From: Balamuthia mandrillaris | Lineage: Eukaryota | Assembly: GCA_031835245.2 (NCBI GenBank) | Contig: JAVKOQ020000031.1 | Span: forward strand, 248,001 to 305,360 | Direction: 5' to 3' | DNA length: 57,360 bases | Part shown: positions 1-57,360 of the stretch, piece after piece | Layout of the letters: each line of letters begins with the position of its first letter | Position numbering within the stretch: position 1 is the first letter of the stretch | Notes under the pieces: generated by a model | Told to the model about the DNA's origin: nothing | Database searches by the model: none | What the model saw: the letters and a program-made list of their open reading frames with translations, nothing else | Position numbers and translations under genes: made by a program

Positions 1-1618
1 GGGCCTGTAACTCACACACAAAATGACGACTCTATGCTCTAGCAACTCTCTTTCCATCTTTGATGGCAAAACTATGAGCACAGTCATTCTCAAGGAAAGA
101 AACCTTCCCTTGCTCACCTTCATACATTCAGTTGTACTGCCTTTGTGCATATCCCAAAGTCCCAATGAAACAAGCTTGCTCCTTGTGAAAAAAGAAACGA
201 TCTACTTGAATCCTGAAATAGGAGCCAAAGCCTATTGTCTTTACAACAAGGCAACAAAATCAATTGTTGTCAGCAAGGATGTTACCTTTGTGGAAAGTAA
301 TCCTGTCCCCATTGATGAGAGTCCCTATGTAATTGTCTACCCTGGTGAGAAAGATGATGATGATGTCCCAAGCAGCTCCAAGACCTCTGCAAGTCCTGTA
401 CAAACCATACCTCACGCTATTTCTCTGAACAGTGTTCCTCCTCCAGGTCCTACTGCTACAACAGTGGCCTCTCCTCACAATGATGCTCAACTCATGGATC
501 TCAAAGGACCTCCTCCACTGATACTGGACTCCTCCCATGATGCTGGATCATCCTTATCAGAAACTCTGATTCCTCAGTCCAGCACTCTAAGCGGGCACCT
601 TCCATCTGATTCAGACATTGAAGATGAACCTAACTCACTCTCATTTAAACCATATCATTTCATTGATGACGGTGGTGGCCCCTCTCAACAACTCTTGTCC
701 TCCGAATTCTCTGGAAGTGCCCCAGATGATTCATTCTCAGAACCTGAGAATCCTTGCCATCTGAATTGAAAGAAGAAGAAGAAGATGATGATGATGTACC
801 AGCATCAACGTCCTTCAACAAGGAAACACTCCCTTCTTGCTCTTCTACTACCTCAACAACAATGTCACCTTCAGGAGGAGTACCTCTCTCAACCATCTCA
901 TTCTCGCCTGGCTCAGCATCCTCATCTCTAAGAAGACCTTCCTCCTCCTCATCCTTGGCACTCTCACTCCCCAGAACACCTTCCTCCTCCACTAGCTCGA
1001 GGCACTCTAACACAGGGGGAGCAGAATCATCATGAGCATCATCAGCAAGATCATCTCCAGCCTCTCCAACCTCATGCAGAAATCAGAAGAAAACCATTAC
1101 AACAAAAGTCAAAGGGGAATGTGTGCGACTCTGCATCCCAGCCTCTCAAGCTTTTTGACACTCTCAGCACAACTCGAAACCACTGAAGTGGTTAGACGAC
1201 CTCTACACACCCCAGCTCTACCTCTCAGTCATCCTTCCTGCAAGCATGAAATTGCCAATCTCCGCATGAATGTCAACACTGCCTTTCTCTACAACATTCT
1301 TGATGTGGAAATCTACATAGAACAACCTGAAGGCTTTGTTGATCCTGAGCATCTAGACTGGGTATGGCATCTCCAACACTCTCTCTACAGCCTCAAGCAA
1401 GCTCCAAGAATCTGGCACCATGTGAGTTTCTCAAGAGTATCAGTTTTGTGCAATCCTCAACAGACCAGTGTATCTACATCAAGTTTGAAGGGGGAGAAAA
1501 ATGCATCATCACCCTTTATGTGAATGACTTACTCATCACCACCTTGAATAAGCAGCTTCTTGTCTACATCAAGTCCAAACTCTCTCAACATTTCCACAAG
1601 AAGCTGATGGACTGTTGA
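1..1618 (+). mobile_element. Degenerate Ty1/Copia LTR-retrotransposon pol remnant (post-integrase SH3-like region plus reverse transcriptase fragments)
   Basis: AKAYCLYNKATKSIVVSKDVTFVES (Copia K.YR.Y....K.I.SRDV.F.E motif). RT fragments NVNTAFLYNILDVEIYIEQPEGF, SLYSLKQAPRIW and DQCIYIK...LYVNDLLI (YVDD decayed). Broken by frameshifts and deletions; no LTR visible in the window. Confidence 0.9.
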
Positions 1619-1634
1619 ATTACATCATTGCTAA

Positions 1635-2010
1635 AAGTCAGGCAAGTTGGTCTGTATGGACCTAATCAGTAAGTTGCCCTTGGCAGTCAAAGAGTACCAA
1701 TAAACTTTCAACTCTTTTTGGCATCAAGCATAAATACATAATGGCAGAGCATTTCCAAGGAAATAACCTAATGTATTATACCAACAACTTGTGACAATTT
1801 GTGAATGGCAGGCAACAAGCCTGGAGTATGTACCTTCCAATGCTACTTACTCTTGCCACTGCCAGGATGACAATTGTCAACCTCTTACAAGCTTTTATTT
1901 GGGAGAGAAATAGCATGGCAAGCTAGAGGAAGAGTTTAAGGTTGGCAACCTAGTTCTCATTCACTCCAAAGCCACATCAATTGGCAAGTTTAAGAAACTC
2001 TCACTCTTCA
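1635..2010 (+). mobile_element. Degenerate Ty3/Gypsy integrase remnant
   Basis: Short in-frame pieces LVCMDLI, LSTLFGIKHKYIMAEHFQGNNL (cf. LGIKH..TTAYHPQ.NG), L*QFVNGRQQAWSMYLPML (cf. LR.FV...Q.DW..YLP) and EEFKVGNLVLIHSKA..GKFKKL (cf. F.VGDLVL...KKL). Not in the ORF track because it is fragmented. Confidence 0.7.
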
Positions 2011-2329
2011 CCAATTCTAGGTTTCTTCTTAGAATTACTCTCTTCTTTCTACTATTTATACTCTCTTTTGTTATTTTCTTCTTTAGCACAATAATATTTT
2101 TTCTTCACACATCACTTCCTCGTTGTGCTCGCACCCGCTCAACAGTTGGTTATTAGCTCGATCTGTTATGTCTTTACCTACGAGGTTGAGCTCGTTCAAC
2201 GCAAGAGGTGGCCACTCTCTCGAAAAGCTCACCCTGCCTCATTCTTCTTTGGCTGCGTCTCCTGGCGATTCCTGCGGCACCACCACCACCCCTGCAAAAG
2301 TTGCCCTTTCCCTCTCAAACGACCCAGCC

Positions 2330-3733
2330 ATGGCGAGTGGAAAGGTGGTAGCGGGGAGGAGATCAGGAGAGTCCAAGCCTGCCCTCAAGGAAAAATTTGT
2401 TGACATTTATGAGCGGCTGTTTGAGGTTTGCCAAACTTCTCTTCTTTGTTTTCTTAGATGGTGGTTATGAGGAGTGAATCACCATAAAGGTTCTCTGTTT
2501 TTTTTTTCTTTCTTGTTTGAAAAAGGGAGAGACGTTATATACAAATGATGAGGAAGAAGACACGTTCTGGTCAGAGCTGTTTCTGCTCAAGGTGAACGCC
2601 GCGTTCTTGGACCGACACCTCAAGCTCAAAAGCGAAGAGCAGTTGCTCTCTTTGCGAGTACGTTTTTCTCTCTCTCTCTTTGCGTCTCTCCCTCTCTTTC
2701 TCTCTTCCTCTTCTCTATCCTCTACTTCTCTGTCGCTTTTGTCTTTGTCTTTTTTTTGGTTCTATGCTTCTGTACCTCTCTTCGGCGTGCTCTTCTCCAC
2801 TTCGTTCTCTTCTGCTTCTCTCTCTCTGTTGCTCTCTCTCTCTCTTCCCTATGTTGGTTGAGGTAACCTATGTCTACAGAAAAATGTGAGTGCCATATTT
2901 GCAAGGGCATGTGAAACTATTGGCGACGCAGAAACGAATCCTCATCGTATAGCTCATGCTCTTGAGGTTTCATTTCCTTCTCTGTTCTTCTCTTGTGGTG
3001 TTTCGTAGTATAGATCTCGTTCACCCTCTGCTTCTTCATTTGATAACCTCTGTTTCGTTTCGAACAAAACCAAAAGACACTGTGCATTTTGTTGAGAAAC
3101 TTATTTCGCAAGAGATTCGAGCTGTATCATGCTCATGCTGTGATTGTGCTATGCCCACCACCCAACTCGGAAGATGAAAAGAGTAGCGACAACAAACACA
3201 ACATCGGTTCCATGGGACCTCTCTTCACAAAGTTTCTGCAAAACCTGTTACACATCCTCTCCTCTGAGCGTTTTACTCGTACTCTTCTTGCTTCTTGTTC
3301 TTCTTGTTCTTTATCTCTTTGTAACGGTCTTGTTTGCTTTAAATTAGGCCCATTCCAAAAGCTGGCACTTGAATTGTTGTTACTGCTGGCCACTGCGAAT
3401 GATAACTTGCGTGATAATCCTTTGATACCGTTCTTCATGAGCATTGATTGCTTCGACCCATTGTGCATGGTTTGCTTCTAGTTCCTTTTTTTCTTTTTTG
3501 ATTGTTACCGCTTTCTTACTCTCTCTCTCTCTCTCTCCCCCCCTACACAGATGCTTTCTCGTGCTCTAGAAGCAACGCTCTCCTCTTCTTTTCCCTCTGC
3601 GTTGGAAGTGGATGCATTGTTGCTTCTCGCTATCATGCTGCAATTCAAGACAACTACAAACAACACTAACCCTTATGCTGCTCGCTTAATCGCGTTATCT
3701 CCCACTTCTCTGGAGTTTTCGGTTCTCTTTCTT

Positions 3734-3773
<40 letters not shown>

Positions 3774-5861
3774 CTATTGCGTAATCTCAGATCTGTTCTA
3801 ATAACAAAAAAAAGACCTTATGTAGGACGCTTTCTGTTGTAAGTAAGACAACAGCGGGAGATCTGGTAAAGGAATTACCACCGTTACAAGCATCTTCCGC
3901 GACCAACGCCAATGCCAACGGAAGCGGCGGCGGTGGAATGTTTTCCCGTTTCTTTGGCGGCCTATTTGGGTCCACTCCTCCAGAACAACCTTCTCTTCCA
4001 GAGTGCGTTGCTCCTTGCAATACTTTTCTTTCAATCTTTCCTTCTTGTCGGTGACATATTTATTCGCAACATCCTCTCTTTCTCTCTCTCTCTCTTCTCT
4101 CTCTCTAGCTGTATCTCATTATGCTCTCTCATTCTTCTCCTCAAATAGATATTCTTTTGCAGCAAATACATTGTTAATAGAAGGACTTGCTACTCTTCGT
4201 AACATTGCATCTCTTCCTGTATTACTTGCTGCTCATTGCATTACCTCTGATGCAACCACTTCAATCCCTTGCTCATCCACAACCTCAGCAACAGCTTCAT
4301 CCTTTGAACCCTCTCTTCTTTCTCATCAACTGTTACAAGAATTTTTTGCGCTTTCCAGCTTTTTGTTGCTCTGCCCAAAGAAAACGAAAGAGTCTCTGCC
4401 CTCAACCAATATTTTCTACGCTTTATCGGATGGAGGAGCTCTTTGTCTGCGCGTTTGGGCCAGTATATGCCGTGACCAACGCGCTCTTTTGCTTTTGGAT
4501 GAGGTGGAATGTCCCATCAATGCTCCTCTCTATCAAAAGGTTCTTCCGTTTTGCTTTCTTTCTCGTTTCTTGTCCGTTGTTTGTTTCTTTCTAGATGTTA
4601 CTTTCTTTCATTTCTGATTGATGCCATCTGGACGAATAAACATGCGCAGATGATAAGCAGCACAGCAGCAGCACGTTTTGCGTCTAAGAAACCAATTGCA
4701 ACCACGATGAGCAAACCAGCACCGATGCGACAGGCCTTGTTGGAAGTTCTTGTTCACTTTTTGAAGCGAAACATGCGAAAGCAATTGCCCAACGGAATGT
4801 ATGGAGAAGCTCTGGACGCTGTATATCTCATTGCTCGTCATATGTTGCTCCATCGCTATCGTCGTTTATCTACTTCTTCGAGTAATGATAAAGAAGGGAG
4901 TGGAGAAGCTGAAAAGGAAGAACGGCAAAAGGAACAACACGATGCAACAACGGCAAATATTGAGAAGAAAGAGGAGGAAGAAGAGCAAAAGTGGGACTGG
5001 GCAGTACTGTGGAAAGCTCTAATTGCACTGATGAAGTTCCTTCCATCTCGCTCTCATCATCATCAACAAATTGAGTTGCATGAAGAGGAACAGTCAAACG
5101 AAAAAGAAGAACGAGAAAAGGAAGAGCAACAGCTCATTGCGCGAATAACTTCTCTCTGGAACTTGTTCATTATGACAGGACAGGCCGATCTTTTTTCCAG
5201 GCATGAAACAACGAAAGAGGATGAAGAAGTTAAAGAAGAAGGCAAAGATAAAGAGAACAGCAATCAACAAGCCGAAGAAGACAAGGTAAAAGAAGATACA
5301 CGGATATTAACGAGTAAGAGCGATCAAAGAGAGAATTTGGAGAAGCGCAACGACACCATGTACGATAAACTTGTATATCACATCATTCACAACGCACAAA
5401 TCTTTCAACTCTTTATCGAATGGGGTTTGTATCTTTTTTCTCTCATCTTTCCTCCTCTCTTCTCACTTTACCAACCCTTTCTTTTTCGTTCCCAAAAACA
5501 AGTTTCGCAAGAAGAGGCAAGTTTAGGATGGAAGTTGGACAATCTCTCCAACATAGTTCTCCACTTCACCCAAAAGATAAACGAGTGGTATGCTCATCAT
5601 CCAGAAGATACGCTTCAAACCCCAGAGCAAGTGATGGATCTTCTTCGACAACATTATCACTCTTCTCCTCGACTTGACCTCTCTTATGTGAATACCGAGG
5701 CAGAAGAAGGAGAGGCGAAAGCTATAAGCAACGACGAAGAAGGACGGAAGGAGCGGATTGTGAAGTGGATGATGCAAACCTTCAGGCTGCGTATCTCCGA
5801 GGATACTTTTGAATGCATCAAGTCGCCTCGTTTACTTGACCAACAACAAGAAGCAAGTTAG
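2330..5861 (+). CDS. ARMH3: ARMH3/C10orf76 (UPF0668)-like armadillo-helical protein, multi-exon
   Basis: N-terminus MASGKVVAGRRSGESKPALKEKFVDIYERLFE, then FWSELFLLKVNAAFL..L..LSLR/ENVSAIFARACE, matching the C10orf76 N-terminal pattern (KKPLKEK...FWEELFL.KVN). Exons separated by GT-AG pyrimidine-rich introns; last exon ends at TAG 5861. Internal exon borders not all resolved. Confidence 0.8.
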
Positions 5862-6414
5862 GTTTTGTTTTTTTTTTAAAAAAAAAGCATACATGCATTC
5901 GCAGAGAATAACGAGAGAAGATGAGAGAGGGAGAGAACCCTTTGTTGGGTTTGCCTATGTATTTATTCGTAAGCTCTCACCTCCTTGGGCAGCACTACGC
6001 TTCGTCTAGAGGTCGCTCGGGACACAGCTCCACCAGCCAAGTCCATGATGTGCTCTCTGCCATCAAAACTAAGAGGGACGTGAGAGTACCAGCGCAGAAC
6101 CCCCCATGGAGCACCCCAGCTGCCTTCGGGACCATGTGGTCATGCACGGTCAGTAGCATCCAAATACACCAACACTGGGGGGTGAAGTTGTGATGTGCTG
6201 CTGCCATACCCTCCATCAGGGCGTCCACGAAAGGTCCAGAGCCCAACGCAACATCTCAGGCTTCCGTCCGCGGACGATGGCACCCATCCTTCTTCTGCTT
6301 CTTATTGTTCTTCTTCTGCTCCTTCTACCCAACATCGCCTCAAACGCTCCTGCTTTTTTCTCAACTTACTTGAAGAAAACAAACGGTGAAGAAGAAAGAA
6401 GCAAAAAGAACAGA

Positions 6415-7345
6415 TTATTGATCCTTGGTGGCCCATTTGCTGACAAAAGTACCCCAACGGCCAAACAGGGCATTCACCTGCCTGGAGCAATGCTCCACTA
6501 CCTGTCTGTCGTCTTTGGCGTCGGCGATGTTATCTCGATTGTTGGCCACGCACTGTTGCAGGCTCTCCAGCTCCTCCGGGAAGAGCTTGGAAAAGAAGCA
6601 GGGCAGCTCCGCCTCCACCTTCCGAGGACCGGGTCCGTACTGGTTGGTCTCACAGGTGGATATCACTTGGCGCTCTTTGGCTGTCAGAGCAGCCTGTTGT
6701 TTGTCCTTTTGGATGGCTGGCTCCAATTTGGCGAACATGTCTGAAGAGAAAACGAAAAAGAGAACAAAGCATGGAGAACAGGGAGCGACAAGAGAAGAGA
6801 GAAGAGAGAAGAGAGAAGAGAGAAGAGAGAAGAGAGAAGAGAGACAACAAGAAGTAAGCGACAAAGTAGAGGACAATCGTAGAAATGAGAGACACAGTAC
6901 TGGCAATATCGTTGGAGCAAGCTTGCAACTTATTGTCAGAGTCCGCCAAGCAACTGTTGGAACAAAAAAAAGAACACAGAAAAACATGAGTTAATCGATA
7001 AAACGCAAGATTCGAAAGCAAGCAAAGAAAGTAGCAACTACGACTACGTACCGGGAAACCTTTTCTTTCTCAGATTGAAAGCCGTAGTGTCCCGAGGCGC
7101 ACTGCCCAAGAGCCACATGCGCTGCTGCACAGTCTGGAGATCTTTTTTTTAACAAAAGAAACCATAAAGCCGATCAACAAGAGGAAAAATAGAAGCACAA
7201 AAAAAAACACCGATTACCCATGTCCCTTTTCTTTGAGGCATTGGTGGTAGGTTTTCCTTTCTTCGTCGCAGAGGGAGGTTACGCGGCTAAACCTGCTTTG
7301 GTAGACCCCCTTCGAGAAGGCTTCCCGCGCCTCCGAATTCTCCAT
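6415..7345 (-). CDS. Twin CX9C (CHCH) domain protein, probably mitochondrial intermembrane space, about 4 exons
   Basis: Spliced reading MENSEAREAFSKGVYQSRFSRVTSLCDEERKTYHQCLKEKGHG/SPDCAAAHVALGQC gives CX9C-X10-CX9C. Last exon DMFAKLEP...KWATKDQ* ends at 6415. Confidence 0.7.
6790..6845. repeat. (AGAGAAG)n purine tandem repeat inside an intron
   Basis: Directly visible heptamer-like tandem array. Confidence 0.85.
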
Positions 7346-7557
7346 CAGGTTCGCCCAGCTGACTTTGCTTTTGCTCATCTTCGCTAAAACCCTTTTTTTC
7401 CTCGCTCTCTTCTTCCCTCCTGTCCCCTCTTTTTTTTCTTCGTTTTCTTTTTATTTTTATGTTTTCTGTCGACCTTGTGAACATAATAGAAATATGTTCA
7501 TCTAATAGTTTTAAGTAAAATCATTAATGCTCCTAACTAATAGGCGCAGAATTCTTT

Positions 7558-7622
7558 CTTTTATTTTTATTTTTATTTTATTTTTTATTTTTATTTTTAT
7601 TTTTATTTTTATTTTTATTTTT
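7558..7622. repeat. (TTTTTA)n AT-rich microsatellite, intergenic
   Basis: Directly visible. Confidence 0.9.
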
Positions 7623-7796
7623 GTTTCTATGACATATTATTTTCTTTTCTTGGTTTTTCTTTTCGTTTTTTTTTTTTCGTTTTTGTTTTTTTAAAGATTC
7701 TTAGTTCTTCTTTTTTTCCGTTTTTTCTTTTTCATCTTTTTCTTTTTGTTTTTTGAGGGTTTGTTTTTCCTCTGCATTCATATTGATTTAAATATG

Positions 7797-9489
7797 CTAA
7801 CAAACCAAACAGTTGGAGCTTCCATCCTGTGCCTCCTCGCTTGCTTCCCCGTTGCCCTCCTTCCCTTTGGGAGGCCTGAAGCCAAGAAACTCATCCACGA
7901 AACGAATCCAACAAACGGGGAAGGCCTCCAGAGGATCCTCCTTCAGCTCCTCCACGATGCGAAACTCAAAGGGGCCGTTCATGAAGCGCTCCCTGTCCTC
8001 ACGCCAGCTGAAGAGGCTCGCCCCTGCTCCGTTGTGAAATGGATTCTTTCAGGAGAGAACATTCAGAAAGAAAGATAAGTATCAGTGGTTCAGAAAAGAA
8101 GCAAAGAGAAAGTTAGCAAACCAGTTCAATGATTTTAACATCATTGTTCTTGGTTACATAAAAGTCAATAACTGCAGTTGGAGTAATATGAGTGTGCGAG
8201 TAGAAAGAGAGCGAACAGAGAGAGAGAAGAATGAACACGGACCATAATTTTCATGATCGATGTTGTGTTTAATGGACTCGAAGAACTGCAGAATGATCTG
8301 TTGTAGCTCATCCTTTCTCTCTATCAGATCGTCATCTTTTACAGGACGACTCATCATTAGCTTAAATATGAGAGAGAGAGAGAGAGAGAGAGAGAAAGAT
8401 AACGTTGCACTTACATTTACAGCAAGAAAAATATTGTGTCTGTTGGAGAACGACAGTTTTGTTTAATAAACACACAGGAGAACGATGAGCGAGAGTTCGA
8501 GAAGAAAGAAGAGAGAGGGTGAGAGGAGAGAGGGAGAGAACGAGACAGACAGAGAGAGAGAGAGAGAGAGAGTGGGAGAGATGTACCATTGCATTAAGCT
8601 GATTTGAGTGCACAAAGCAACGAAACTCATACTGGTTATCATTGCGAAGACGAATAAGAACGAGCTAAAAGAGAAGAAGAAGAAGGAAAGCCAAACCTGC
8701 GGTCGTTCAGGAACTTCATCCCACCACTCACGGAGGATGAGTTTGGTGGTCCAAGCAAAGTGGCGGTAGGGCAGTGCTCGTACCAAGTCCTCCTTCACTC
8801 GGTCGCTTCGTATCAACAACTGAAGGGAAGAATGAAATGTTGTAAACACGCAAGCGAAACTAAATGAGAGAGAGAAAGAGAGAGAGAGGAGGCCTTCAAT
8901 GTACATTTAATGCCTCTTCTCCGTTTGTCACTTTCATAAAACGATTTGTTCCTCTAATGTTCAAACTTATTGTTAGACAAGGCTGTAGCCAACAGGAGAA
9001 CAGAAGCCAGAGAGAGAGAGAGAGAGAGAGAGATGAACAAAAATAAAAGAGGAAAAAAAGGAGAAGGCTCGAAAGAAAAGATGCATACATGATAATGGCA
9101 TTGGCTAGCATGTTGGTATCCCTTACAGATGGCTGCTTGTCCGGATACAGACGCTCTAGCTCGTCGCGAATGAGCTGCTGCACCGCCTCGTTCTCAAAGT
9201 CGTATACCGGAACGTCTTTTGGCGAGCGCGTGTCCTTTTCCATGAAAATAAGAACCGACAACAACCAACAATGGACAACAAAGAAGCAAAGAAGCAAAGA
9301 CGAAAGATGAAACAAGATAGAAGCCTAGAAAAGAAGGACATGACAAGAAGCGACCACAAAGAAGAACGGAACGCAAACCAATTTGATGAATGCTCCGCCA
9401 GGAAACTCCGTTTCCAACAGAGAATGAAGCCTCTCTCTTAACTGCCTCCAAAAAATATGTTAAAAAAGTTGATCTCATCCTAAAACAAC

Positions 9490-9532
<43 letters not shown>

Positions 9533-9729
9533 TAGGTACGTCGTCGAGCAGCTGTCTTCCTCCTTCATCCAGGCGTGACCGTCGCCCGTCCACAATGGCC
9601 TCCGCTTCCTCCACCGAAAGAGGGACGGACAAGGTATGAAACGTATGGTCTTGCAACGCCTCGTACCACGTTTCTATTCCAAAACTTTATTGTTCCAACA
9701 AAAAGGTATCAAAAGATAGGTTTTCACGA

Positions 9730-9762
<33 letters not shown>

Positions 9763-10022
9763 CTACCAGGACGTGTAGTGCTTCCTTCGAAACAGCTCGA
9801 CGTCACAAGCGCGTACGCCCAATGCTTTGATCTCTTCATCTATATAGTTTGAAAAGAATGACAAAACGGACCATTATTATTTTTAAAAAAAATCATCATG
9901 GTGTTGGACAGACCGCTTAATAGAAACTTGCTGGTATATCTTTTTGTCTGGGTCCCTTCTGTTGCTTCTTGTTCCGACTGCTGCTCCGTCTTCTCCTTCT
10001 CTTTCTGCCTTGGCTCTTCCAT
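7797..10022 (-). CDS. Cdc123-like ATP-grasp (D123/R2K clade) protein, multi-exon
   Basis: Motifs in order across exons: DTRSPKD, LIRSDRVKEDL, KLILREWW...PQ/YEFRCFVHSNQLNA..TQYF, NPFHNGAGASLFSW. These match the Cdc123 family SPKD / S.R+..DL / L.LR.W..EFRCFV / NPF...LFSW pattern. Start taken at MEEPRQKE (10022), uncertain. Confidence 0.75.
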
Positions 10023-10350
10023 TTCTCTTTTTTTCTGTTTCCGATCTTCCCCGACCACGTCGTCACGAAACCACTCTGGATAACAGAAACGAGCCGAATA
10101 CGTTATCTAAGTTGCCTTATGTAAGAGCGAAAATAAGGTTGGACAATTTTTTGACACAGGGCAGACACCTCAAGGTTAAGAGAAAAAGAAACACCTGTGT
10201 TCCCTTCGTGACGACGTGAATATTAGAAACAAAAAGAAAAAAAAAAGGAGAAAAGAAAAAGAGTTTGTTTGCAGCCGATGAGCCGCTACTCCGAACAGCG
10301 GTAACTTTAGAGAACAGCGGAGGGGGAGGAGGGAAAATACATAATACGAG

Positions 10351-13300
10351 ATGATGCGTATCCGAATGCTGCCCATGAGGGCAATGGAGCAGAATCCCTG
10401 CCTTCCGCGGATCTTTTCAAGATTAACCCGCCGGCACCTCCCCGCAGCCACCCCTGCTACTGCTACCACCATGTCCACGGCCTTCTCCCTCCCTCCTCAT
10501 CGACGCAACTACTACTTGGCGACTCCGTTTCGCAGGCAGCAAAGGGCTGCCACAGGGAGCGGAGGAAGCGCACAGGCGGCGGAGGGGTTGCAAACGGACA
10601 ACAACAAGAAGAGGAGGAGAGAGTATTCACAGCAGCTGCAGGCGCTGGCGCAAGAAGGGGGCCGCCTTCAAGGAAGAGCGCTCCTTACCACGTTGCAGGA
10701 GATGGAAAGGTTGGAGGTGATGGCGGAGGAGAAGGCCTACATGGAGCTGCTGAAGCGCTGCGGGAAGGAGAGGGCGCTGGAGGCGAGCCAACGCGTGCAC
10801 GCGCACCTCCTCTCCTTCCTCTCTGCCTCTCGCCCGGTGCTTTGCTCTCGCCTCTCTACCTGCCTGATCAGCGCCTATGGCAACTGCGGCAGGGTGGACT
10901 ACGCCCGTGAGGTGTTTGAGCAAATGGGGGAGCACGACGCGGTGGCATGGAACGCGATGATACAAGCCTTCACGCAGTGCGGACATGGGAAGGAGGCGGT
11001 GGAAGTTTTCCAGCGGATGCAGCGGGCAGGCGTGACGCCAAACCTCTTTACCTACACCAATGTCCTCAAGGCGTGCGCAAGTGCGAAGGATTTGGAGACG
11101 GGGAAGCAGGTGCATGCTAAGCTTATTCGTGGTGGGTTCCCACAGGACGCCGTCCTGTCAACTACTCTCATCCGCATGTACAGCCAGTGCGGAAGGATGG
11201 ATGAGGCTCGCGCCATCTTCCAGGGAATGAAGAACCGTGACGCATATACGTGGAACTCCATGATCGCGGAGGAAGCGCAGTCTGGGCGCGGAAAGAAAGC
11301 CCTTGAGGTCTTTCAACAAATGCAGCAGGCAGGCGTGCCGCCTGACTCGTTTACCTACACTAGTGCACTCAAGGCATGCGCAGTAGCTGAGGATTTGGAG
11401 ATGGGGAAGCACGCGCATGCTCAGCTCCTTCAGCGTGGCCCCTTAAGCATCCCTAATTCGAACGCCCTGATCAGCATGTATGGCAAGTGTGGACGGATGG
11501 AAGAAGCACGTGCCGTATTCTCGGGAATGAAGCAGCGAGACACGGTGACCTGGAGTTCTATTATCACGGAGGAGACGCGTCATGGGCACGCGAAGGAGGC
11601 ACTGGAGCTGTTCGGCCAGATGGAACAGGCAGGAGTGTCACCGGACCCCTTTACTTTCACCAGTGTACTCAAGGCTTGTGGGAGCATTGCAGACTTGGAG
11701 ACGGGTAAACGTGTGCACGCACAGCTTCTCCGCCGTGGCTTACTTCCCAACGTCCGTCTGTCAACCGCCCTGATCAGCATGTATGGCAAGTGCGGAAGGA
11801 TGGACAAGGCACGCGCAGTGTTCCAGCGAATGAAGCGACGAGATGTGGTGGCGTGGAACTCGATGATTGCGGAGGAAATACAATGTGGTCATGCAAAGGA
11901 AGCCCTTCTGCTCTTTCAACAAATGCAACAGGCGCGTGTGCCACCCGACTCCTTGACCTACACAAGTGTCCTCCAGGCGTGCGCAACAACTAAGAACTTG
12001 GAGCTAGGCAAACGAGTGCACGCTCAGTTCCTCCGCCGTGGCTCCTTGTCCCTCTCCGAGTCAAATGCCCTAATTAACATGTACGGCAAGTGCGGGAGGA
12101 TTGATGAGGCAGGCGCTGTATTCAAGGCGATGAAGAAGCGCAACGTGGCATCGTGGACTGCCATGATCCAAGCCTGCACGCAGTGTGGTCATGAGAAAGA
12201 AGCCCTTGAGTTGCTCCAGCAAATGCAACAGGCAGGCATGCAACCAGACCCACCGATCTACGCCATTATATTAAAGGCATGTGGAAGCATGAAAGACTTA
12301 GAGACAGGCAAGCAAGTGCATGCTCAACTCCTTCACCAAGGCCTCCTACCGGATGTTATGTTATCTACCGCCTTGATCAGCATGTATGGCAAGTGTGGGA
12401 GGATTGATGAGGCACGTGCTGTATTCACCGCGATGAAGGAGCGCAACGTGGTGACGTGGACCTCGATGATTGTGGCAGAAATACAGTGCGGAAATGGAAA
12501 GGAGGCACTGGAGCTCTTCCAACAGATGCAACAGGCAGGAGTGTCTCCAAACTCCTTTACCTACACCAGTGTACTCAAGGCTTGTGGGAGCATTGCAGAC
12601 TTGGAGACGGGCAAACAGGTGCATGCACAGCTCCTCCATCATGGCTCCTTGAACCTTCCTGAGTCAAATGCCCTGATCAACATGTACGGCAAATGTGGAC
12701 AGGTTGGCGACGCACGCGCTGTGTTCCTGGGAATGAAGCAACGGAACGTGTTGACATGGACCTCTATGGTAGCGGTGCATGGTATGCATGGACAAGGCAG
12801 AGAAGCACTGGCTGCATTTGAAGAAATGCAACAGCAAGGTCTGCAGCCAAATGACATCACCTTTATCAACGTTCTCAATGCATGCAGCCACACTGGGCTA
12901 GTAGAGGAAGGCCTTGCCTGTTTTGCTGCCATGAAAGAGAAGCATGGTATACAGCCCACAGTGGACCATTACAATTGTGTGGTGGACATGTTGGGTCGAG
13001 CAGGAAGACTGGACGAGGCGGAGGCACTGATCGACACAATGGTGGAGGTGCCTCCCGATGCGGTGACGTGGATGGCCTTGCTGGGGGCATGCGGCAGGCT
13101 CAAAGATGTGGAGCGAGCACAACGAGCAGCAGAGCGGGCTGTAGAGTTGGGTGCACAGGATGCTTCTCCGTTTGTGATTCTGTCCAACATCTACGCAGCA
13201 GCGGGGCGAGAGGAGGATGCGAAGAGAGTTCAGAACAAGATGGCAGAATGTGGTGTGAAATCGGAGGCAGGCAGGAGCTGGATAACGGTGAACGGCCAGA

Positions 13301-13677
13301 TGCACAGCTTCCTGGCCAGGGACCGCAGTCATCCCCGTAGCAAGGAGATCTACAAGGAGTTGGCCAGGCTGAACCAACGGATAAAGGCAGCGGGTTACAA
13401 GCCAGACACAGACTGGACGCTGCCTGCCGCATCGAAGGAGCCAAAGGAAATGGGGTTGGCTCACCACAGCGACAACTTGGCTGTTGCTTTTGGGCTGCTC
13501 GCCACGCCACCCGGCGAGCCACTGCGCATCATCACGACCCTTTGGCTATCCGGAGACAGCCACACGGCCGCCAAGTATATCGCCAAGGTGACGCAGCGAG
13601 AGATCTTGGTAAGGGACGTCAATCGCTTTCACCACTTTAGCCCCAATCTCACCTGCTCCTGTGGCGATCGCTGGTGA
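10351..13677 (+). CDS. PLS-class pentatricopeptide repeat protein with E1-E2-DYW extension (ends DRW), degenerate deaminase site, probable mitochondrial presequence; intronless
   Basis: 1108-aa uninterrupted ORF with about 23 PPR motifs (L,S,[PLS]x6,P2L2S2), E1 (AVTWMALLGAC), E2 (FVILSNIYAAAG), PG-box-like GRSWI, SHPRSKEIY, AGYKPDT, REILVRDVNRFHHF and CSCGDRW. Arg/Ser/Thr-rich, acid-poor N-terminus. True start may be one of several Met codons at 10351-10471. Confidence 0.97.
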   Translation: MMRIRMLPMRAMEQNPCLPRIFSRLTRRHLPAATPATATTMSTAFSLPPHRRNYYLATPFRRQQRAATGSGGSAQAAEGLQTDNNKKRRREYSQQLQALAQEGGRLQGRALLTTLQEMERLEVMAEEKAYMELLKRCGKERALEASQRVHAHLLSFLSASRPVLCSRLSTCLISAYGNCGRVDYAREVFEQMGEHDAVAWNAMIQAFTQCGHGKEAVEVFQRMQRAGVTPNLFTYTNVLKACASAKDLETGKQVHAKLIRGGFPQDAVLSTTLIRMYSQCGRMDEARAIFQGMKNRDAYTWNSMIAEEAQSGRGKKALEVFQQMQQAGVPPDSFTYTSALKACAVAEDLEMGKHAHAQLLQRGPLSIPNSNALISMYGKCGRMEEARAVFSGMKQRDTVTWSSIITEETRHGHAKEALELFGQMEQAGVSPDPFTFTSVLKACGSIADLETGKRVHAQLLRRGLLPNVRLSTALISMYGKCGRMDKARAVFQRMKRRDVVAWNSMIAEEIQCGHAKEALLLFQQMQQARVPPDSLTYTSVLQACATTKNLELGKRVHAQFLRRGSLSLSESNALINMYGKCGRIDEAGAVFKAMKKRNVASWTAMIQACTQCGHEKEALELLQQMQQAGMQPDPPIYAIILKACGSMKDLETGKQVHAQLLHQGLLPDVMLSTALISMYGKCGRIDEARAVFTAMKERNVVTWTSMIVAEIQCGNGKEALELFQQMQQAGVSPNSFTYTSVLKACGSIADLETGKQVHAQLLHHGSLNLPESNALINMYGKCGQVGDARAVFLGMKQRNVLTWTSMVAVHGMHGQGREALAAFEEMQQQGLQPNDITFINVLNACSHTGLVEEGLACFAAMKEKHGIQPTVDHYNCVVDMLGRAGRLDEAEALIDTMVEVPPDAVTWMALLGACGRLKDVERAQRAAERAVELGAQDASPFVILSNIYAAAGREEDAKRVQNKMAECGVKSEAGRSWITVNGQMHSFLARDRSHPRSKEIYKELARLNQRIKAAGYKPDTDWTLPAASKEPKEMGLAHHSDNLAVAFGLLATPPGEPLRIITTLWLSGDSHTAAKYIAKVTQREILVRDVNRFHHFSPNLTCSCGDRW

Positions 13678-13878
13678 GAAGCATGTCATATAGAGTACGT
13701 GTAATATCCTCTTCCTTTATGCAAAAAAAAAAAAATAACGGTAAATAAAATAGGCGCCGCCGCCGTAGTAAATAAAAATAAAACCTATAGTAACATTGTT
13801 CGTCACAAAACACAAAAACAAAAACAAAAAGCAAAAGCAAAAAAACAAAATAAAAATATAAAACATAGAAAATGAAGG

Positions 13879-13905
13879 TTAGGGTTTTAGGTTAGGGTTA
13901 GGGTT
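13879..13905 (+). repeat. Short interstitial telomere-type (TTAGGG)n tract
   Basis: TTAGGG TTTTAGG TTAGGG TTAGGG TT read directly. Confidence 0.75.
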
Positions 13906-14087
13906 GAGATGCTGACGTGGCCCAAAGCCAGGAGAGTGGACGTGAGAGACGTGAGGGAAGGGAGAGAGAAGACAAACAAGAAGAGAAGATTTAAAAAAAG
14001 AGGTAGCGAGAGACAAGCAAGCAAAGGGGCCACGGCTAGCTTTCTTCGATTAAGCGTTGGTGGGTTTTTTTTTTTTTTTTTGAAAGG

Positions 14088-15672
14088 ATGGTGGTGAGTG
14101 GACGGGCTTTGTTGGGATGGCACGCGTTGGTTTTACTCGTGCTGGCGTTCTCTGTGGTGGCACATGCACACGCCGTGAACTTGCGTGGCGTCGATCCCAA
14201 GAGTAAGCGTTGCCCCTACTTTTTTTTTTAAGAATGTCTTGGTCTTTCTCTTTCGTCGTTTTTTCCTCACACCCATCTTTCATTCATTTTTAGATTTGAA
14301 AGACTATGAAGGAGAAACGTTTAGTTGCAAGAGCGACGGAAAAGTGTTGCCCATCTCGCGAGTGAACGATGACTTTTGTGACTGTGCGGATGGCAGCGAC
14401 GAGCCTGGCACCAGCGCGTGTCCCAATGGCCAATTTTACTGTCGCAACAAGCACCACCAGCCAAAGCTGCTCTTCTCCTCTCGTGTCAACGATGGCCTCT
14501 GTGGTGCGCTTTCTACCTCTTTCTTCTCTAAGGGCTCTTCTCTTGTCTGTTCTTCTTCGCTGCTTCTCTTCTTTTTCCTCCCTCCATCTCTCATCTCCAC
14601 TTTTTTTGTTCTCTTCTCTTTCGATATTCCTCGCTTCTCTGTTGCATCGTTTCCTTGTGGTGAGCAGACTGCTGTGATGGGAGCGACGAGTTCGACGGAC
14701 GAACTACTTGTCCTAATACGTGCAAAGAGGAGGGCGCTGGGGCTCGCCTGGAGAAGCAGCAAAGAGTGGAGCTCCTCACAAAGGTGAGTGCAAAGGCGTT
14801 ATACATTTCGTTCGGTTGTAACCGTTGCATTTATGCTTTCATTAAAATAGGGATTGGAGTTGAAGAGAGCCATGCTGCAAGAGGCAGAGGGAGTGTTGCA
14901 AGAGAAGCAAAGGAAGGCTGCTGCTCTGCAGCAAGAGCTGTATGATTTGGAGACTCAACAAAAAGAGCTACAGGGTTCTCTATTTTTCTGAAGCCATTTT
15001 GTTGCTCGTTCTTTTTGCGCTCATTTTATTCTTCTAACATGAACAACAGAGAAAATCGTTGAAGCAAAGACTAAAAAAGACGAGGCTAACGCTCTACTGA
15101 AAAAGTATCGTGAAGAAGGCTACGCCTTGGAGGGAGAAGACGAACAACCCTGGGAGGAGCTCAAAGCTCGGCGCTATCGCCATAACGAGGATGATGACGA
15201 CGACGATGAAAGCGAACACGCAGAAGAAAAGGAGAAAGAAACGGAGGGCGAGCAACCACTAGCGGAGAATGAAGGTGGGGAGCAACCACCAGAGGAACCG
15301 CCCAAGCCCCAACTTTCAGAAGAACAAAAGCAAGAAGTTGCTCAGGCCAAACAAAACATTGCAGATGCGGATAAACTCATCAATGAAGAAAGGGCCATGA
15401 AGCATAAGGTCAAAGAGAAGACAAAGGAAGTCGAGGAGAATGCCTTGAATGCTGACTTTGGTATGTTGCTTTGAGCGCCCATGGGCTCCTTCTTGTTGTT
15501 CTTCGTCTTTCTCTCCTCTCCTCCCTTCTCACTCACTCAATTTTTAGGACCTGGCAACGTCTTTTTGCCGCTGCACGGTAAGCCCTTGAGCATCACGACC
15601 GCTCAATACACCTACACCGTCACTCCCTTTGTGGATGCCAAACAAGGATCCACTTCTTTAGGGTTCGTTCTC

Positions 15673-15716
<44 letters not shown>

Positions 15717-16049
15717 ATGCGAAAACAAAGAAAATGGTCATCATGGGCAAACACGGAAGGAAGCAGCGACGATCAGAACAAATACAAGACAATGATCTTT
15801 GAGAACGGAGACAAGTGTTGGGGCGGTCCCAACCGAAGCCTCCACCTCTTTTTGGAGTGCGGGGCAGAGAACGCGGTGGAGGACGCGCAGGAACCGAACA
15901 AGTGCGAGTACACCATGAGGCTGAAGACCCCAGCGGCTTGCTCCGAGGCTGAGTTGGAAGCGTTGAAACAGGAGCTGGCTGATGAGGATGATGGAACGGA
16001 AGCTGAAGGAGAAGGAAGAGAGTTGAACATCAAAGATATCATCATGTGA
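14088..16049 (+). CDS. PRKCSH: Glucosidase II beta subunit (PRKCSH/GTB1), multi-exon
   Basis: Signal peptide [75 protein letters not shown], acidic coiled coil, and MRH domain ([11 protein letters not shown]...[20 protein letters not shown]). Confidence 0.95.
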
Positions 16050-16124
16050 TGAGGTGTGATTGGTTCTGTTTTAAAGTGTTTTTTTTGATACGTTTTAAAA
16101 ATCAAGCCACAAAAAAACAAAAAC

Positions 16125-16454
16125 TTAACAACGGCGTAAATTGACTTCTCGGCCTTCGCTCTTGCGTTTCTTCTTCTTTACTTTTCGTGTCGTTTTGTTC
16201 TTGAGGAGCATGCTTCGTTCCGAAAAGGGGGCCATCGTTGTCGTTGTGGTGACTGTTGTGTCCATCATCTTCCTCATCACGGCGGAGTGCGGGTGCATCA
16301 CGAGGGTTGGCACAGGGAGGGACAATTGAGTGCTGCTGCTTCGGAAGGCCGTGCTGGTGGTGGTCGTCAACAAAGGCCGTCGGAGCAAAGTGGAACACAT
16401 GCTTCCCGCAGAGCAAGAGGTAGAAGAAGAAGAACGGAGGAGTGCTTGTTGCAT
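16125..16454 (-). CDS. Small protein with presequence-like N-terminus and very basic C-terminus (candidate mitoribosomal small protein)
   Basis: 109-aa intronless ATG ORF: about 80 aa rich in S/T/R/L and almost free of acidic residues, then MLLKNKTTRKVKKKKRKSEGREVNLRRC. Occupies the slot between two other genes. Confidence 0.55.
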   Translation of the reverse strand: MQQALLRSSSSTSCSAGSMCSTLLRRPLLTTTTSTAFRSSSTQLSLPVPTLVMHPHSAVMRKMMDTTVTTTTTMAPFSERSMLLKNKTTRKVKKKKRKSEGREVNLRRC

Positions 16455-16650
16455 CTTTTCCTTCTTCTTTTCTGATCACTTAGTTTTTTTTTTTAGTTAC
16501 CATTGTACGTCGGTTCGAATCCTGGCAGTCACAAAGTTGAATTTGATACTAATATGCAGCAACTTTTTTTCGCAACATATTAGATGAGGAAACTAATACT
16601 GGAATTGACGTAAACATCACTTTGTAAGGAAAAAGATGACATCATTCCAG

Positions 16651-16659
16651 TTTCCCGCC
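16651..16659 (+). promoter_or_regulatory. E2F-consensus site TTTCCCGCC
   Basis: Exact match to TTTSSCGC consensus about 90 bp upstream of the ORF at 16747; function untested. Confidence 0.35.
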
Positions 16660-16746
16660 AAAACGTGTAACCGCCGGATAGCAAAAACAAAAAGTCCCGC
16701 ACAACAAGAATACTAAAAAAAAAACAACGCTATACACACAAGGAGA

Positions 16747-16950
16747 ATGGGACAAAGCTACAGCAGCCAGTGGGGGAAGGCACGAAGCACAGAGCCTGCC
16801 ACCGAGGAGGAGGAGGAGGTGGCTCAGTTCCAGTGTGGGGAGCGAGCTGGCGGTTCGCCACAATTCGATGACCCTCGTTCTCCTTCGCGAGCGCGCACCC
16901 CCGTCCCTCTTCGCACACGAAGCAGGATAGCCGCACACAGTCAAGCATAA
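16747..16950 (+). CDS. 67-aa microprotein with N-myristoylation-type start and CDCA3/TOME-1-like DPRSP..RTP motif
   Basis: MGQSYSS (MGxxxS) and DDPRSPSRARTPV. GC-rich coding-like island preceded by an A-rich leader and followed by an AT-rich trailer. Confidence 0.5.
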   Translation: MGQSYSSQWGKARSTEPATEEEEEVAQFQCGERAGGSPQFDDPRSPSRARTPVPLRTRSRIAAHSQA

Positions 16951-17182
16951 TACTAACAGCAGTGTCAACAAAAAACCACGAATTTTTTTGACGATGAACC
17001 AACAACGACCCTGGTGCCAACGCTTCTTCCTTCCTTTTAGAACAATGAAAGTACCGCTGCAAATAGATTGTTTATATGTAACATTCAAGAATCAACACCA
17101 AGCTTTTGAACACGGAAGATGTGTTTCAAAAGCAGGTGCAACAACTTAAACCTTATCTTTGTCTTTTTTTTTGTTTTCAACG

Positions 17183-18682
17183 TTAAATGCAACAACAGGA
17201 TGTGATACTATGATAGACTAACCGCCACAAAAGGATCTTGTTGACCAGCTCAATGGTGATGTCTTGGTTGTGGAGTACGCGCTCTAGGTCTTCAAAGGAA
17301 GTGGAGGAAGACGGAGAAGGTGAAGTGGTCGGAGGAGGTTGATGCAACTGCTGCAACAGTAGACAGTAGAGTTGCAACAATTCGTGATTGACCATCTGAA
17401 GAAACGCGAGGAAAGGCTTCGTAAAATGTTCCAAAAGTTTTCTGAGAACGGAGAGAGAAGTTTTGTTTTAAGCAGAGAACACTAGGGAAGGAAGCAGAGA
17501 GAGTCGGGACAATACCTTAATCGAGTATAGCGGCTGTGAAAAATGTTGTTGATGATGGGGTAGACATTCGCAGGCACCTCAGCACCACTCCGGTGCCATG
17601 GGTACAATGGAGAAGTTTTAGCATCTGCAGACTTCTCTTGCACCCGTCGACGTTTGCTTTGTCGTTGCTGTTGTTCTGTTTCATCTTCGTGCATTGTGGA
17701 AGCAGCTGCCAGCGCTGACTCTGCTCGTTTCCAGACTCGCCCATAACTGTTCACTTTCTTACGCAGAGTGATGATCCCATTCTGTTTAGAAGTAATGTTA
17801 TTTGACTTTCAATAGGAAAGCGGTAAGAGAGAGGACAGAAAAGGGACGAGAGGAGAGAAGGAGAAGAGAAGCAGAGCGAGAAAGACAGGGAGATACCCTT
17901 TGGTTCACAAAGGTTTCGACGGAGGAAAACATAGCCTAAAGCAAAAATGAAGAGAACAAAGAAAGTGAGAAATACTCGAACAAGCTTTAGAAGGACACAT
18001 TTACATACTTGGTAATGCGGGCTAATAGAGTTTACATAAAGGGATTTTAGTGTCTAAATTTTAAAGAAACACATTCAGCAACCAAACGAAAACGTAATAG
18101 CACGTTACGAAAGAAAGTTTACCTGTAAATGAACCCGGAAACAAAGCGGAGGTGAAGTGTTGTTGCTTGAAGAGACAGCGGAAGAGAGCAGCATGTGAAG
18201 ATCTTTATTTCGCTGTTGCGAATCGTGCAAAGCAAACAGCTCCATGTGGCAACGAGACAGAAGGCGAGTTAGTGTTGACAGCGGTAACGTCGTATAATGT
18301 TTCGCTTTTTCTTCCTCTTCTTCTGTATGCTTTTGCTTCTCGTGCTCTTCTTTTTCTTGTGCTTCTTCTCGCCACCGTTTTGAAGTTGATAGAGGTAGGT
18401 TGGATGTTGACGTTTTAGATGCGTTTTGTGGTTCAACTTTATCTTGTGCACAAGATGGAGAAGATGATGATGGTTGTTGAGCGTCATGACAGCATTTGTT
18501 GTAGAGATCGATGTAGAGTTGGTTCTTCTGCAGAACATATCCTTTCCAATCAATCTGCCCTTGAATGGCTCTCTATCAGTTGAAAACAACGGTTTAACAA
18601 ATAGACAAACGTTCAAGAAAAAGTGCGCAAAGAGAGAAGGGAGAAGGGGGAAAAAGAAAAAGGTGGAGGAGAGGCAGAGAAG

Positions 18683-18716
<34 letters not shown>

Positions 18717-19237
18717 CAGAGTTACAGCAATAGCAGAAGGAACGGGCCAGAACGAGGAGAGGCCGAGTCGTTGCCGAAGGTCCTGATTCACCACATTGGT
18801 AAAGCCACACTTGGAACATTCCACAAAGGCAAGCGAGCTCTCCTCAGAAGATGACGCTCCTGAAGGACCTGCACTACCATTTGTCGGCGACAAACGAACT
18901 GGTTTCTCTTTTGTTATCGGTTGAATGAGGCATTGGCAGTTCTCGCAGCATGCGGTATGCGTGTAACAAAAAGGACTATTTTTGTTTTGGGTGTCGTAAG
19001 AGGTGAGCACAAGCGAGGGGAGAGAAAAGTAGTGAGAGAAAAAACTTACCATGCCAGCAATACAGTATCTTGATTGTGGGGTTGTGGTCGTTCGATCAGG
19101 GTTTGACGAAAGGGAGATTGACTGGCTTCACATTCTACATTCGGACAGAAGAAATGCAGCTTGGCGTTGGCTACAACGGCGGTGCTGCTACCGCCGCTCG
19201 TTTCCATCGTTTGTTTCGTCGGCAATCCTTTCTTCAT
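17183..19237 (-). CDS. Hypothetical multi-exon protein with Cys-rich putative Zn-binding N-terminus
   Basis: Successive minus-strand exons with GT-AG borders: FCPNVEC, C/PFCYTHTACCENCQC, VECSKCGFTN, low-complexity linker, helical C-terminal exons ending TSCCCI*. No family recognised. Confidence 0.65.
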
Positions 19238-19500
19238 GAGAACCGTCTGGAATTTGAAGAATGCAAAGAATGATCTACAACAAAAATCGATCGCTGAACG
19301 GATCTTACCAGAATTAGCCGTAAATCACCTTTTTAAGAATCCTAATCGCCGCAATAAAATTGCGCTAATAAAGTTCCTTTAGGCGAACGATTTATCCGGC
19401 GGGGGATTCAAATAGCCCTCCTCAAACTGCTGCTTCCTAAACAACAATCAAGTTGAAACAATAAACAACAAACACTACAAAACTAAGCAACCACACCACC

Positions 19501-19899
19501 ATGGGCGACTCTGTTCAGATCGTGAAAGACTACCTGCAAGCCCGCATGGCCAACGACGTTCCGGCCCTGCTCAAATACATTGCTGATGATATCGTCTTCG
19601 TCAATGAAAAGTATGTCTTTTTCGCTTCTTTTTCGATCTGGTTGGGGAATGAGAGTCGGTCACGCTAACCTTGAACGAAAAATCAAAACAGGGAAGGCAA
19701 ACAGAGCGGCAAAGACAACTTTGAAAAGTTTGTGAAGGCCAACGGCCCCAAGGGCAAGTGGGATGAGCCTCAGGCAGAAGGCGACGCCATCATCGTCAAG
19801 GGCCACATCTCCATGGGTTTCATCAAAGTAAAGCTGCAAAGCACCTTCAAAGTCAACTCTGAAGGAAAGATTAACTACTCCGAGTTAAAGAGGCTGTAA
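19501..19899 (+). CDS. Small SnoaL/NTF2-like fold protein, 2 exons (19501-19610, 19692-19899)
   Basis: MGDSVQIVKDYLQARMANDVPALLKYIADDIVFVNEK/EGKQSGKDNFEKFV...FKVNSEGKI..., the typical V..Y..A....D...L....ADD+.F...G...G and terminal GKI pattern. Intron GTATGT..GCTAAC..CAG. Missed by the ORF track because it is split. Confidence 0.8.
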
Positions 19900-20254
19900 G
19901 TAACCAAAATATACAAACAAAAATAACATTTGCATAGATGACTGCATTCTTCTGTTCTTCATCCCTCCTCTTCCTCCGACATTATCGTTTGTCGTTTTTC
20001 TTTTCCAGATTCACTTCCTTGGGACTGCTCTGCTGTAATGCACTCGTAATTTCTCCCGCCAAACTCACGTCGTCATGGGAATGGAGGGATGAAAGGAATG
20101 CATAGAATGGCAAAAATGTTTTATGAGGGGTAATTTGGAGACCTCATTGTTTGTTGGCAGAACAAAAAAAAAAGCGGAGGCGAAAAGAAAGCGTGAAGGA
20201 GAGAGAGACAGAAACAACGAGGCCTCACACACAAAAACAAAGTAGCAGCACAAG

Positions 20255-21499
<1,245 letters not shown>

Positions 21500-21702
21500 A
21501 CAGTATTCTCCTCTATCTTTTAAAAAAATGCTTCGAAAAAGCCGGGGCTCTAGCAGCAGAGAAGAGGAAGAGAGCAAAAAAAAAAAGCGAGGGGTGAGAA
21601 GAAGAGAGTTACGGAATAAAAGAAAGAGGTTGAGGACGGAGTGGGTTTATTCGATGCCAGCTGTTCGAACGTGAGTACACACAATGCGGGGTGAGTCGTC
21701 AT

Positions 21703-22151
21703 TTAGACATCTTCAACCACGTTCGTCACCAATCCCTTGAAGTCAGCCACAGGAACCCATGTGACCAATGTGTACATCTGTTCCTTGGCGTCCTCATCCT
21801 CGTTCCTCTTGCGGGCAAGTCGCACGCGAACACGGCGGGGCACATTCCTGACACCCTTAGACCACAGGAACTGGTTAAGACGAACGTCAAGACGGACGTC
21901 AGAGGTGCCCATGGTAGTCTGAGCGAACTTGCGGATCTCCTTTATGGCACGGGGAGCCCTCTTCTTGAACTGGCTGTACTCATCAAAAAATACAAGTCAA
22001 TCACCGGAACAACAGAATCCAGATTTTTGTCTCTCCTAGAAAAACAAAAGGAGGGGAGAACGTACAGTCCATGGATGCGCTTGTGCAAGTGAATGGTGTA
22101 TTCACGAGTCACAGCCGTGTTGGTGTTGGCCTTCTTCTTCTCCTTAGGCAT
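21703..22151 (-). CDS. RPL31: 60S ribosomal protein L31 (eL31), 2 coding exons
   Basis: [15 protein letters not shown]/..[16 protein letters not shown]...[40 protein letters not shown]. Confidence 0.98.
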
Positions 22152-22432
22152 CCTGGTGCTGTGTGTTCACGTCGACGAAACGCAAGGGTTGGTCCTGGGG
22201 TCTGCTGAACAAAAATAAATAAGAAAAAGAAAGAGAGGGGAAGGATGGAGGATACGGGGTGAGGCGCGCAGGCAGCGGCCTACGTCAGGCAGTCCTAAAT
22301 ATGGGTACCATGATGTCATTTCCTGAGGGGTAGTAGTTGATTACAGGAAAGGAATTTTTTGTGATAAAACAAAAAGGAAAAAGAAAAAGTAGCCAAAGGA
22401 ACATAAGAGCGCCCTTTTTTTTTTTTTTGAGG

Positions 22433-22858
22433 ATGAGCGAAGACTACGAAGAGACGTTGCTGGTGATTAAAGAATGCTTTGTTTACAAGATCCCACCTCG
22501 GCCTTCAGCAGAGGGTTACAAGTGAGTCTATCGTTTTGGTTCCCCTTTTCCCTTATTTTTTTAAAAGATGAGCTAATTTTTTTTCTTTCCCCACTACGAC
22601 TTGCTATGCACCTATCTTTTAACAAAAAGAGCGCATGATTGGAATCTTAAGAACTTTATTTGGTCTGGAAGGCTGGCTATCAAGACCAAGGGAGACATTT
22701 GTGTTATTCGTCTGGAAGACCCAAACACTGGTTTCATCTCCTTCTCTCTTCTTCCAAAGTCCACTTTCCTCTTCTGTTTTTTTCTTCTCTCTTCGTTTTT
22801 TTTGTTTCTCTCTTGGTCATTTCCTCTTTTTTTTGGTGCTTTGTTTTTGTTTTCTCTC

Positions 22859-22905
<47 letters not shown>

Positions 22906-23779
22906 GCTGTTCCTCCGTTGTGGTAGTTTTTGCAAACTGAATCAAGCTCAACCACTTATTATCTCGTAATAACTCAAAACAGGCCAAGTCTTTGCCATTT
23001 GTCCCGTGAATACTACTGGGCCGCAAGCAGTAGAGCCTGTGCTCGACAGCAGTCGTTATTTCGTGCTGAGAATAGAGGATGGGCGAGGCCACCACGCCTT
23101 TATTGGCATGGGCTTTACTGAGCGCTCTGAGGCTTTTGATTTCAACGTCGCTTTGCAGGAGCACGCCAAGTATGTTTTGTGGATATTCCTGTGTTTTTTT
23201 TTTGCTATTTCTTTTGTCACTGTCTCTCTTTTTCTGTTTCTGTCTTCTGCAGTGCTCAATTCAAAAACTCAATAGGGAAGTCCAACGAAGAAAAGACGAA
23301 AGGGAAGGCAAGAGCGCCATCTTGACACAACCTTTGCAAGATCTCAGCCTGAAGGAAGGCCAAACGCTAAAAGTTAACATCAAGGTACGGTGAACTCCTT
23401 TTATTCTTTTTGAGACCTCTTTCTCTCTCCAACGAAAATCTCACAACCACGTAAACAAATACAGACCAGCAAATCAACTACCAAAAAGACAGGCAGTCCA
23501 GGGGCAGGACGTTCGAACTTTGGTGGTGGTGGAGGCCTCCTTCCACCTCCTCCAGGAGGAAAGAGCACTACCTCTCGTTCTTCCTCTTCCAAGCAAACCT
23601 CCTCTCCAAAGTCTGACAGCTCATTTGGCTGGACTGACTTTTCATCGACCAGGTTTGTTGGATGCCTCTATTTCGCACTTTTTATTCTTGCTTTTTACTG
23701 ACTCCCTCATCTCTGTTCTCTTATTTCTTCTTTCAGCGGCGGTGGAGGACAGTCAAACAGCAATTGGTCCAGCTTTTAA
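22433..23779 (+). CDS. NECAP: NECAP (adaptin ear-binding coat-associated protein), multi-exon
   Basis: [90 protein letters not shown]-terminal WxxF (NWSSF*). Confidence 0.96.
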
Positions 23780-23917
23780 TGCACTTCTTTGCGCCGTTCG
23801 TGTAAAGTTAGTCGCTGGGTTATTGCTTTCCTTATTTTTTGCATGACGACGATGTGTGGACAAAACGTTTCTTCTCTCTTTTTTATTTTATACCCCTTTG
23901 CTTTCTTCTTCCTCTCC

Positions 23918-23956
<39 letters not shown>

Positions 23957-24248
23957 TTCTTTTCGTTTCGTTCTTTGCACTCTCAGTGCAGATAAAACAA
24001 CCAACCAATCTACAAACGGAAGGAAGGGGTATTTATCCTTCATTTCTTTTTTGATGTCTATGTACAACATAAACTGCCTTTCCCTTCTTCTTTTCTCCTT
24101 CTTCTTGAAGATCTTCAATCCATCTTCTTCCTTCTTTTTCATTTCTTTTTTCTTAACAAACGAAATACTGCTCCATGAACATCTTCAAACAGTACAGCAA
24201 AAAACCACATAAACAAGATAACACATGATGAGCGGAAGGAGAGACCTA

Positions 24249-25482
24249 CTAGACGAGATACTTCTTCCAGAAGAGAGCGGTGATAAGGAAGAGCAGTGCT
24301 ACGATCACATAGTCCAACCTTCGTAACGTGCTCTCTGTTACAACGATGGCGTTTGGTGCGATTGCTGCTGCTGCAACTTGGGGTTGTAGTTGTTGTCTTA
24401 ATACTTCCTGTTGGTGTCGCTGTTGAAGTTGTGGCGATTGTGGTAGTTGTTGTTCTTGTCTATCGTTCTCTACTGTGGCAACTGTTGATCCCCTCTCTGC
24501 CTCTTCTTCCTTTGTCGCTGCCTCTTCATCTTTTTCCTTTTCCTTTTCCTTTTGTTGTTGTAATGATGCGTCCGCGCTTCTTTTCCCACTTTCTGTTGTT
24601 TGACCAGAGCCACTACCACCGCTTGTGCTGCTGCTGCTGCTGCTGTTGCTGTTGTTGGAAGAAGTGGCTTCGCCCGCGAAGATAAAAGGTGGAAGGTCTT
24701 CCTCGATAGGAGTGGAGGGACACTCAGAAGGAGAGGGGAGGGCGGTGGCGTTGCAGATACCGCAACGCGGACAGACGTAGGATACGCTCTTCTTGGCCAG
24801 TTGTTGCCGCTCCTCGGGCGTGTAGTCCAACGCCCCGATGGCGCCCTCCCCTTTGGTTGGCATGAACCCTATCAACGCCACCAACACGGTTCGTACTACA
24901 AATATGGCAGCAGATATTATAGGATAGCCCAAAGAAAGAAGGAGACACATAAGGAAGAAGGGGAGGAAGACGTACTGCTCCAGGAGGGTTGCCAAAACTC
25001 AGGATGATGGGCAGAAATGGTCAAACAGATCTTGGTACCAACCTCGAACCGGCCGTTTGCCTGGCATACGTGTAGTGTTAGTATTTAAGGTTTGTTTTTA
25101 AATAACAAAACGAGAGCATGAAAGAAGAGAGCAGAGTGGCAAAGAACCAAAGATGATGACTTACGGTCAGGAGAATGATGTTTGGAGGTTTGAACGGGTA
25201 GTCTGCAGGTAGCAATATCCTGCCATGATAGATGCCGCCTTCAAAACTTGTTCCAGGTGGACCTCTTATCGTAAAATGCCACTCAAAGAGGTTATCCTGA
25301 AAAAAAAAAGAAAACCATTAGATGGCTCCCACCCCATCCTCATCCTCAAAATCGCTTCAAAAAAAAGTAGGCTATACCTCCAATGGAGAGGCCGTCCAAT
25401 CGGGGCTGGGAGACTTTTGCATCTCCTTCACCTCCTGCAGGATCCGTTTGATGGAAGGATTGTTCTTGTTATACTGCTGCAT
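24249..25482 (-). CDS. UBE2J1: ER-anchored ubiquitin-conjugating enzyme E2 J1 (Ubc6 family), multi-exon
   Basis: YNKNNPSIKRILQEVKEM, NLFEWHFTIRGPPGTSFEGGIYHGRILLPADYPFKPP, NGRFEVGTKICLTISAHHPEFWQPSWS, GAIGALDY, C-terminal TM helix. Confidence 0.95.
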
Positions 25483-25920
25483 GGCGTCGTCCCTCCAGCT
25501 CCACCCCCCCCGTAGGCGTTTCACCCTTTTTTTTTAAAAAATGTGGTTCAACTCTTTGAAGAAGAGATTTTGTTTCTCTCTCTCTACTCTTTCCCTACTT
25601 TTTTTTCATTAGGCCACGTATTTAATGTAGACAATACAGCAACATTTCTGCAGCAATGCTGCTGCGCGAACCTCATGCTGCCCAATTGCAGCAAAAATGG
25701 TGCACCTATTGACCACCACAGCTCCAAAAAAAATTAACGAACAAATAACAAAAAAGAAAAGAAAGAGCGGAAGGAAGGCAAGGAAACAAACAAACCACAG
25801 AATCTCTTCTTCTTTTGCTTCTGCTTCTGCTTCTGCTTCTGCTTTGTGCGGAGAGCGACAAAAATAAGGGGTGTCGCTACTATTTCTATTTATTAATTTT
25901 TTTTGAAGAAAATGAGGCGG

Positions 25921-26549
25921 ATGAAAAAGAAGTACCAGACAAAGTTTCCAATGGTTTGTTTGCTGTGTTTTTTTTGGGATCTGGGCGTACTTATGGTGTT
26001 AACTTTTTTTTTGGGTTCTAGGCTCGGATAAAAAAGATCATGCAATCGGACGAGGAGGTAGGCAAGATCGCCATGGCCACACCTATCTTGATGTGTAAGT
26101 TTCATCTTTTTCTCCTTTTTTTTGATCTCTATCTCAAACTTTTGCCCATCAGCGAAAAGTTTGGAGTTGTTCATGCAAGACCTTATCAACGAGATTGCTG
26201 CTGTTACAAAAGAAAAGAAAGGAGCAACCATGACACTGCCTCACCTGTGCGTTTTTCTCTTTCTCTCTCGCTTCTCTGTTTTTCTTTCTTCCCTCTCGCT
26301 CTCTCGCTCTCGCTCTTTCTCTCCTCCTTCTGTGTTATCTAACCCCCGTGTTGGCAAAACGCAGGAAGCATTGCGTCGATAGAAACGAACGTTTTGACTT
26401 TTTGGCTGATATTGTGCAGTCCATTCCAACTGTTGAAGACACGAAACTAGAAAAGCGTGGTCGACCCAGGTTTGTGTCTCTTTTATTTAATACTCCTCTT
26501 TATCGACTCACATCTCTTGTTCTCTCGTCTTCGCTTCTGATTCGCTGTC

Positions 26550-26600
<51 letters not shown>

Positions 26601-27102
26601 ATTTCACAGGGGCAGTGGTCAGGCCACAAAAGGAGAACCCAGTCCTTCATCCCCATTGTTAACTTCCGCAAGCACAACAACAGCCTCTTCAACCACAACC
26701 AGTAGTGCTGGTGGTGGATTATCTTTCTTGAGAGGAGGAGGAAGCTTCGCACCATCATCAATAACATCATTACCATCAAGACCAACATCAACAGTAGGAG
26801 TGAAACGAGGAAGAGAAGAGGAGGATGAAGAGGAAGATGATGAAGCAGAAGAAGAGGATGACGAGGAGACAGGCGAGGAAGAAGAAGAGGATGGAGCTCC
26901 CGAAGTGAAAGAGGAACAAACAGCGTTTGAAGAAGAGGAACTGGAGCACGGACAACAAGGAGGCGGGGGAGGAGGTCCTCCATCGACGACAACACACAGG
27001 AACACACGCATCGCTGACCTGATCAACGAGCAGAATGAGGAATGCACCGAAGAGCGGTTTTGGGAGCAAGGCCTTGTTGTCATGCCTAAGAAAGAGAAGT
27101 AA
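25921..27102 (+). CDS. DRAP1: NC2 alpha / Dr1-associated corepressor (histone fold) with acidic tail, multi-exon
   Basis: MKKKYQTKFPM/ARIKKIMQSDEEVGKIAMATPILM/SKSLELFMQDL..HL/KHCV...ERFDFLADIV. Confidence 0.93.
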
Positions 27103-27572
27103 TCACCATCAAACAGTTCTTTCATGTGTTCTCCGTTAGTGAAGGAAGGAAAGAGAGAGAGAGAGATATCATGAAGGAAGGAAGGAAAGAAAGAAACGAC
27201 AAGAAAGCAAGGAAGGAAGGAAAAGGGGTGGTGGCAAGCATGAATAACGCGGAATGTGATTCAATCACAAAAAAGGAGGAATGTAATGAGACCCTTGGGT
27301 TGTTGGCGAGGCAATCAATGAGCCACTCACTGACAGTGGTAGTGATGTTGAAAATGTAAATGGTGTTGTTGAGTGCTCGCTTGATTGGGCGGATTCTCGC
27401 TTTCTGGCCCATCAGAACTTGCAGCCACCGCCACACAAGAGCCGATGAGTAGGTCTCTGTGACGACAAAAGAACAAGGCTTGCTCTGTGGGTGGTTATTT
27501 GCAATAACATTTTTTTTTGTTTTCTAAAGGGTTTCAACAGAGCGGCAACATCATTCAACGAAGCGCAAATTT

Positions 27573-30500
27573 TTAGGGAGAAGAGGAGCAAGAGGAAGGA
27601 ACGGAGGTGACAGAACCACGGCGGCGAGGAGAGGAGGTGGCTGAGGAAGATGAGGGAGGGAAGAGGATCGAGGAGGTAGAGGCAGAGAGGCCGAGGAAGG
27701 ACGAGGAGGAGGCAGAACGGATGGTGGCATGAGGATGCGTCGGAGAAGAATGCAGAGCGAGGCTTTTGCGAGAGGCCAGAGAAAGACGGGAGTGGGAGCG
27801 CCTCTTGCGGTTGCGTACAGTGATGGAGCCTGACTGAGAAGAGAGAGTCATCTCTGCTTCACTCTCTCCGCTGCCGCTGTAGCCATCCTCCAGATGTTTG
27901 TTGCGACGACCCTTTCCGAACAAGCTTCGATGATTGTCAATGAGGTGTTGCAAAAGAAGAGCTGGCTTGTGGGCGAAGAAGGTGTCGTTGATACAAGGGT
28001 CCTCATCACAGGGTCGCGCAAAGAACGGCCCAAAGAGAAGCGCCAATTCCATGGAAGTGAGACCGTTGAATTCGGCATGCTGCGCCACTTTGGCAAAGAA
28101 TCGCACCACGTACTTCAACAGTTGCAACTCCTCACTTGGTAGCCTTGGCAGTATCTTGTGACGCAAATAGTTGGTGAGATGAGGCGCTGCCCCTTGTAGC
28201 TCATCCTCCTCGCTTTCGTCTGTGGACACAGAGACATCCAATATTCCGCCCATTCCAGAAATGCTGTCGGACCGTCCAGGGATTAGTGAGGATGATCGAA
28301 GCGCTTCTCGTGTGTTGAGAGAAAGGGAACGGGATGAATGCGAGAGTGAAGATCGGATGACGGACGTAAGTGCAACATCTTTCGGTACAGCAGAAGCGCT
28401 GCTTAGCCGCCGTTCTCTCACGTTGATATCAAGCAGTGGCTCCTCTGTTCCCACGTCCATATGTACAAGCTTGCGATACAAGGCTGCCGGGCAGATTGGT
28501 TTTGGCAGCGATAGCAGGTATTGTCTGAGCAGAGCAGCAGCATCGAGTGGGTCCACGTTCGTCATGTCGATTTCCATGCCTTTGCAGGAAGAGAAGGAAC
28601 AGAATTAGCATCCATTGGTAAGTTAGGAAGAAAGAGCAAGAGCAATCACATTTGTCAAACTGAAGTTGCAGGGAACGAATCTTGGTGATGTCTCCAACTG
28701 CCACAAATAGACCTTGCATGCTCAGCACTGTAGTTGTTTTTCAGTGTCATAATTGTCACCGGTCAGGCAAGGACTCAAGCAGGAGAACAACAAAAGGACG
28801 CAATCTTACCTTGAGAGAGGAGAGTTATGGTATAGGTTACTACTCGCGGCAGTTTAGTCCCTTCCTTGCTCAGCACGTCCCGTAGTGGCACTCCAAACAC
28901 TTGCATTGTGTATAAAGTTACCGATAAGAGGATTCAGGCAGTGGAAAAAGCGATATATACCTCCTAGTACAAGACCCTGCTGAGCCTTGGATCGTTGCAG
29001 CTCGGAAAAGGCATGATACCAAGACTCGAACTCATCTCTGGCACTCTCGGTCAGCGTAGAGAGTTTTCCACTCCCATCAGTCACGTTGAACTTGATTTTA
29101 GTTACTAAGAATTTCATTGTGAGATGGCAAGTCGTTCAAACAAGAGAAGAGGAGATGAAGAAAAGAGAAGAGGAGAGAGGATGAAGAGAACGATGAGAGA
29201 GGAGAGAAGAGAGAAAAAGCGAGCAGCTAACCACAATTCTTCTGCATGGAAGTAGCCTTGCCAAGCCAGCTTGTGGACTTGGAGACTAACCGCACATCTA
29301 ATTTGTCCAGCTGGATAGTTTTCGTATGGCGATAGCGATGATAAGGCTGAGGAGAAGAGCTAGAAGAAGCATTCGTTTGTTTGGAGCTATTTAGGCGAAG
29401 CATGCCAGTCGATTTTCGGTGTGCAGCTTTGCATAATACAAGCATATCGTTGAAGAGGAAGGCAAAGCAATTTACTTTGTCGATTTTGAGGCTGCCTTCC
29501 TTCAACAGAACACGATGCCGCAGTTTCAGGTTCAACGGCCGTTCTGAGAAGATGGACTGCTCAACTCGATGCAACATGGCATGATCCTCTGATTCCTGCC
29601 CTCGCACCAAGAGATGTTGTCGTAGCTCCTTGAGCACCACCAGAAAGCCTATCAAGTTATCGTAGTCTTTATGCAGCAGCGCTGTGTTCTTTATAATTCT
29701 CTGCGAGTGGTTTAAACAAAACAATGAATTTAGGTCTTATCCTACATGAACGCCAACGTTGTTGCAAGTACGTACTCTTATCGGTGCTTCGTATTTAGAG
29801 ATGTGGTTCAGAGGCAGCGTGATCAATCCTTTCAAGTCAGAGCAGTACCTTAGGCTTTGCTCGAAGCCTCTCTGCCGGAAGATAACTTGGGTTTGGGCGA
29901 ATGCCTGTATTTGCGAGTCAATATAGAAGCAAACAAAAAAAAAAAAAACAGAAAAACAAAAAAAGATGGATTGTGTTACCTCTTGTGTAAACTTTATGAA
30001 CTGAAGATCGTTTTCCAATACTATAAGCTCGTTGTCTGCAACTTTGTAGTTCAGGGCATATGCGTCATATGCTTTAAATAATGAAACCTACAATGCGCAT
30101 CAACAAAGAAAGATAGAATCAAAAATAGAACGAAATCATAGGAGGCGAGGAGAGGGAACAAGAGATGGAGAGAACGCGAGAGAGGCTAACGTTGTACAAA
30201 AGGACGTGGCCTATATTGTCCAAAAAGGGCCAGCTCTCAGCAACTTCGTCCAAAAGCCGTAAAATCTCTTTGTTGGCAATGAGAACGTCCTCGATGTTGG
30301 AGAAAATGGAGTAGAAGCTTCTCTCGGAGATGAGTGGTTTGCCTTGCTTGATTCTGGCTTTCAAGGGCTCCATGTACACGCGGACCAGGTTCATCAGGCT
30401 GAGCACGTAGGCTTGTTCGGCTTTCAGAATTTCTTGAAAGGCATCCAGGCGGGCCTGAAGTTGAGCTTTGGTCATGCCACATTCCTCAAACCGTTTTCGA

Positions 30501-33130
30501 ACGCGCCAGCCCCGCCACACTTTCTGTATGGCAATGGCGGAGCGCTGCAAGCAGGACTCACTGATGTGAGCTCTGGACGGACGCCGCCGCTCTGATGGTG
30601 TAGATATAGGTAACGAGAGGGGTGGTAATGTTGGAGCTTGCAAAGTAGAAGAGGAAGAAGTAGAAGTGGTAGTAGAAGGTGATGATGATGGCGAAGAAGA
30701 ATCAGAAAGAATAGTAGTGGTCGTTGATACTATCGTATCTTCCAGGTTGTCAACAATGGAGGAAACGTTGTCTGAAAGAGTCGTGGCAGAGGGAGTCAAA
30801 GTCGTGGGTGAGGAAGAAGAAGAGTCAGAAGGGCCTTCGGTAGAATCTTTTTGTGTGTCTCGCAAGGTGCTAGAGAGAAAGGACAGTGCAGGATCAGAGG
30901 CGACGCGTCTGGCCGGAAGGCCCTCTGCTTCCTGTTCCAGTTTATCCATCACCTTGTTGTTGGGTTTGCCGTTATTGTTGCCAGAGGAGAAAAGGCCGCG
31001 TTTTCGGTGCTTGCGAGAGGCTTTCAATACGGAACGTCCCAAGCTACCGCCGCTACCAAGGTTCTGAGCACTGCCGCCAAGGCCGCGTGGGGAAGCATGA
31101 GAGCTCGACTCCGCCTCTCCATCGCTGCTCGCCGCGTATGCTGCTCCAGAATAAAAAAGGCGACCTACAGCTGCCCTGGCAGAAGCGGCAGGTGTGGTCT
31201 TGCGCCTTGTTGGCTCTTCTATTCTCTCCTCTGCTATTGCTCCTCCTTCGCTTGGTGTGGTGGTTGCAGCATCATCGGCGGCGGAGGGAGAATGAGGCCG
31301 CCAGAGCCGTACTGTGCCGTCTAATGAAGCACTGGCGAGCTCTTCCTTCAAGAGGAACACTGTGGTGACAGGTTTGTGGTGGCCTCTGTACACGTTTATG
31401 CATTGTCCTGTCTATTATCCAAAACCGAACACGCAGTTTTGTTCAACATGGCGTGCAACCCAGAGAGAGAGCGACAACAAGAAGAAGAGGAGAGAAGCTG
31501 ACCTTTCTGTTCCACTCACGCAGCGTGTTATCAGAGGAACAGCTGTAGAGACGATCGTGGAGCAGCTCAATAGCCCTTATTCGCCCAGTGTGGCCCTCGA
31601 ATATGGCCACCTGCTTGCCTGACTATTGAGTTTTGTGAGGAGAGGAAGAAGAGAGAGATCAGTGAGCAAGAGGCGTTGCGGTGGAGAACGAATGATGAAA
31701 CTTGTTGGTTGGTGGATCTGGTACCTTCACGCTAAAGCATTTTATAGCAAAGTCGGTTTGAGCTTCTCCGTTGTAGCTGTAACAATAGTGGCCGTTAAAC
31801 TTGAACGAAGTGACCACGCTCTCCACAAAGAACACCTGCAGGCATGCTCCGCTCTTTTTTGTTTTAGAAGAAATAAAAAAAAAAGATTGTTGAGTTTTCA
31901 CTCGTCAAACTGAAGAACAAAAGGAATAAGAACCTTGCAATCCCAAGAGCGAATGGTTTTATCCCTAGAGCCGCTGTACAACAGCTCCTTCCGCATCTGC
32001 AGACAGTAGACCCAGTCCTCATGCCCCGAGAGCTCGCCCATACTCTTACCAGTCTTTTTGTTGTTGTTTGTTGATGTTAGTGTTGCTTCTCAGAGCAGAA
32101 GAGAGTGGTAGCTACCTTGGCCTCCCAGCACCGGATGCTTTTGTCCACTGAGGCTGTGAAGAGAGCGTCTCCATCGGATGAGAGGCACGCTGCCGTCACT
32201 GCATCACTGTGGCCCTCAAATATGGTGTTCCATCGCAGCGACTTGCGATAACGGTTTCGTTGGTTAGCTAACAAGCATGCAGAGAACAGGGAACAACAAC
32301 GAGAGAAGCAGAGAAGAGGGTAATCACAAACCACGACAAGAGCAGCATTATGGCGCTTGTTGGCAGAGGACCGCAAGTCCGGCAATGACGAAGTAATACT
32401 TGGAATGCGACTAGTGGAGGCCATTCGTTCTGGCAAAGGCCTTCTGACCTGTGATGGCCGCTCTGTCCGTCGGTCGGTCGGAGGAGGGGAGGGGACAGCG
32501 GAGGAAGAGGCGTATCCATCTTCCTCTTCAACCCCCCTACGAAGGTGATTCTTGTTGTGGGTGACTGGTTTGCCAGAACCAGCCTGTTTCGTGGTCCATT
32601 CTTGAGGAATGAGCCAGCTGCGGCAAGTGCCATCCGCTGAGGTCGTCCACAGCACGTCGTCCTGGATGAAGAACGACGTAATCCACTGCTTATGCCCTAT
32701 AAATATCAGATAAAAGTCTGGATACTGAATGAAGAAGTTAGAGCTGAGAGACTACCGGGTTGATAACGAGTTGCAAACAGACCTGAGGATTCCAACCGAC
32801 TACCGAGTTATCGACGGTTGATGCGAACACCAACTGATTGTGAACACGAAGAGTTTTAGCGTTGAGAGGTTTGGACTCGCTCATTGTCTCACCGTTCTGC
32901 AGAGATGGTGGCACTTGAGTTAGCATAGTTACCGCTCCTCCATTTTAGATACTACGAAGCACAGTCATGGCTATGTGGTGGGAAAGGGCAGGCATTACCT
33001 CGATATCGTAGCACCGTAGTACGCCATCGCTCTCAGACGTCACAACGACGCCAGGGGAGCAATACGGCACTGCATGGTCCACTGATTTAGCAGCTTCCAG
33101 AACTACGGTCCCTATCAGTTTCCCATTCTG
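27573..33130 (-). CDS. Large WD40-repeat / IQ / RhoGEF (DH-PH) / RhoGAP-like multidomain protein; 5' end unresolved (may extend to about 33944)
   Basis: WD40 repeats (GHKQWITSF..WTTSADGTCRSW, GHSDAVTA..FTASVDKSIRCW, GHEDWVYCL..YSGSRDKTIRSW, GHHKPVTT..ASASLDGTVRLW), IQ motif AIAIQKVWRGWRVRKRF, DH (EILKAEQAYV..L..YMEPL, SIFSNIE, LITLPLNHISKY), PH (LKEG.L..FAFLFNDMLVLCK), GAP-like (AALLRQYLLSLPKPI, NGLTSMELALLFGP). Confidence 0.85.
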
Positions 33131-34060
33131 TTTCGTCTGCATACAACCAGTTACATGAAAGGGTGCGATGCGCAAGAAAGTTATTTCCACCTACCCGTTC
33201 CTTGTGAGAGTGCGTTTTGCCTTTATTTCCTTGCCATCGTTTCGACATTTAGGTTTCGGTTGTGCAACTATGGAGTGCTCGTCCTTTTCCTCAACATACC
33301 CGCAACCTGCTCCTCTCGCAAACCCAATCCCAATTGGTGGGCGTCCTAGTACAAGCTGGCTCGTCTTTTTCTTCTCGTAGACTCTTCTTTTCGCGGCTTC
33401 CCACTGGCTTGCTTCTTTTCTTGTCTTGCGAAGAGGCGCCCCACAATTTCCTTTTTTTCGTTTGGGGGTGGTGTGGGAATAGGGACGATGGCGTTGTCCC
33501 CTGCTTTCCCAGAAAAATTCGCCAAAGTTAAGACAAAGCTGCCTCTCGTCCGCTTCTCGTTAAGCAACGGCGGTTCGACTCCCACTGCTGGCTTGATTTT
33601 TGGCAGCTTCTCTCCCTGTGCCCACCCACCCCTCCAAAGCGAATCCCGAGGAGCTGCACTTACGCGAGAGAGAGAGAGAGAGATAGGACAGAAGCGCGGG
33701 GCTCTTCAAGAATAGCAGTACATAAACACAGGAGCATTGCTCTTCAAACACTAGCAATTAAGCGCAAGGACACCTGATGTGAAGCAAGACGCACTGTCCC
33801 TCTTGAAACGGGGCAGGCATAAAGCACTTCGTGTTGGGTCTCATGTCTTTGCCTGCTCGAAGTAGGTGCATGTGTCGCTTTCTTTCCAGGCCATAACGTG
33901 GGTGAAAGGCTTTTGTTTTTTGTTGCCTGTGGTGTAGTTTTCATTATTAATGTAATGCATTACAAGAAAAGACACCCATAGTAACCTAACAGCCAAAAAC
34001 CAGGGAGATAGGAAGAAAAAAGCAGGTCAAGCGGCCGTAGAGCGTTTCCTTGAGCCGCTA

Positions 34061-35173
34061 ATGGGAGAGGTTTCCGAAGAGGAGGTGGCCAGGCTAAAGG
34101 AAGAGCTTGAGCAATGGAAACAAGAGGCGTTGCGCCTGCGTGAAGAGGTGCAGCTCCTTCGACAGGAGAACGAACGACTAAAACTCAAGAGCAACAACGA
34201 ACCGGTGGAAGCAACCGAGCAAAGCGGTACTCCGGGTAGCAGTAGCAGGGGCAACAGTCGAAGAGGAAAGACGCCCTCCGCGACAACGAACAATGGAGCG
34301 AGAGACTCCTCCAAGTTTGTGCAAGCCAGCATCAAAGAGAGCACTCGACTGCCAAAGTTGACCCGCAGCAGCAGCGCCCGCTTGTTGCTCTCCGAAGCCA
34401 CCCCCGCTTTGAAAGAGTCTCTCCACGAGAGCGGAAGCAGTAGCACCAAAAAGAAGAACAAGAAAGCAAAGAAAAAGGGCTCGAAGAGGCTGCAAAGAAA
34501 GGGGAGCGCCATTCTACGAAAGAAGAGCGAAGTGGAGGCCACAACAGTCGGCGGTCAGGATGTGTTTGGTGGCAGTAGAATCGAAGGTGGCACGTTTGGG
34601 AGAAAGAAAGGCAGACCAAAGACCATGGAAGGCATAGCCGAGTTGAAGAATGACGCCAAGAAACTGAAAGCCAACAGCAACAACAAGAAGAAAAAGCACA
34701 AGTATGACAACATCGGACTCTTCATTGAGAGTGAAGGCGAAGAAGAGGAAGGACGTACCTCCTCCACTCATGAACGCGAGGACGAGAAGGCCAACTACGC
34801 CACCGGCGCCAAGTACAACGGCGTACACGAAAGCAATGGAGGCGGAAGAGTAGGGAGCAGCGAGGCTGCCATGATGTATGATACCAGCGGGAAGATGAGA
34901 AGCTTGTCCAAGAAGAACAAAATGAAGAAGCTGAGGCGCTCCCTCTCCTCCTCACGAGGCATGTCTTCGATCATCAGTGGAAATAAGAGCGAGACGGAGG
35001 ATGGAAAGAGGTTGATGAAGAAAACAAAGAAGAGCAAGCAGAAAGAGAGGAGCAAGCAGAAGGAATCATCTTCTGAATTAGAGGAAGCCAGCGAGTCTAT
35101 CGTCACCGACTCTGAAAGTGGAAGCTCTATCCACAATTCTAAAGCTTCTCTCCTTCTGGTTGAAGATGATTAA
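34061..35173 (+). CDS. Hypothetical intronless Lys/Ser/Glu-rich protein with N-terminal coiled coil
   Basis: 370-aa ATG ORF; heptad-like EVARLKEELEQWKQEALRLREEVQLLRQENERLK followed by low-complexity basic clusters. Confidence 0.7.
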   Translation: MGEVSEEEVARLKEELEQWKQEALRLREEVQLLRQENERLKLKSNNEPVEATEQSGTPGSSSRGNSRRGKTPSATTNNGARDSSKFVQASIKESTRLPKLTRSSSARLLLSEATPALKESLHESGSSSTKKKNKKAKKKGSKRLQRKGSAILRKKSEVEATTVGGQDVFGGSRIEGGTFGRKKGRPKTMEGIAELKNDAKKLKANSNNKKKKHKYDNIGLFIESEGEEEEGRTSSTHEREDEKANYATGAKYNGVHESNGGGRVGSSEAAMMYDTSGKMRSLSKKNKMKKLRRSLSSSRGMSSIISGNKSETEDGKRLMKKTKKSKQKERSKQKESSSELEEASESIVTDSESGSSIHNSKASLLLVEDD

Positions 35174-35262
35174 AACCTATTCATGAACGTGGTGATGTAC
35201 ATTGGCATAAATATGTAGTTTTTTGTTTCATTTTTGTTTTCTTGTTAACGTGCAAAGTTGGT

Positions 35263-36803
35263 TCAGCTGAAAGAGGTCGATGATGAAGAAGAAGACGAAG
35301 AAGCAGAAAAGGAAAAGGGCTGGCCTGTCCGCCATGGAGGGTATTCTTCTTGTGTAGGTGCTGTAGTATCGTTCAGTGAGGCCAACGCCTCTTCATTCTC
35401 TGCGTCCTCTATGATTTCTGCTTTGTACGTTAAAACAAAGGAACAAAACTGACAAGAGAAACAAAAACATACCATAGTACTTGTCCACCACATGACGGGC
35501 TTGTGCTGCCAATCCTTCGTCAGTTTGGTATTGCAAGTTCTCAATGGTTTCAACTGCATCTTCCTCTTCCACTAACGTAGCGCCTTCGGGGTAATAGTCA
35601 AGCATCCTCTCCAATAATGACAGCGTTAAGGAGACTGCGTCTAAGTCAGGCGCCTTGAGCATTCCCAGGAAGGTTGGCAGCACTTCTTCTATTAATGGCT
35701 CGAAGTACTTTTTCTCCGACATTATGTTAGATAGTGCATAGGCTGCCTGCATGTGTATTACCGAAGGAATGAGAAACTGCAAGATTGCTTAACGCTAATT
35801 AGAAGGAAGATTTTAAAAAAAACCTCTTTTTTTATATCAAAGGTAGAGGTCCTGAGCATGTTAACGAGAATGGGGATGAATTGGCCTTCTACCACAGCGT
35901 CGATGTGAGCGAGCTTTCCTCCGGTAAGATTGGAAACAACCCAAGCTGCCTCCTTTTTATGAACCCTGGAAGAAGAATCCAGGGCAGCACGAAGAAGAGG
36001 CAACACTTGCGGTATTTCCAGTACGGCGTCTGTAAGAGCGTTAGAACTACAGATGATGTTGCCTAATACCCTAAGAGTTGGCAAAACTAAATCCTGTATT
36101 TCGGTGGCACATAGCTCAATTATCCGTTGCTGTTGTGAGGAAAGAACAACAAAGAAAGGAAGTCGTTCAATCGATACTGATCTTCTAACAAAAGAAGAAT
36201 AGAACACAACTCACCAAATGGGTGGCAAGACCAGCTTGCATGAGCGGAGCGATACAGGATGTCCCTCCGGTTGTGAGATAAGTTAATAACCAAACAACTT
36301 CTACCAAAACTGGAGCTTCCTGGCACGTTATTGAGAGGGTATGATAGCATTAATCCCTTGTGGCTAAGTGTTAGGAAGAAAGGCAAAGCAAAGATAACGC
36401 ACTGTACAGGAGGTTAATTGATGGACAAGAGGCTCAATCACACCAGCATTGTAGAACTCCATCAACTTTGGGTTTTGTCCTCTGGCTAAATTGCACAACC
36501 CAAAGGCCGCCGTGTGCGCTACCGCTCCTACCTAGTCAGTTAACAACAACATTGCATACAGCCTCCATTGGTTAACGAATGGAAAAACAGAAGGAAAAAG
36601 AAAGTCAGATAGAAAGGTTGCTGTACCGGAGAGGCAAGCAATTGGACCATGGGACGAAGCACTCCGTTAGCTCTCAACAAGTCTCTGCACTGGACACTAT
36701 CACCAGCCATGTTGGCAAGCGCCCATGCCGCCTGCTCTTGCAAGGCCTTCACATAAACAAACGTACATGAACATCAGCTACCAGCGTTACCAAGAGGCGT
36801 AGA

Positions 36804-36840
<37 letters not shown>

Positions 36841-37466
36841 ACGAGAACGTACAACGTTGGAGCCAGAGAGAAAAGCAATGAGGTAAGGAGCCGCAGAGAG
36901 GGTTTGCAGGGTCTGTTCATGAGAGCCACTTGCAAGGTTCGTGAGGCACCAAGCGGCATTCAACTGGTCCTCCTCATTGGGCTCCTGCAGGAAGTGCTGC
37001 ACCCCAGGGCTTCTGGGTTAGACTAGCGTTCTCGACAAAAACGTTTTTTCAAGAGCAGTGAGAGAGAAAAAATGGACTCTACCACGATGGAAGGAAGGGC
37101 ATCAGGAGAGGCGAACACCAAGTCCAACGGTGGCGCCGACGAGCTCAACAGCAGTCTCAGCTGTGCTAGCGCTCCGCTTCGTTCGCTCTTGTGCGCGGTG
37201 GGGCTGAAAAGGACGCGTAGCATGGCCTCCACTTGTTCAGGGGAAGCCAGAGGGCCGCTCTCCTGGGCTTGCTCTGCCGGGTGGTGCTTCAACCGTTTGG
37301 CAGAGATGGCTTCCTCTCGCTTGGCCTTGCGCAGGCCGTGCGTTTGCTCCATGCGCTTGACCGTCCCTTTGCCCGGCCCCAGGTCATGCTTCTTAAACTC
37401 CTTTTTCCTCTCGAGGCCCAGGCCCAGGGGCAAGGGCGTCGTGGCCAACGTCCCGCTTGGCTTCAT
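35263..37466 (-). CDS. Importin alpha-like ARM-repeat protein, multi-exon
   Basis: IBB-like LRKAKREEAISAKRL, ARM motifs QLNAAWCLTNLASG, LQEQAAWALANMAGDS..CRD, PTLRVLGNI, KKEAAWVVSNLTGG, FDIKKE/AAYALSNI. Confidence 0.92.
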
Positions 37467-37506
37467 TCCGTTCCTCTGCTCTCTTTTTTTTCCTTCACGT
37501 TGTTTG

Positions 37507-37576
37507 TTTCATGTCGACATGGTTTCCTTATATTTCATGTCGACATGATAGGGTGCGCTGGAAAGTTGGCGCGAAA
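37507..37576. promoter_or_regulatory. Bidirectional promoter elements: two tandem palindromes CATGTCGACATG and an E2F-consensus site
   Basis: TTTCATGTCGACATG at 37507-37521 and 37533-37547; GGCGCGAAA (reverse complement TTTCGCGCC) at 37568-37576; located between the divergent starts 37466(-) and 37776(+). Confidence 0.45.
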
Positions 37577-37775
37577 ACCAGCGAAAGTCTACGTGGAGCA
37601 AAAAAAAGAGAGCGGAAGTGGGGAAAGCGGCCACTCCTCTAAGCCACCGCCGCTACTTATCCGCATTGAGAGAGCACTACTCCCTGTGGTCCTCGCCTTT
37701 AGTTAGCGCTTTGGAAAAAGCAAGTGGCAAACACGCACGCAGAGAACGCCCAACTGAAAATCAAAAAAAAAAGAA

Positions 37776-38639
37776 ATGGAGGCACCAAGAAGAGAAGAGG
37801 GGGAGGCCTCCAGCAGCAGCAGCGGCGCTGCTTCCTCACTGGACCTGCCCTACGAGCTCACTCTCAAGATCGTGGAGTACTGCGATGCTCAGCACCGCAG
37901 GGGCAAGACGCAACAAAAACCAGGCTCCACGGCCGGCCGTTTTGACGCCCTCAAGACCTTGCGCCTGGTCAACAAGCAGTTCAACCAGCTGGCCACGGAC
38001 CTCCTCGTCAAGGACTATGTGGCCGCCTTGGAGACGCAGCTGCAGCACCTCACCGCCGTCCTCTCCTCCAAATGGGAGGAAGGGCAACCCAACGAGCGTC
38101 AGGCCAGCATGTTGGCCGCCTGCTTCGAGGCCCTGAGCAAGGCCGGCGAGGAGCTCAAGTTCCTCCAAAGAAAGCTGCAGGAAAAGATGGAGGCCCGCAG
38201 GGCCATCTACCGCATGCCCAACGTGGACGACGGCACCCGCATGCAGCTCCTCAAGGCCTGCTACTTTGACGCCGAGCTGCTGGGCCTGCGCAACGTGGCC
38301 GAGAGCCTCCACAAGGAAAAAGAGCAGCTGGAGCCGAGCAAGCGGAGAAGAGAGGAGGACTGGAGGGGAGGTCCCCTTCGTGTGGACGACCCCTACCGCC
38401 ACCGAAGACCCCCTCCGTTTCCCAGAGGGCCAGGTTTTCCCGCCCCTCCTCCCATCTTCGGCGAACCGGACCCGGACCACATGGAGCCGCCCGACTGGGA
38501 GAGGGACAGGAACCCAGCGCCCTTCCCGGCGGGTCCCATGGGCCCTTCCTCTCCCTTTGGCTATGACCCTACCGCTCCTGGTCCCTTCAACCCACGTCCT
38601 CCTGGTCCGGGCGGCGGCATGGGTCCTCGTTGGATTTAG
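37776..38639 (+). CDS. Intronless F-box-like protein with proline-rich tail containing a PI31-like EPDPDH motif
   Basis: SLDLPYELTLKIVEYC...LKTLRLVNKQFNQLA (F-box with insertion), helical middle, tail PPPIFGEPDPDHMEPP..GYDP..PGPFNP. GC-rich codons. Confidence 0.7.
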   Translation: MEAPRREEGEASSSSSGAASSLDLPYELTLKIVEYCDAQHRRGKTQQKPGSTAGRFDALKTLRLVNKQFNQLATDLLVKDYVAALETQLQHLTAVLSSKWEEGQPNERQASMLAACFEALSKAGEELKFLQRKLQEKMEARRAIYRMPNVDDGTRMQLLKACYFDAELLGLRNVAESLHKEKEQLEPSKRRREEDWRGGPLRVDDPYRHRRPPPFPRGPGFPAPPPIFGEPDPDHMEPPDWERDRNPAPFPAGPMGPSSPFGYDPTAPGPFNPRPPGPGGGMGPRWI

Positions 38640-38930
38640 CGAGTGAGCTTCTGGTCTCTGTTTCTCTTTCTCTCTTTGCTTCTTTCTTCTCCCTGACGTG
38701 AGGTTTGTTGTTGCTGTAGAATTCTTCTGATGCCCATTTTGTTCCAATCCTTTGTTTTAACAATACTTAAGGTTTACTTTTTTGTTTCTATGTTTTGTTT
38801 TTTTATAATGTAACTTGAAGGGGTTGGTTGGGGGTGCGAGGAAGAAGGAAGAAAAGACAAAAGAGGATTCCTTTTAGCCCGTGACCCAGATTATCTTGGT
38901 CTTTGGGAAAAGGATTGCTTGAGAGAGAGG

Positions 38931-38970
<40 letters not shown>

Positions 38971-38999
38971 GCGACGAGGGAAGAAGACAAGGGGAAAGA

Positions 39000-39795
39000 T
39001 CACGAGGCAGAGTTGCGGTTGCTGCGAAGCTGCTTCATAACTTTTTTGTGCTGGTAGGTTGTGGGGTTTTTCCTGTCCTGGAGCTGCTTCAGGGCTAAGA
39101 GGCGACCACAGATGTTCTGCACAAAGACCCTTTGGTCCGTGCGGTAGATCTCCTTGACCGCGTTGAGGAGGCCGGTCTGGTGAGCCACCCCCCTGGGGTT
39201 TGGGTGGTGCTCCAACAGGGAGTGAACAATCTTGAGAAGGCTGGCCCGTACGTGGGCGTTGGTCTCCTTCTCCAGAGCCTCGATGATTTTGGGGATCACT
39301 CCTGCCTCGCTCATGGCAAGGTTCACCGGTGGGCACTCCTGCACGATGGTGAGAATAGGCTCCACCGCCTTCACGAACGAGGGTTTGTTGTAGAAGGAAA
39401 AGCATCCCACGAGCTTGTCAGCACTCTTCTCCAGCTCCAGATTCATCTTCTCTGGCTCGGATCTCCGCCAGCGCAGCAGGCATTGCAGAACCTCCACGAA
39501 CCAGCTGGAGTTCTTAAGGAGGCGAGTGAAAACGGGGAAGCTGTCGCACCGCCACAACAGCTCCCGCACTTTGCTGGAGGCGTGGGGTAGGTCCAGGAAT
39601 ACCGTTATGGCGAGCTCCTTCAAGAAATGAACGCGGCCCACCTCAATGAAGTATATGAGAGATGGGATGATGCCCGCCATAGCTGCCCTCTCCTGTCTTC
39701 TGTGGTCCAGTTGGCAGAACAGAAACAAGGCATTCAGCACCTGATTGTGTATTTTCTATTTCATATTGGACAAGGGGTTTAGTTCATTCTCAAGA

Positions 39796-39844
<49 letters not shown>

Positions 39845-42828
39845 AACGTACATTGAGCGTGACGTTTTCCTTTTCTTCGAGAGAGCCTTTGGAGTCTTTG
39901 CGCGGACAACACCGAGCAATCTCTTCCTTTGTGAATTCCTCCCTTCGCTCCAGGTAGCGTATCAGGATTTCAGCAAAGCTATGTTTTTCGAGGAAAGGCC
40001 GAGCTTCTGCGTGAACCAACAAGTTCCGAATGGTATGTAGCAGCCATAGAACGTGATAGGAAGGTTCGACAGGTTGCTCCAGTACGTGCTTTATGTGCGT
40101 TAGCACGTGAGGCTCGCACATGCTTTTCTGCACACCGCTATCTAGGGAGGCTTGCGAGAAGTAGAAAAAAACATCGCTAACTTTGTACAGGGTGTCGCGG
40201 ACAGAAGAGTCCTTATGAACGTTGGTGAGGGCGATGGATAGTCGTTCTAGCAAGCCACACTTGGTAAATAGGTGGCAAAAATCGTTCTTTGGCAAAATCT
40301 ATAGCAGCGATGAGAGAAAATGTTATGCGGAGAGGGAGGGGGAGAGAGAGAGAGAGAACAAACAAAGGATGTACCTGCAAATGAAAGATGCTCCATATAC
40401 AGTTAATGGTAGAGCAGACAAGGGTACGATAGGCATGGTAGTTGGGTTCCAAAAGAGTAACGAGGACACTAAGTCCTCCACAGGCAATAAACATGTGGAG
40501 AGCCAACGGGTTGGAATGGCTCATTTGGGTGATAAAGCGGGCGGCTTCCAAGCGAATGTGCTTGGGGTAGTGGGCAGCTGCGAACTTGGTGACAGCAGGA
40601 ATGCCCCCTAGCAGACAAAAGTTGGTCTGCAAGGGATTGTCTCTGCTCTTTACCTGTTTCACACCGGCCTGATTGCCAGCTCTCCTTCTGAGTTTGCTGG
40701 AGAGCATCTCGTTGATGACCTGAAGAATGGCTTGCAGCAACTTCCACTGGTTCTTGGCGGCAACAACATCCATCATATTTAGCAGTTGAATGATGGCAGT
40801 GTTGGAGATAAGATGTTTCTTTTTTTTGGGTTGGGTGCGAAAGGCGTTGACGAGGTTTTCGCAGGCTTGAAGGACAACACTCTCGGGCTGGCTGCTAGAC
40901 AGCAGCTGGATCCATCCAACAACATCTATCTTGAGCTGCTCCAGCTGCCGCACCCGTAATAGGGCTTCCTTGTCTTCTTCGTCCCCCTCTATGATATTGT
41001 TGAAAGCGTCAAACTCGTTGCTGCTAGTGCTGGCGCTACCTCCAGTGCTTGCTGTAGGGGAGGACAAAAAATGTTTTCCGGGATCATGTAGCTCTAAGAC
41101 GCCGTTCTCTTCTAATTCAATGCCATCTAAAAAATCATCGGTGCTGCTTTCCTCGATCTCCACAAACTTGCCCAATCCTGTTCGCAGAATGCTAGGAAAG
41201 CCCGAGGTGGCAGTGTCCCTAGTCTTGCCATCCGGAACAGAGGTTAGGGTCTCCGAGTCGCTGTCGCTGTCACCTATGTCCAGCTCCATGACTACGTCCT
41301 CTGGGTTGGGCGTCCGGAGAACCAAAGGAGAGGAAGCCTGCCGGGATAGAACCAGGTCCAGTCCCTGTTTTTTAATGGTTTTGAAACTGTCCAAGCTTTT
41401 ACTTCCAATATCTAGATCCTGGGGTTGAGCACGACCTGTTTTTCTCCTCAGCTTGACGGTCTTGCTCAGCTCGATTTCACTAAAGTTTTCATCTGATGGC
41501 AAGTAATAGGACAACAAGCAATAACGGTGAGTGGGTTGAGAAGCCGGACAACAAAAACTGCAATCCGTAAAAACGTACCACTATCATAATCCTCATCTCC
41601 CTCTTCTTCCTCTTCCTCCTCTCCAACAAAGGGAGGCGTGCTCTTCTTGCTGTTTTTGTTGCTACCGTTGTTCCGCTCCGCTCTAGCTATCTGAGGTGGC
41701 GAAGTAGGCGAGTGGCTGATCAGCTCCACCGTTCCCGTCTCGTTGAGAGTAGACCTGCTTCTTGTAAGTCGGGCAACCCAACCCATACTTGATCCTCCGC
41801 TTTTGTTATTGATGCTGTTGTTATTATTGGGGTTGGAAGGGGCCGTTCCATTTTCTTTGCCTCGCTTGTGAGTGAAGGCTGTCGCTTCCTTGGAGATACG
41901 TCGGCTAGCTTTGGGAGAAGCGCTAGGCGAACTTTTGGTATCCCGATCCAATGCCTTTTTGTACTGTTGTATTTGTTTTTCCACGACATTGAAGTCGCTG
42001 CTGTCTTGAGCTTTGGTCAGCCATGGATGATGCAAGAGATTAGCGGCAGTTATCCGCATGTTCACGTCTTTTTTAAAGCATTGCAACAGCAGATCTTGCA
42101 GCGCCTGAGTTGCATTGAACTTAGTACACAAAATGCAAACACAAACACAACCACAAAAGGAACGGGGAATTACAGGAGTAATGCCTTCAGGGATTGGAGG
42201 ATGATCATCTTGGACAATTCTGTAGAGTGATGCTGCAGCAGGGAGATTGCCATAGGGCGGTATTCCTGTCACTAGTAAAGGTTATGAGTCAATGAGCGAC
42301 GCAAACATTAAATAGAAAAAAAGAGAAGAGGCCTAGTAGGACAATTACATAATTCTATGATGGTACAACCGACAGACCATATGTCACACGCGGTCGTTGC
42401 TCCAGACATTGTGATTATCTCAGGGGCCACTGCAAAAAGAAAAGAAACGAAAATGGTGAAGAAGAAAAGGCCACCAAAAAGATTAAACGGAAGCAGAACA
42501 AGAAACGAGCAAGAAGACAAAATTAGAAAAGTCCAGCTAAAAGCAGTTAAAAAAAAACGTGAAGCATACTCCAATAAGGGGTGCCCGCAAAACTATCTTC
42601 AGGATTGCTGATGTCACTCAGTTTTGTGCTAACACCAAAGTCAGCAAGCTTCGCCTTGCCTGCTGTTGTTATCAAAATGTTTGCTCCTTTTATGTCTCGG
42701 TGGATAACACCCTGGTCGTGCAAATAGTTCAATCCCTCCACCACCTGTGCCATGTACGTTGCTACCAACTAAATCAAATGCATAGACAATGCGTTTTATC
42801 AGCAATAAAACGAAAACGTAGAAAAGGG

Positions 42829-42860
<32 letters not shown>

Positions 42861-43573
42861 CAAAGAGAGAGCAAATACTGTTTCCGGAAATTTGCCATGC
42901 TTACGCAGTACAGATTCCAAGCTGCCGTTTTCTATGTACCTAAATCCAAGAAGAAACAACCCGTCAGTGGCATACAGCACAACAGAACAAGAGAGGGATA
43001 CTATACTCCATAATGATGCTGAGATAGTCTTCAGAGCACACATGGTCTATATACTGCACAATGTTTGGATGCTCTAATGACTTCAATAGATCTATCTCCA
43101 TCTACAGATGAAAAGAGAGAAAGAAGCCAATAACACAAAGAAAGAAACGACGACAGAACGAAAATGAGCGGCTATCACGCAACAAACAAAAACGAGCGAG
43201 AATGACCGACCATCAAAGAGGTGAGCTGCATTTTCTTCTTGCGGTTAAGAATGACACGTTTGATAGCGACCCAGTTGCCTTTGTTGCGATGAACGGCGCG
43301 ATAGACCACTCCAAAAGCGCCTCGTCCCACCACATCCATTATCAACTGTTATTTGTTTTTGTTTTCAGGGTTAGTTGGTCAGCACAAAACGAAAGACAAC
43401 AAACAACAAAGCTGAGGAAGAACAGCTAAGGAGAGAGAGGGAGAGAGAGAGAGAGAGAGAAAGGAGAGACAAAAAAACCGTACGTAGTCTCCACACGTTT
43501 CTTTGTCCTCCATAGCTTTCTTGCTGTTATCCTCCGCGCGCTTTTCCTTCTTCTTTTCAAGATCGGAAGACAT
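39000..43573 (-). CDS. Cdc15/Cdc7(SIN)/SepA/MAP3K-epsilon-like STE kinase with C-terminal ARM-like region, multi-exon
   Basis: [114 protein letters not shown]-terminal [54 protein letters not shown]. Confidence 0.93.
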
Positions 43574-43860
43574 GTTTGTTGTTGGCGAAGGGCAGAGGTG
43601 AACCTTTATTTTTGTTGTTGTTGTTGTTGCTTTTGCGAAGTTGTTTGAATGGTGCGTACGGTCGAGGTTAAACGTAGAAGTAAGCGATCGTCAATTCAGG
43701 GTTGTTGGGTTGAAAAAGAAGACAAATAGAAAAGAAGGGAGGCCCGAGTCCGGTTGGTGTTGATGGAATGAGTTCGTTCAACAACGTGCGGTCCTTTCTT
43801 CCATGACTCGCCGGCGAGTGTTTTTTTTATTTTGATCAATCGTTTTTTTTTTACTTTGTT

Positions 43861-44167
43861 ATTTTTCGCTTGTTGTGTACGTTAACGACGATCAAAACAA
43901 CCAAAGGGAAAAAAAAAGTAGAGGTGCAAGGCGAGAGAAGAGACAAAGGAAGACCAATCACCACCGCAAGTCCGCAACCGCCCCCTTTTCTTTTTGTTTC
44001 CTCTTTTTTATTTATTTGTTCAGTTTGGAGCTCTCTTCGTGACGTCGCGAAGCTGTCTTCCGGGTCGTCACGCCACTTGTCTACAAAATCAACAAAAAAA
44101 AACAAAAAGAACAGGCTGCAGAAAGCTGAGGGGCGGCTCAAGCTGTGTTCCTGCTCTTTGTTCTTTG
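43861..44167 (+). repeat. Diverged partial duplicate of the FAN gene promoter (47496-47708) fused to a piece of its coding region (48100-48154)
   Basis: Shared strings GACGATCAAAACAACCAAAGGG, GAGAGAAGAGACAAAGGAAGACCAA, TTCGTGACGTCGCGAAG, GGGTCGTCACGCCACTTGTCTACAAAA, then GGGCGGCTCAAGCTGTGTTCCTGCTCTTTGTTCTTTG. Confidence 0.92.
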
Positions 44168-44411
44168 ATGAAACTAGGTGTAAAGTAGAGCAGGGCCAAG
44201 ATCTAGCAGAGGATGGGCGGACACCAACTCCTTTCGAGGGGTGTGGTCTTACTCTGGAGCTACAAAACAGGAGAGCAAGGAAACTTTCGAAAATTATTCT
44301 TATGCTTTGGCCACCAACAAAACCAGAGAGGGAAAAAATGGAAATTCTACTATAAACATTTTCTGGTTGTTGTTTTTTGGCCGAAAAGCACATCATTAGC
44401 GCATGATTTCT

Positions 44412-47017
44412 TCACGGAACTTGCTGAGGCCGTTCTTTCTGCAGCTTATCCTCCAGCTGTAGAGTGGGGTCGCCGGAGCTACCATAGAAGGCATACCTCC
44501 ACCTCTTTTTGGTTTTTGCCCAACACATCGGCCGCCCAAAGAAGAAAACGAGCAGCTCAACTTCCTTATGCTTCTCCTTCCCCTCCACCACTGCCTTATA
44601 CTTCTCCTCCCCCTCCTCCTTTCTTCTCCTTTCCGCTTCCTTTAGGTAGATATCCAGCATGGCTATCGCCAGGCCAGAGTCGTCCTCCAAAAGCTTGAAA
44701 ACTTCTTCTTTGTCGTTGACGTCACGTACGGTCTCAAAAAAGTGGCGCAATAGCTTCCATACCCCTATCAACAAGTGCGTGAGCGTGACAGAAATAAACA
44801 AGCCACATCAAAAAACATACCGTTAGTGTCCCGTTGGTGATTCTTCAGGCGGGTGAGGTATGCAGCGGCATCTGAAAGCCGCGTCGAATTCTCTATGAAC
44901 TTGTCCCCTTTACAAATTGGGGGTCGTCCAGGCCTAAAGACATTGAACAAATCAAGGAATATCTCCTCATCCTGTCTGCGGTTTCACAAAAGATTGCCAT
45001 GAAAAAAATATATTGTTTGGTGCAAATAAAGCTCCAAGAAGGCTACTGCCAAACATGCCAAGTCTGCTTTCTGGCAGAGCACTGCCTGTGCTGCTCTGCA
45101 TTGCTGGCAACCAAGCGTAGATTGTGTTTCCACCCAAGATAGGCAGTTCTCATTTCCTCATACAATCTGGCTCCACGTTTCCCAGGTCGGTAGCCTTCCT
45201 CTAGCAACCAACGGACATACGCCCTTGAAGGTCGCGGCCCCATCCACCCAACGTGCTTGAAGTAGGATTGAATGCTCTCTGTAGAGGGGCAATAATAGGC
45301 ATGCAGTATCGCCTTCAGTTTGGCTACATAAGAATCGTGACGCTCCTGGAAATAGAGCTTCTTAAGCTGGGAGTTAAAGGGGTTATCACATGGGTTTACA
45401 AATGCCCCGCCTGTAGCTGGGAAGGAACAGGTTGAAGCTCCCATCTCCATGAAGAAATCTTGAACCGAGTGTGCAGTGTACTCAGGTCCACGGTCATGGA
45501 CCACCAACGGATTGTCATTCAGGTAGTCCCCTACCAAGTCCAACCACCGCAACGTTAGATCCGCTGAAGGTGCTGAGAGGCCAGGAATGTAGACCACTTT
45601 TCCATCCCCTCCAACGTCAACATCCTTGGGCACAGTAGGGCAGTTGGTGAATATGACAGGAGGAAGCACCTCCCTGCTCATGACCAATCCTTCATATAAG
45701 ATCGTTTTGTAGTCAAACCTGTTTTCCCAGAGTGAGGGCTGGCCACTGTTGGGATGGTGTTTAAAAGTTACACAGAGATCCCGTGAGAATTAGATTGGAG
45801 CATTACAGGTGCATTACCATGGCAAAATAATCTAAAACCGGGGCTACATACCTTCCCTGTGGAGCATATGTCCTGAGGATGTACTCAGGGTGTGTGAATC
45901 GTACAGTGTCCACAGCAACTACGCGGGTGGGATCTCCAAGCTCATCAATCTGGTTTCATAAACCCTTCAAAAATCAATAGAGCTCTTGTGGAAGTTGAGG
46001 TCTTGCATACTTGGAGGGCTTGTTGGCAGCTTGATGAGAGGACAGGTGTAAAGCTTTCATGTGGGTAGATACCCAACCAATACTGACATCCTCCTGAAAG
46101 CTAGCAGCGATGAACTTTTGGATGGCTTTGATGGAAGTCTGCTTGTGGGCCTTCACACAAGAAAGAACCCAACCTCCGACCACCAACTGCTCTTGACGTG
46201 AGAGTTTTGGAGGACGGCCACGGGGTGGAAGGACAGCAGGGTCCCAAGGAGGTGCAGCTTCTTGCCTTTTCCTGCGATAAACAGTGGAAGCATCTGGAGT
46301 GTCTGCATTCTTGCAGAAGGCATAGGGTGTTGGCTTTTTTTTTTGTTTACGTTTTTTCCTCACCTCAGTTTGAGCAAGGCAGAGTTTCTTGGTGTCTTCA
46401 GAATAGTTATGGCGAGGCCTCTTCCTGCTTGCCATTGTTTTGCTCCTTCTACTTTTTTTCTTTCCTCCTGACTCAACAGTTCACCTGGCCAATCAGTGGA
46501 AAATCGTGGGAAACTTTTCTAAAACCGCAGTGTAGGATAAAGAGAATTAAAACCAAATAGGCTGCTGTAGTGTGGAGTGAATAGCGCTTACTAGTAAGGC
46601 TTGGGAGAGCTTTCTGATGGCCAAGCTTTGGCGCTGGAGATCGCTTCCATCTTTGTTTTTTCCCTCTGCACAAGGACAAAAATTTTTTCGAGCCTGGCAA
46701 AGCCTAGCAAGCCCAGACAGGCCGTGCACGACGAAGCAAGGAGCAAAGTCTCTCCCATACTTATCAGCAATGTCCTTCCTGTAAAGAAAATGATTCAAGA
46801 TTTAGGAAGAGCAGCGTTTAGGGTTATTATTATTTTGTTTTTTTTTTTTTTTTGGGGGGGGGGGATATAACTACCGAACTTGGCGTTCCACCAAGCCACC
46901 AATCTCTTTTTTGAGGTCTTCTTTGGTACTGCGTACCTCCGCCTGGATGCTCGCCTGAATACTCGCCATTTGTGTCCGCAGCTCCACAAACAACTTATCT
47001 ATGTAGTTATAGTCCAT
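44412..47017 (-). CDS. Hypothetical 4-exon gene whose second intron contains the transposon (exons 47017-46875, 46778-46592, 44971-about 44821, about 44764-44412)
   Basis: Phase-compatible splicing gives MDYNYIDKLFVELRTQMASIQASIQAEVRSTKEDLKKEIGGLVERQVR/KDIADKYGRDFAPCF...SQALL/DEEIFLDLFNVFRPG...RDTNG/VWKLLRHFFE...; 3' end uncertain and the gene may be truncated. Confidence 0.65.
44976..46530 (-). mobile_element. 1555-bp TIR DNA transposon (IS630/Tc1/mariner/pogo-type DD35D transposase) with 27-bp imperfect TIRs and 3-bp TGT/ACA target-site duplication
   Basis: Left end CTGCGGTTTCACAAAAGATTGCCATGA (44976-45002) versus reverse complement of right end CTGCGGTTTTAGAAAAGTTTCCCACGA (46504-46530): 22/27 identical, outer 9 perfect. 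TGT at 44973-44975 and 46531-46533. Confidence 0.85.
45043..46435 (-). pseudogene. Spliced DD35D transposase pseudogene (two in-frame TGA stops; intron 45851-45746)
   Basis: HTH-like DASTVYRRKR, GRPPKLS linker, second HTH (SIKAIQKFIAASFQEDVSIGWVSTHMK), then Y*FLKGL*NQ, VVAVD (D1), GTATGT..CAG intron in frame, LVVHDRG (D2), 35 residues, NPCD (D3). Confidence 0.8.
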
Positions 47018-47725
47018 AGCGTATAGAAATGCGAGGCTAGCAAGGGGTGGTGTAAAGCAAGTACTTACTAGTTCGCGAAGAAAGAGGGAAAAAAAAAAGA
47101 AAGTGAGCTCTGCTTCTTTTTTTTCTTGTTTTGTCGACCGGTGCGTTCCCTTTTTCTGATCGGCGGTGTGTCGACAAAAAGGCGGAAATAGGAATTTCTT
47201 TTTTGCCCATGAACCTGAAATGTGGCAAGAAGTACATGAGAAAGCAGAAGAACCAACCAGTGAGAACAAAGAGGACCAACAAATCAACCACAGCTAGAGC
47301 TTGCTACACAATTGCATTTTCCAACTGGCGAGCAACAAAAAGCTTACAAAATGGATGCATTGAAAGTTGCAGCATTCTTTTGTGAGAGGCGTGGTAGCAT
47401 TGTTGTTGTTTCTTTTCTTTTTTTGTTTTTCCTTTTCTATCTGTAAAAAGAAATAATTCACTTCAGTAGAGGGGCCATAGTGCTAACGACTTTCATTTTT
47501 CGCTTGTTGCGTATGTTAATGACGATCAAAACAACCAAAGGGGAAAAAAAGTAAAGGTGCAAGGGGAGAGAAGAGACAAAGGAAGACCAAGTCTGCAACC
47601 GCCCCCTTTTCTTTTTGTTTTCTCTTTTTTATTTTTCAGTTTCGTGACGTCGCGAAGATGTCTTTCGGGTCGTCACGCCACTTGTCTACAAAAAAACAAA
47701 AAGAACAGCAGGGGAGCCAAGAGGG

Positions 47726-47795
<70 letters not shown>

Positions 47796-47817
47796 AAACA
47801 CTCATTCATTGGCTCCG

Positions 47818-51973
<4,156 letters not shown>

Positions 51974-52494
51974 GATAACGAGGCCATTGCTACAGCAGTT
52001 ACAACACGTAATTGTAGCTTCCTCCTCTTCATCCGTCTCTCTTTTCCCTTTATTTGTGAGTCTCTGCACATAAAACTACTTTTATCTTCTATCAACTCCC
52101 TCTAGAGCTATGGTCGTTCAAGGAAGTGATCTTGTACTGGATTAATCCAGTCCAAGATTGTCACTGGCACGGCACGTAAACAACCCCGCTTCTCCCACTG
52201 CCTGCACAAACTCACACGAGCCGAAGGCAGGAAGCGGAAGGTAAGGCCATTTTGTTTTCCATCTCCCTCTCCAAAAGGTCACCAACACCAAGCCAAAGAT
52301 ATGGTGATACCAGAACCACAGAACGAGAGAGAGAGAGAGAGAGAGAGAGAGGGGACGAAGAAAAAGCAAAAAGTGTTTGCGGTGTTGTTTCACAAAAGTA
52401 ACAAATAACAACAAAATGGGAGGTGAAGAAAAAGGAAGAACGGTTGGTTAGATTAACATACACAGAGAAGGCGAAACTCGAAAAAAAACACGGT

Positions 52495-53064
52495 TTAGGT
52501 CTCGAAGGTAACAAGGTAAATGACGCACTGGAGGATGAGAATGACGAGGTAGAAGAGGGCCAAGCAAAAGCTGAGAAAGTAGAGAAGGAGCTTGGGCAGC
52601 CATATCACGTCGTACTCGTTCATGACGAAGAGGAACATCATGCGAACGTACTCGGCCATGATGTTGAGGAAGCAAAAGGTGAAGACAAAGGCGCCAGGGT
52701 CCTCCGACCGGAACAACACCATGAAGAGCACCCAATGGACCACCATGTGAAATGAGTTCAACACGATGCCAAAGATTTCTCGCTCCACCACGCGTTGCAG
52801 CAGCCATATGACCTGAATGGAGGCAATGATGCCGAGGAAGGCCTGCTGAGCTTTCTTCTCGGGGCCGTATTCTCTGTAGCTGGCGTCGTAGATGCTGATG
52901 GAGGCCAGGGCCACGCCTATAGCCATGGCCCTCAGCAAACTCTCGGCCCAACCGAGCGGGCCGTACTTTTCGCAGCGCCATGTCTTGTCTCCCAAGATGC
53001 CCTCCGAGCGCCTGCAGCTGCAATTGGAAAAACAGTCTCGAAACTTGTCTGCCACCCCGTCCAT
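52495..53064 (-). CDS. Hypothetical intronless multi-pass membrane protein (about 5 TM segments)
   Basis: 189-aa ATG ORF with about five hydrophobic stretches; no family recognised. Confidence 0.75.
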   Translation of the reverse strand: MDGVADKFRDCFSNCSCRRSEGILGDKTWRCEKYGPLGWAESLLRAMAIGVALASISIYDASYREYGPEKKAQQAFLGIIASIQVIWLLQRVVEREIFGIVLNSFHMVVHWVLFMVLFRSEDPGAFVFTFCFLNIMAEYVRMMFLFVMNEYDVIWLPKLLLYFLSFCLALFYLVILILQCVIYLVTFET

Positions 53065-53399
53065 TTTCGTTGGTTTTGTTTGTTTTGCTTGTTTGTATTG
53101 AGGGCGTTACACCAAGAGAGCAGTACTGCCCAGCACCACCAGCAGCAACCCCTCTCCACCACAACAAAAAAATAGAGAGAGAGCGCGCGAGGAAGAGGGA
53201 AAAAAGGGGGTTCCCTCTGTTGTGTGTGGCAGTAGCAAGGGAAGGACAGAAATGCTGGGCTGGCGCCCCCGATCGTATTTGTCCTTTTTTTATTTTTATG
53301 GCGACATATTACACAAATGAGGACATGGCTGCGGCTAACCGGAGCACTTGTTGTGCAGTGTTTGCATGAGGGGCAATTCCGGATGGGTAAACGAAAAAA

Positions 53400-53408
53400 G
53401 GCGGGAAA
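53400..53408 (-). promoter_or_regulatory. E2F-consensus site TTTCCCGCC upstream of kinesin-8
   Basis: GGCGGGAAA on + strand, about 210 bp before the kinesin ATG; function untested. Confidence 0.35.
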
Positions 53409-53615
53409 GCCACCCCCATGGATGACCGTTACGAAAGGCAGAGGACCTTGTGCTTGTTGTCGTTTGGGCAAAAAAAAAAAGTCGTATAACCCTCAGCGGC
53501 AAGGACGTCCGGCAAGGCAGGCAAGGCAGGGAAGACCGAGGAGCCTCGTATATCGAACTAGTTGCGCTTGGAGCTTTTTGGTTTCTCTCTTTTCCTGTGC
53601 GTTACGTGAGCCAAG

Positions 53616-56600
53616 ATGTCTGGCGCTTCGCAGGGAGACGCCCAATATTCGGATCCCAACCCAAACATGGTGGTTGCTGTTAGGTAGCATCTTCGCACAA
53701 AAAAAAAACTTGTTGATCATTCCCCCCCCCTCCACAAGGCTTGCTTACACTGTTGCATATGTCAACAGGGTACGGCCTGACAATGAAAAAGAAAAACAGT
53801 CCTTTAATTCCAAGACCGTTGTTCGAGTTGTGGACGAGCGCATGCTCATCTTTGACCCCGCGGACAGCAACACGCGAACAAAAGGCATTCCAGACCATTT
53901 CACTCGCTGCAAGGACCAACGCTACATGTTTGACCGCGTTTTTGACCAGTATGCCACGCAGAGGGAAGTCTACGAGCACACCGCCAAAGACCTCATCAAC
54001 GCTGTAATGAACGGCTACAACGCCACTATTTTTGCCTACGGCGCCACTGGTATCTCATCCCTTTTCCTTAATTTGAACTCTTTTCTTGTCTTGTTCTTCT
54101 TCTTGCTCTTAACGTTTCGTACACAACAAAAGGTTCTGGAAAGACGCATACGATGATAGGATCGAAAGAGCAAGGCGGTATAATGCTGGAGGCCATGAGA
54201 GACCTATTCAAAGCTATACAGGAAAACCAAGACAAGCAATACACTATTCAGTTTTCCTACTTGGAAGTCTACAACGAACAAATACGGGACCTTTTGGTGG
54301 AAGGCAATGTCATTCTTGAGCTGAGAGACACACCCAAAGGGGCTGTCGTGAGCGGACTGTCTCATCGTACCCCTAAAAGCGCTGAAGAGGTGTGTTTGCA
54401 ACCACTCTATAACAATCGCGTCAAACAACGGGAACTAACTTTAATTGAAACAAAAAGATATTGGAGCTATTGGAAACTGGTAACAGCAGAAGAGCAGTCT
54501 CTCCAACAGAAGCGAACCAAGTGTCTTCTCGCTCGCATGCTGTCATGCAGGTCATCGTACAACAAAAAGAGAGGACCGCGGACGTGCAGGCAGCCGTTAA
54601 CGTCGGAAAGCTTTCTTTGATCGACTTGGCAGGTTCGGAGCGAGCCTGTGTTACTCGCAACATCGGTGCTCGTATGAAAGAAGGCGCCAACATCAACAAG
54701 TCGCTTCTGGCCCTCGGCAACTGTATCAACGCATTGGGAGAAGGCAACGGCAAGAACAAATATGTACCATATCGCAACAGCAAGTTGACGAGATTGTTGA
54801 AGGATTCTCTGGGAGGCAACTGCCGGACGGTCATGATCACCACCGTCAGCCCTTCCAGTCTCTCCTACGAAGATACCCTTAACACACTCAAATATGCCAA
54901 TCGTGCAAAGAACATTCGCACAAAGGTCTCGCGAAATGTTGTCAATGTCAAGTTCCACGTTGCTCAATACAAGAACATCGTCGTTACGCTTCGTAAAGAG
55001 GTGGCCCAGCTCAAAAACAAGCTCTCTTCTGTTGAGGTTGAGCGTGACCAATTGCTTGGTATGTTTTATAACTTTCTCTTCTTGGTACTGCACCTATTGT
55101 TACTGTAAAATGTTAACAATTTGTTCTTTCTTATTTATAGCTGGAATGGCAGATTCAACCAGAAACAAAGCAAAGGAGCAGAAGGAGGAGGCTGCTCTCA
55201 GCCAGCTGCTTGCTAAGATCAGAGAGAACTTTGCAGAACGTACCAGTCTGAAGAGAAACTTGCTTGAACTTCAAGAACAAGAGAAAGAAAATGATCTGAC
55301 ATTCCGAAAGAAGAAAGCTGCTATAGCAGGGTGCGTTTAGCTTTTTCTTCACTTAGTTTCTCTTGTTGCTCACCTTTCTTTCCTTGAAAAAAAAAGATGG
55401 GAACTTAACCCGAAGAGAGGAACCTCGGGAGTGTTCACTCCGCCACAGATCGCCAAAATGAGACAAGAAGTAGGCGTCATGACCCATAACACCACGGAGA
55501 ACAGAATCAAGCAATCCAATCTCAACAAACGTTTGGAGAAGAGCCTACAGGATTTTGAGGAGCTTCAAAAACAGACATCAATGCTCATCGACTCACCTCA
55601 TAAACGAAAGCTCTTGCAGAGCGAAGAAACCATTCAAGAGTTAACAATGGCGAATCGCCAACTGATGGACAAACTCAAGTTTGACCAACAGCTGTTGCAT
55701 GCCAAGGATCAACGCATCAACGAATTGGAAAATCTTGTTCGTGACCAGTTTCTCACTCTCAAAGGTATTCATGGCCCTTGCAACCTTTCTCCACAATTGT
55801 TTCTGACTGTGCTTCTCTTTATTGAACAGAGCATAAAATAGCGACGGAGAAGCACGCCTATGCCTTCACCACAGTCACCGGGGAGGTATTGCTAACGCCA
55901 CGACGGGCACCCTCTGGCAATCTGCTGCGCACAAGACAAGGACAAGGGGGCTCTCCCACAGTAGCGGCCTCGCCTGGTCAGCATGTCTACTTGCTGAGTC
56001 CGGCGGCATCTCGTGGCCTCTCTTCTGTGGTACCTCCTATGCCTTCCTCTACCTTTGGACTGCCTCGCAGTAATCTCATGAATAGCTTTGCGTTTATGAG
56101 CTCGTCCTCTGAGTGCACCAGTGTGACTAATGAAGGAAGCTCATCTGAATTGCAAACTACATCGACGGCATTGGAGACGCCCCACCAACTGCAGAATGTG
56201 GATGCTGTTGCTGATGTCGTCACTCCATTCTCTCAACACAGCGGTGGCGCCGGAGAGTCATCCCCGTTTTCCTCTCCAAAACGGCCTCGCTCCATCCTCA
56301 AAAAGAAGACAGGTTCACGACGACGAAATGGGAAGAAAGTAACCATTTCCGACGTTCCTTGCCATGTCTTCCAAGAAGTATGCTTTTTTTCTGAACATTT
56401 AAGCTTCCATGTATTAATGCCTGTTCTCTGTTTACTGCTACTTATAGCCACAGGACCAAGCACAAGCCAGCTCCAATAGCACTAACACAAAGGTTGGATT
56501 TGCGATAGCAGCTGATGGCGGTGATGGAGCAAGCGATGACTCGTCGGTCTCCACATCTACTAGTGAGGATACTCACTTTTCAGAAGGTCCTTTCATGAAG

Positions 56601-57233
56601 AAGAGAAAGAGAGCGGCTCCCTCTTCATCTTCTGCATTGTCTTCAAGCAGCTCCAAACCTCCATCCGCTGTCTCGACTTCCTTCTCCAGGCTGCTCGCCC
56701 CAACTGTGGCCAGCCAAAACCGAACCAAGATGAAGAACGCCAGTATAACAACCGGTTATGACAAACGCCACGTCGCTTCAGCAGCAACCAGCAGCATGGA
56801 GCGGAGGGCGAGCGGTGGTGCTGCCGCTTCAACTCCCAACAGTAGCAATAGCACAGGCGGAGCAGCAAGTAATTCCTCCTCTTTGATGATGCCAATAAGG
56901 CGGCAGAGCGACTGGCATGAGAAGTTGCGAGCTGCCCGAATGCAGCGAGCAGCTGCCGCAGCTGGCAAAGAGAATGTCTCCTCTACTCCTAGCTTATCAT
57001 CATCGTCGGGAGGCATACCAACGGCCTCCACCTTCTCCTCCACTTCCACAAACACAACCTCCTCTCTTTGCAGTAGTAACGCGACGCAGCAGACAGGGAA
57101 CACCAATCATCAGCCACCTTCTGCCAAGAAGTACCCGCATCTATCCAAAAAGGCGACGCGCGTTCGTGTGCTCTCAAGCCCTCCTGCGGTTGCCGGCGCT
57201 TCACGCACTCTTTCCGTTGCAAATGGCAACTAG
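53616..57233 (+). CDS. Kinesin-8 family motor (KIF18/KIF19-like), multi-exon
   Basis: NMVVAVR/VRP, YMFDRVFD, GYNATIFAYGATG/SGKTHTM, SYLEVYNEQIRDLL, ANQVSSRSHAV, GKLSLIDLAGSERA, EGANINKSLLALGNCINAL, VPYRNSKLTRLLKDSLGGNCRTVMI, YEDTLNTLKYANRAKNI; coiled coil and Ser-rich tail. Confidence 0.95.
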
Positions 57234-57360
57234 TGAAGAGTTTGGTACAAGTGGTGGCGATAGGGTTGGTGGCTATACTATCAGCTGATAGGCGGTAAGC
57301 GGCTCAGAAAAGGCTCTCTTAATTGGCAGTTTTGGGTGCTGCTCTATCGCCTTCGCATTG

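Follow-up and report, generated by a model that had tools for sequence, protein, structure and literature searches.

The window analysed here is a stretch of 57,360 nucleotides from Balamuthia mandrillaris, which a taxonomy lookup places in the Amoebozoa. It contains an open reading frame (ORF) that runs through 1108 codons with no stop and no frameshift, as a sequence-only reading of this DNA had reported (Table 1). Pfam found PPR, E, E+ and DYW matches in the predicted protein, and the order of its parts is that of a PLS-class PPR-DYW protein, with PLS repeats followed by P2-L2-S2 and then by E1, E2 and DYW. It is the longest among 19 Balamuthia-family proteins (itself and 18 relatives). Its first 60 residues include 9 R/K, 10 S/T and 1 D/E, roughly as in the Balamuthia relatives, and this composition suggests that the protein is imported into mitochondria. 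Canonical pairs of 5th and last code residues are present in all 15 P- and S-type motifs of the PPR array, and the same was seen in the intact relatives. One more degenerate L-like motif probably lies just 5' of the array.

Table 1. Features of the PPR-DYW gene, in positions of the window.
Feature	Position	Strand	Basis or remark
PLS-E1-E2-DYW gene, single ORF, 1108 aa	10351..13677	+	ORF scan and Pfam
N-terminal 60 aa, basic and nearly acid-free; likely mitochondrial presequence	10351..10530	+	Composition
PPR array S-(P-L-S)x6-P2-L2-S2, aa 166-903	10846..13059	+	Motif assignment
E1-E2 motifs, aa 904-971	13060..13263	+	Pfam and alignment
DYW domain, PG box to DRW; DYW fold predicted to be kept	13264..13674	+	PF14432, E 1e-28; AlphaFold
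Gating region, most diverged segment	13414..13461	+	8/13 conserved positions altered; H528 equivalent is P1025
HSDN replacing HSEK	13465..13476	+	Zinc His kept, catalytic Glu to Asp, charge-compensating basic residue to Asn
TTLWLSGDSH replacing KNLRVCGDCH	13534..13563	+	Both catalytic-zinc Cys to Ser
Second (structural) zinc site and PPR-docking surface, kept	13561..13674	+	Alignment to structures

In alignments to consPPR-DYW, OTP86 and DYW1, D1041 lies opposite the catalytic Glu and S1067 and S1070 lie opposite the pair of zinc-binding Cys. The codons (His at 13465-67, Asp as GAC at 13471-73, Ser as TCC at 13549-51 and as AGC at 13558-60) and the alignment both bear out the earlier claim that Glu was replaced by Asp and both zinc Cys by Ser. 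Where active C-to-U DYW editors carry the signature HxE(x)nCxxC, the 1108-aa protein reads HxD..SxxS. It also lacks the RNA-path and regulatory residues of active editors (K474, R464, H528, K915 and R918); the K915 and R918 equivalents are gone from the segment that held the Cys pair, and the base-stacking Leu of that segment is retained. It is true, as had been pointed out, that the substitutions are one nucleotide from GAR or TGC, yet any mutation process yields that. The chance that all three would be to the mild residue is about 0.001-0.02 under simple models.

This state seems to be rare. The catalytic Glu was absent in none and one Cys in two of 373 other full-length DYW domains (the 374 of 378 collected proteins that passed the length filter, minus the 1108-aa protein), a set that favours intact domains because it was ranked by similarity. 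In published assays, editing no longer occurs once E544 or its equivalent is lost; the Glu variants in these assays, as far as the available parts of the papers cover them, do not include Glu to Asp itself (PMC13324415; PMC7611903). Because Glu substitutions abolish editing and both zinc Cys are gone here too, editing in cis by the 1108-aa protein is very unlikely.

The second zinc site and the DRW terminus are present as first described. H1071, H1094, C1102 and C1104 are retained, together with K1075, R1088, R1092, F1093, H1095, D1106 and W1108. An AlphaFold model of the C-terminal 332 residues had a mean pLDDT of 94.9, with the lowest internal blocks (79) in the gating region, and it matched 9kfx at a TM of 0.91 and also 7o4e and 7w86; the confidence of AlphaFold follows its alignment and is no proof of folding. 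The 1108-aa protein is predicted from this model to retain the DYW fold with the second zinc site.

The domain had also been described as precisely disarmed and otherwise intact, and this description did not withstand comparison with the family. Nine of 44 family-invariant columns are altered, as are 25 of the 105 DYW positions that are fixed in 11 or more of the 12 Balamuthia relatives, although "fixed in 12" overstates independence because the relatives include near-duplicates and isoforms and amount to about nine lineages. The altered positions include K1042N, K1062T, N1063T, R1065W, G1100L, Y1107R, eight in the gating region and E2 RNA-contact residues. Nineteen of the 25 DYW changes need one nucleotide and six need at least two. 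A local frameshift behind the odd gate sequence was ruled out by inspection and by a gap-free alignment. Upstream of the DYW domain, conserved positions are altered at 5/59 in P2-L2-S2 and at 8/41 in E1-E2; within it, they are altered at 5/35 between the PG box and the gate, at 8/13 within the gate itself, at 8/26 in the catalytic core and at 4/32 near the C-terminus. The same count in the Balamuthia relatives gave at most 1 for the gate and at most 2 for the core, and P2-L2-S2 of the 1108-aa protein is as conserved as theirs (5/59 vs 0-7 of about 60).

When gate and core were compared with the remaining DYW domain, the difference was significant (P=0.002). Residues defined in the literature as catalytic, regulatory or on the RNA path are altered at 10 of 18 positions and those for fold and docking at 1 of 16 (P=0.003), with roles mapped from the available parts of two structure papers (PMC7611903; PMC13324415), with classes and regions drawn up post hoc after the alignment had been seen, and with the R568/R918 equivalent, which has both roles, counted in the catalytic and RNA-path class. 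This R568-equivalent docking residue is lost in the 1108-aa protein. E1-E2 is also somewhat eroded: among its RNA-backbone contacts, the R418 equivalent is G915 (with an Arg one place later), R464 is Q961 and K474 is S971, and the N449 equivalent is retained. Downstream of the edited base the RNA makes a U-turn that is held by R464, K474 and H528, according to the available part of PMC13324415, and the equivalents of all three are altered. Together, the alignments indicate that the loss of conserved residues is broad across the editing apparatus, being neither a surgical change of three residues nor random, and that the changes are concentrated at catalysis, gating and the RNA path rather than at the fold or the docking of PPR and DYW.

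The earlier reading had offered a changed chemistry as an option, and we found no evidence for it. In such a case a zinc-free His-Asp-Ser-Ser pocket, with the retained base-stacking Leu, would read a base or cleave RNA. The equivalents of the base-contacting S543 and L567 are kept, all three swaps are mild, and a hand count showed that, of the 13 gate and core changes that need a single step, 10 can only be transversions, vs 4 among the 26 strain variants. An RNase activity in vitro has also been linked to DYW domains; however, that activity is sensitive to zinc chelators (PMC10318007, in the part available). In addition, the protein no longer has the residues by which RNA is guided into the pocket. 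Only one gene shows this state and no relative has a conserved alternative motif, and the mild swaps also fit selection for packing of a buried core. We consider a changed chemistry very improbable.

To place the protein, we examined its relatives. The top matches, among 120 listed of 1174, were 12 Balamuthia mandrillaris proteins with 63-67% identity and one conifer protein. These top matches and their cluster members gave 18 Balamuthia-named relatives (8 proteins were looked up), and HSEKLA..KNLRVCGDCH is canonical in 18 of 18. Scoring of the paralogues for motif state, as had been proposed, covers these database relatives and found them intact. In a quick tree made from the last 312 residues of 19 Balamuthia rows and 31 chosen outgroups, the 1108-aa protein and the Balamuthia relatives formed one clade (SH-aLRT 100) in which the end branch of the 1108-aa protein was the longest (0.33, about twice the next at 0.16). 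Merging isoforms and near-duplicates left about nine Balamuthia DYW lineages. This tree places the origin of the 1108-aa protein inside a Balamuthia-specific DYW family.

The protein cluster of the 1108-aa protein has a single member. No orthologue in another species was found among the 120 listed of 1174 matches, a further 120, another 7, or the best 150 of 2434, and none was found in metagenomes among 49 loci, where the best segment had 30-54% identity. Matches to CRR2 were rejected as kin since their scores are far below those of the Balamuthia matches. U-to-C editors of the DYW:KP type retain the zinc ligands and have an altered C-terminal signature. An assignment to this type was rejected because both Cys are lost and the protein lies inside the canonical Balamuthia clade.

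We also looked for signs that the gene is expressed. In three raw-read RNA runs, of which 3-5% each was sampled and in which depth was only 1-4, reads covered 15, 13 and 6 of 15 bins over the ORF and none of three flanking intergenic bins. Run X17 covered all 15 ORF bins with no splice joint listed within the ORF, and the same RNA data contain spliced joints for the neighbouring genes. A fourth run, the type of which was guessed, gave contigs spanning 10783-13272. These reads bear on whether the unusual codons could stem from an assembly error or an allele private to one strain. The three codons were taken from the assembled sequence, and the single-member protein cluster would fit such an origin. 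By contrast, sequencing error would not be expected to produce 25 substitutions that keep the frame and gather at functional sites. RNA reads from another study, with at least 93% identity, fall in bin 13420-13640 at a depth of about 1. Possible source runs hold 0.97-0.98 of the sampled words, a figure not independent of the assembly and to be set, by simple arithmetic, against the roughly 5% of the stretch that gate and core make up. An error or a private allele seems to us extremely unlikely.

Strain variants point to purifying selection. Among 40 of the 51 variants for the whole window, 26 fall in the ORF; 19 of these are synonymous and 7 are nonsynonymous, which gives a pN/pS of 0.11-0.17 (P at most 2e-5). 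None of these 26 falls in the DYW domain, and the synonymous excess covers the presequence and the PPR array. Five variants at 12745-12834 have mixed frequency, and the three amino-acid changes among them produce residues also seen in paralogues. This cluster may therefore be a second allele or may reflect cross-mapping; without it the counts are 17 synonymous to 4 nonsynonymous. The dN/dS among the repeats of the gene itself was 0.21 (51 non-independent pairs). Expression, at low RNA depth, and purifying selection were thus found for the part upstream of the DYW domain.

These results affect the idea that the gene is a redundant editor in slow decay, the target C of which became T so that catalytic constraint lapsed and only weak selection against misfolding was left. 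Stepwise degeneration of DYW after loss of the target is common for DOT4 (PMC6424221, available part). The changes here extend to E1-E2 and the PG box, 19 of 25 DYW changes need one nucleotide, and the end branch is the longest in the clade. However, strain variation in the presequence and PPR array is strongly synonymous, and all 15 motifs retain their code residues. The altered gate (8/13) and the six two-nucleotide changes imply that a long time has elapsed, and despite this P2-L2-S2 is conserved as in the relatives and there is no stop or frameshift. We regard slow decay as unlikely, although less so than the other alternatives considered here. The earlier proposal of a selected pseudo-enzyme, rather than random decay, therefore stands in part: a non-catalytic scaffold that is transcribed, with synonymous variants, an intact PPR code and clustered changes, appears to have been retained. 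The part that fails is the surgical disarming of three residues.

We consider it probable that the 1108-aa protein is a former editor that is now a non-editing, sequence-specific mitochondrial RNA binder, with a DYW cap that is folded but inert. After import into mitochondria, its 22 PPR repeats would read about 22 nucleotides, and the general PPR code predicts the target G-Y-n-G-U-n-U-G-n-G-U-n-Y-G-n-A-A-n-Y-A-n-U. The DYW domain would stay folded around the second zinc and docked on P2-L2-S2; it would no longer clamp or deaminate the RNA 3' of the repeats, nor thread it through the pocket. The bound protein may protect an RNA end, guide processing or remodel RNA structure. A role in splicing is a weaker candidate: the introns of Balamuthia mitochondria, LAGLIDADG only in the available parts of the genome papers, differ from strain to strain, and in one strain cox1 and 23S rRNA lack them altogether (PMC4665321; PMC10196457).

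Plant E and E+ factors, with a truncated or absent DYW domain, are completed in trans by DYW1 or DYW2. A similar arrangement, in which the 1108-aa protein marks the C and an intact DYW paralogue supplies the deaminase, is possible but less favoured. Intact paralogues exist and the PPR code is intact, and DYW degeneration with supplementation in trans is a route described in the available part of PMC6424221. By contrast with E and E+ factors, the DYW domain here is full length, and the docking surface for it is largely kept, so that it would likely fill the place of the partner. The E2 contacts to RNA around an edit site are gone, and no short DYW1- or DYW2-like Balamuthia protein was found among the matches listed, which is a weak negative. 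We hold supplementation in trans to be improbable.

About nine intact DYW lineages lead us to predict that C-to-U editing occurs in Balamuthia mitochondria. No description of such editing was found in the literature searched, for which most subscription papers were outside the scope, and the same search gave no description of Balamuthia DYW or pentatricopeptide proteins, with Balamuthia named only in a reference list. The word "editing" is absent from the main text, in the parts available, of the Balamuthia mitochondrial genome papers PMC10196457 and PMC4665321. In a further-reaching scenario, Balamuthia mitochondria would contain an undescribed plant-type C-to-U editing system with at least about nine DYW editors. 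One of these would have been actively remodelled into an RNA-processing factor or a zinc-free reader, the His-Asp-Ser-Ser pocket of which still grips a base, and a DYW pseudo-enzyme would have arisen independently of plants; we view this scenario as doubtful. If the reading as an inert-capped RNA binder is correct, the route from editor to non-editing RNA binder taken by grasses and a moss was also taken independently in an amoeba. The 1108-aa protein is in addition a natural map of residues for catalysis and for fold in DYW, in agreement with the structures of 2021 and 2026. The wider lead is the intact Balamuthia DYW family and its predicted mitochondrial C-to-U editing.

As a comparison, lineage-specific expansions of DYW-PPR proteins outside land plants are described for Naegleria, Acrasis, Physarum and Acanthamoeba (PMC4202320; PMC4758236, available parts), and the Balamuthia family is likewise a lineage-specific expansion. 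The DYW domains of Physarum and Naegleria are described as retaining the zinc ligands (PMC4758236, available part), whereas in the Balamuthia family one member is degenerate; the PLS triplets of this family are plant-like. No degenerate protist DYW case appears in the available parts of PMC11946409 or PMC10318007 (a protist DYW survey of 2013 was outside the scope), and no protein termed a PPR-DYW pseudoenzyme was found in the literature searched, again with most subscription papers outside its scope. Compared with the canonical editors consPPR-DYW (9kfx), OTP86 (7o4e/7o4f) and DYW1 (7w86), the 1108-aa protein shares the domain order, the predicted fold, the second zinc and most docking residues but is altered in Glu, both zinc Cys, the K915, R895 and R918 equivalents, the gate and the contacts to the RNA U-turn. 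Arabidopsis CRR2 is a DYW-PPR protein that acts in RNA cleavage or processing rather than in editing (PMC9459714, available part); unlike the 1108-aa protein, the collected CRR2 orthologues retain HxE..CxxC, with at most 2 rows as exceptions.

The closest parallels are in plants. DOT4 of grasses (Poaceae) has lost the catalytic Glu (HSE to HSS) and has kept and extended its PPR array (PMC6424221, available part). The 1108-aa protein resembles it in the long retained array, the canonical code residues and the loss of Glu, and non-editing RNA binding has been proposed for DOT4. However, DOT4 is a plant chloroplast factor with a known ancestral target, and the 1108-aa protein is amoebozoan, of independent origin, and has also lost both zinc Cys. 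PpPPR_43 of Physcomitrium, which is mitochondrial and non-editing, has degenerate zinc-binding motifs and splices the group II intron of cox1 (PMC9459714; PMC6424221, available parts). It shares with the 1108-aa protein a long PLS-E1-E2-DYW layout with degenerate zinc motifs, but Balamuthia mitochondria have only strain-variable LAGLIDADG introns. The 1108-aa protein, with its catalytic motif lost and its PPR array and code retained, has the properties of a degenerate-DYW RNA binder. It is less surprising than first rated, since plants are already known to have retained PPR arrays that carry degenerate DYW domains; what is likely to be new is the independent origin of such a protein, probably non-editing, in an amoeba.

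The changes in the DYW domain of the query PPR gene were counted by hand across the diverged gating region and the catalytic core. A transversion was obligatory for 10 of the 13 single-step amino-acid changes in these two regions, and five of these ten were A to C. As a raw comparison of counts, this contrasts with transversions at 4 of the 26 strain variants listed inside the ORF. In the query and its Balamuthia relatives, helix A of the P-type repeats frequently contains an acidic run, EE/AE, and this is apparently a trait of the Balamuthia family.

The 14-nt inverted repeat between the PPR gene and its head-to-head upstream neighbor is possibly a promoter motif common to both genes. On the other side, in the stretch that separates the PPR gene from the gene following it, there is a short telomere-like cluster that holds three of the five matches to TTAGGGTT in the whole window. 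Mobile-element remnants and other ORFs are also present; the minus-strand pair, judged by eye to resemble a transposase, had no Pfam match.

Features of the window and their positions
Feature	Position	Strand	Remarks
LTR retrotransposon fragments	23-1523		RVT_2 match, weak retroviral SH3-like match
Inverted repeat	10056-10069, 10205-10218		perfect, arms 135 nt apart
Gate and core	13414-13560		
TTAGGG cluster	13876-13905		
ORF	37776-38639		weak F-box-like matches, under curated cut-off
Two ORFs	45043-46435	-	Tc1/IS630-type transposase-like by eye

We found no description of C-to-U editing of Balamuthia mitochondria in our literature searches on DYW/PPR proteins in Balamuthia or in the main text of two papers on its mitochondrial genome. 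One relative, P0004, has its C-terminal CSC-DYW end replaced although its catalytic motif is intact; a frameshift or a mistake in the annotation may be the cause. The intact PLS-E1-E2-DYW proteins of Balamuthia (P0003-P0013, P0015, P0386-P0391) fall into about nine lineages, and from these sequences we would predict C-to-U editing of the plant type in its mitochondria.

Follow-up and report, generated by a model that had tools for sequence, protein, structure and literature searches.

A plant-type PPR-DYW protein of Balamuthia mandrillaris with a lost editing site and a maintained PPR array: a candidate non-editing RNA-binding factor

What does a plant-type RNA editing protein do in an amoeba when the residues required for editing are gone? 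The question is raised by an open reading frame in a stretch of 57,360 nucleotides of Balamuthia mandrillaris DNA (the whole stretch analysed, hereafter the window). The single-exon gene at 10351–13677 on the plus strand encodes a PLS-class PPR-E1-E2-DYW protein of 1108 amino acids, with no stop or frameshift across the 1108 codons, and Pfam recognises in it PPR repeats, E, E+ and a DYW_deaminase domain of full length (profile positions 1–93 of 93). By motif parsing, the array is laid out as six L-S-P triplets followed by L-S-P2-L2-S2. The parts of the gene are:

10351..10590, plus strand: presequence-like region (composition; disordered in the structure model)
10729..13059, plus strand: PPR array of 23 motifs (motif parsing)
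13060..13161, plus strand: E1 motif, with the basic residue 12 changed from Arg to Gly (codon 13093)
13162..13263, plus strand: E2 motif, with Arg24 changed to Gln (13231) and the last Lys to Ser (13261); Asn9 retained
13264..13674, plus strand: DYW domain, with a PG-box-like start and the C-terminal end DRW; fold predicted to be retained
13423..13425, plus strand: Pro in place of a His of the gating region, a residue in contact with the RNA U-turn (alignment with the available parts of PMC13324415)
13465..13473, plus strand: HxE motif, here H-S-D, the catalytic Glu being replaced by Asp (13471)
13540..13563, plus strand: L-R-x-C-x-x-C-H, here L-W-L-S-G-D-S-H, with Ser at 13549 and 13558
13630..13662, plus strand: retained His and Cys-x-Cys assigned to the second zinc site, the structural one (alignment)

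The His and Cys-x-Cys of the last feature we take to be ligands of the structural zinc site, following the assignment in the OTP86 structure. Across 13540..13563 the interface Arg and both Cys of the active-site zinc are gone, and the stacking Leu and the next His are retained. A dead catalytic site had been claimed in the first-pass annotation, and it is real: HSD stands in place of HSE and SGDS in place of CGDC. The protein has a (P-L-S)n array with terminal P2-L2-S2, canonical code residues in its P and S motifs and the E1/E2/DYW fold. It lacks the features of a PLS-class editor that lie in the Glu of HxE, the zinc ligands of CxxC and the E1, E2 and gating contacts to RNA positions −1 to +2. 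With non-editing DYW-class PPR proteins it shares a divergent DYW domain combined with an array under purifying selection. Its first 70 residues contain 12 R/K, one D/E and 12 S/T and include an amphipathic stretch (composition, hydrophobic moment), and the N-terminus is predicted to be a mitochondrial presequence; the N-termini of the Balamuthia paralogs are likewise basic.

The residues were placed on the consensus PPR-DYW/RNA structure, as described in the available parts of PMC13324415, by way of protein P0123. Changed here and retained in 12 of 12 Balamuthia paralogs are R418 (to Gly), R464 (to Gln), K474 (to Ser), H528 (to Pro), E544 (to Asp), R568 (to Trp) and C570 and C573 (both to Ser). 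According to the same parts of that paper, E544 is catalytic, C570 and C573 are zinc ligands, R568 lies at an interface, and R418, R464, K474 and H528 contact the RNA near the edited base. The equivalent of Y609 is likewise changed. H351, R387, V408, N449, H542, S543, L567, H574, R591, R595, F596, H598 and the terminal Cys-x-Cys are retained. Both E544A and E544Q abolish editing (PMC13324415), and Asp at E544 is not among the mutants described in the parts of that work at hand. The losses are targeted, taking the catalytic Glu, the active-site Cys pair and four RNA contacts near the edited base. The gene presents a clean natural dissection of an RNA editor, in which the editing residues (those of the 2026 crystal structure, as partly available) were lost together and the residues for upstream recognition stay.

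The protein shares its architecture, its code positions and its predicted DYW fold with the land-plant type represented by OTP86 (7o4e/7o4f) and the consensus PPR-DYW protein (9kfx/9kfy); the match to 9kfx has an E value of 9e-83 when sequences are compared and of 1e-41 when folds are. It departs from land-plant editors in the loss of the catalytic Glu, the two Cys of the active site, one Arg at an interface and four RNA contacts near the edited base, and in its host, an amoeba. A structure model computed with AlphaFold2 from 24 sequences (mean pLDDT 83.5; with no metal or RNA, and so silent on binding) retains the DYW fold, with 9kfx as best structural match. The E1/E2 losses were set against a control of 271 non-Balamuthia proteins, 11 without alignable E motifs being set aside. 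At least two of the three E1/E2 basic residues are missing in 0 of 237 DYW-intact proteins and in 4 of 18 E/E+-like proteins, a set that includes truncated gene models; here all three are missing.

The gene belongs to a family. In three protein searches the closest named relatives were B. mandrillaris proteins, with 62–67% identity over the parts searched, and the next came from mosses, liverworts, lycophytes and gymnosperms. We found 13 other Balamuthia clusters, 12 with E-DYW and one (P0013) that is a long array without E or DYW. All 12 E-DYW clusters (range P0003–P0122) have HxE and CxxC intact; they are not independent, several being near-copies, and represent about eight lineages. GenBank already annotates the Balamuthia paralogs as PPR/DYW. 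No description of a Balamuthia PPR-DYW family or of RNA editing was found in the literature covered, which did not include most subscription papers or the 2013 survey of non-plant DYW proteins; PMC4202320 mentions Balamuthia in its reference list only, and PPR/DYW terms were absent from the one PMC10471605 supplement searched and from the main text of PMC13632651. The 12 intact paralogs predict C-to-U editing in Balamuthia mitochondria, of which none was found in print.

Other protists offer parallels. DYW-type PPR counts of 11 in Naegleria, 12 in Acrasis and 16 in Physarum are given, and Acanthamoeba is listed as a carrier, in the available parts of PMC4202320 and PMC4758236; for Amoebozoa, one DYW domain is counted in the part of PMC13386178 at hand. 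The likeness to these families lies in plant-like PPR-DYW genes that occur in non-plants and are expanded by lineage. Unlike in the present protein, the zinc ligands of Physarum and Naegleria are reported as conserved (PMC4758236, accessible part). A tree of 45 proteins, built from the C-terminal 310 residues, unites all 13 Balamuthia proteins that carry a DYW domain in one group (100/100); in it the terminal branch of the present protein is the longest (0.32 vs ≤0.15). The deeper placement of this clade among plants is unsupported and no donor can be assigned. P0005 and P0061 have near-identical C-termini, yet differ by three PLS triplets. We also observed dozens of intact PPR-DYW proteins (P0007, P0024, P0056, P0083 and related) on long ENA contigs, mostly labelled PF07166; the seven of them included in the tree form a separate group (100/100).

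In the PPR code T or S with D reads G, T or S with N reads A, ND reads U and NN reads C or U; the table is reportedly that of Barkan 2012 and Yagi 2013. Motif parsing recovered, in 15 of 15 S, P and S2 motifs, the 5th/last pairs that the first-pass annotation had listed (TD, NN, TD, ND, ND, SD, TD, ND, NN, TD, TN, TN, NN, TN, ND), and the 22-nt pattern GYnGUnUGnGUnYGnAAnYAnU had been correctly derived from them. Its placing of the edited position 4 nt after the S2-aligned base agrees with S2 reading −4 in the available parts of PMC13324415. It had further argued that full retention of the code shows specific RNA binding to be still selected, and here the conclusion for the array stands on other grounds than the argument. 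Full retention by itself proves little because the family normally has a fully canonical code: in the 12 paralogs with intact catalytic motifs 120 of 133 S/P motifs are canonical, and 109 of 109 without the first S and the first P. Fifteen canonical pairs out of 15 are thus far beyond chance in a random protein, yet ordinary within the family. The one code feature special to this protein is its canonical first S motif (0/12 paralogs). In the same stretch of the array (10846–12654), Thr stands at position 5 in five of six inner L motifs, against 2 of 49 in the paralogs (hand count).

What argues for selection on the array is the asymmetry of decay, the age of the repeats, pN/pS and transcription. 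The asymmetry was scored as departures at columns that are near-invariant among the 12 paralogs. They are most frequent in the catalytic and gating core (16/42, against 0–3 in the paralogs), followed by E1/E2 (9/42, against 0–4). In the flanking parts of the DYW domain they number 4/30 and 4/31, in P2-L2-S2 5/60 (0–7 in the paralogs), in the array framework 8/159 and at the code residues 0/30. Of the single-base changes at code codons that are nonsynonymous, about 74% would destroy the code. The probability of finding 0 of 30 code residues broken is about 5e-5 at the core rate, 0.006 at the E1/E2 rate and 0.15 at the P2-L2-S2 rate; the first value is approximate, since selection for loss may have raised the rate at which the core changed. 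The array is constrained, and its code residues are not statistically separable from the repeat scaffold (P ~0.15). The triplets are 63–76% identical in pairs, with dS of 0.76–2.9 and dN/dS of 0.08–0.31 in 14 of 15 pairs, one pair being saturated. Since the internal repeats are this old, the code has not been preserved by recency. A recent tandem duplication behind the tidy code was considered and rejected, dS being near saturation and the longest exact repeat 48 nt.

Strain comparison points the same way. Between the contigs of run X3 and the ORF in the window, 20 substitutions are among those listed, 14 synonymous and 6 nonsynonymous, none of them at code or lesion codons; the indel within the ORF is an in-frame 3-base insertion at the N-terminus. 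With one unlisted difference counted as nonsynonymous, pN/pS is 0.13–0.17 (binomial p up to 2.5e-4), from one pair, window against X3, and 20 changes. The gene is under purifying selection. Within the ORF, 17 of the 20 substitutions lie in the first 1.3 kb, and the 48-nt exact repeat links 11658 with 12564; the clustering and the repeat may reflect recombination or gene conversion.

An assembly error as source of the dead site was rejected, an X6 contig covering 11712–13754 having 0 differences. The X3 contig over 12582–13931 has four, three of which are listed, none of those three at lesion codons. One X6 contig alone has a 347-base skip inside the repeats, probably an artefact of the repeats themselves. 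Of two RNA runs, X16 was sampled at about 3% and X17 at about 5% of its reads, and 91 and 120 reads respectively fall on 9000–15500. Depth across the ORF, the DYW part included, is roughly 0–3 per mate orientation. Spliced joints occur in both neighbour genes and no intron-type joint inside the ORF. The gene is intact and transcribed. Upstream of it, RNA coverage has a gap at 10085–10301.

On balance we lean towards the view that the protein is a former editor, now a sequence-specific, non-editing RNA-binding factor of the mitochondria that acts by occupancy. A member of the plant-like PPR-DYW family of Balamuthia type would have lost the residues required for C-to-U editing. Its presequence would direct import into mitochondria, where the array would bind one site resembling the 22-nt pattern, probably with some mismatches. 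Occupancy of that site on polycistronic mitochondrial RNA would most likely protect or define a transcript end or, at a translation start region, aid translation, and the dead DYW domain, still folded, would serve structurally to cap the array. The preference among end protection, translation and splicing is guesswork based on how the genome is laid out. According to the parts of PMC10196457 and PMC4665321 available, the Balamuthia mitochondrial genome has 40–43 kb and 35% GC with all annotated genes on one strand, and its introns, LAGLIDADG-type with the cox1 one of group IB, vary by strain and are absent in V039. Since these introns are dispensable to some strains, a splicing role is less likely.

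Non-editing DYW proteins already have a plant precedent. As described in the available parts of PMC9459714 and PMC3858427, PpPPR_43 of the moss Physcomitrium is a mitochondrial DYW-class protein with a divergent DYW domain that does not edit and is needed for splicing of cox1 intron 3. The Balamuthia protein resembles it in carrying a divergent DYW domain among editing-competent siblings. The 23-motif layout is identical too, but the editor PpPPR_45 also has it (PMC9459714, in part). The origins would be separate, the Balamuthia genes forming their own clade in a tree that does not include PpPPR_43, and the moss target is a group II intron, unlike the introns described from Balamuthia. If a mitochondrial target were found, the plant PPR code would be at work in an amoebozoan, with an editor repurposed independently of the moss.

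For a 42-kb genome of 35% GC, the 22-nt pattern is expected by chance 0.0003 times without mismatch, 0.014 times with up to one, 0.27 with up to two and 3.2 with up to three; if ND also reads C, the figures are 0.07 for up to one and 1.2 for up to two mismatches. To beat chance in mitochondrial DNA of 42 kb, a match must have at most one mismatch, or two if conserved between strains, two being marginal. A scan of the nuclear transcriptome would be uninformative: if its size is taken as 30 Mb, chance alone should yield about eight matches with up to one mismatch. The window itself gave 2 matches with up to three mismatches against 6.4 expected, which says little. Read as codons in three frames the pattern is too loose for naming a gene, the Rfam search of the window returned no RNA family, and published mitochondrial rps3 and 16S primers had 0 matches in the metagenome, viral and genome contigs.

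Other readings have to be weighed against occupancy. The protein could be a guide for editing in trans, marking a site at which the C is deaminated by a DYW paralog that is intact; plant E/E+ proteins work in this way with DYW2 or MEF8. Like these plant PLS proteins, it would recognise a site and leave the catalysis to others; there are 12 paralogs whose catalytic motifs are intact, and the orientation residues H351 and R387 of P2-L2-S2 (placed on the accessible part of the consensus structure paper) and the PG-box region are retained. We nevertheless consider it unlikely. Of the basic residues with which E1 and E2 hold the RNA near the edited base, all three are gone, whereas 14 of the 18 E/E+-like proteins, truncated gene models among them, keep at least two. 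Moreover, the DYW domain is absent or truncated in E/E+ guides and of full length here, and a full-size dead DYW would probably fill the docking place.

Improbable, too, is a target outside mitochondria, in cytosolic, nuclear, viral or endosymbiont RNA. Acrasis and Naegleria have 12 and 11 DYW genes for two known editing sites each, and cytoplasmic roles have been suggested (PMC4202320, in its available parts). The presequence-like N-terminus and the similarly basic N-termini of the paralogs speak for mitochondria, however, and the below-expectation count of pattern matches in the window adds little on either side.

We regard it as quite doubtful that the protein is a shield, which by binding a site would prevent active paralogs from editing it or would modulate how they do so. 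The base-contacting residues H542, S543 and L567 (assigned from the available parts of the structure paper) remain in place, and the changes at the catalytic site are conservative ones (Glu to Asp, Cys to Ser twice), as though shape had been spared while activity was removed. Yet the protein has lost the backbone contacts by which RNA is steered into the pocket, and the C-terminal part of the code string is, by eye, common to no paralog. It would likewise be a long shot to propose an unreported plant-type mitochondrial C-to-U system of about 12 PPR-DYW enzymes, in which this protein would be a disarmed member gating its siblings' access to sites.

A dispensable duplicate in slow decay, its array held by weak or recently ended selection, would fit the longest branch in the clade, the low read depth and the many paralogs. 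It is very unlikely in view of 1108 codons free of stops and frameshifts despite 16/42 core changes, a pN/pS of about 0.15 and the in-frame indel in X3. That the altered pocket has gained new chemistry, such as the RNA cleavage proposed for CRR2-type DYW domains, is barely credible: some DYW proteins act in RNA cleavage and His, Asp and two Ser are left at the pocket, but the reported nuclease activity depended on CxxCH (PMC9459714, PMC3858427, both as partly available), which is lost here.

Ordinary eukaryotic genes surround it. Among 56 ORFs scanned, those in window positions 4500–57000 include ARMH3, PRKCSH, a proteasome subunit, RhoGAP/RhoGEF/WD40, importin alpha, BEACH and kinesin, and none gave a further PPR match; the PPR gene is the sole open frame above 460 codons in the window. 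Head to head with it lies a spliced minus-strand gene at 9000–10080, with CT..AC joints at 9233/9378 and 9839/9914 and a piece (9197–9673) that has no Pfam match. Retroelement-like fragments occur at 11–1520, with SH3_retrovirus and RVT_2 matches in two different frames, and a short run of TTAGGG-like repeats at 13877–13905 lies in the interval that separates the PPR gene from the one for glucosidase II beta.
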